A stretch of DNA of 63,504 nucleotides, the filler included, from Reclinomonas americana ATCC 50394 (Eukaryota): assembly GCA_048213135.1 (NCBI GenBank). It is 31 parts of 31 records of this genome, joined end to end, with 100 filler letters (N's around TTAATTAATTAA, not from the genome) between each part and the next. Parts side by side here need not be neighbours in the genome. Positions count along the whole stretch, not along the records: positions 10,391 to 12,364 come from AFZH01025093.1; 30 more parts are not named here. One strand, 5' to 3'. The notes under the pieces are model-generated. The model had not been told where the DNA came from, searched no databases, and saw only the letters and a list, made by a program, of their open reading frames with translations. A program made the position numbers and the translations under genes. This document shows, piece by piece, positions 1 to 63,504 of the stretch. The stretch's first letter is position 1. Each line of letters starts with the position of its first letter.

Positions 1-11935: not shown

Positions 11936-12011
11936 CGCGGCGATCCGGGCGGTCCCGGGCCTCAGCTCATATCTGACGGCGTTGCGGGTTCGACTCCCGC
12001 CGTCGCGTCCA
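11936..12011 (+). tRNA. Atypical tRNA or tRNA-like RNA, anticodon CAT, encoded CCA
   Basis: Acceptor CGCGGCG/CGTCGCG; D arm CCGGG-CGGT-CCCGG; anticodon arm (GCC)TCAG-CTCATAT-CTGA(c)GGC; T arm GCGGG-TTCGACT-CCCGC; 3' end T-CCA; 76 nt. Confidence 0.82.
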
Positions 12012-12016
12012 CTCTG

Positions 12017-12364
12017 TCAGGAGCGGCTGGTCGCCTGTGCGGCGAGCCGCTTCTCGATCGGCTCCCACCCGCTCTCCAGGATCGCGAACCCGGCGTCGAG
12101 CGTGCTGAGCTGGTCCTCGTCCTCGTTGACGAGAAGCTGCATCTGCAGGACGAAGCGCGCGTAGACGCGGGTCTCGGCAGTGGGCTCCGGCAGCTCGAGC
12201 TCCTCGGCGATGGCGGCGGAGAGCGCGTCCTCGTGACGCAGCCACATCTTCGCCGCGTAGTCGCGCAGCGCGGGCGTCTCGTTGAGGAAGCGCAGGAAGA
12301 CGCGCGTGACGTCGTTGCCGTGCTCGTCGACGTTCGCCGTGATCTCCGCGGCGTAGAAATCGTG
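12017..12364 (-). CDS. TetR/AcrR-family regulator, C-terminal part (bacterial)
   Basis: Helical C-terminal region FLRFLNETPALRDYAAKMWLRHEDALSAAIAEEL...LDAGFAILESGW resembles actinobacterial TetR proteins; the HTH would be off-contig. Confidence 0.65.
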   Translation of the reverse strand, partial: HDFYAAEITANVDEHGNDVTRVFLRFLNETPALRDYAAKMWLRHEDALSAAIAEELELPEPTAETRVYARFVLQMQLLVNEDEDQLSTLDAGFAILESGWEPIEKRLAAQATSRS

Positions 12365-12464
12365 NNNNNNNNNNNNNNNNNNNNNNNNNNNNNNNNNNNN
12401 NNNNNNNNTTAATTAATTAANNNNNNNNNNNNNNNNNNNNNNNNNNNNNNNNNNNNNNNNNNNN

Positions 12465-13658
12465 TGGCACCACTGGTCGCCACCGGCTCTGTGCGATTGA
12501 TCGACTCATCGTGGTATATGCCAGCTGATAATCGCGACATCCACGCAGAGTGCGTGCATGCGAGAGAATGGAGGGAAGAGGATCAAGAATCACTCACCCA
12601 CTGGTTGCATGACAGATATGTGCAGCAGAGAATCCCCGGCGCCGTCTTCTTTGACATTGAACATGTGGCCGACCAGGCCGCTGGCCGACCGCATGCACTC
12701 CCGAGTGCAGAGTGGTTCGGCCATTGCATGGGCGAGCTTGGTACGTGTGCATGCATTTCACCTGTCACTGGTGCATTGTAATAACAACCTCATGTGGTGA
12801 CAGGAATCACTCCCGACGACGATGTTGTTGTCTGTTTCGTGCTTTGCTGAGTGTGCATTATATGCATCTCACTCAATGACTGCAATGACTGTGGTGCAGA
12901 CGACTCAAAGGGAGTGTTTGCATCGCCACGAGCGTGGTTCATGCTCAAGGCGTACGGGCATCGCGGCAGTGTGCGAGTGCTTGATGGCGGGCTGCCGGCG
13001 TGGCTGCGAGCGAAGCAGCCAGTGGAAAGCGGTGTGCCGACGCCACCCGTGAAGACCGAGGTCCGCTGCTGACAAAGTGCGCTGTCATGTCTCGTCGTCT
13101 CACGCTTGGATCGGTGCAGTACGTCGCCACTCTCAACCCGGCAGTGGTGCGCACGCTCGACGAGATGCGTGGCATTGTGTCGACGGGCGCGGAGCAGGTG
13201 TGCGACGCGCGACCAGCCGATCGCTTCTACGCTCGTGTGCCGGAACCGCGACAAGGCGTCCGCGGGGGTCACATGCCGGGAGCGCTGAGTGTGCCGTTCT
13301 TGACCTTGCAGAACGAAGATCGCACGATGAAGAGTGTGGAGGAGCTGCGAGTTGCGTTTGTCTGCATGCATGCACCACGTGGCTCGACAAGTCGACTCAA
13401 ACACACACACACGCACACAGCAAGTGTTCCTCGCTGCCGGAGTCGATCCGCAGCGACCGGTGGTGGCCTCGTGCGGCAGGTGCGATCTCTTTCGCTCTTC
13501 ACTCGCTTTCGTGTTGCTGACATTTGTCGCACAGTGGCATCACTGCCAACGTCATTCTGCTGGGTCTTCATCTGGCATTCCCCGAGACACGAGCGGCGCT
13601 CTTTGGAGGATCGTGGCTTGACTGGGGATCGCGCGCGGACACACCAATCGTCTCCTGA
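12465..13658 (+). CDS. MPST: 3-mercaptopyruvate/thiosulfate sulfurtransferase (tandem rhodanese), allele A, 5' truncated
   Basis: RLIDSSWYMP, RIPGAVFFDIE, SPRAWFMLKAYGH, VLDGGLPAW, DARPADRF, RGGHMPGA and a spliced active-site loop CGSGITA. Stop at 13656-13658. Confidence 0.93.
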
Positions 13659-14342
13659 CGGGAACGAGAGTACAGCACAGATTTTTTTCATTTGAACGGC
13701 GGGGGAGGAACACAGAAACACAGACCAGCACTCGGTGCACGATGATGACTCGACGCAGGAGCGAGTAGGAAGAGAGAGAGAGAGAGAGACTGCACAACCA
13801 GATGTGCCTGCACACGCTGCAGGCAGGCTGGTGCAAAACCACTTTTTAGAGAGTAACACACGCACACACACACAACAAAAAAAAGGAGGGGAAAAAACAG
13901 AAGGGAAAAGCAAACGGACTAACGGCAACAAAACCACGACGAGGAAAGCGCGAGAAAACCCAACAACAGCACACGTGCACACATCAGAAGCGCGCAACCC
14001 AACGTCGCAAACACTAGCACACTAAAGAGAAAGAAAGAGACAAACATCATAAAAGAACGCAGTCGACAATACTCCACCACCACACAACCACACGCCAAAA
14101 GCTGCCAACCACAACCACAACAACAACAACAAGAGAAACGCAGTCAGCATGCACGATCGCCGCCACAGACACTTGGATACGCGCACACTTCTCTTCACCT
14201 CTACCTCATCCGCCAAGCACCAGTCCGTGTCCCCACATCCCATCCCGCCGCCACCGAAATTCGCACAGTGTCCACGCATGCCACTACTAAAGGTCAGCAG
14301 CCACACACGTCACAGGCGATGCCATTGGAGGAAGAGTGGTGA

Positions 14343-14436
14343 TTAGTTTCCTCCCGCCGGTGCCGGTGCAGCACCAGCAGACGCGGGACGATCGCCACCA
14401 CCGCGGCCACCACGACGGCCACCACGGTCACCGCCG
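14343..14436 (-). CDS. C-terminal RGG-rich tail of a convergent gene (also at 53281-53374)
   Basis: GGDRGGRRGGRGGGDRPASAGAAPAPAGGN followed by a stop. Confidence 0.5.
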
Positions 14437-14642
14437 NNNNNNNNNNNNNNNNNNNNNNNNNNNNNNNNNNNNNNNNNNNNTTAATTAATTAANNNNNNNN
14501 NNNNNNNNNNNNNNNNNNNNNNNNNNNNNNNNNNNNAACACATTTTTTTAAAAAGCCCCCCTTCCAAAGCAAACAACGAGTGAGTGATTGGTGGATTGTC
14601 TAGAGTACAATTACGCCATTAATCCCATTCGCACGCACACGA

Positions 14643-15595
14643 CTACAAGTGCAGCTGCAGCACGGCGACGGTGAGGTCGTCGAGCGACAACTTGGCCTCC
14701 ATCTCATCCTCATTTGCCATCTCCATCAGCCGTCGACATGCCAGCTCGGCGCTCGGCGACGAGCCAAACACATTGGCGGCCACCACCTGCGCCGTGACCC
14801 GCCCGCCATTCGCATCCCACAGACCATCGGTGGCCACCACCAGCGCCACATCCCGATCGCGCAACAGCTGATACTGCACCACGCTCGGCTCGCTCACCAC
14901 CCCCCACCGTCGCATATCGAGATCGCCAAAGGAGCGCGTCATGGCCAGCACCTTGCTCTCGTCCACCGGCGACACCACGTACCCATCATGATCGATGCGG
15001 GCGCCCGTGGCCCGCACTCGCTGCTGCTCCCTCTCATCGACCAGCGGTCGATGCAACGGAACCGTCAATCGCTCGCCCTCCATGCCGCCCTCCTGCTGTT
15101 GCCGACGCACCACCACTGCCGCCGAGTCACCGACCCACGCCACCGACACCAGTCCACGCGCATCCACCACCACCAGCGTCGCCGTCGCTCCCGACGACTC
15201 GGCCGTGGCGCCCTCCTCCATCGCATCGACCTCGGCGGACACACGCGCAAACAGGTCCACCAGACGTGCCTCGCTGACCTCCCCATCACCGCCACCACCA
15301 GCACGACTCAGCTCCACCAGTCGACGGGCGACCAGCTCGGCGACCTCTTCGCCTCGCGGACCGTGTCCATCGCACACGCACAGTACAGTGAGCTCGGCGT
15401 CGTCGCGGCTTGTGTAGACCACCACGCGGTCTTGGTTGGGCGTGGCGGAATCCAGGTGCAACGAGCCAGGCGCCGTGTCAGTCGCCGAGTGGAAGCGCGG
15501 AGCACGTACTCTGTGGTGAGATGTGGGACAGGGCAACAGGAGAAGGAGTAGTAGGAGGAGGTGGACAAGGTGAGAGGACGCAACGTGGGCTCCAT
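14643..15595 (-). CDS. PP2C-family protein phosphatase (one intron, 15511-15584)
   Basis: NQDR, VCDGHG, SGATA, AWVGDS, LAMTRSFGD, ATDGLWD and DDLTV motifs. Confidence 0.93.
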
Positions 15596-15789
15596 CCGGG
15601 TCAAGTGAGCCTCGCAGTCGTTGTTTCGTTGGGAAGCTGAGTGAGACTGAACGTGTCCTGCAACGAAGAATGGTTTTAGTTCAACTGTGGATCTTACGCA
15701 GCTGTGAAGTTTACACTTGATCCTCCTTAATGCACTCCCCGCATGCAGCTTACCTTCGTTGCTCTCGGTCGACGTCGACGTTGCATGAA

Positions 15790-16345
15790 CGATGAACGTC
15801 GATGTTCACATCGTTGCAAGCTCCGGGCGTCCACGAACTGCACTGATCTCCGCACCTCACTATGTCCAGACACACGCTCTGTCTACACAGCTGCTCAGCC
15901 GCAGCGCCTTGCAAAACTCCACGCGGAGTCTCCCGACGTTCCGACAGACAATTGCTATTTCGACTTTTGCGACTTTCATGCAACGCGCAGTGGACGCGCT
16001 GCGTCTTCTGCAGGGCGTCTTCACCGTCGCGCAAGAAGGCGTGTCGCTCACCGCACAACAGGCACGTCCACGCGCATGACACACACTCGCTCTCACACAC
16101 TCACTCACTCACTCACTCATAGTTTGCTCGTTGTGCGCGTCGCTCTGGGTTCAATCTCCCTCTGCGTCCACCTGCCTCAACACCGACATCACCTCCACCA
16201 CCAGCACCAGTGCAATCTGCAACAGCGTTCACACTGGTGAAGGAGACTCCGCCTCCAGTCACGGACTTGGTGCCTGCACCAGTGACTGCAGTGGTGCCTG
16301 CAAACACAGTCACGCCACCTCCATCGTTGAGTGAGAGAGAGAGAG

Positions 16346-16397
<52 letters not shown>

Positions 16398-16504
16398 ACG
16401 TGCTGATGCCTGTGTCGCCCAGAGAGATTGTGATTGCGCCAGAGGAATCGTCGCCAGCGACACTGACTGCGGTGGAGATGGACTTGCCACAGCGCAAGTT
16501 TGTT
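15790..16504 (+). CDS. Hypothetical multi-exon gene, divergent from PP2C
   Basis: Coding-like segments separated by CA/GT-rich intron-like tracts. No family recognised. Confidence 0.3.
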
Positions 16505-16604
16505 NNNNNNNNNNNNNNNNNNNNNNNNNNNNNNNNNNNNNNNNNNNNTTAATTAATTAANNNNNNNNNNNNNNNNNNNNNNNNNNNNNNNNNNNNNNNN
16601 NNNN

Positions 16605-18567
16605 AGACTTGCCGCAGGGAAACGTGTCTTCCCGCTCGAAACTCAAACTATTGTCGCCTTTCCTCCTATGCAGGCACCCGCGAGCGCTGTTGACGTTGCA
16701 CATTTTGGAGCTGTTTGCCGAGTGCAATTTCATGTCGGGCCGCTCGCAGGTCCCTGCTCGGTACTTCCACAACTTCCGCGTAATCGACTCCAAGTCTCGC
16801 CGTGCGGACGACAGCGGTCGTGCACCACCGCTCTGTGTCAAGCCATACGAACTGGCTTGCACCGATGCACCGGGCTCGCGGCGGTGGACGCTGGACGAGA
16901 GTGCAGCACTGGTGCGCCTGGTCATGGAGATTGCGCAGAGTGAGCATCTGCCGCCGCCGGCCGACGAAGACACCGAGCCGGATGCCGATCGTCGTTGCGT
17001 TTTCCAAAGCACTGCATGTTGTCGTTTACGTTCGAATCGCTGACTCACGAGTCGTGCAGGTGCGCGTGAGATCTCCAACGACTTGCGCGACATGCTGAAG
17101 GCCGTGGTCGATCAGGATCGTCTCAAGAACCAGCAGAGCTTTGTGTTGCCGCACGTGATGCAGGGCGTGTTCCCTGCGCTGCCGGTGAGCGCCGGTGCAC
17201 CAGAGTGCTCTCTCTGTCTCCTTCACAAGCTGACTTGAGGTTGTGTGTGTGTGTGCGTGTGCAGAACCGAACTCCGGCCGAGTGTGCAGCTCGCTTCAAG
17301 CTCGTGTGGAACCTCAACAAGGTGTTCTCCGACTTTATGAGTTGCGCAAGACTGACAGACAGAGACGCACACACATGCGATTTCGTGCTAATGCGTGCAT
17401 GTGTCGCGCGCTGCTGCAGCTTTGGTGGCCGATCAGCCGCGCCGTCCGTTTGACGAATTGCGCGGCACCAAGATCGACGTGCAGTCGCTGATGCACGTGC
17501 TGTCGGTGTCTGGAGCTGTCCGCACGCTCAAGATCCTGCTGTTCGAGTCCATCAAGAAGCGACTCTTGGCTCGCGCGCTGCAGCTGCGGGAGGCCAGTGG
17601 CAAGCGCCCAGAAGCGATCGCCATTACCGTCGACCGCATCGGCGCTTCCGAGGGCCGTGCGAGTTGCGTCCGTCGGGTGTGGTAGATTGAGATTTCCCCC
17701 TCTCCGTACTTACTCGGTGTGTGCGTGTGTCTGCGTTTGCGTTTTCCAGAGCCGGTGTTTGTGCAGATTTCGGACGCGATGAAGCCGCAGCTGCTGCTGT
17801 GGCAGACGGCAGAGTACAACTTCAAGAACCACAGCCGCATCTACCGCATCGAGCTTCGCGGCGAGCGAGCGCAGGACGCCGGTGGCCCGTTCCGCGAGAG
17901 CATCTCCCACATGTGCCAGGATCTGCAGTCGGAGTCGTTCGACTTGCTGATTCCGCCACCGAGTGCTCGGTACTCGATTGGCGGCGTCAAGGGTCAGTTT
18001 ATCGTGAATCCGGCCAAGACCGACGACGAGAGCATGGCACACTTTGTGTTCCTCGGCTTCCTCATGGGCATGGCTGTCATCTCGCACGCGCCGCTGCCGC
18101 TGGACTTGCCCAAGTTCTTCTTCAAGAAGCTGGGCGGCGAAACAGTCACCGAGGCCGACTACCGTGAGTTGGATCCGATGCCGTGGCTGGAGTCGCTGGA
18201 GACTGCGCAGGGTTTGTCACATTCCCTTGTCCCCTTGTTCGAGCAGTGAGTAGCAGTGTGCTGAAAGAAGGCGTGTGTCGCACAGATGCCGAGGCCACGT
18301 TCTCGATCCACAGCTTGGACGGTGTGCACAAGATCGACCTGATTGGCGAGGCCAGTGCGTCGACGCCGGTGACGGCGGACAACTGGGAGCACTTCCGCGC
18401 GCTGGTGCTGGAGGCGCGCCTGAAGGAGCTAGACCCGCAGCTGGCGGCTGTGCGCCAGGGCATTGCCATTGTGCTGCCGATCAACGAGTTCTGCCTGCTC
18501 AGCGCCGAGGAGATGGAGACGCACATTTGCGGCTCGCCCAACATCACCGTCGAGCAGCTGAAGGCGG
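16605..18567 (+). CDS. HECT-domain E3 ubiquitin ligase fragment (HERC-like HECT N-lobe)
   Basis: GERAQDAGGPFRESISHMCQDLQS, FIVNP, FVFLGFLMGMAV, LPLDLP..FFKKL, AVRQGI...EEMETHICGSP. Confidence 0.92.
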
Positions 18568-18698
18568 NNNNNNNNNNNNNNNNNNNNNNNNNNNNNNNNN
18601 NNNNNNNNNNNTTAATTAATTAANNNNNNNNNNNNNNNNNNNNNNNNNNNNNNNNNNNNNNNNNNNNCGTCCTCCGTCGTCGTCGTCGTCGTCGACGA

Positions 18699-18751
<53 letters not shown>

Positions 18752-19130
18752 AACATCGGACTGAAAGTCAGCCAGTAAGGTGCGCACTCTGTCGGGAGTT
18801 GCACACACACAGACAACGCACAGAGAGGGAGAGAGAGTAAAGAGCTGACACGCTCTTCTGAGAGTTGATTCACAAGCGCTCACGCACAGACATATACGCA
18901 GAGAAAGAGGGGTTTAGCGAGCGAGCAGACTGAATACATCCTGTCAGGTGCACACTCTTCTGAGAGTTGATTCACGAGCACTCACGCACACACACTCAGA
19001 GAGAGGCTGAATTACAGCCGGCCAGATGCACACTCTACAAAGGGTTGATATTCACAAGCACACGTACGCCACCCACTTTACCTTCCGCCCCCCTCCCCTC
19101 TCACCCCTCCCCCCCCCCCCCCTTGCGCAG

Positions 19131-20283
19131 GTCGCCAACATCTCCCCCCTCCTCTTCGTCGCCCTCGGCCACTGCTTCCGCATCCGCGAATCCGTCTTCA
19201 TCCCCATCTTCATCGTGCTGGGCGTGGTCGACACGGCACTGCTGGCGGTGTTTTGGCAGACCACCGTGAACGGACACAGTGTCGCCCTGCTGCTGCTGTC
19301 GTGCCTGTCGGGCATTGTCGGCTGCACGGGCGTCGTCATGCTGTATGCCTACGTCAACTCGAATTTCGTGCCCCTCATGCTGTCGGCCGTGTCCACTGGA
19401 CTCTGTTGCGTCCATCAACACCGCCACCGCGTGTTCGTCCCTCACTTATTCACTCCCCCCACCAGCCGGCAGCGGCGGCTTCACCTCGCTCCTCTCGCTC
19501 CTGCAGGGCGTGTCGCTGTCGGACACGGTGCAGACGCGCTTCTCGGTGGAGTCGTACTTTTGGATTGTGACCTCGGCCACGGTGGTCTCCTTTGTGGGCA
19601 TGCTGTGGATGCACCACTCGGCGTTCGGACACCGCCTGCGACGTGCCGACGGTGGCGCCGAGGCGGTGGGCAAGCAGCCGCTGGCCGAGCAGGAGACGTC
19701 GGTGTGGGGCAAACGCAAGTGGGCCACGCTCACCGTGCAGGAGATGGTGCGCGATGTGGAGTCGCGATTTCATTCGCGCTTCACCACCGAGCCGCCACTC
19801 TCCAAGGCCCCCGCCAGCTCACTGCGCATCCACACGGTGTGGCGCTCGTTCGAGTTGCCGCCGCACGAGGTGGGTGAGCCGGTGGCACTGAAGGAGGCGA
19901 CGCTGTTGGAGCTGGTCAACGACTACCTGGTGGCACGCAACCCGCAGCACCTGTTGTGGACGCGCACGTCCGAGGGCTGGAAACTGCTCTCCGTCGCTCT
20001 CGGTCTGTCGGCCGCCGCCGATCGCACGCTGACCGTGTACGATCGACTCGATTTTCTGATTGACGGCGACGAGTACGGCGAAGGGGAGGACGACGATCTC
20101 GTGTCGCTCGAGTCGGAGCCGACGACCGACACGAGCGAGTCGAGCACCACGGTCAAGCTGCTGAAGGAGCGCACGCTGGTCGACAATGACGAGGCGTTTC
20201 GCAGTGTGAATTGGAGTGTGCGCGATGTGGAGCAGTCGTTTGTGGCGATTCCACTCAGTGCGGCCACCAAGAAGCGCACCATG
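19131..20283 (+). CDS. SLC52 (riboflavin transporter)-like membrane protein, internal fragment
   Basis: VANISPLL...AVFWQTT..GHSVALL...VGCTGVV...SLLQG...RFSVESYF parallels the N-terminal half of SLC52/RFVT. Confidence 0.72.
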
Positions 20284-20730
20284 TATGTGTTGTTTAGTTG
20301 CGGAAGGGGGAGGGGAGGAAGGAGGGGGAAGGGGAAGGGGGAGGGGAAGGGGGAGGGGGAGGAGGAGAAGGAGGAGGAGGGGAAGGGGAGGAGGAGGTGG
20401 TGGAAGGAGAAGGAGAAGAAAAAGAAGAAGAAGAAGGAACAGGAAGAGGAGGAAGAGAAGAAGAAGATTGAGGAGGAGAAGTAAACGAGGAAGACGAAGA
20501 AGAAGTTGGAAAGAACAGGAGGAGGAGGAGGAGGAAAAGGAGGAGGAAGAACAAGAAGAGGAAGAAAAACAAGAGCAAGAAGGAGAAGAACAAGGACAAG
20601 TACAAGCAGAAGAAGAAAGAAGAAGAGGAANNNNNNNNNNNNNNNNNNNNNNNNNNNNNNNNNNNNNNNNNNNNTTAATTAATTAANNNNNNNNNNNNNN
20701 NNNNNNNNNNNNNNNNNNNNNNNNNNNNNN

Positions 20731-20768
<38 letters not shown>

Positions 20769-20771
<3 letters not shown>

Positions 20772-20882
20772 GTGGCCTACCACTTTACGTATTTTGTGCG
20801 CGCGGCGCCGGCGAGTGGCGAGGGCGTGACGCATTTGTGGGAGCTGGATGGCATGCGCGAGGCGCTAGAGATGGAGATTTGA
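20769..20882 (+). pseudogene. Isolated ubiquitin C-terminal hydrolase (peptidase C12) catalytic fragment
   Basis: YHFTYFV...HLWELDGMR contains the catalytic His and Asp motifs; a stop follows shortly after; a (GA)n tract precedes it. Confidence 0.6.
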
Positions 20883-21219
20883 TTATTTTGTGGTGCGAGG
20901 GTGCGCTGGAGAAGCAGTGAGGGTGAGAGATGCAACAGGCACAGCTTGAGGAGGCGGCATCTGATGCAGAGGCTTGAAGAGCGAGAGATATCAGCTTCGT
21001 GTGGAATTGAGAGCAAGGGAGAGTGTGTAGCTTGAGGCGCTTGCTGGTGAGGTTTCAGGGAGAGAGAGGGAGAGTTTCTTCTCGCAGCAGCGTTCTGTGT
21101 TGACGGACGAGACAATATTGATGCGAGAAGCGAATGCCTCATGCACATGATATTGAGGCTGTGCGTTGTGTGGATCGATGTTACTGGTGAAGCAGGAGCC
21201 GACACTGAAAGTTGCACGT

Positions 21220-21790
21220 GCTCTGTGCCGATGGAACACATGACAGGCGACGGACGCCAAGCGTTGGAGACCTGCGTCTGGAGAAAGTGCTTTGTGCTGA
21301 TTGAACTCATGGCAGGTGAAGCCAACAAGTGTCAATTGTCTCTGCCGATCAAAGCATTAACAGGCGATTGATGTTAAGCACACGTCTCGAGAAGGAGCTT
21401 GTGTCTATGGATGTCAAGCATGAACCAACAAGTGTTCGAGACGATAAGCTCTGCCGATCAAAGCATTGACAGGCGACGGACGCCAAGCGTCGGCTGGAGA
21501 AAGTGCTTTGTGCTGATGGAACTCATGGCAGGTGATGCCAAGCGCGAAACAACAAGTGTCCATCGTCTCTGCCGATCAAAGCATTGACAGGCGATTGGTG
21601 TTAAGCACACGTCTCGATAAACAGCTTTGTGTCGATTGATGGTTGAATTCAAGCACTAGCCGACAACGGTCCAAGGCAGTGCCACTGGAAAGCACGACAG
21701 GCGACGAAGAGCAACAAGAGTTTCTCTGCCGATCGATGTCATGACATGCGACGGACGCCAAGCACGATCCTTGGTGCCGATCAATGCCAT
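21220..21790. repeat. Degenerate tandem repeat, period about 225-230 bp, with internal sub-repeats
   Basis: ACAGGCGACGGACGCCAAGCGT...GTTAAGCACACGTCTCGA occurs twice; CTCTGCCGATC occurs four times. Confidence 0.8.
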
Positions 21791-21932
21791 GACAAGCATT
21801 TCACATACGGAGAGAAAACAACGCTTCCTTCTCCTTCTCTTCTTCCCCTTCTCCTCCCCATTCACCCTCCCAGCTCCTCGTTACGCTTCTGTTTACGAGA
21901 GACTTAACAACCTCCACGCCGCGCTCCATCCC

Positions 21933-22335
21933 TCAAGCATGCGCCCCCGTATCCTCATCCGGCATCTGTCGCGTCGACACATCCACCGTGTTCGCCACGC
22001 CCATCTCCGTCGCCGTCACATCGTATCCCTGCGTGCCATCGACGCTCATCTGCAACACGAAAGAAGAAGTAATGAGCAACGCAACAAACAACCAGCAGTG
22101 AGACACCGTGTGATGATGCATAACATCGTTGCGCTGTGAGTGAGAAAGAGCAACAGTGAGCAACTATGGACGCGACAATAAGCAGAGCAAACAGCACGCA
22201 CCGTGCCCATGACTGTGGCCTGCGTGTACCAAGAGAGCGTGTGTCAGCATGATGATGCACTGGTTTGTGGCACAGAGAGAGCAGACGCAACATGCACAGA
22301 GGCGCTGGTGTTGTTGGAAGACGAGGCGCCCATTC
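21933..22335 (-). CDS. 3' exons of an unidentified gene
   Basis: Terminal exon MSVDGTQGYDV...TGAHA then stop; upstream exon contains HAGHSHGH. Confidence 0.35.
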
Positions 22336-22789
22336 TGTGTGGGAGGAGGGGGAGTGAGAGGGAGTGGCAAAGGAGAAGGAGAAGGAGAAGGGAAGGGGGA
22401 AGAGAAGGAGGAAAAAGGAGAGGAGGAGGTGGAGGAGGAGGAGGTGGAAAAGGAGAAGGGGAAGGAGAAGAGGAAGGAGTAGAGGAGAGAAGAAGAAGGA
22501 GAGGAAGGAGGAGGGGGAGTGAGAGGGATTGGCAAAGGAGAAAGAGAAGGGGGAAGAGAAGGGGGAAGAGAAAGAGAAAGAGGAGGTGGAAAAGGAGAAG
22601 GGGAAGAAGGAGAAGGGGAAGAAGGAGAAGGGGAAGGGAAGAAGGAGAAGGGAAGGGAGAACGAGAAGGGAAGAAGAAGGGAAGGAGAANNNNNNNNNNN
22701 NNNNNNNNNNNNNNNNNNNNNNNNNNNNNNNNNTTAATTAATTAANNNNNNNNNNNNNNNNNNNNNNNNNNNNNNNNNNNNNNNNNNNN

Positions 22790-24734
22790 CGATGACTGCC
22801 ATGGGCGGCAGCACCTGCCGCGGCTCCGGCGGCTGGCGCCAGCGACGACAACGACGATGCCGAGGGCGACGGCACAGAGTGGTGCTGATGATGTTGATGA
22901 TGTTGGTGATGGTGATGATGCGGCGGGTAATTGTGGTTGATTGAGTGTGGATGATGCAGGTGGCCGGGTGGCGGCAACGGGCGATGTGCTGCCGATGGCA
23001 CAGGCTGCGACAGCATACTTGGCGGTAATATGGCCTGCTGCGAGGCCAACGGTGGATACGCCACATGCGAGTGCACCGGTGGCGGTACTGGTGGTGGTGG
23101 TGCGGCGGTCAGGTGGTGGTGGTGGCTGCAGCAGAAGCGGCGGGACGTGGGAATGGCACGTGCACACGATGATGCGGAGGTGGCGGGGGCGGGTGATGCC
23201 CGTTGGCCGTCGTCGCAGCAGCTCCGTTGAATCGGTGCGTCGACGACCGCGGCGCCTCCGTAAATGTCAAGTGGTGAGCCTGGGGCGTCTGGAAGACGGG
23301 AGCCAGGGCCTGCGGGCCCTTTGGTGACCCCGTTGGCGACGACGGTGATGAGCGCACGCCACCTGGCGGTGGCGGCAAGAGAGCATACAGCACGGGTGGA
23401 ATAGCGCCGGCGGCAAACGACGCCGCCAACAGGCCCGGCATGTCTGCGGGTACCATGGCCGCCGCAGCCTCGGCAGCAGCGGCAGCAGCATGAGTGGGCG
23501 ACGAAGCGGACGACGACGATGACGACGACGACGACGAAGCGGTGATTGACGAAACCACCACAGGCTGCCGACCCGGCGACAGAGCGGCAAACGCAGTGCT
23601 GGAACTCGGTACCACCGTGCCTCCCTGCGCCGGCAACGCATGATGCGAGTGGTGTAGCGGTACAGCGGCGTGCTGTTGCGGTTGTTGCTGCTGCTGCTGC
23701 TGAAGGTGGAGGAGGTGCTGACTCGCATTGCCACTATGCGGGTGGTGACCGTGATGCAAGTGGAGGTGTTGCAAGTGGCCAGGCAGCTGAGGATGGAGGG
23801 GGGCGTGATGATGGAGCGGCTGCAGATGCGGATGCGGCGCGTGGTGACTTGCATGACCGTGGTGGAGATGAAGATGATGATGATGGTGGCTGCTGTGATG
23901 GTGATGATGGTGGTTGTGATGATGGAGGTGATAATGATGGCCGTGATGCGAGTGACTGGCGTACGCCGCATGCCGCCGTTGCATGTGCGCTCGCTGCACG
24001 AGCGCCAAGGCGGCCGCCGTGCGCAAATTCTCCTCCATCCACTCCAACTGACCACACATGCAGTCACCGCTGGCGCCACGAGGCAGCATGAACTCGGGCG
24101 CCACCGGCACGAGCGGCACAACGGTCGCCACTGGAGGAGAGCCGGCAGTCGCCGCGGGCAACAGAGCCGTCGGCACTGTGACCAAACCCGAATGAGGATG
24201 CACCTGCGCAATCGGCAGCAGCGCCACCGGGCCCATCAGCGGAGTGGTCGGAAACGGCGAAACGAGCAGGGGACCGGTGGTGCTGCTGGCGGCGCTACCG
24301 CCGGCGCTCTTGTGCCGCGGCTGCGTCGGCGAGTGCGAGGCCGACGAGAACATCGGCTCCGGCGTGAACGACGGCTCCACCAGCGCACCATCAGAGCCAC
24401 CGTAGGATGGAATCGGATCCGGCGTCAGCGACGTAATGCGTGGTGGTGGTGTGCGCGACGAAGGTGGCGGAAGCACCACTGGCCCAAACGACGGCGACTG
24501 GTGTGCCGAATGCGAGCCACTGTTGGCAACCACGGGAACCACGGGGACAAGAGGGGCCGGTGGTGGCGGTGGTGGCGGTGGCGCCAATGGCGGCATTGAA
24601 GGTGGAAGAATGGGCACGGGGGCCACAAGGGGCGTGGAGTGGCGGCGTGCGGACAGGGGGTCCATCGTGGACACAGCGGCCACCATGGGGGAGGGTGCGT
24701 GGGGGATGCGGGAGGTGACGGCGGCCAGCTGCAA
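22790..24734 (-). CDS. His/Pro/Ser-rich low-complexity protein fragment
   Basis: 541-aa ORF with poly-H, poly-Q and poly-S tracts. Confidence 0.55.
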
Positions 24735-24920
24735 NNNNNNNNNNNNNNNNNNNNNNNNNNNNNNNNNNNNNNNNNNNNTTAATTAATTAANNNNNNNNNN
24801 NNNNNNNNNNNNNNNNNNNNNNNNNNNNNNNNNNCTCCTCCCTTCTCGCCCTCCCTTCTCTTTCACCCCTTGTCCTCTTCCCCTTCCTCACCCCCCCTTT
24901 TCCCTTCCCCCTCCTGCAGG

Positions 24921-26395
24921 TCCACTGGAACTGGACGGGCCAGCAGGGCGGTGCCGGCGGCGCCACCGACAGCGAGATCACGGCGCTGAATGCGAAGCAC
25001 GCGAAGGAGCTGAAGGCGCTCAGGGTCAGTGTTTTAATCTCACAGATCTTCATCCTTGCACTTGCTGACCGCGTCGTGGTCGCGCGCAGGAAAAACTCGA
25101 AAAGGAAATCGAGCAACTGAAGGCCCGTCACGCCGATGAACTGCGCAAGCTGCGCGACGCCAACGACGAGCTGGAGCGCACCAATGCCGACCTGGTGATC
25201 ACCATTCAGAAGAACACGGCAAAGCACGAGCAGGAGATGACAGAGACCAAGGAGACGCATGCGGCGGAGATTGCGGCGCTGAAGAAGAATTTGGCGGAGA
25301 TTGAGACGCGATTGACGGCGGAGAAGGAGAGGGTGCGTGAGGGGGAGAGCGGGGGGAAGGAATGATGGTTGAGCAAGGCTGTGTATTTCTCCTTCTGTTT
25401 CTCTGTCTTTGTCGACAGTGTTTGTTAATGTGTGTCCTGTCACATTGGTTGTGTTTGTGAGTGCAGATTTGTACTTCTCTTCAACTTTCCTCTTTTCTTC
25501 TTTCTCGCTGTGTCGCTCATCGCTGTGTCGCTCATCGCTGTGTGTCGCTCATCGCTGTGTGTCGCTCTCGCTGTGTTGCTCTCGCTGTGTCGCTCTCGCT
25601 GTCTCTCGCCCCCGCTGTCTCTCGCCCTCGCTGCATTTCGTCCCCCCACCCCTTACCCTCCTTCGCTTTCCACACCCCTCCCCTTCCGCTCTCCTCATGC
25701 TTGCATCTTACTCACTTTCCCTTCCCTGCACAGGCCATTTTGGAAGTCCGCACCGTGTTCGAACTCAAGATTACCACGCTGGAGCGTGAACTCGACGACA
25801 CGCACATGGAGTTGGAGGTTTGTCCGCTCGCCTTCCCGCCCTTTGCTCTCCATGTCTCACACTTTTTTTGCAGCGCTCGAAACAAGAAGTGGAGCGACTG
25901 CGCGAAAACATCCTCAAGATGCGCTCCGACTTTGCCGACGAGAGCAACCGGCTGAAGCAGGCGCTGGCGGAGGCGCAGTACAAGGCCGAGCAGGCCTCGT
26001 CGTCGACATCGGCGCTGCAAAAGTGCGTGGGCGGATTGTGGAAATCTCCTCTTTCGTTACGCTCACCCTGTTTGTCTTCTGGCAGGTCGGTGGACAAGTC
26101 GCAGATGATGGCCGAGGATTTGCGGTCGCATGTTGTGCGTGTGGAGAATGCGGCGAATGCCAGCGACATGCAGGACCAGCTGCGCGAGAAGGATCGCATT
26201 ATTGCGCAGCGGTGTGTGTTTCTCGCTGCTGCTGTGATTTCCTCTATTGCTTATTTCTCTCGCAGCGATGTGTTGATCGAGGAACTGCGTGCGCAACTCG
26301 CGCAGCTGCGCAAGGAGAACCAAGAACTGCGCGATCAGATGGCCGCCATGCAACAGGAATTGGATCGTCTGCGTCAGGGTGCTCCCGTGTTGCAG
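24921..26395 (+). CDS. Long coiled-coil protein fragment, multi-exon
   Basis: E/K/R/L-rich heptad exons joined by short GT..AG introns. Confidence 0.75.
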
Positions 26396-26628
26396 GTGAG
26401 ATTCACACCCATGCACAACACGCACACACGCACTCTCTTTCGCTTTCCTCCTTTCTCTCTCTCTCTCTCTCTGTGATCCTCACCTCATGCTCTCCGCGAA
26501 TGACTGGCCTCTCATTCTTATCATGCATTATTTTCGCCTTCTGTCTCTTTACTCATCCACTTTCAAGTTATCCGCTCCTCTCTGCCGCCCTTTCTTCTCA
26601 CCGTCTCTCTGTTCTCTCTCTGCTCTCT

Positions 26629-26660
<32 letters not shown>

Positions 26661-26990
26661 CTGTCGGTCTCTGTAGTTGACTGGCATTACGGGTCTCGAA
26701 TCTGCTCGCTTCGCTGGCTTATAGCTTTTGATGCTCTCGCTGCCTCTCCTTTTTCTCTCACTCCCTTAAGTCGTCTCTCTCTCTCTCNNNNNNNNNNNNN
26801 NNNNNNNNNNNNNNNNNNNNNNNNNNNNNNNTTAATTAATTAANNNNNNNNNNNNNNNNNNNNNNNNNNNNNNNNNNNNNNNNNNNNGAACTAGATGGAA
26901 GGACGAGAGACCGTTCGTCGGTCGCGGTTTCGTTACGTGTCAGCAACGTAGGTAGTATTACTTCTACTCTTATCTACTTCTTCTTCTTCT

Positions 26991-27036
<46 letters not shown>

Positions 27037-27087
27037 GTTCGATATCTCGATATCACCCCCCCTCTTCCCGCAAATCTCACACGCAAC

Positions 27088-28815
27088 GCTTGCTGCTGCA
27101 TGAGCGTATCAATGCGCTTCCTGCGCAACGCCTGCTGCGACAGCTGCGCAGGCCCATCCTCGTGATCCACCGCCGGCGCAATCGAAAACTCCTTGGCCGC
27201 TTTCGCCTATATAGCCCCTCACATGAGAGACTGTGCGCAAGAGACAGACACCCCGTGTGCGCGCACTCACCACTGCCTCTTGCCGCCTCGTGCGCTCCGC
27301 CGCCGGCAAACGCGGTGTGCTGCTGCTGTTGTGCGGGTCGCGAAATGGTCGGCTCCTCCTGCGCACCTCCTCGTCTTCCACCTCATCCCCGCTGCTGCTG
27401 TCGTCATAGTCGCCGCCTGTCAAGTCCGATGCATGCACAGCGCCGGGCAGTGAGGCCACATACGCATCGTCGTCGTCTTCAGCGGCCTCGTCTGTGTCGT
27501 CGAGGAGGCGACGAGCGGGTGGACGTTGGTGCTGGCGACTCATATGCCTCTCAACCACTGAAAGAGGCAAAAAGGTGCGTGTGTGGAGCAGACGCTGAGG
27601 CACAGTGGAGCGTGTGCGTGCGTGTTGCGCGCGCGGGAAAACAAAGAGAAAAAGGAGCTGGTGCATGTGTCGCCGTCGTCCATCACTGCCATCATCCAAA
27701 CACCAGAACCTCAGCTGGCGTTTCTGCAAGCTCATGCCAAGCATGGATTTGACGCCAAATTCCACAAAGGAATGCAGAAAGATAGTTAGTGGGGTTGGCA
27801 ACAAAGCCGTGTAGCGTGCAAATGCCGTCGTCAATCACTTTATTTCGATCCCAGTCGACCTGCATTCGCCTCCCACGGATCGGTGAGTCCCCATGGAGGC
27901 GGCGGTGGACGGTATACGTGCTGCGGATCTGCAGGTGCTGATGAATGGAGAAACAGAGAGATCAGTCGCTATGGTCTGCGAGAATGACAACTGCACTTGG
28001 CGACCAACCTTGTACTCGGCGTCGTGGCGGCAGATCGCCCGGTGGCGCAATGTCGAATGGTGGATTGGGGCGGTAGTCAGCGAGACCTGTATAAGAGCCG
28101 CAGTGTGAGCAGCAGTGCGAACAAAGGATCGATGATGGGGCACAGCAAGTACCGTGATCGCGGAGGGTCTGTGTGCGCGCCTGAGACAGCTTTAGAATGC
28201 TTTCGCGCTTGAGAATGTTGGGTTCCTCTTCCAGCTCGGGAGCGCATGACTCGCGCAGCACTCGCGCAGCCTGGCGACCGGCGTGGACTCGTCTGTAATG
28301 CGTTGGTGAGTCGTCTGTGCGCGAGGAGGGATTTTCCGATACGTGTCAACGCAACGGTGGCACTGCGCGTGGTCTCTCGAGCAAGTCGCGCACGGGTCGT
28401 GCCACACGGGTCGCTGCCTCGGTGACTGCCGCCGATGCCATGTCTGCGCCAACACCATGTGAGTGCTCAATCTCCTCCCAGACGTGTGTGTGCGCGCGCA
28501 ACATTGCCGTTCTCCCAGCTCCGGCTGCGACACTGTCGGCGACTTGACGCCACTCATGGTCATCCACACCGGCTGCGCACCAGTGCTTGCCTCCTCCGAA
28601 GGCGCCACATTCTTATCGTACCAGCGACGCATCTCCTCCGACTGTCGCAGGCCTCGATCATACGAAGTCAGCAGGCCAGAGCTGTAGTCGCGATCCGAGG
28701 GCCGTCGCGCAGCGTTCTCCCGCGTCTTTTCGGCCACGCGACGCGCCAAGTGGTGTGCTCGCCTCTCCACCATTTTCGCCTGCTCGCCAATCTTGTGGCG
28801 CTCAAGCTCTCCGCT
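27088..28815 (-). CDS. Hypothetical multi-exon protein fragment
   Basis: Coding-like minus-strand segments; no family recognised. Confidence 0.35.
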
Positions 28816-29705
28816 GATCGGGGGTGGCGTGAGGGAGNNNNNNNNNNNNNNNNNNNNNNNNNNNNNNNNNNNNNNNNNNNNTTAATTAATTAANNNNNNN
28901 NNNNNNNNNNNNNNNNNNNNNNNNNNNNNNNNNNNNNATGGCGCGAGAAGTGAGCACACAAAGATGGAGAGGGAATCCACCCACATTGTTTTCACTCAAG
29001 AATTACGCATGTGAGGTGTCAAATTGACAGTGATACTTCGCTCGGTGTGTGCGTGCGTGTTTTCTTCTCTTGATTGCTAAAGCTATAGTTTTCTTCGACT
29101 TCCGATACAGTCACGATCAGCACTTCACTCTCGTGCCTGTTTCGCATCGTTTGTTGCACTCCGCTTCAAATGCAACTCACATTCGCTGCCTGGCAGTATC
29201 ACTCTGTTTCTCTCGTGGAACAGCTCCATGTAGACGCGAAACCACGTTTGCATTGTCTTTCTATCACTGTCTCTCTCTCTCTCGTGTTTCATCTGCTTGT
29301 AGACGTGAAACCACGTTTGCATTCTCTTTCTATCACTGTCTCTCTCGTGTTTCATCGGCTCGCACTCCTCTTTGACTCTACCAAGCCGCCTAGCACGTGC
29401 ACTATGCAGCCGTCTTCTCTCTCTGCTCAACAAATGCTGCACCACGTTGCATTCTCCTCTGCCGGTACATGGCAGCACGCAGCCGTCTTCTCTCTCCCTC
29501 TCTCTTTCTGTATCACTGCTCAATAAAAGCTGAAACACGCACGCGTTCTCCTTCTCTCTCGTGCATTATCAAGCTGTCTGGCACACAGCAACACATCAAT
29601 CACTGTGTTTCCCTTCTGTTTCATCTGCCTGTACCCAATCCCTGTCTCCCTCCCTTTCCCTCTTCCCCCTCCCTCCCTTCCCCTCTCCCCCCTCCTATGC
29701 CTCAC

Positions 29706-30086
29706 CATCCTTCACATCATCCTCATCCCTCGCCAGCATCTCCCGCTGCAGCACATCGGCAAACTCGCACACCAACCACAACAGCAGCGTGGTGAACAGA
29801 TTGTTCAACGCAAACACCTCGGCCGTCACCGCATGCCGCCACGTCAACGGACTAAAGGCGAATGCAGCGCCCACCAGCGTGGCCACCGCCAGGTTGTTCC
29901 GCGTCAGCTTGCACGCCACCAGCATGAGCAGGCCGGCCGCCAGACCGGCGCACATGGCATTGGCGGCATTGGCGCACCAGGCGGGCGAGGCTGAGGGGAA
30001 GAGGCGACCGAGCACCGCCAGCGCCGAGTGTGTGAGGAGCGTGAAGGTCGGGTAGCCGGGCGGGTGGGCGACGCCGAGGACGCCAG
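29706..30086 (-). CDS. TMEM260: TMEM260/DUF2723-like protein O-mannosyltransferase exon
   Basis: GVAHPPGYP...AFAFSPLTWRHAVTAEVFALNNLF signature. Confidence 0.9.
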
Positions 30087-30115
30087 CTGAAGGGGAGGGA
30101 AGGAGAGGTGAGGTG

Positions 30116-30635
30116 TCACAGAGAGAGAGAGAGAAGGGAGAGAAGGAGAGAAGAGAGACAGGGAGAGAGCAGCAGAGAGAGAGAGAGACAGAGAGAGAGA
30201 GAAATAGAAAAGAAGAGAAGGAGAAAAGAAGAAAGAGAGCAAGAGGAGAGAGCGAAGCGGAGCAGAGCAAGAGAAGGAGGGAGAGACTGCAGAGAGACAG
30301 GAGAGAGAAGGAGACAAGGAGAGAAAGAGAGAGAGCAAGAGAAGGAGAGAGACAGGAGAGAGAAGAAGAGACAAGGAGAGAGCAGCAGAGAGAGCAGCAG
30401 AGAGAGCAGCAGAGAGAGCAGCAGAGAGAGAGAGAGACAGAGAGAGGGAAGGAGAAAAAAAGAGTGTGTGTGTGTGAAGCAGAGAAGAGCAAGATAAGGA
30501 GGGAGAGAGACAGGAGACAGACAGGAGAGAGAAGAAGAGTCAAGGAGAGAGCAGCAGAGAGACAGAAGCAGAATGAGAAAAGGAGAGAGAACGAGAAGAG
30601 AGAGACAGAGAGAGAAGGAGAAAAGAAGAGGAGAC

Positions 30636-30672
<37 letters not shown>

Positions 30673-30850
30673 CAGAGAGACAGGAGAGAGAAGGAGACAA
30701 GGAGAGAGAGACACACAGAAGAAGAACGAGAGAAGGAGAGAGAAGGAGAAGAGGGATACTGAGAGAGACACAGAAAAGACAGAAAGAGAGGCGACAGAGA
30801 GAGATTGAGTGTGTGTTCAATGCAAGAGAAACAGAGACAAGAGGAGAACG
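30116..30850. repeat. GA-rich low-complexity intron with internal duplications
   Basis: Directly visible; pyrimidine-rich on the gene's sense strand. Confidence 0.85.
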
Positions 30851-30992
30851 CGCTGCGCATCGTGACAGAAGGCCACACGCACCCTCCCCCTCNNNNNNNN
30901 NNNNNNNNNNNNNNNNNNNNNNNNNNNNNNNNNNNNTTAATTAATTAANNNNNNNNNNNNNNNNNNNNNNNNNNNNNNNNNNNNNNNNNNNN

Positions 30993-32944
30993 AGAAACTG
31001 GATATGAGCTGACCTGGGATAGTGAAGTTGCCGGAGACAGTCGACAGTACTTCCACCAGCGATGTGGTCTCGATCAGCAGGGTGAATCCATTACCCTGGT
31101 TGGCCGTCGGTACGACCCAGTTGTAGACGTTGGACATGCCGCTGGCTGTACAATTGGCAGTCACCGAGTTGGCCACCGCCAGCCCAGCCACTGGCGGCAA
31201 GTTCGGCCCGAATAATCTTATCCTCGTGGTCACCGTGCCTAGAGCAAAGCACGTCCACCGCACGGGCACAATCGACGTCATTTCCGCGATGTCATTGATC
31301 GCCGGAGCTTGAGACGATAATGACGGATCTATCGTGATGGAGCAACTATGCGTAAGCAAACAAATAATGGAGCACGGGACGGGGAGCGAGCACAGTGAGA
31401 CGCACCGACGATGCGAAAGGTGGGCGACAAGGCAGAAACATTGGTGATGAGGTCCGTTATTCGAATCTTCCGCTGCGTGCTCAGCGGGAGACGAGGCACT
31501 AATGTCCACACGGTCGTGCTGTTGCCTGGCACGTGTGGCTCCGCCACCGTGATGTTGCGCAGATTGCACATCTGGTCATCTTGCGCGCCACCGGTACACG
31601 ACAAGTCCACCAGATCGATCGTCAGCTACAATGTCACGGTGTGAGGAAAGAGTACGCCACGAAGAGATGGGTCACGTCAGTCGCACCTCCACGGATTTGT
31701 CAGAGTTGTACTGCACGTTGAAGGGGAACAGATTGAATGCACGGTCGTCGTTGACCGGCGAAATGAACGTGACTGGACACCGGCGGCCACCGGTGTGAGT
31801 GAGTGGAGTGCAACAAGACCAAGGGCACCAATCGAGAGACGCAACAAGTTGGTGCGACGGCCGCGCACAGATTGTCCATTACGGCAGGCACCAATGTCGA
31901 ATCCAGCAGGAACCCGTAGTCGGGGTCCTGGTGATAGAAGCTCGACTGCGACGCCCACGTAGACAGCTCTGCAGAACAGTAATGAGGCCTCTCGTCGGGG
32001 CTACACAAGAAGAGAGCGACGAAGCACACCATCCGGGCTCACGTCGTTGGTGACGCCAACGGTGATGATGTTGCCGCCGGCGCTTTTGATAGCCGCGGCG
32101 GTGGCCGTGGCCTGATCATAGTAGAACGAGTAGAAACCGCGCGAGGAGATGATGCCATCGGTGACCAGCAGCACAATACTCGAGGCAGTAACACGCCCAC
32201 TCGTCAAAAACATGGTCTGCACGTGCGGTGATGTGTCAGCGAGACATCGACACAGCACCACCACCACCACCACCACCACCTCCGCCCAACACCACCGCAG
32301 GACGCAACTTGTGCCGCTTGCAGTGCAACGTCAGTGTACCTGCGCAGGCGACAGAGATGAACTGCGTGCGGGGGGATAGATTGTGTGCGCAACAAAAAAC
32401 GCAACGAAGCGCGTCCCAGCGGCGTCATGGCATTGACAGCTGTCGTCACAGATGCCAGTGATGTCCCCACAGAGAGATCGATGGCAGTCTGCGTATCGGT
32501 GCCACCTCCGCCGCTGACTGCGCAAGACCATGAACACAAGACCAGCCAGATTCGCGCTCTCAAATCACTCGCACGCAACATTGAATGACCGACAGTCTCT
32601 GCTTCTGAAAGTTGAGCTGCCCCGCCAGATTCTGTCGCACAGCACAGTCACAGAAACGCCGCCATCAGCGTGTGCACGAAGAGAGAGAGAGAGAGCGAGA
32701 GCGAGAGAGGAGTGAGATATACGCACAATGATGAACTGTTGCATGTTGGCAAAGCCAACTCCGTCGCGCATGCTGCCAGAGCCATCCGCCAGCACCACAA
32801 TGTCCATCTCCGCTCGCCTACACGGGAACGGCGACGCCACGCCGTGAACGCCAATCACCGCGCTGCACGCACTCACTGCGGCCACCACCAACAAGGCCAC
32901 CAACACACCACTCCACGGCCGTGCTCTTACACCATGTCGACGAC
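30993..32944 (-). CDS. Secreted or surface vWA (MIDAS) domain protein, multi-exon
   Basis: Hydrophobic signal-like segment, DIVVLADGSGS, spliced VIQFS, YTDVAL, LLVTDG and IITVGV. Confidence 0.85.
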
Positions 32945-33059
32945 NNNNNNNNNNNNNNNNNNNNNNNNNNNNNNNNNNNNNNNNNNNNTTAATTAATTAA
33001 NNNNNNNNNNNNNNNNNNNNNNNNNNNNNNNNNNNNNNNNNNNNAGAGAGAGAGAGAGT

Positions 33060-34821
33060 GAGAGCACACACGAACCGCAACGCGTGTGGTGCCTGATCGC
33101 AGTTGAGTCGCGGAAGCGCGGCGAGCACCGCACGACCACCGCGCGCCATGTTGAAACCCAAGTCGCCATCACCCGAGGCCTACATCCACAAGGGCTTCAG
33201 TCAACACGGTGGGGGGGAGCACTTCCCAAGCTGCACACTCACCGTGTCGAGCTCCGTGAGCAGCGCCTCGGCGCCAATCACTGCCTCCGAAGCGGCCGCG
33301 ATGGCAGCCGCCAATAGCTTTCCGAGATCGGTGCTCGCTGCGCGCTCCTCGGCCAGCAATGCCGGACCGCCGGCGGCTGCTCTCGTCGCCATCGGGGTGT
33401 GAGTACCGGCACTCGACGTGATCTCTTTGCAAGAACATCTCACCTTCAGGCTCGGGTACCCGATGTACGGCGGTGAGATCGGCCAGTGGCGGACGTGGGG
33501 CAGACGGCATGTTGGGCCATCCGGGGGCCACCGTCGGTGCGTCCAACAGGGTCAGCACGTCGGCGCGACGAGCAGCGTCGTCGGGGAGTAGTGCTACGGA
33601 CAGCGAGAAACCCTCCATGTCGAGTGCCGTCATCAGCGCACCCACGTACACGCGCTCCACCACTAGATTGTACTGGTCGGCAGCGGCGAGTTGCGTGAGC
33701 GCACGGCGCGCGAGAATGCCCAACTCCAGATTAGTTGTGCCGCCGAGGTTGTTGATGAGCAGCACGCAGCGGCTGCCACCAACGTCGCCCTGCTGCTTGC
33801 GGTGCACACCGATGATCTGCGGCACACGTGTAATGGGGAAGGAGAACTCAAGGGGGAAGGGAAGGGGATGGGCAAACGCACGGCGCGCAAGAGCGCATCC
33901 ACAGTCTCGTCGGCGGGCAACAGTGAGCGACGCTCCACACCGGGCTCGCCTGTCAACTTTCTGTGAGAAGCGCAGCGACTTGTGCGTGCAGGAAGGCAAC
34001 ACAAACACACACACCGTGAATGCCGAGACCGAATTCGACCTCGTCGTCGCCGAGCGCAAAGCCGCGCTGGCCACTGGCGGGGTTGGTGCACGCCGACAGG
34101 GAGACACCCATCGTGCCGACGCTGGCGGCCATGTGGCGCGCCAGGTCCACCACCTCCTCCAGAGAACGGCCGGCGGCTGCCGCGGCACCCGCGACCTTGT
34201 GCACCAGCACCGTGCCGGCAATGCCACGGCGTCCCGTGATTTTTCCGCCAATGGTTGCTGAGTAGAAAATGAATAAAAGGGGATTGGAGGAGGAGTTGTG
34301 GCGCGGGGAGGACTGACCTTCGTCCTCCGATGCTGTGGTCAGTGCAAAGTCGTCGCCGACGACCACCATTTCGACCTTCAGGCCGAGGGCACGGCATCGC
34401 TCCATGGCCAATCCAAAGTGCTGCGCGCCATGTGTGCAGGGTGAGCGGTGCGCACGGAGAATGCATGCGGAGACACGCAGGTCGGACGCAACGAAGCGAT
34501 CGCCAGAGTAGTTTTTGACAATCTGCGGGAGAGGGGGTGAGATAGAGTTAAAGGCAAAGGGGGGAAGCTGTGGGAGGACGGAACAAGCAAGCAGCCGGCG
34601 GGTCCAGTGACGGCGCGCATGGCAGCCACAATCGAGTCCACGGAGGGTGAGGTGAACACGGCGCCGGCCACGGCGGCGGCCAGCATTCCGGAACTGGCGC
34701 ACGTCACGCAGGAGGAGGTCAGGAACGAGCACGAATAGGAAGAAGCATCACCACAACGCACCCAACAAAGCCGCCGTGAGCGGGCTCGTGGCCACTGCCA
34801 CCGCCGGAGATTACTGCGACG
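33060..34821 (-). CDS. DAK: Dihydroxyacetone kinase / triokinase (DhaK-DhaL fusion), internal fragment
   Basis: [61 protein letters not shown]. Confidence 0.95.
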
Positions 34822-35096
34822 CTGTGATGCGAGAGAGGGAAGAGAGAGAGTAGTGTTGAGCGAGGCAGATATACAAACAAGCACAGAGACACCCATGCAG
34901 AGACAGAGACAGAGAGAGAGAGAGAGAAGAGGAGGAGAAGAGAAGGAGAGATGCCTCTATGAGCGTGAGTGAGGCACGGGGCGAGGCAGACAGGCANNNN
35001 NNNNNNNNNNNNNNNNNNNNNNNNNNNNNNNNNNNNNNNNTTAATTAATTAANNNNNNNNNNNNNNNNNNNNNNNNNNNNNNNNNNNNNNNNNNNN

Positions 35097-37046
35097 CGTC
35101 TCGGCATCGGTGAAGTAGTTGAAGTTGACAGTCAGCGACGACATGTCCTCCTTCAGGTTGGCCAGCTTCTGCTGCACCAGGCGGGTCTTGGCAGTACCAG
35201 CACCACCGACGAGCATGACCTGCACGGAGGAGACACACACACAGAGAGAGATGAGTGGCAGACACAACGACTGGAAGCGAGCTGCTGCTGCTGCGTAAAA
35301 AAAAAAATGCTCACCGGCTTGCCGCGCTCGAACAGGTGATCCATGAGGTACATGATAGACGTGGTCTCGGCCTGTGGCACGAACATGTTGCTGACTGGCA
35401 GCTCCGGATCAAAGACGAATCTGTGGCGTGGAGGGCGAGTGTGAGATGACGCTGTGCGGTATGTGCGCGCAAGTGCTTGCACGAAACGGCTTGATAATGT
35501 CGTTCCAGCGGCGGAACTCGTGCGTCTTCGGATCAATGTAGAAGTCGTACACGGTGCCATCGTCGGGGAACTTGATGAACTTCCACTCACGCCAGTACTT
35601 GTTGAACGAGTTGCTGGTATGCAGCGGTCAGTCGCGGATTTGTATACAAACCCATCGAAAGAGTACAACACACACACACACACACACACACACTCACCGG
35701 TAATCAAAGCCATCCTTCGGGGCGCACGCGCCGCCAAACGCCCACACACAGCAGAAGCAGAAGTACTTCTCCACCAAGTCCTTGTTGAACACGCGCTCCT
35801 CCTTGCCGCTCTCGTCGGTCACCATAATGTACTGCTCCTCCTCTTGCACGTAGGGGAGGAAGCACTCGAGCAGGTTGGTCAACGTGCCGAGCATGTCTGC
35901 AAGTGTGCCACCCATTCAGTAACGGAAAGAGAGAAAAAGAGAGGCGGTCGGTGACAAGGCACAGCAGCGCAACTCATGGTCGACAACGGCACAATCTGCT
36001 TGAACGACTTGCGCATCGACTCGACCACCATGTCAATGTACTTGCCCATCTGCAATAAGGGAGGGAGGGAGAGAGAGAGAGAGTCAGCAGGTGCATGGAG
36101 AGAAGAGAACAGCAACCAGTGCCTCCACTCACCAAACCGTGCAGGCATGAGCGGTAGTCGGGCACATCGGAAAAGTTGTTCACCCAGCTGGTGAGGAACG
36201 GCATGTAGCCAATGTCCGTGTCGGAGATGTAGATGATACCGGCTCGCGACACCGTGGCGGGCGTGGCGTAGCGCAAATGCGCAATCTCGAAAATCATACG
36301 CATGTGGTCCTTCAGCGGAATGCGATCGTTGTTGGCCAACGTCAGAATCTTGTTGTCGTCCATCACAGAGTTCATCGACTCGATCCACTCCGTGTCCAGA
36401 TCACCGTCCAGCAGAATCCACTTGGGCGTGGTGTCGGGAATCTCACCCAGGTCACGCATAATGGTGGACAGCAGACCGTCCTTCCACTCCTTGGTGGCCG
36501 GGTTGGCGAAGCCGTACAGTTCGTTGGAGGTGATGGCCTTCGGGTTGAGGTCCTTCACCGTCGTCTTCTTGCCGAGGGCGGTGTTGGCCTTGGCCAGCGA
36601 CTTCCACAGCACACTCTTGCCGACACCAGTCTGGCCAATGACGAAAATAGAGTGGCGCACACCGAGCAGCTCCTCCAGCTGCACGCACTTGAGCACCAGG
36701 CCATCCTCGGCCTGGTAGCCCAGCTTGATGATCTCGTCGCGGCACACTTGCTCAAAGTTGAGATCCTGCTTACGCGGCAGATCCAGGCCCGGGAACAGAT
36801 CATTCATGAGACCCATGAAGATATCGTCGTCCTCCGTCACAATCTGTGTGTGCATCACGGTGTTATTACAACTGGCAGGAGACAAGTGGATAATGTTGAG
36901 GAACTTGCCTTCGGCTTGTTGAAATCACGAAGAGCGCGCATGAGAATGCCTTCCTCGTCAATGTCGGGCTCGGCACGCTTGAGAGAACCGGCGACGACCA
37001 GCACGGACTTGATGGCTCGGAGACCCCAATCGTAGTGATCTTGCTT
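35097..37046 (-). CDS. Axonemal dynein heavy chain, AAA1-AAA3 region (outer-arm beta-like)
   Basis: [89 protein letters not shown]. Confidence 0.96.
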
Positions 37047-37146
37047 NNNNNNNNNNNNNNNNNNNNNNNNNNNNNNNNNNNNNNNNNNNNTTAATTAATT
37101 AANNNNNNNNNNNNNNNNNNNNNNNNNNNNNNNNNNNNNNNNNNNN

Positions 37147-37300
37147 CCAATCGTTGAGCGAGGCCATGTCGGGCATTGCCGGCCTGACGCAGTCGATGCC
37201 GTCGCACGATCGGCATGGGCGGCGGAGTAGCAGCAGCGCGGAGCGGCGGCGGAGTAAGAAAGGACGATCTGTGGTCTCCCCAGATGCCCTGCTTCGTTGC

Positions 37301-37338
<38 letters not shown>

Positions 37339-39014
37339 AAGAATGATGGCAAGCCAGCTCACACACAGATAAATGCACAGAGGCGGCGGAGCTCTTGCAA
37401 AAGTCGATGCGTGGCGAGGACATTCAGCAAAAGCTGGCCGCCGCACAGCAGGCGAATCAGCAGCGAGCACGCACCGATGCGCAGCAGGCGGTACAGCAGC
37501 GAATGGCCAGCTCGCCGACCAAACCACGCGCCGTGGCGCAGCCGCATGTCAATGTGCGCAAGCGAGTGGAGGAGCGCATGACGGATCTGCTGAGTGCCTC
37601 CTCGCATGTGGTGGAGGACTTTTTCAAGCGTGTCGACACGATGCAGAAGCAGTGGCGGGTGGAGCGGCGCTCCAGATCCAACTCGCCGACTCGCCGCGGC
37701 ACAGCAGTGGCCACTCCGGAGCGACCAAAGACCCCGGAGCAGCGCGCCGACGAGAATCTCGACCGCTTGCGGCGGCATCAGGAGGAGCATGCTCGGCGAC
37801 AGGCCGATGTGCTTGCCAAACGGCAGGCAGCTGTGGAGCGCACGGCGTTGCGCTCGGCCCAGGCCACGCGCCACCGGCAAGTGGTCGACTACATGAAGCA
37901 GCACCGACCGCAGGTACGCACGTGGCTGATGCTGTCGGTGCTGTTTGGCCAGCTGGAGACCTGGTCGAAGACGTTGGAGGAGGATCGACAGCGGCGGGCG
38001 ACATGGGCACGCGAGGACCGTGCCGCCAAGGTGCTGCAGCGCAAGCTGTTTTTCCGCTGGAAGATCACGCGGAGGGTGGAGACGCGACATGCCCGCAAGG
38101 TGCTGGCGCGCAACATTTGGCTGTGCACGCTGAACCACCGCATCCGCCGGCGACGACGAGCCACACTTTTGATTCGCGCGTTCCTGGAGAACTTGGACCA
38201 CGTTCGCAAGTTCATTCTCGCCGCCACGCGCTACTTTCTCGACTCGCGACAAGCCGAGTATGCCGAGGCACTCGGCGCGCATGCCCAGTCCGCCTCCATT
38301 GCCGCCGGCGTACGACGCGTCAATGGCTGCATGAAGATATTACACAAGGTGTGTTGCTCGGTACAGTGGTGTGCATGAGCGCACGCGCGGTTGCTGACTG
38401 ATTTACCTCACAGCTGCATGCCGGTGCTCATGTCGACTCGCGACGGTCATGGCTCGACGACTCGCTCCTCCCTCTGCCCGCCCTCATGCACAGCATTGGG
38501 CTCGACGAAGTCGGTCTGGCCACGCTGGAGGGAGCCATTGGTGACTCGCTCCCTCCACTGCGCTTTGTCGAAGAGTTGAGCGCGCACCTGCCTTCTTCTT
38601 CTTCTCCTCCTTTTCTTCACCCGTCCTCACTGCCATGCACACAGAGACGACGTGCTGTCGGCAGTGCATGAGTTGGCGTTGGGGAGGAAGCATACGTACG
38701 CCGAACAGCGACGGGCGTGGGAGCGGCGGCGCGAGGAACTCATTCGCGAGGAGGCAGCGCGGCTGGTGGCCGAGCGACGACGCGACAGCGTCATGCAGAG
38801 TCTCCGTCGTGGCAGCCAGCCGGCGCAGCACGCCGTTCTGCTGGACGAGAGTGAGGCGTGCGAGGCACTGCGTAAGAGTGGCGCCGTGGACTACAAGCTG
38901 GGCGATCCGCCAGCGGACCCGCGTCGTATCTTTGACTGGACCGAGTGTGGACAGGTGATTCTGATGGCTGCCAAGCGAGCCAAGTCACGCCTCGTGCCCG
39001 AGCTTGCCGTATAA
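37147..39014 (+). CDS. Hypothetical basic, helical (IQ-like) protein, 3' part
   Basis: 327-aa exon with AAKVLQRKL and ATLLIRAFL motifs; terminal exon stops at 39014. Confidence 0.55.
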
Positions 39015-39234
39015 TTGCACGCCCCTCATTTCTTTTTTCAATGCCTGGCCTAATATTAATGAAACAATGAAACTAGCCTTCCTTCCCCCACACCNNNNNN
39101 NNNNNNNNNNNNNNNNNNNNNNNNNNNNNNNNNNNNNNTTAATTAATTAANNNNNNNNNNNNNNNNNNNNNNNNNNNNNNNNNNNNNNNNNNNNACAGAA
39201 ATTGAGCGCCACCTAACCGAGGGAAGCTGCACCT

Positions 39235-40628
39235 TCATTGCTCGGCTGCAGCTGGCGGCAGTGCTACTGCGCATACCTCGGCGTCATCGGTGGTGGGGAC
39301 CACAATAAACTTGCCCAACACGAGTCGCTCTGTTGGATCGGCAACCATCAACGCGACTTGCAAAACCAGCAAGTCCTCGGCGCCGAGCTGTAATGGTGGC
39401 TCGTCGGGCTGGAACGTCTGCACGCAAGCAGTGAGAAGAGGAGAGCACGGGCTGGCGTTCGTCGCAGAAAAGCACTCACTGTGCCGGTGGGGTACTCGAC
39501 TCCCGACTGTCGCGTCATCTGCGCAGAGGCCGACGTGTCAGCAGACTGGGGCAACTGGCGAATGTCGCAGCGGCAGTACACCACGGACCTCGATGTGGCA
39601 GCCGAGAATGCAGGAGACGGTGCGGTCGGGCGACATGCAAAAGTCCACGAGTCGGTCAATGCTGCTCACAAAGGCCGCGTGATCGCGCACGTACAGCCGC
39701 CCTGCCAGCGAGCAAGTGAGTGCACAAGGCAAGAGGCGTGCAACTCACCCCTTTGGGTCATCACCTGGATACACCTGTGGGCCAAACAAAAGCGAGAGGT
39801 GAGAAGAAGCAGACGAGCGAGATCTCAGTGACAAGGGAGCACAGACCACATCGCCGGTGAGCAGGATGCCAGTGCGCTCGTCAAACACAGCCACGTGCGA
39901 TGGCTCGTGACCCGGAATTCCAAACAGCGTCAGCCGACGGCCACGTGCACCGCTGTCGTCGTCTGCATCCAGCCGCCAGTCGACGCACTCGTCGGGCCAC
40001 AAGTCGTCGTCGAGACCGAAAAACGCGCACACCTCCGGCACAGAGTGGCCGACCAGCACCACACTGGCCCAGCCGCTGCTCCGCAGGTAGTCCTCCGTCA
40101 GGAACTGCACGTCGCCCTGTGCAACACTTTCAGTGCGCGCAGCGATCTTCTTGTCACGCGCGCTGCGAGCGACGAAACCTGCACATGATCGTCGTGCCCG
40201 TGCGTGTGTGCCACCACCAGATGCATCGCCACAGCCTCGCCCCCGCCCACACGCTCTGCTCTCTCGTCGCGTATGCGTGTCACAGTGTCGGCAAGTGGCA
40301 ACACACTCGCATCACTGATCGGTCCCTGCATGCATGCAAGACGATCGTCAGACTTTGTTGTGTGTTGCGGATCCAGAGGAGATCACTGGCGCACCGTATC
40401 GAACAGGATCGCACGGCGTGCACCAAAGAAGAGATAGAGGAAGTTTCCCTTGAGACAGGAGAGTGAGTTGTCATTGCAGAGGTCGCTATGCTGCTTATGT
40501 TGTACCTCGTAATGCAGTCGTTTGGAGACGCGCAGAATGTACGTGTCAGCGTCGACACTGTGCACCTGCAGCGGAGGCTCGTCCGGTGCGCCGTGCACCC
40601 ACTGCTGTGGCATGCTCACTGCGGCCAT
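39235..40628 (-). CDS. Metallo-beta-lactamase-fold hydrolase, apparently complete, multi-exon
   Basis: AILFDT, HTHGHDDH, IPGHEPSH, LLTGD and LGCHIE metal-ligand motifs. Confidence 0.88.
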
Positions 40629-43123
40629 TGTGTGTTCTTTTTCGTCACGGACGACGGAATGGAGGGACATGGAACGCGAAATGCAAGAGAAAAACATCCG
40701 ATGTATAAGAGCCACGTAAACAGATAGTCAGACATATATGGAGAGAAAAGAGAGGGAGAGACAAAGAGAGAGAGCAAAGGAAGACACCCAAAACCTCGCA
40801 CAACTGGCGCACCGACGTCTTCACGGCCGCCACCAGTGTGCGCATTCTCTCGCACTAGCACAACGCGAGATACGCACCAACGAGGGGCGAAAAACCACAC
40901 ACCAAACACACACCGCAGACACTAAAGGACAAGAGAAACCGAGACAGGTGGCGACAGAATGATACATAAGGGAAGGGGGAAAAACACACACACTTATGAG
41001 GCGGGGAAACGATGGCTGCGCGGAACCTCGAGCAAAGTCCTATCGTGGTGGAAGCGAGGCACGGCAACAACAACAAGCAAAGGACAACAACAACAACAAC
41101 AACAACAGCGACAGCGACAGAGAGCGGACTTGCACAACAANNNNNNNNNNNNNNNNNNNNNNNNNNNNNNNNNNNNNNNNNNNNTTAATTAATTAANNNN
41201 NNNNNNNNNNNNNNNNNNNNNNNNNNNNNNNNNNNNNNNNGAGAGAGAGAGAGAGAAGAGGGAGACAGACGCCAGCGCCAGCGCACGGCAGATCTAGAGA
41301 CACTCCCCGGGAACACTCAGAAGAAAAAACTTGAAGATATAGTGGCACTACATCGATATATCATTCGCCGACAGTGACACCAAGAGTGCGAGGCGTTGAT
41401 CGAGGAAAGGAGAGCGTGAAGTCGAATGAGAGAGAGTGTGCACGTGGGTGAGTGTGAGAAGAGTGGAAAAAGTGAGAGTGAGACAGCATGGATAAGAGAG
41501 AGAAGGGGGCAAAGACCCACGGACAGGGTTTCGCCCAGCTGCAGCTGCCCGTCAACGGCCAACTCACCACGGTGGTGCAAAAAAATGAACTGCCTTGCAC
41601 ATCGACGACTCGCCTTTTATTGTCTACTTTCGACGACCGGGGTTTTCCATTTTAGGCATATCGCCGGATGGCAGTCAGTGGCGAACAAAACCTCATGTTC
41701 TCTTGTCACTCGTTGATGCAGGGACGCACTCACGCAGATCAGAATGTTCACGGAGACAAGGCGTACCTGGTGAGTGTGTGAGTGAGTTGTGCGCTTGCAT
41801 CAGAATCGCTGCAGGGGCACCCGGAGGGGCACCTGAAGGGGATGGCCAAAGCGCCGCTTTCCTTACGGAGCGTGGCTGGAGTTCGGCTGCCGGATGGAGT
41901 GTTGCTGCTGGCGGCCACCCCGGACACGCGGCCACGCGGCCCGAAACCCCGGCTGGCGAATCTCACGTTGTGTTCGAACTTCACTCTCACTTTGCACGAC
42001 AATGGCTGTGTGCCTCAGTGCAAGGGTACCATCACCATTCTCTCCTCTGCCAGACCTTGCTGTTGAGAGTCTTTTGGTTTGTTTTTGAGTGATTTGATTT
42101 TGTGTGCACTGAATGTGAGATTCTGAGTGAGCGACGCAAAAACCAAGCGCACACAACTTCCACTGACACACGCACGCGCATGGTGACTACGTTTTGGAGA
42201 GCGTAAGCAGGCGCTTCTGACAACACTGCGCGTGTCGCGCGATGGGCAGTGTGAGCGTCATCGATACTCCGACCCCCCACTGTCGGTATTAGCCTTTCTG
42301 GGAGATGCGAATAGTCCCACAGTCGCTCTTTGTCTCGCTCCCTCTCATCTTCGTGCACACACAATCGCCTCTTGTCATCATCCTTCTTCGTTCGGCAAAG
42401 AAAACTCAACGATATCACGATGTGCAGCGCAAACGTTCTTTGACGAGGAAGGCAATCAATTTGAAGTCATGAATATCTCATACATTTATTCTTTCTTCTC
42501 GCGGTGAGTTGGCCACGTGCACAAGATGTGGGTGTGACTATGAACGACACCGCAAATGTGGCGAGAGTGGCAGAGTGCAGAGGGAGAGGAGAGCACTGTC
42601 GCAGTCACTCTCTCCGAATATGCACTTCGCAACGCGTGTGTGTTCGACTTCACCTGCACGCCACTGCCCACCACACACTCTGTTTTCTCTGCACCCCCAC
42701 ATACCTTGTACAATTGTGCAGTCGAGCGCTGCACTCAGTGTTGTGTTGCACTCTGTGTCAGCATCATTGATCTCTCGGAAACCGGGCACCCATCGCTGTG
42801 CACATGCCCTTGTGCCCTCACACGCACTCACTCTGTCGCTGTTGCTCGTGCGCGTGATCACACGAGCCAGCGTGTGTGAGTGAGTGAGTCTGTTTTCCGA
42901 ATCCGTCTCTCCAACTCTCACTCACATGTACACACGCGTACGCATTCCACACTTCTCTCTTTGTATGCCGCACCTCTGCTGCAGTTGCTCCTTGCTTGAC
43001 GACGTCTCATCGCATTCAGAGACTGAGAAGGTTGCCTCTTCTTCTTCTTCTCAGCGTGTGCGCATGCAGTTTGTTCGCGATCGCACTTTGCGTGCACTGA
43101 TAAGCGCGCGGCGCTGGTGTTCT

Positions 43124-43182
<59 letters not shown>

Positions 43183-43628
43183 NNNNNNNNNNNNNNNNNN
43201 NNNNNNNNNNNNNNNNNNNNNNNNNNTTAATTAATTAANNNNNNNNNNNNNNNNNNNNNNNNNNNNNNNNNNNNNNNNNNNNTCTCTACTCCTCCTCCTC
43301 CCTCTCCTTCCCTCTCCTTCCCTCTCCTTCCCTCTCCTCCCTCTCTTCCCCCTCTCCCTTCCCTCTCCTTCCCCTCTCCTTCCCCTCTCCTTCCCCTCTC
43401 CCTTCCCCTCTCCTTCCCCCTCTCCCTTCCTCCTCTCCCTTGCCCCTCTCCCTTCCTCCACTCCATTCTCCCTTTTTCCATTCTCCTTCTCCATTTCCTC
43501 TTCATTCCCCTCTCCTTCCTCTCCTTCTCCTCACTCTCTGTCTCCTTCTCCCCACTCTCTCATCCTCTCCCTCCCTTCCCCATTCACTCACCTCCCTTCC
43601 CCCTTCTCCCCTTCCCCCTTTTCCACAG

Positions 43629-44982
43629 CTTCGCCGTCGTGGAAGCCGGCCTGAACACCACGTGGGAGGAGCTGCAGGAGTCGATCCGCCGCAACGAGAG
43701 CGAGGTCGCCCCGTCGCAGCTGTTTGCCGTGGCCGCCATCCTCGAGCACTGCTCGTACATTAACGGCTCGCCGCAAAACACCTTTGTGCCGGGTGTCGTG
43801 GATCTGGCCGAGCGGGAGGGCGTGTACATTGGTGGTGACGACTTCAAGAGCGGCCAGACCAAGATGAAGAGCGTGTTGGTCGACTTCCTCGTCGGCGCTG
43901 GTCTGAAGCCGGAGAGCATTGTGAGGTGAGTGCGGGAGGTGAAGAGAGGGAGAGAGAAGAGAGGAGGGAAGAGCGAGAGAAGGGATATTGAAAAGAAAAA
44001 GAGACAGTCAACAACAGAGGAAGAAAGCATGGGAGATGGCGAAGGAGGGCGATGTGAAGGCACTGCGCGAGTTGGTGGCGCGCGAGGGTGCACAGACACT
44101 GTTGAAGAGAGAGGAGGTGCATTACGGCTGCTCGGCATTTTACTATGCCGCTCTCGGCGGGCAACTCGGGACTTCTCTTCTTCTCCCCTCCCCCCTTTCC
44201 CCTCTCCCCCCTCCCCCCTCTCCCCTTCCCCTCATATCCCCTCACCACCCTTCCCCTATGCGCAGCTACAACCACCTGGGCAACAACGACGGCATGAACC
44301 TGTCGGCCCCGGCGCAGTTCCGCTCCAAGGAAATCTCGAAGAGCAACGTCGTCGACGACATGGTGGCGTCGAACCACATTCTGTACGAGAAGGGCGAGCA
44401 CCCCGACCACGTTGTCGTCATCAAGTACGTGCCGCACGTGGGCGACTCGAAGCGCGCCATGGACGAGTACACGTCGACGATCTTTATGAACGGCCAGAAC
44501 ACGATTGTGATGCACAACACGTGCGAGGACTCGCTGCTGGCGGCGCCGCTCATCCTCGACCTGATCATCCTCACGGAGCTGTTTGAGCGCGTGACGTGGA
44601 AGACTGGTTTGTTTGGAGAAGAAAGATGATTGATTGAGACATGATATCAATTCTCACGTTCTCCTTCCCTCTCGTTGCAGAGGCCGTGGAGGAGTACCAG
44701 AGCTTCCACCCGGTGCTGGCATTGCTGTCGTACCTGTGCAAGGCACCGATGGTGCCGCCTGGCACGCCGGTGGTCAATGCGCTGGCCAAGCAGCGCGCGG
44801 CCATTGAGAATGTGATGCGCGCGTGCCTGGGTCTGCAGCCGGAGAACTGCATGCTGCTGGAGCACAAGGCGATTCCGCGGTCACTGTGGGGCCAGTGGAA
44901 GAAGTTGGCCGAGTACGAGGAGGACGAGGTGGCGGCGGGCGCGTCGGGCTCGTCGGCGTCGGTGGTGGCTGCGCCGCTGTAA
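43629..44982 (+). CDS. INO1: Inositol-3-phosphate synthase, 3' part (introns 43926-44265 and about 44607-44680)
   Basis: [60 protein letters not shown]. Confidence 0.97.
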
Positions 44983-45625
44983 AAAAAAACCAAACAAGAG
45001 CGAAATGGTGCGGTTGTTGCCACACGGCGAATGGTCGTCGTCGTCGGTTGTTTAGTCGTGTTTTCTGTATTTTCCCCTTCTCTCCTCCTCTAAGTGTGCG
45101 AGTGTGCGTTGTTGTTATTTGTTTGTTGATGGATTGGTGGGGAAAGGGGAGGTGATTGCATGGTGCGCTGCGGCACCACGGCATTGCTCACTTTTCCTTT
45201 TTTTCCCCGCTGGTCTGGTTTTTTTTNNNNNNNNNNNNNNNNNNNNNNNNNNNNNNNNNNNNNNNNNNNNTTAATTAATTAANNNNNNNNNNNNNNNNNN
45301 NNNNNNNNNNNNNNNNNNNNNNNNNNTCTCCACGCGCTCTCCACTCGTCCCCGACAGTGTCGTTTCCGCAGTTAGTGGATCAGCAAGCAGACTCGTCTCT
45401 CATGGTCAGAGATCCTCATCTCCTCCCACCTCATCAATCCGCTCCCACTCTCCTTCTGCACTCGCAGCAGCAGCAGTCAGTGAGCACACAGACACAACAG
45501 TTGTCTCCCCGAGATTCTCATCTCCACTCAACTTCATCACTCGCGACGGTGCCTCCACCGCCGCCTCTCGTGCCTTCTCCCCTTCTGCTCACATACTAAA
45601 CAGTAACTATCACAAGTGTATCGCG

Positions 45626-45661
<36 letters not shown>

Positions 45662-45683
45662 CAGCGATCCTCTGCTGGTCTGA

Positions 45684-47267
45684 TTGACCCGGACCCGGCA
45701 TAGCTTGGAACGACTGGCTTCGGCCTTTTCCGGTATACGATCGCAAAATTCGAAAACACTGATGGTACCGGTGATCATCATGCACCGGGGCTGGCTTGTC
45801 AATGGTGATCATCATGCAGCTGCTGCTGTTTGGATTAGTAAAGTTGTTGTTGTTGTTGCAGCAGCGTTCAAGACAATGGTTAACATTCGTCTGGGCGAGT
45901 TGCCGACAGCTACCAGGCTTGGGCAGTTCTATCGACAATTCGTCAACAACACGAAGTGTCGACTGTGTGGTGCGACAGCGGAGAGCAACCTTCATGTTCT
46001 TCACTCTTGCCCTGCACAAGAACACGGTCTCGGCAATGGTGCTAATGCTCCATTTTGCGTCAGCAACATGGATTTTGCGAGTCTGAAGTACTCGCTCATT
46101 GTCATTCGCTTTTCAGCCTCGTTTTGTTTGTGTTCTTGTGAGAACCCCTCCCTTCCCGCCCTCTCGTTCTTCGTACCAGTGCAGCCTCGTTTTGTTTGTC
46201 GAGAGGCATGCTTCTCGTCGAGCTGGCTCATCGCTCGCCTGCTTCGCCTTCAACCCGCTTCGGTCCACTCCAACACCTTCGATTCCGGCAACAACATTCC
46301 GACCGGTCAACATCGCCCGTGCGGCCACCGGCCGCCCCACTGCATTCGTGCTACGGCACTTCCCGCTTCGCACCAACTCGAGTCAGGTGCCTTCAACTAC
46401 GCCTTGGTCCCTGGCCTTCCACTCCTTTGGCCTTATCCTGGACCCTCCGCTTTACGGACAATTCGCCGAGTGGTTACTTTTTGTAACGCCGCCTATGACG
46501 ACGTCAACTACGATTTCCGCAACAACACTTCCGACGACGACTGCCCGGGCATCGTCTTCCAACGTGATCTCAACTACGACAACGCTCTTCGACCACTCTC
46601 CGATTCCGCCTGCCTTACCAGAGGTTTCTAAATTAGAGTTCCAATCTGTATGGAGTTGATTATTTAGATCTGGAGGCCGTGTGTCCTGAATAGGGCTTTA
46701 TTCTCAACATCGACAACACACTTAAAACAGTTTTAGTTGTAGAAGGAAAGCACACGAGACTTGTTGGCGATCACTGGTGGATGCTCATTGTTGTGTATGG
46801 ATCAGTGAAGTTTCTATTATTATTATGGAGTCTCACAAGACACACGAGCTTACGAGTGAAATCCTTATCTTTCTGGTACGAAAGAACGAGCAAATGGCGA
46901 GGGTGGCATGCCAATGAATGCACCGGCGGTCCTGGCTGGAATCCCTGCGGACAAACGGTACACCAAGAGGCACGACGAGCTTTTGCGAATACTGGAACAA
47001 GAAATCAAGAACAACCAGGTTGCGAATGGCGTCAACGACATGTTGATCGACTCCGTCGTCCCTCAAGACTGGCTACCGTTTGGGTCCGGGTATGCCCAAC
47101 TGCGTCCGGATATTGTCGGAATGCTGCGCCGTGACGGGCATCCAGATGTCATCTTCATGGCCGACGTTACTGTGGCGTATGCCGCTGACGGACGTCTACA
47201 CAGGATGACAGGAATAGCTCGCTGGAGACGGCTGCTGAGAAGAAAACGGAGAAGTATCGCGATCTGA
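45684..47267 (+). mobile_element. Decayed RLE-type (R2-group) non-LTR retrotransposon C-terminus, interrupted
   Basis: IRLGELPT..CRLC..ESNLHVLHSC (CCHC knuckle), then in the same frame RHD..LRPDIV..ADVTV (restriction-like endonuclease). No RT domain on the contig. Confidence 0.8.
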
Positions 47268-47769
47268 NNNNNNNNNNNNNNNNNNNNNNNNNNNNNNNNN
47301 NNNNNNNNNNNTTAATTAATTAANNNNNNNNNNNNNNNNNNNNNNNNNNNNNNNNNNNNNNNNNNNNATTCTGCTCCTCTCTCTCCTCTCTCCTCCTCCC
47401 TCCCTCCCCTCCTCTCTCTCACTCTCTCTCTCTCCCTCCTCTCTCTCTCTCTTATCTCGGAACATCACGCAACCGCAGAATGATGAGCGTCCCAAAGCAA
47501 TACGCCAGCTGCTCTCCCGCCACATCACACGCAATGCCAGAGGGGAAGCCGCGCTCTGTCTTCGGATGCGGGCAATAACGGTGAACTTTGAAGAGTGACA
47601 AGAGAGAGAGTGCGTGAGATGTTCGTCCAACCATGGCCCCCTCCCCCATTGATGAACAGTGGGAAAGAATGGCAAGTTGAGCTGCACGTGCGCAGACTCA
47701 CCGATTGACATTGTGCTGGTGTTGTTGTCTGCAACAAGTGAGTGAGCGTGTGATTTGCGCGTGGACAAA

Positions 47770-48510
47770 TGGCATTGTCCATTGTGCTCACATTGATTGT
47801 CCGTGCGGAGAAAAACGCGAGAATGGGCAATCGGCTGGCAGAGCGCGTGAGTTGCCTTGTTGCTTGGTTGGCGTCTGCCGTGCAGACAGCAAGCAGATTC
47901 GCCGTTGCCTGAACGCAGCGAGAGAAAACGTGCATTGTCCCCATGATTGTCCCGATGGCGTGTGAGGCCGGCTTGTTGCGCGTGTGGGTTGCATTCTCGC
48001 GTGGCCATCATCCTCCGCACAAATAGCAAGCTGCCCCATGTAGTTCCACCAGCGCCTGCAAGCAACGAGAGAAAGGCGCATTGTCCGCATGATTGTCCCG
48101 ATGGTGCACGAGGCCGGCTGGTTGCGCGTGTGAACCGCTACTTCGCGTGGCCATCGTTCTTCGCTCAGACGACAAGTTGCTCCATGTAGTTCTACCAGCG
48201 CCTGCAAGCAACGAGAGAAAAGCGCATTGTCCGCATGATTGTCCCGATGGTGCATGAGGCCGGCTTGTTGCGTGTGTGAGCTGCATCCACGCGTGCGCCT
48301 CGTCCTTTGTACAGACAGCAAGCTGCTCCAAGCATCGCAGATGCAAGAACATGCAAAGCGCACTGTCCATTCAATTGTCCTTCTTGCAAGAACGCCGTCG
48401 GGAAGAGGAACGCACTTGCTGCATGCACGTACATACCACACTCACCCGCCCATGAGCATCGCCACCAGCAACACAAGCTTTCCCGCAGCAGCGCAAACTT
48501 GCATTGTCCC
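47770..48510. repeat. About 146-bp tandem repeat: three well-conserved copies plus degenerate ones
   Basis: GCATTGTCC anchor at 47932, 48078 and 48224; weaker copies at 47772, 48360 and 48501. Confidence 0.85.
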
Positions 48511-48868
48511 TAGTGCTCACTGATTGTCCCTCTCTCTCACACAAACACACACACACACACTTCGCCCAAGAGCAATGCTTGCCGCACGTGTGAACCGCTT
48601 CGTCGCCTCGTCGACCACGCTGACTGCAAGTTGCGTCTTCTCCAGTCTCACTCTCCGAGTTGCTCTTTGTGAGTTGTGCATGTGCATGGACATCACTGAC
48701 ACACACTCTCTCTCTCACTTTGTGCAGGAATGCTGACTGCTCCGCTGCGCATGATGATGATGAGCACTGATGCAGTGGCGGTGGAGGAGTCGCCTGTGGT
48801 GGAGAGATCGGAGAGTGAGAGGAATGCTGGTGAGATTTTCGCATAATGTGCGGGGGACAGAGAGGGAA

Positions 48869-48915
<47 letters not shown>

Positions 48916-49234
48916 AGACGCGCATAGAGGCACACACACACAGGCACACGTGCAGAAGAGAGGGGTGAGAGAATGACAGACAGAAAGCGCACACAAAGGC
49001 ACACGTTCACACATGCACAGAGAGAGGGAGGTGAGAGTAAGAGTGCGAAGAGAGAGTGAAAAGTGAGCATCGTATGTGAATGAGAAAAGAGATGCATGCA
49101 AAGGAAGACACACATGCAGAGAAGAGTGCGAAGAAAGAGCAGCATGGGATAGATGCGCACAAGAAAGACACATATAGAGGGGAAGAGTGCGATGGGAAAG
49201 TGAAAAGAGAGCAACTTGTGTAACAGAGAGAAAA

Positions 49235-49298
<64 letters not shown>

Positions 49299-49404
49299 GA
49301 CGAANNNNNNNNNNNNNNNNNNNNNNNNNNNNNNNNNNNNNNNNNNNNTTAATTAATTAANNNNNNNNNNNNNNNNNNNNNNNNNNNNNNNNNNNNNNNN
49401 NNNN

Positions 49405-51339
49405 CGAAGCACCGCCTGCCAGCGGAGACGGCCCACTAGAATCGGCGCGACCGGTACTGGTGGGACGGCGCGTTGCCGGGCTCACACGTCGTCCCGGCGA
49501 CGACGATGTCTGTGCGTTTCGTGGTGCATTCGGCGCCGCAGTTGGCGGTGTTCGGTGACCAGTGCGCGACACCGCCGCAGCTGCGGACGCGGCAGCCGCA
49601 GCGGCAGCTCGAGCTTGCACCTGGAGCGCAGCGACGACGGACTCTTCGGGCCGCGGTGGACTGCGTTGAATGCGCGGATTGGCAGCGAGTGCACTGGCGG
49701 CTCGCCCACGACGACGCGGTGGTGACGCATTCATCATGGGTCGCGCATGCGACGGCGACGGTGAGCGTGAGCTCATGATGCCGCCGCCACTCGTGCGCTT
49801 GCTTCGCGACGGCGACGTCCAGCGGGCCCGCACCGTCTCCACCGGCACCTCGGCGATCGCATTGGCCACATCCGGTGGCAACGTGCCACCCGAGTCCACC
49901 GACCGCGACCAGGAGCCCTGGTGCGATCCGCGCAGAGGCGAGCGGCCACCTTCGACAGCCAGTGCAGCAGTTTGTCTGCGCAGTGGCGACTCGGCCGGGT
50001 TGCGCATCGATGGTCGCGACACCACCGCCAACTTGCCGACCATGCTCTCTGCGGCCACTTGCGCCGCGGCATCGGCACTCGGGGCAAACACCAGCGGCAG
50101 TGGCTGACCCAGAGGCGTCGACTGCGGTGGTGCCGGCGGAGGCGGCGTGGTGCCGGATATGGTCGGTGGAGCGGCCGGAGTGGCACTCGACACCAGTGCA
50201 CCCCCCACTGACGACGCACGCGGGCGAGTCGGCGACATGCCTTGCGTTCCTCGCGGCGACCGCGGGCTGTGCACATAGTCGTGAGTGAGTGGCTGACGGT
50301 TCAACACACCGACTATGAAAAGAAAAATCACCTCCGAAGCGTCGCCGTGGCCAGATCGTACTCTGCACCCTCGTACTCATGTCTCGGCGACAACAATCCA
50401 CGCGCCACAGCACCATCGTCAACCTGCAACGGGCGTGGAGACTGAACAGCGACGACATTAATTAAGCAACTTCAGCACCGGGATGTGCAACAGAACTGCC
50501 AAGAACTTACCTCCGACTTGCTGTTCCAGTACGAAATGACACCGGGAGCACGCGAAAAAATGCCACAGTGGGGCGCGCAGTCGAAGTACCGCACGCCCTG
50601 CACCTGGCCATCATTCAAGCCCACTGTGTCGAACACGCACACGTGCGCGTAAGCAACTCTGCGACCAGCTTGAAGTTAGCAGCATCGATGCAACAAACCT
50701 TGATTGTCGAGTTCCACGCCGACCCACATGCCCGGCGCAAACAGTGTTGTGCCGATGAAGCGAACGGTGCCGAGCTCGAAGTTCTTGGTCATGGTCACTC
50801 GCTCGCCAATGTGGAAGTAGTGTCCGTCCACCAGCACCCGCTGCTCACAAAAATGAGAACCGAGCAAACAAAGAAGAAACACGCAACGAGGCACTGTCGC
50901 AACTTCGGGTGATGGTGCACCGAGACCGCGCGGCGTGGTCACTGTTGACGAAACGCGTGAACGTGGAACCGACGAATCACGTGGCGAGTCGACAGAGACG
51001 TCGCCGGCCATCACCACGCCTGCTGCTGCTGCTGCTGCTGCATCTTTCGATTCCTCCGGCGTCTGACCGTCGAGACTCGTCCGCCGCGGCGACTGTGGCG
51101 TGACCGTCAAGAGTGGCCGCGAGACAATAATGCCACCACCACCACGAGGACTGCTGAGACCGGTCGACTGTGGCGCCAGTGATCCAGATGGCGACTGCCG
51201 CTGCGGCGATGTTCGGCGATCATTATTACTACTGGCAATGGGCGCAGATGGCGAGCCTTGCCGCGGTCGCAGTCGCTGCTGCTGCAGGCGCCACTCCTGC
51301 GCCAGAGTCATTGTCTGCTGCGTGTCCGCGCCGTTAATA
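49405..51339 (-). CDS. CAP-Gly domain protein fragment, allele A
   Basis: IGERV..GTVRFIGTTLFAPGMWVGVELD..GLNDGQVQGVRYFDC..GIF. Confidence 0.92.
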
Positions 51340-51439
51340 NNNNNNNNNNNNNNNNNNNNNNNNNNNNNNNNNNNNNNNNNNNNTTAATTAATTAANNNNN
51401 NNNNNNNNNNNNNNNNNNNNNNNNNNNNNNNNNNNNNNN

Positions 51440-52606
51440 TTGGCACCACTGGTCGCCACCGGCTCTGTGCGATTGATCGACTCATCGTGGTACATGCCAG
51501 CTGACAATCGCGACATTCACGCAGAGTGCGTTCATGCGAGAGAATGGAGGGAAAAAGAATCACTCACTCACTGGTTGCATGACAGATATGTGCAACAGAG
51601 AATCCCCGGCGCCGTCTTCTTTGACATTGAACATGTGGCCGACCAGGCCGCTGGCCGACCGCATGCACTCCCGAGTGCAGAGTGGTTCGGCCATTGCATG
51701 GGCGAGCTTGGTACGTGTGCATGCATTTCACACACTGGTGCATTGTAATAACAACCTCATGTGGTGACAGGAATCACTCCCGACGACGATGTTGTTGTCT
51801 GTTGCGTGCTTTGCTGAGTGTGCATTATATGCATGTCACTCAATGACTGTGGTGCAGACGACTCAAAGGGAGTGTTTGCATCGCCACGAGCGTGGTTCAT
51901 GCTCAAGGCGTACGGGCATCGCGGCAGTGTGCGAGTGCTTGATGGTGGACTGCCGGCGTGGCTGCGAGCGAAGCAGCCAGTGGAAAGCGGTGTGCCGACG
52001 CCACCCGTGAAGACCGAGGTCCGCTGCTGACAAAGTGCGCTGTCATGTTTCGTCGCCTCACGCTTGGATCGGTGCAGTACGTCGCCACTCTCAACCCGGC
52101 AATGGTGCGCACGCTCGACGAGATGCGTGGCATTGTGTCGACGGGTGCGGAGCAGGTGTGCGACGCGCGACCAGCCGATCGCTTCTACGCTCGTGTGCCG
52201 GAACCGCGACAAGGCGTCCGCGGGGGTCACATGCCGGGAGCGCTGAGTGTGCCGTTCTTGACCTTGCAGAACGAAGATCGCACGATGAAGAGTGTGGAGG
52301 AGCTGCGAGTTGCGTTTGTCTGCGTACATGCACCACGTTGCTCGACAAGTCGACTCAAACACACACAGCAAGTGTTCCTCGCTGCCGGAGTCGATCCGCA
52401 GCGACCGGTGGTGGCCTCGTGCGGCAGGTGCGATCTCTTTCGCTCTTCACTCGCTTTCGTGTTGCTGACATTTGTCGCACAGTGGCATCACTGCCAACGT
52501 CATTCTGCTGGGTCTTCATCTGGCATTCCCCGAGACACGAGCGGCGCTCTTTGGAGGATCGTGGCTCGACTGGGGATCGCGCCCAGACACACCAATCGTC
52601 TCCTGA
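51440..52606 (+). CDS. MPST: Mercaptopyruvate sulfurtransferase, allele B
   Basis: Near-identical to 12465-13658, with SNPs and intronic indels. Confidence 0.93.
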
Positions 52607-53541
52607 CGGGAACGAGAGTACAGCACAGATTTTTTTCATTTGAACGGCAGGGGAGGAACACAGAAACACAGACCAGCACTCGGTGCACGATGATGACTCG
52701 ACGCAGGAGCGAGTAGGAAGAGAGAGAGAGAGAGACTGCACAACCAGATGTGCCTGCACACGCTGCAGACAGGCTGGTGCAAAACCACTTTTTAGAGAGT
52801 AACACACGCACACACACACAAAAAAGGAGGGGAAAAAACAGAAGGGAAAAGCAAACGGACTAACGGCAACAAAACCACGACGAGGAAAACGCGAGAAGAA
52901 AACCCAACAACAGCACACGTGCACACATCAGAAACGCGCAACTCAACGTCGCAAACACTAGCACACTAAAGAGAAAGAAAGAGACAAACATCATAAAAGA
53001 ACGCAGTCGACAATACTCCACCACCACACAACCACACGCCAAAAGCTGCCAGCCACAACAACAACAACAAGAGAAACGCAGTCAGCATGCACGATCGCCG
53101 CCACAGACACTTGGATACGCGCACGCTTCTCTTCACCTCTACCTCATCCGCCAAGCACCAGTCCGTGTCCCCACATCCCATCCCGCCGCCACCGAAATTC
53201 GCACAGTGTCCACGCATGCCACTACTAAAGGTCAGCAGCCACACACGTCACAGGCGATGCCATTGGAGGAAGAGTGGTGATTAGTTTCCTCCCGCCGGTG
53301 CCGGTGCAGCACCAGCAGACGCGGGACGATCGCCACCACCGCGGCCACCACGACGGCCACCACGGTCACCGCCANNNNNNNNNNNNNNNNNNNNNNNNNN
53401 NNNNNNNNNNNNNNNNNNTTAATTAATTAANNNNNNNNNNNNNNNNNNNNNNNNNNNNNNNNNNNNNNNNNNNNCAAAGGACGGGCAGCACTCTCTAAAT
53501 ACTGCCTCTGCATCTCTTCTCTCTCCCTCTGGCAGACTCAC

Positions 53542-54017
53542 CAGAAGCGCCCGGCACAAAATCCTTCCATGTATCGGGCACACCGAGCAGCTCGCCCGTG
53601 ACAGGGTCCCTCGTGATGTTGAGCACCTTGCTGAAACCCATCGGCCGCGATATTGGCGTCGAGTCGTCCACAATGGCCGGCATGGACCCAGAGGGACCGG
53701 CCAGTGCTGCTGCAGAGGCCGCTGCCGTCGGCGTGGTCGTGGTGGTCGTGGTGGTGGTGGTCGACGAAGAACCGCTGCCGCTTCCTGACGGCGCGGGGGG
53801 TGCCGGGCGGGCGGGCGGGTTTGCCGCGGCTGGCGTGCAGTACGCGTGAGACGACGGAAAAAGGGGAGGAAAGGGGGAGAGGGGGGGTGGGTTCTCACCG
53901 GTGGACGCACGCGGCGGCTGTGATTGCAACGCAGGCGGTGGCGGCGGTGGCGGACTCAGTGGACCGGCAGAGATGGCCACAGCGGAACCGGCGGCCGCGC
54001 CAATGCGTGACACGACC
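53542..54017 (-). CDS. CRIB/PBD-containing (PAK/STE20-like) protein fragment
   Basis: ISRPMGFSKVLNITRDPVTGELLGVPDTW follows the PAK p21-binding domain pattern. Confidence 0.7.
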
Positions 54018-54249
54018 TGTGAGAGAAATGGGGGCGGAGAGTCAAATGGCGGACGAGACAGAAAAATAGGAAGGGATTGAAATGAAGAGAAATGAGAGAT
54101 GGCATCAGAGGAGGCGAGAGCCATGCAGAAAAGAGACATTCAATCGCAAATCACACCAGTGAGTGTGTCAAAAAATGAGAGAGATGAGACACACGCAGAT
54201 GACGAGGGCAGAAAATGCCGAACGGACTCAAGGAGTAAAGTAAAAACAT

Positions 54250-55110
54250 GAGGTACCTGACACGAATGCTGGAGACACGAATAAGACGCGGACGACAACG
54301 ACAGAACAGGCTCGGGAGAGAGAAGCGAACAGCAGACAAGAATGACATGCGGACACCGAGAGAGGCAGGACTCAACACGACGACAATGGCAGCAGGCTCG
54401 GCAAACAACGGACACGAAGTGACAGACAAGAATGAGACGCGAACGACGAGCCTCAAGAGAGGGTGGACAGGAATGACCATGCTAGAATTCCTAACAGAGT
54501 TCGTGACAAGGGCTGCACTTTTCGAAGTGCTTCCAACAAAACCCAGACGAGAAAGGGGGAGTTTCGGGAAAAGTAACAACACGTTGCGCTTGAAGCAGAC
54601 ACGAATGAGACGCGGACGACGGTAGGGAACAGGAATAGACAGGAGGTGCATCTAACAAGAGCGCCAGACAAGAATGAGACGCGAACGACTATCCTCGAAG
54701 GGAGAGGACTGAACAACAACAGATCACCCAGCAACAATGGGCATTAACAGCAGGAGGTGCTCTCACAAAGACTCACGCATCAAAACACGAGTGCGACACA
54801 AGAATGAGACGCGGACGACGAGAGCGGACAGGACTACGTGCACAGTACAGGCTCGGGGAACGCAGTAAACAACAGGGGGAGCTTCACATCAAGAACCCCA
54901 TATCTAAGTACGAGCGCGACACAAGAATGAGACGCGGACGACGAGAGCGGACAGGACTACGCGACAGTACAAACAACAGGAGGTGCTTCCAATGAAGAAC
55001 CACGCATCAAAGTGCCAGCGCGGACGACACTGCTAAAGGGACAGCACAGGTTCGGGGAACGCAGTAAACAACGCAAGTGGGCGCTTTCCATGAAGACTCA
55101 CACATCAACA
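54250..55110. repeat. Composite degenerate minisatellite (core GACAC/AAGAATGAGACGCGGACGAC)
   Basis: Core recurs about 7 times; two near-exact 44-nt copies at 54795 and 54918. Confidence 0.8.
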
Positions 55111-55310
55111 ACAGAGAATGACGCACACGCCAATGGAACATCATTGGCGTCAGACAACAACGCACAAGAAACACGCAGACACGTCTCGCAGAGAGGAAGC
55201 TCACACTCGACACAAACACATGAGCTCACATGAGAGACACACACTGAGCAATGTGTGAAGATCGGCGTATTGGCGTGACAGAAAACACGCCACATTGCGC
55301 ATGACAATGC

Positions 55311-55344
<34 letters not shown>

Positions 55345-55507
55345 GTGTGTATGTTTACCTGAGGTTGCGGAGGAGGCGGCGACGGCACCGGAACTATAAT
55401 TTACACANNNNNNNNNNNNNNNNNNNNNNNNNNNNNNNNNNNNNNNNNNNNTTAATTAATTAANNNNNNNNNNNNNNNNNNNNNNNNNNNNNNNNNNNNN
55501 NNNNNNN

Positions 55508-57404
55508 CCGGCCACGGCCGCATCGACAGTCGCCTCCTCGGCACCGACCTTGTCGGCAATGTCGACAACGACGACTACAACAACGACAACAACCTCTGCT
55601 GCGTCGTCGTCGTTGTCGTCGTCCACGACCATGACTACCACGACGACAACAGCAATGTCGACGACAGCCTCGTCCACGCAGACATCGTCTGTTCCGATCA
55701 GTGCCTCGGCGCCACCTGCGTCGCCCATGTCACCACCAGATGAGCGTGCTGCTGCTGGTGTTGGTGGTGCGGGTGGTCGCTGCCGTCCAGTGATCAACAC
55801 GAGTATGCTCAGTGAGATGGAGACGCAGCTGCCGCGTGCGGTGCGCCGTCCGTCTGGCACGCTCGCCGGTGGAAGCGGCCTGCACAGTCGATCGGTGCAC
55901 ACGCCGCAGGGGCAGCGACAGCACAGACGGCGACGCAGTTCGGCCTCCGACGATCCGCTGGATGACGCGGCGAACAGGAATCGCGGCCGCCGGGACGACG
56001 AAAAGGACGAGGAGGAAGAGGAGGAGGATGTGTCGCCCACGCCAACGCCTCTTGCCGCGGCCTTTGCTTCGCCCTCGAGTTATGCATCACCATCCATGGC
56101 GGGTAGTGCCATGGCCATTGGCAACCATGCACCACTGCTCATTGGGGGACTGACGGTGAGAGCGGAATGGCGTGCATGAATCGACGATTCCAATGTGGGC
56201 CTAAAACTCCTTGTGTCGCAGCGATCGGTTTCGGCCTCGTCGATTGCCGAAAGCCTTGTGCGCAGTCTGCAAGAGTCAATAGACGCGAGTGTCAGCGGTG
56301 GAGGCACTCACGAGTCGGTGACGGAGGCGCGCCTGCGCGAGATCATCATGGCTCTCGGTTCGCACTCCGCAGCTTGTCCGACCAACATGAATGGATGCTG
56401 ACAATTGTTGTGGTCCATGCAGAGGTCGATCGGGAGGTGGCCGACGCCATTCGCGAATGCAACGGCGTGCGCGTGCTGGTGGAGTGCTTTGCCCGCTGCA
56501 GTCGCGGACCGACGCTGACCGCCTCAGCCGTGTCGTGCACTCGATGCTCTTTGTCCGACAAGACGGTTTGTATTTGCTGTTGTTGGTGAAATGCACCACC
56601 TTCCACTGACTTTGTGGTACACCATCGTGTAGAGCATGTACAAAACCAGATTGCATTCCGCGAGGCTGCAGTCATTCCGCGTTGCTTGGCCCGGCTGACA
56701 CACCCCGATGTGGACGTCAAGAAGGGCATTTTGACCGTGCTGCGGTACGCAAGTAAGGGCTTCGAGGCGGCACAGAACGACGTACTGCAGTCACCTGGAG
56801 GCCTCGCTGTCATTGTATCGCTGTTGGATGCGAGCAACCGTGACACGGAGTTGCAAAGGCTCGCGGCCGAGGTGGTGCAGAGTGTCTGCTGGAGTTGCGT
56901 ACATTGATTTTCTTGTGAATCCTTAGTTGCCACACTGTCGCACTCACATTGTGGGGACGCAGACAACCGAGAGTGTGCCACTGCTGTTGCCAACCTGGAT
57001 GGTATTGAGAAGCTGGTTGAGCTGCTGGATTCGTCAGACATGCGCGTGCGCAGCACGGCGGTGATGGCAATCGCCAACGTGACGCAGGGTCTGGAGCGCA
57101 ATGTGGATCGTCTTCGTCAGTCCGGTTGCTTCCCGCGCATTGTTGAGCTGGCAGACACACTGGAGACCTTGACACAGCGGTCGGTGGCGTGCGGCGTGCT
57201 CTGCAACGCTGCGCGTTACGAAGCCAATCGCTCGCATCTGCGACAGGTTCATGGCGTGGCATTTGTGAGAGTATGCTGTTGATCCGCACTGCTGACTATG
57301 CGTCGCCCAGGTCGGCACGATTCCGCTCATGGTGCGCTTGGCACAACACTCGATGGCACGCCTGCGCATTGAGTGCACCAACTGCTTGTGGAACATTACA
57401 TGCC
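55508..57404 (+). CDS. Armadillo-repeat protein fragment
   Basis: NQIAFREAAVIPRCLARL, GGLAVIVSLL, DGIEKLVELL..AVMAIANV; preceded by an S/T-rich region. Confidence 0.8.
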
Positions 57405-57539
57405 GTTGCGTAGCCTTGTGTCTCGCTGTCCGCAATATCNNNNNNNNNNNNNNNNNNNNNNNNNNNNNNNNNNNNNNNNNNNNTTAATTAATTAANNNNN
57501 NNNNNNNNNNNNNNNNNNNNNNNNNNNNNNNNNNNNNNN

Positions 57540-59466
57540 CGAAGCGCCGCCTGCCAGCGGAGACGGCCCACTGGAATCGGCGCGACCGGTACTAGTGGGA
57601 CGGCGCGTTGCCGGGCTCACACGTCGTCCCGGCGACGACGATGTCTGTGCGTTTCGTGGTGCATTCGGCGCCGCAGTTGGCGGTGTTCGGTGACCAGTGC
57701 GCGACACTGCCGCAGCTGCGGACGCGGCAGCCGCAGCGGCAGCTCGAGCTTGCACCTGCAGCGCAGCGACGACGGACTCTTCGGGCCGCGGTGGACTGCG
57801 TTGAATGCGCGGATTGGCAGCGAGTGCACTGGCGGCTCGCCCACGACGACGCGGTGGCGACGCATTCATCATGGGTCGCGCATGCGACGGCGACGGTGAG
57901 CGTGAGCTCATGATGCCGCCGCCACTCGTGCGCTTGCCTCGCGACGGCGACGTCCAGCGGGCCCGCACCGTCTCCACCGGCACCTCGGCGATCGCATTGG
58001 CTACATCCGGTGGCAACGTGCCACCCGAGTCCACCGACCGTGACCAGGAGCCCTGGTGCGATCCGCGCAGAGGCGAGCGGCCACTTTCGACAGCCAGTGC
58101 AGCCGTTTGTCTGCGCAGTGGCGACTCGGCCGGGTTGCGCATCGATGGTCGCGACACCACCGCCAACTTGCCGACCATGCTCTCTGCGGCCACTTGCGCC
58201 GCGGCATCGGCACTCGGGGCAAACACCAGCGGTAGTGGCTGACCCAGAGGCGTCGACTGCGGCGGTGCTGGCGGAGGCGGCGTGGTTCCGGAGATGGTCG
58301 GTGGAGCGGCCGGAGTGGCACTCGACACCAGTGCACCCCCCACTGACGACGCACGCGGGCGAGTCGGTGACATGCCTTGCGTTCCTCGCGGCGACCGCGG
58401 GCTTTGCACAAAGTTGTGAGTGAGTGGCTGACGGTACAACACACCGACTATAAAAAAGAAATCACCTCCGAAGCGTCGCCGTGGCCAGATCGTACTCTGC
58501 ACCCTCGTACTCATGTCTCGGCGACAACAAACCACGCGCCACAGCACCATCGTCAACCTGCAACGGTCGTGGAGACTGAACGGCGACGACATTAATTAAG
58601 TAATTTCGGCATCGAGATGCGCAACAAAATAAGAACTTACCTCCGACTTGCTGTTCCAGTACGAAATGACACCGGGAGCACGCGAAAAAATGCCACAGTG
58701 GGGTGCGCAGTCAAAGTACCGCACGCCCTGCACCTGGCCATCGTTCAAGCCCACTGTGTCGAACACGCACACGTGCGCGTAAGCAACTCTGCGACCAGCT
58801 TGCAGCTTGCAGCATCGATGCAACAAACCTTGATTGTCGAGTTCCACGCCGACCCACATGCCCGGCGCAAACAGTGTTGTGCCGATGAAGCGAACGGTGC
58901 CGAGTTCGAAGTTCTTGGTCATGGTCACTCGCTCGCCAATGTGGAAGTAGTGCCCGTCCACCAGTACCCGCTGCTCACAAAAATGAGAACCGAGCAAACA
59001 AAGAAAAAACACGCAACGAAGCACTGTCGCAACTTCGGGTGACGGTGCACCGAGACCGCGTGGCGTGGTCACTGTTGACGAAACGCGTGAACGTGGAACC
59101 GACGAATCACGTGGCGAGTCGACAGAGACGTCGCCGGCCATCACCACTCCTGCTGCTGCTGCATCTTTCGCCTCCTCCGGCGTCTGACCGTCGAGACTCG
59201 TCCGCCGCGGCGACTGTGGCGTGACCGTCAAGAGCGGCCGCGAGACGATAATGCCACCACCACCACCACCACGAGGACTGCTGAGACCGGTCGACTGTGG
59301 TGCCAGTGATCCAGATGGCGACTGCCGCTGCGGCGATGTTCGGCGATCATTATTACTACTGGCAATGGGCGCAGATGGCGAGCCTTGCCGCGGTCGCAGT
59401 CGCTGCTGCTGCAGGCGCCACTCCTGCGCCAGAGTCATTGTCTGCTGCGTGTCCGCGCCGTTCACA
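57540..59466 (-). CDS. CAP-Gly domain protein fragment, allele B
   Basis: Near-identical to 49405-51339. Confidence 0.92.
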
Positions 59467-59626
59467 NNNNNNNNNNNNNNNNNNNNNNNNNNNNNNNNNN
59501 NNNNNNNNNNTTAATTAATTAANNNNNNNNNNNNNNNNNNNNNNNNNNNNNNNNNNNNNNNNNNNNGATGGTGAGATACAAAGTACAAGTAAAAAAATTG
59601 AAGTGATGCACATCGATGGACGCAAC

Positions 59627-61442
59627 AAAGCCATCGTCGGTGTGCTTGTCGGCCACGAAGAAAATGTTCGAGTTGCGCAACACGGCCTTGAAGTCCTTGT
59701 TGGAGGAGCGGCGGAGAATGTTTTGCAGGTCAAACGAGAACTCGTTCGACTCGGGGATGCTCTGCCAGGTGCGGATGAACGACTTCTTGTCGAGCGCGCC
59801 TTCCTCCTCGAACATCTTGGAGATGTCAATCGGGCAGGCAAAGTAGAATCCTCGTTCCGTCATGTTGTTCTGCGAACAGAGAAAAGAAAAAACGGGCATG
59901 GTGAGTGAGCGGGGGTATACAGGCCATGGGGGAGCCTGAAACAAAAAATGAACACGCACCTTCAGTGCAATCTGGATAATGTCAGCCTTGTTCTCCTTAA
60001 TGTCGCCCTTAAAGGCGAACGGCAGCGCAACGTCCTGCTTCTGGCCCGGCATGAGGGTCTGCAGGAACTCGGCAAGAGGTCTTGCCGCGCTGATGCCCCA
60101 GGGGTTCTTGTTGACCGACAGTGCAAAGCCGTTCATGAATGTGTCGACAGTGTTGGTCAGCGTCATGTCCAGGTACAGCTGGCCACCGCGGCGGTTGAAG
60201 GCGCCCTCCACCTGGAGACCGCTGCCCTTCTCCCTCGGCAGGATGAGTGTCTTTTCCACTTGCGGAGTCTGCCATGCGATGACGAATGAGCGGCTGACGA
60301 CACCCAAACAGATGGGGTAAAACAAAGCCGAACGCAACTTGTGAGCCACCCGAAGACGAGCCACCACCACCACCGCCAAACAGGTCCAGTCCACCGGCCG
60401 CAGGCGTTGGGCGCACTGATGCCACTGGTCCGCTGCCGAAGAAGTCGTCGATGCTTGCCGGCGGATGTGCTGTGCAAAGGGAGAAAAAATGGTCATGCAC
60501 TCACGCACACGCGTACACAGAAAATGGAGGGGAAATTACTCACAAGCACCAGCAGGCTTGGAGCTCGAGGAGCCACCAACGTCGCCGAAAATGTCCAGAC
60601 CAGCGCTGCCACCCGACGGAGCCGACGATGCCTTGCCAGCGCCCTCGCTACACAAACAAAAGAGTGAGTTGCCGCAAATCACTGGTCGGTCACATGCGCG
60701 CGACAGTCACCAACCTTGACGGCAGCTCGTACTCGTCATCGTCGTCGCCCTCGGCCTCGTGCGCCGCGCGGCGCTGGATGGCCTTGAAATCGGGCACAAA
60801 GAGCTCTGGCGGCTTGTGGTAGACCGACGCCAGAGTGCCAATGTGCTCCACCAACGAGTCCAGCACACGCGGGTCAAGAACGTTGGTGTCGTCGGTGATG
60901 GTCGGCTTCTCGCCCAACACCACATCCTACAGTAGCGATGATGAGCGAGCGAAACGGACTCGGGGACAAGGAGGAGGACACGCACCCTGGCCGCAGTCTC
61001 GTGCTCCGAGATCAGGCGGAAGTACATGTAGCCGCGATCGCGGAGATCTGGGTTGTCGCTCTCGGTTGTGCACAGAGTCAGAATCTGCAGTGGCACAAAC
61101 AAAAAGCAAATAGAGTGAGTGAGTGACTGTGCCATCGAGAGAGAGAGAATGAGAGGGAGGTGGTGACGCCACCTTCTCAGCCATCTCTTGTGTCTCCTCC
61201 GGTCGCTCCAGGAACACCTTGACGACGGCGGTGAGAATCTGCAGCTGCACCGACACGACCTCGTCCTCGAAGGTGTCGGTGAAGATCTCCAGCAACTGCA
61301 CCGGGTTCTCAATGCGGTGACCGTACTCGCCGATAATCCACACCATGGCGGCCTTGGCCTCGGGCTCGTCGAGCTCGTCGAGGTTCTCGCACAGCGTGGT
61401 GATGATGTTCTCGTAGCGGTTCGGGTACTTGCGGAAAATGTC
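59627..61442 (-). CDS. AP-1/AP-2 complex beta subunit (trunk end, hinge and appendage)
   Basis: DIFRKYPNRYE..LCENLDELDEPEAKAAMVWIIGEY, DNPDLRDRGYMY, IGTLASVYHKPP, F..TWQSIP. Confidence 0.95.
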
Positions 61443-61638
61443 CTGCGCAGAGACGGTCAGGCCACTGACACACAAATGCACACACAGANNNNNNNNNNNN
61501 NNNNNNNNNNNNNNNNNNNNNNNNNNNNNNNNTTAATTAATTAANNNNNNNNNNNNNNNNNNNNNNNNNNNNNNNNNNNNNNNNNNNNGTGTGTTGGTCA
61601 CCACCTGTGTTTACTAACACGTCCATCTTTCTTCACAG

Positions 61639-62304
61639 AGCATCTGGCGTCGTGCTCCGAGCGACAGGAGATGATCAAGGACAAGGAGTACTGCCAGGAC
61701 TTTGGCTGCGGCATTTGTGGCATTGCGGTGTTGGAGTCGAAGCGTCGCTTCGGCTTGCTTCGTTGCGTCCGACTTTATTCGCCGTCGGAAAATCGAAAAC
61801 AACCACGCCCGCTGACCCCCTGTCCTCACAGAGTGCTGCGATCACTCGTTCTGCCTGGACTGCATTCGTGCACATCGCGCCGCCGGTGCCCGTTCCGGCG
61901 TCAAGGACGGCGATCGCATGTGCCCGACGTGCGAGTCCATTTCGTACTACGTGATTCCGAGTCTGTACGCACCACGCAACGCTGCTCGCAAGGAGCAGAT
62001 TGTGGCCGACTACAAGGTACGACAAGCAGCACAATTGTGTGCTCTCTCTACGCACCACCACCTCATCCCTTTTGCCCCCTCCGCACAGGCGCGCCTCTCC
62101 AAGATCCCCTGCAAGCACTTCAACTGGGGCCGCGGTGTGTGCCCCTTCAACCAGAACTGCTTCTACCTGCACTCGCGCTCGGAGCGCGGTGCCGACTTGC
62201 GCGAGTCACCCTCGTCATCGGCATGCGCAACGCCGTCCAGCGGCTCCGCCTCGTCGACACCCTCGCCGGGCAAGCGTCCGCGGCCGTCGCAGCTCACAAT
62301 GTGA
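61639..62304 (+). CDS. MKRN: Makorin-family RING plus C3H zinc-finger E3 ligase, 3' part
   Basis: CGIC..RRFGLL.C.HSFCLDCIR..CPTC...YYVIPS, then CKHFNWGRGVCPFNQNCFYLH. Confidence 0.9.
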
Positions 62305-62869
62305 AGTATTTTTGTGTGTGTGTTGTGTATATACTATGTGTGCGTGGCGTGGCGTGGTGTGGTATGGTTAACAACAACTGTTTGCGAAGAGAAAAAGAAA
62401 AAGCCCCATCGGAAGGAGTGAGGAAAAAGGAAAATGTTTGTTGTGTAAGCGCGTGTTTTTTGTTTATGTTGTGCGTCCGTGTACAGAGACGGAGTGAGAG
62501 AGTGTGGTTTGGAAAAAGAAACATATAAAGTGAATTGGTACTTTTGGTTGCAGCGGGCGGCCATGACATGTAGTACAGTTCGTAACTGAAAGGTGGTGAT
62601 GGCCATGGCAACATGCCCGACCCCGCGGCCGCCCACAGCCTTTGCCTTCATCCGACACCGGTCCCACTTCCCAAGCCGGCGCCACCGGATCAGAATGCAG
62701 AGACAATGAAGAGCAGCAAGAGCAGCAAGAGCAGCCGACTTCGATATCACGTTGCACAGTACATCATGACGGACGGACACACGCGAGTCGCTCCGCTGAA
62801 TCACTCACACAAAAAAGGCGGAGAAAAGCGCGCGTTTCGTGTGCCTCTCTCTATCTCTCCTCTGCTACA

Positions 62870-63469
62870 ATGGCATCTGCAGGCCGCGCGCCTGGAGGCG
62901 AGTTTGTTGGTGTGGCACCGGGAGTGGGCGGTGGACGCGCAGGTGGCGTCAGTCAGCTCGGCTCCACGTTGCGTCCACCCCACCACACTGACACACTCTG
63001 ACCCTCACTCTCACTCTCACTCTTACTCACACTCTGCGCGTGCAGGGTGTACGCTGTGAATGACTTGCGCATTGTGAAGAATGCTGGAGGTGCGTGCGCC
63101 TCTCACACTCTCTCACTCTCTCTCTTGTCACACTGGCACTCACTGCCTGCGCAGGCAAGCTTGATTTCCTCATGGTCATGGAGAACGTGGAGAAGAAGAG
63201 TCGCGTCACACGCACACATCATGATGTTTTTATTGAGAGAGAAAGTTCTGCTCACCACACAAACAGAGTTCTCCACCGAGAGAGCCAAAGAGGGCTTCAA
63301 GGCGAACCAAGACGCGCTGATTGACAAGCTGTGCCGCGCGGGCTTCCACGTGGAGGTCGGCACGTCGGTGGATCGTGACGAAGTGTTTGTGGTGTTTGGT
63401 TTGGACGATGGTCCACTGGAGAACTTTGCCGAGCGCATCAAGTACGACATGGAGCTGATCCCGCAGCAG
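62870..63469 (+). CDS. Anoctamin/TMEM16-like N-terminus (tentative), four exons
   Basis: Spliced reading LDFLMV...LIDKLCRAGFHVEV..SVDRDEVFV...LENFAERIKYDMEL resembles the anoctamin cytosolic N-terminal domain. Confidence 0.5.
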
Positions 63470-63470
63470 G

Positions 63471-63502
<32 letters not shown>

Positions 63503-63504
63503 TG

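Follow-up and report, generated by a model that had tools for sequence, protein, structure and literature searches.

The window, meaning the whole stretch of 63,504 nucleotides analysed here (filler included), is made up of 31 contigs of about 1.9-2.0 kb each, joined by the linker N44-TTAATTAATTAA-N44. ARAGORN calls a single gene in the whole window, a tRNA-Met(cat), which is the compact tRNA-like gene that heads Table 1. Its true genomic context is one contig alone (10391-12364, 66% G+C). As the window consists of short joined contigs, the context of the gene was taken from related genomes.

Table 1. Features of the compact gene and of the contig that carries it, in window positions.
Feature	Positions	Strand	Details	Basis
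Compact tRNA-like gene	11936..12011	+	73 nt plus encoded CCA; anticodon CAU	ARAGORN, fold, conservation, covariation
Acceptor 5' strand	11936..11942	+	CGCGGCG; 7 bp with 12001-12007	sequence, fold
Linker	11943..11944	+	A8, U9; without U8	sequence
D arm	11945..11958	+	CCGGG/CCCGG, 5 bp; 4-nt loop CGGU, GG kept	fold
Anticodon arm	11959..11980	+	7-bp stem, C11977 bulged on 3' side; loop CUCAUAU	ARAGORN, fold
Variable region	11981..11983	+	GUU, 3 nt	fold, alignment
T arm	11984..12000	+	GCGGG-UUCGACU-CCCGC	fold
Discriminator and 3' end	12008..12011	+	U73 (12008), encoded CCA (12009-12011)	sequence
-10-like box	11921..11926	+	TAACGT (TANNNT), last T at -10	upstream comparison
CAT	11933..11935	+	directly before mature 5' end	upstream comparison
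Attachment core	11979..12011	+	about 26-33 nt, repeated at far end of integrated elements elsewhere	3'-half-only copies
Membrane-protein ORF	10879..11913	-	upstream, divergent; without family match; start codon uncertain	
TetR-type regulator, C-terminal part	12017..12364	-	downstream, convergent; ORF cut by contig end	weak TetR_C_14 match

The acceptor stem is formed by the pairs C1:G72, G2:C71, C3:G70, G4:C69, G5-U68, C6:G67 and G7:C66. The D stem (11945-11949/11954-11958) reaches 6 bp if U9-G24 is counted. The anticodon stem (11959-11965/11973-11980) closes a 7-nt loop at 11966-11972, in which CAU occupies 11968-11970, and the stem pairs adjoining this loop are G:C, A:U and C:G. The general features of tRNA are present: a 7-bp acceptor stem, a 5-bp T stem, a UUCGA T-loop, GG in the D-loop, an anticodon loop of 7 nt that has U33 and a purine at position 37, and a terminal NCCA. 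An earlier note on this DNA had described a cloverleaf with a 7-bp acceptor stem and a 5-bp T arm with a TTCGACT loop, together with A8, a D stem of 5-6 bp with a CGGT loop, an anticodon stem with a bulged C and a 3-nt variable region; sequence and fold bear out each of these. Its reading of C1:G72, U73, the CAU anticodon and the encoded CCA agrees with the sequence and with ARAGORN. With a minimum free energy of -36.2 kcal/mol, the single-sequence fold has a z-score of -1.41, and shuffling this G+C-rich DNA gave an equally good fold in 13 of 200 cases. As such a fold is no better than chance at this composition, proof must be comparative.

Upstream of the gene, conservation is concentrated in two short elements. 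Among the matches listed, a TANNNT motif has its last base at -9, -10 or -11 in 86 of the 106 distinct sequences upstream of the gene, against at most 9 of 106 (mostly 1-2) at any single other upstream position. The CAT before the mature 5' end is kept at C-3 in 95, at A-2 in 104 and at T-1 in 104 of these 106 sequences. The -35-like TGGCCA (11898-11903) is weakly conserved at best. A scan for E. coli-type -35/-10 promoters returned no site and left TAACGT uncalled; a scan for E. coli-type terminators was likewise empty. Of the promoter proposed in the earlier note, the -10 box therefore stands and the -35 element finds little backing. We infer a -10-only promoter, the usual kind in actinobacteria, which would start transcription at A-2 and give a leader of 2 nt, whose last base, U-1, precedes the processing site.

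The neighbouring genes are not shared between loci. Among the matches listed, homologues of the upstream membrane protein occur at 8 of 111 other loci and TetR-type homologues of the downstream ORF at 7 of 111, the full-length forms with TetR_N; a DUF3800 gene lies beside the tRNA gene at none of the 111. Clustering of 123 flanking ORFs from the loci listed gave 80 clusters, the biggest with 9 members, and by Pfam these ORFs are unrelated (WYL/HTH regulators, GntR, DUF6716, kinases, Mur ligases and others). Across the flanks of the loci listed, no conserved neighbour of the kind that the earlier note had proposed to look for was found, and neighbours change by lineage. A Pfam search of the flanks found no linked toxin, nuclease or regulator gene. 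An aminoacyl-lipid synthase domain was considered as a lead to a partner and dropped, as it lies near the gene in 2 genomes only.

Conservation, covariation and integration in Microbacterium

The exact 38-nt D and anticodon arms occur in 23 species records, of which 22 are titled Microbacterium and one is an Actinomycetota MAG. All 76 nt equal those of the window in 21 of these 23 species, and the sequence straight after CCA is unrelated between species. ARAGORN calls the gene in 22 of the 23 records. A BLAST search of 401 evenly drawn family genomes gave 10 near-full-length matches of 77-100% identity, which retain CAU and carry compensatory changes. At least 111 loci were obtained with a degenerate pattern covering the T arm and the acceptor 3' strand; those listed comprise 106 whole genes (79 distinct sequences) and 5 loci with the 3' half alone.

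Homologues were aligned as 62 forms of 73 nt (61 distinct), consisting of the window gene, 58 of 60 selected pattern loci and 3 BLAST matches; further forms, of 69-75 nt, were excluded against alignment artefacts. The cloverleaf is paired in 98.6% of 1464 cells across the 62 homologues, compared with 43-53% in a control in which partners were slid by 1-3 columns. Nine of the 24 pairs change on both sides (6/7 in the anticodon stem, 2/5 in the D stem, 1/5 in the T stem), and none of 500 shuffled alignments reached the observed covariation values. The compensatory changes among homologues that the earlier note had suggested checking are thus present. RNAalifold, run on the alignment, arrives at the same structure unprompted.

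All seven acceptor pairs are 100% paired in the 61 distinct homologues, with pair 5:68 occurring as GU in 55, AU in 4 and GC in 2. The D stem is also 100% paired across the alignment, and pair 52:64 of the T stem is GC in 58 sequences and AU in 3. C1:G72 is paired, and U73, G2-C71 and C3-G70 are invariant, in 61/61 distinct homologues; invariance of the T arm and acceptor 3' strand is partly by construction, because the fetching pattern fixed much there, and the D arm, anticodon arm and acceptor 5' strand were left free. U33, C34, A35, U36 and A37 are invariant in 62/62 sequences, position 38 varies, and column 8 is mostly A, otherwise G or U. U73 and C74 are retained, and many homologues, though not all, encode the CCA.

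A covariance model made from the 62-row alignment was run on 151 evenly drawn genomes of the genus of our reference genome, M. phyllosphaerae (G001, identified via locus L009). Best matches at E <= 1e-12 (71-104 bits) were found in 124 of these 151 genomes, for which completeness is not given, with one strong copy per genome; 4 others had weak matches only (33-40 bits) and 23 had no match at E <= 0.001. The compact gene is near-universal in Microbacterium. Its identity across 21 of 23 species, its covariation and its presence in 124/151 genomes all favour the earlier note's view of a non-canonical tRNA-like gene that has not simply decayed.

Partial copies reveal a further property of the locus. 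Among the matches listed, five loci (including L117, L137, L147 and L167) consist of no more than the final 26-33 nt of the gene. In M. paraoxydans, a tyrosine integrase gene comes immediately downstream of the whole gene (L161), and a 3' repeat (L147) that adjoins a Peptidase_M78 (ImmA/IrrE-type) gene lies about 13 kb away on the same contig. Gene and repeat are about 3 kb apart in Microbacterium sp. NPDC087589 (L166, L167), again with Peptidase_M78, and an integrase fragment lies downstream at L123. This arrangement indicates that the 3' half of the gene is an attachment site for tyrosine-integrase elements. Integration there accounts for the variable downstream flank, and the gene marks a hot spot for genomic islands. 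A phage origin of the gene was rejected on null searches: blastn gave no match among 50,697 phage records, and viral contigs held no exact match of the 3'-half pattern.

An attachment site might persist without any RNA function, as a dead tRNA kept for integration or simply drifting, and some copies are indeed degenerate or truncated (L239, L242, L153). We strongly disfavour this explanation, given that compensatory changes fall in the D and anticodon stems, outside the attachment core, that the promoter is conserved, and that the gene is single-copy and retained in 124/151 genomes.

Relatives across the Microbacteriaceae

In 151 family-level genomes, the covariance model gave 4 strong matches and many at 40-53 bits. 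Of 26 intermediate loci that were read, 12 combine the C1:G72...U73 acceptor end with a normal-sized D loop (11 with CAU, one with GCA); the other 14 are 13 canonical CAU tRNAs and one rearranged copy of a canonical gene. We refer to relatives with the same acceptor end and a normal D loop as the long form. A 5'-half pattern gave 43 matches, 28 of them long-form genes and 15 chance matches inside genes of other phyla. Long forms were found in Frondihabitans, Okibacterium, Agromyces, Cryobacterium, Leifsonia, Microterricola, Conyzicola, Glaciihabitans, Gryllotalpicola, Mycetocola and Herbiconiux, as well as in family-level MAGs, and relatives span at least 11 Microbacteriaceae genera besides Microbacterium.

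The 28 long forms comprise 26 complete genes with CAU, a degenerate copy (L239) and a truncated one (L242), and all 27 that have an anticodon loop carry CAU. Most are preceded by ...AT, and the sequences read as having an A13-A22 mismatch and G15; their invariance in the 5' half is partly by construction, because the search pattern fixed that half. Many also have a 31:39 mismatch. This alone is not exotic, because 4-bp anticodon stems are common in bacterial elongator tRNAMet, where they account for 27.3% of genes (11,356/41,644) in the available part of a 2026 survey (PMC13092985).

The lineage also includes members that depart from CAU. Three genes among the matches listed are sisters with GCA: two VKM strains have L163 and L172, and G070 has L215. 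Their acceptor and T arm are as in the CAU forms, and their identity to canonical tRNA-Cys is 76%. Both VKM-strain genomes tested also hold canonical tRNA-Cys, and a search of five genomes found no CAU form in the three with the GCA form (G550, G551, G070). Five Microbacterium species have a 6-nt loop, GUCAUA (5/79 distinct sequences among the matches listed); this form appears to be maintained, because two of its loci (L104 and L193) differ by a compensatory stem change. Finally, four Agromyces-type members among the matches listed have the compact body without CAU, two with perfect stems closing 5-6-nt pyrimidine-rich loops and two partly broken. An Agromyces genome has the long CAU form or the loop-less form but not the two together, and they occupy different loci. 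DUF2469 and UPF0102 genes flank the loop-less form at L141 and L143, the two loci with both flanks, and at L153 the UPF0102 gene alone was found.

On these comparisons, there is a Microbacteriaceae-wide lineage marked by C1:G72, G2:C71, C3:G70 and U73, usually with CAU. In Microbacterium and a few neighbouring genera, its body has been remodelled to a compact core with a 4-nt D loop, no U8, a broken 7-bp anticodon stem and a 3-nt variable region. The sequence evidence as a whole indicates a selected, structured, family-wide extra tRNA gene with its own predicted promoter, and not a relic.

Identity signals and possible roles

The genome of M. phyllosphaerae contains 45 canonical tRNAs according to the general tRNA model, with all amino acids covered, and the compact gene is absent from these 45 matches at E <= 0.01. 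ARAGORN types them as a complete single-copy set with three CAU genes, all A73. The initiator (L042) is classical, with C1 opposite A72 and three G:C pairs. A second gene (L034) resembles tRNAIle(GAU), its U12-A23, C29-G41, A38 and A73 fit the Ile set, and it is probably the Ile2 gene; the third appears to be of the elongator Met type, the Met and Ile2 labels being our own reading. Full-length relatives of this third gene, at 75-83% identity, occur in at least 13 of 101 class-level genomes, and a wider tally of 60/101, which carries no weight here, counts partial matches and five unpublished genomes. As genes of the fMet, Met and Ile2 types are already separate in this genome, the compact gene is a fourth CAU tRNA, in line with the earlier note, which had set it apart from all three of these canonical, A73-bearing kinds. 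In five genomes of other genera with relatives, the two canonical elongator-type CAU genes are likewise retained. We rejected the idea that the compact form descends from one particular canonical tRNA, as its identity to the 45 nowhere exceeds 65%, a background value.

Bacteria decode AUA by means of a lysidine-modified CAU tRNA. With its CAU anticodon and A37, the compact gene could accordingly be a second tRNA-Ile2, in which TilS would turn C34 into lysidine for the reading of AUA. This is very unlikely: of the Ile determinants in the available account it has only A35, U36 and A37, without A73, C4-G69 or U12-A23 and with a variable position 38, and the canonical gene with U12-A23, C29-G41, A38 and A73 is already in the genome.

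In each of five genomes searched for MetRS and PF01409, there was one full-length MetRS and one PF01409 match, of PheS size. Because there is one match of each per genome, a second MetRS and a PylRS-like enzyme are absent from 5/5 genomes, and a dedicated synthetase was rejected. In Rfam, neither RF00005 nor clan CL00001 matched in the window at gathering score. The best clan member at loose thresholds was tRNA-Sec, at 30.3 bits against a cut-off of 47. The earlier note had named a match to a described family as refuting its view, and at gathering score no such match was obtained. The tRNA-Sec match and an architecture like that of M. alvus tRNAPyl (available part of PMC7609411) might suggest a dedicated recoding pair, in which the gene would supply the tRNA and, as with Sec or Pyl, a synthetase or factor of its own would serve it. 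We consider this extremely improbable in view of the score below cut-off, the lack of UCA, CUA and a long variable arm, the single PheS-type match and single full MetRS in 5/5 genomes, and the failure to find a conserved neighbour at the loci listed.

The identity elements of the gene point in two directions. According to the available part of PMC9976931, bacterial Cys identity comprises U73, G2-C71, C3-G70, core contacts and GCA, and bacterial Met identity comprises A73, U4-A69 and CAU, with G2-C71 and C3-G70 added in the initiator. The gene thus combines an acceptor end of Cys type with a Met anticodon, as U73, G2:C71 and C3:G70 form the Cys set and CAU is that of Met. This Cys acceptor set lies beyond the scope of the earlier note, as do the near-universal presence in the genus, the family relatives, the GCA sisters and the integration site. 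Both signals can act in other settings: E. coli MetRS charges a tRNAVal that bears CAU no less well than native tRNAMet, and on minihelices U73 alone confers Cys identity (same source, available part). In an engineered E. coli initiator, CysRS charging required GCA and U73 together, RNAs without CAU were uncharged by MetRS, and a C1:G72 variant failed to initiate (PMC11822699, available part).

The earlier note had suggested as possible roles a mis-charged AUG/AUA reader, a non-ribosomal aminoacyl donor, or a nuclease-resistant or decoy tRNA. The most likely reading, which we adopt tentatively, is that the gene encodes a Met-charged auxiliary or specialised adaptor. From the -10 promoter, transcription would begin some 2 nt upstream of the mature 5' end; the leader would be trimmed off, and CCA would be used as encoded or added. 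Through its U33-CAU-A37 loop, the RNA would be recognised as a substrate by the one MetRS in the cell, an enzyme whose dominant determinant is the anticodon. Because this conserved loop suits MetRS, methionine is the amino acid that the RNA most likely carries. E. coli MetRS probably tolerates a change of A73 to U well, at little cost. The product would be an elongator-type adaptor, an auxiliary or specialised Met-tRNA beside the canonical elongator, delivering Met to the ribosome or to another acceptor. It would not be an initiator, because the 1:72 pair is closed and the anticodon stem has no G:C triplet.

In support of methionine, CAU, U33 and A37 remain invariant in 62/62 homologues while the surrounding stem covaries. 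The same invariant loop argues for decoding, together with the precedents of M. alvus tRNAPyl and mammalian mt-tRNASer(UCN), whose compact cores are functional on ribosomes (PMC7609411, available part). Against methionine stands the discriminator, which is U73 and not the A73 of bacterial Met identity (PMC9976931, available part).

CysRS is a serious rival to MetRS, because the acceptor end is the Cys set and sister genes carry GCA. The RNA may thus be a cysteine acceptor, charged by CysRS via its acceptor end and serving either as an off-ribosome Cys donor or as a reader that places Cys at AUG. The sufficiency of U73 on minihelices (PMC9976931, available part) would fit, as would the sisters' shared acceptor and T arm and their 76% identity to canonical tRNA-Cys. 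Likewise, the GCA and CAU forms do not co-occur in G550, G551 and G070 (five genomes searched), the long-form relatives have the A13-A22 mismatch and G15, and the anticodon-less Agromyces members keep the acceptor, D and T parts only. However, bacterial CysRS also needs G34, C35 and A36 (PMC9976931, available part), and the engineered initiator required both GCA and U73 (PMC11822699, available part). CAU is a strong handle for MetRS, Cys inserted at AUG codons would do harm, and CAU is invariant yet needless for an off-ribosome Cys carrier. On balance, we regard cysteine acceptance as unlikely.

The two signals could also have been combined, in a Cys-type body re-aimed at the Met codon and charged with Cys or with both Cys and Met, or in an off-ribosome carrier of Cys or Met. 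We give this a slim chance. If true, the former would be a natural, promoter-controlled device for Met-to-Cys substitution; in an off-ribosome carrier, the tRNAPyl-like compact core would have evolved to separate the gene from routine translation.

Decoding is not clearly required, because the 6-nt-loop form persists and Agromyces-type members lack CAU. It is further opposed by redundancy with the canonical elongator, as AUG needs no second decoder, and by anticodon arms that are irregular in every lineage (bulge, 6-nt loop, 31:39 mismatch, CAU loss). Such arms, together with redundancy against a complete canonical tRNA set and the gene's own predicted promoter, would suit a regulatory or decoy RNA, tRNA-like in form but never charged, that binds a tRNA-binding protein or senses something. 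Candidates for the bound protein would be MetRS, a modification enzyme, a nuclease or toxin, RNase P or the CCA enzyme. This role seems to us improbable. The acceptor stem is paired in every cell, U73 and C74 persist, CCA is often encoded, the canonical elbow elements are present (GG in the D-loop, UUCGA in the T-loop), and no linked toxin, nuclease or regulator gene was found in the flanks.

The usual bacterial requirement is for three CAU tRNAs, namely the initiator, the elongator Met and Ile2. The actinobacterial family Microbacteriaceae keeps a fourth, with mixed Cys and Met signals, and Microbacterium has rebuilt it to a core otherwise known from tRNAPyl and mitochondrial tRNASer. If charged and used, whether as the Met adaptor that we favour or otherwise, it would provide a natural test of competition between anticodon and acceptor signals, show how far a tRNA core compacts in a free-living bacterium, and test the part of extra tRNAs in regulated mistranslation or off-ribosome reactions. 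It may also serve as a ready-made orthogonal scaffold. As standard models miss the gene, tRNA counts for Microbacterium may be one short.

Comparison with known tRNA systems

Searches of the full-text literature found no description of the gene; genes of this kind may be listed under 'tRNAMet' in the supplements of PMC13092985. In common with bacterial elongator tRNAMet, the gene has CAU, U33, A37 and a closed 1:72 pair. It differs from the elongator, as given in the available account, in having U73 and not A73, G4:C69 and not U4-A69, and C1 and not G1, as well as in its compact core and in being additional to the canonical elongator gene. Unlike initiator tRNAfMet, it has neither an unpaired 1:72 position nor three G:C pairs by the anticodon loop. 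With tRNAIle2, which has A73, C4-G69, U12-A23 and A38 (PMC9976931, available part), it contrasts in its U73, G4:C69, G12:C and U38.

The gene shares U73, G2-C71 and C3-G70 with tRNACys and has sister genes with GCA, but its own anticodon is CAU and not GCA. The selC* tRNACys provide a parallel, in the available account, for bodies of Cys identity that are able to carry other anticodons; in contrast to these, the gene has neither a Sec-like 8/4 or 9/3 arm nor a long variable arm. Extra atypical tRNAs beside a complete canonical set are presumably also represented by the cell-wall tRNAGly of S. aureus and the tRNA-Other of B. cereus. The former has, we take it, weakened T-stem pairs, and the compact gene has instead a G:C-rich T stem. 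In contrast to these off-ribosome tRNAs, no Fem-type or other transferase is linked here.

The earlier note had likened the D arm to that of tRNA-Sec and the anticodon stem and variable region to those of tRNA-Pyl, and both likenesses, within the available accounts, are real as architecture. For tRNASec, the likeness is limited to a 6-bp-capable D stem with a 4-nt loop: UCA, the long variable arm and the 8/5 acceptor/T helix are absent, and the score is below the RF01852 cut-off. For M. alvus-type tRNAPyl, it extends to an elongated anticodon stem with one unpaired base on the 3' side, a 4-nt D loop, a 3-nt variable region and a compact core (PMC7609411, available part). The gene nevertheless differs from tRNAPyl as there described in having CAU and not CUA, U73 and C1:G72 and not G73 and G1:C72, and two linker bases where tRNAPyl has none, and in retaining GG and the T-loop consensus. 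It is also bacterial and confined to the Microbacteriaceae, with no PylRS-type gene in 5/5 genomes. The shared compact-core features are thus a likeness of build and no membership.

Mammalian mt-tRNASer(UCN) likewise combines, in the available account, a small D loop, an extended anticodon stem and a 3-nt variable region with retained G18, G19 and T-loop consensus, but it is organellar, has another anticodon and identity, and has a single linker base. Because the defining features of each of these families fail, we file the gene under no named family. Its build most resembles that of M. alvus-type tRNAPyl and mammalian mt-tRNASer(UCN), and its signals lie between those of tRNAMet and tRNACys.

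Integrated elements and apparently rearranged copies at the gene

The compact CAU tRNA-like gene of Microbacterium marks the edges of integrated elements in two genomes. On one contig of M. paraoxydans, a whole gene (L161) and a 3'-half-only copy (L147) bound an element of approximately 13 kb, and in Microbacterium sp. NPDC087589 the loci L166 and L167 bound one of approximately 3 kb. In both cases, the gene itself forms one boundary and a repeat of its final 26–33 nt the other. A tyrosine integrase is encoded at one end of one of the two elements, and a Peptidase_M78 gene lies at the other end of both.

Altered copies are present elsewhere. Cryobacterium lactosi contains a second, degenerate gene copy (L239/L249), the copy of Leifsonia sp. 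YAF41 (L242) breaks off after the anticodon, and in genome G063 the 5' part of a canonical CAU tRNA (L212) has been replaced. All three resemble remnants of rearrangements affecting these genes.

Surroundings of the gene and make-up of the assembly

Upstream sequence comparison indicates that the inverted repeat near the gene (see table) is kept in many close relatives; some others carry a different palindrome at the same site. The repeat could be an operator or, alternatively, form a hairpin in the divergent transcript. The contig also encodes a DUF3800-family protein; at another locus (L098), the tRNA-like gene is instead followed immediately downstream by a DUF3800 gene. A further locus, L106, comes from a record with the title Planococcus sp.; it has a form of the gene typical of Microbacterium, and a WYL regulator is encoded upstream. 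The name and content of this record seem mismatched.

The window (1–63504) chains 31 contigs of approximately 1.9–2.0 kb by descending length. Their G+C content varies between 52 and 66%, and GA/CT or GT microsatellites are found at the ends of many contigs, which points to a mixed assembly in which the Microbacterium-like contig could be a guest. Two pairs of contigs have near-identical terminal bases and may be duplicate or allelic.

Positions of features in the window
Feature	Position	Strand	Remark
Inverted repeat CCAGG-N7-CCTGG	11884-11900		Lies over weak -35 region
DUF3800-family ORF	10391-10805	(-)	Cut by contig end
Linkers N44-TTAATTAATTAA-N44	1981-2080, 4062-4161, onward every ~2 kb		Between contigs
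First contig pair	12465-14436 and 51440-53374		First and last 15 bases nearly identical
Second contig pair	49405-51339 and 57540-59466		Near-identical 15 bases at both ends

Related tRNA genes and loop-less members

In M. phyllosphaerae (genome G001), the two CAU tRNAs of elongator type (L034, L040) each have an apparent G1-U72 wobble pair. In L040, three G:C pairs adjoin the anticodon loop, as in initiators. The two VKM strains with the GCA-anticodon sister genes L163 and L172 (G550, G551) each possess three tRNA-Cys-like genes: besides the canonical gene and the C1:G72 form, there is a third with positions 6–65 matching at 88%.

The loop-less Agromyces-type members (L141, L143, L153, L197) have pyrimidine-rich loops, such as CUUCCU and UUCUU. 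DUF2469 and UPF0102 genes flank L141 and L143; for L153, UPF0102 was the only neighbour of this pair found, and L197 has too little flanking sequence to judge this setting. It is conceivable that these loops are complementary to purine-rich ribosome-binding sites.
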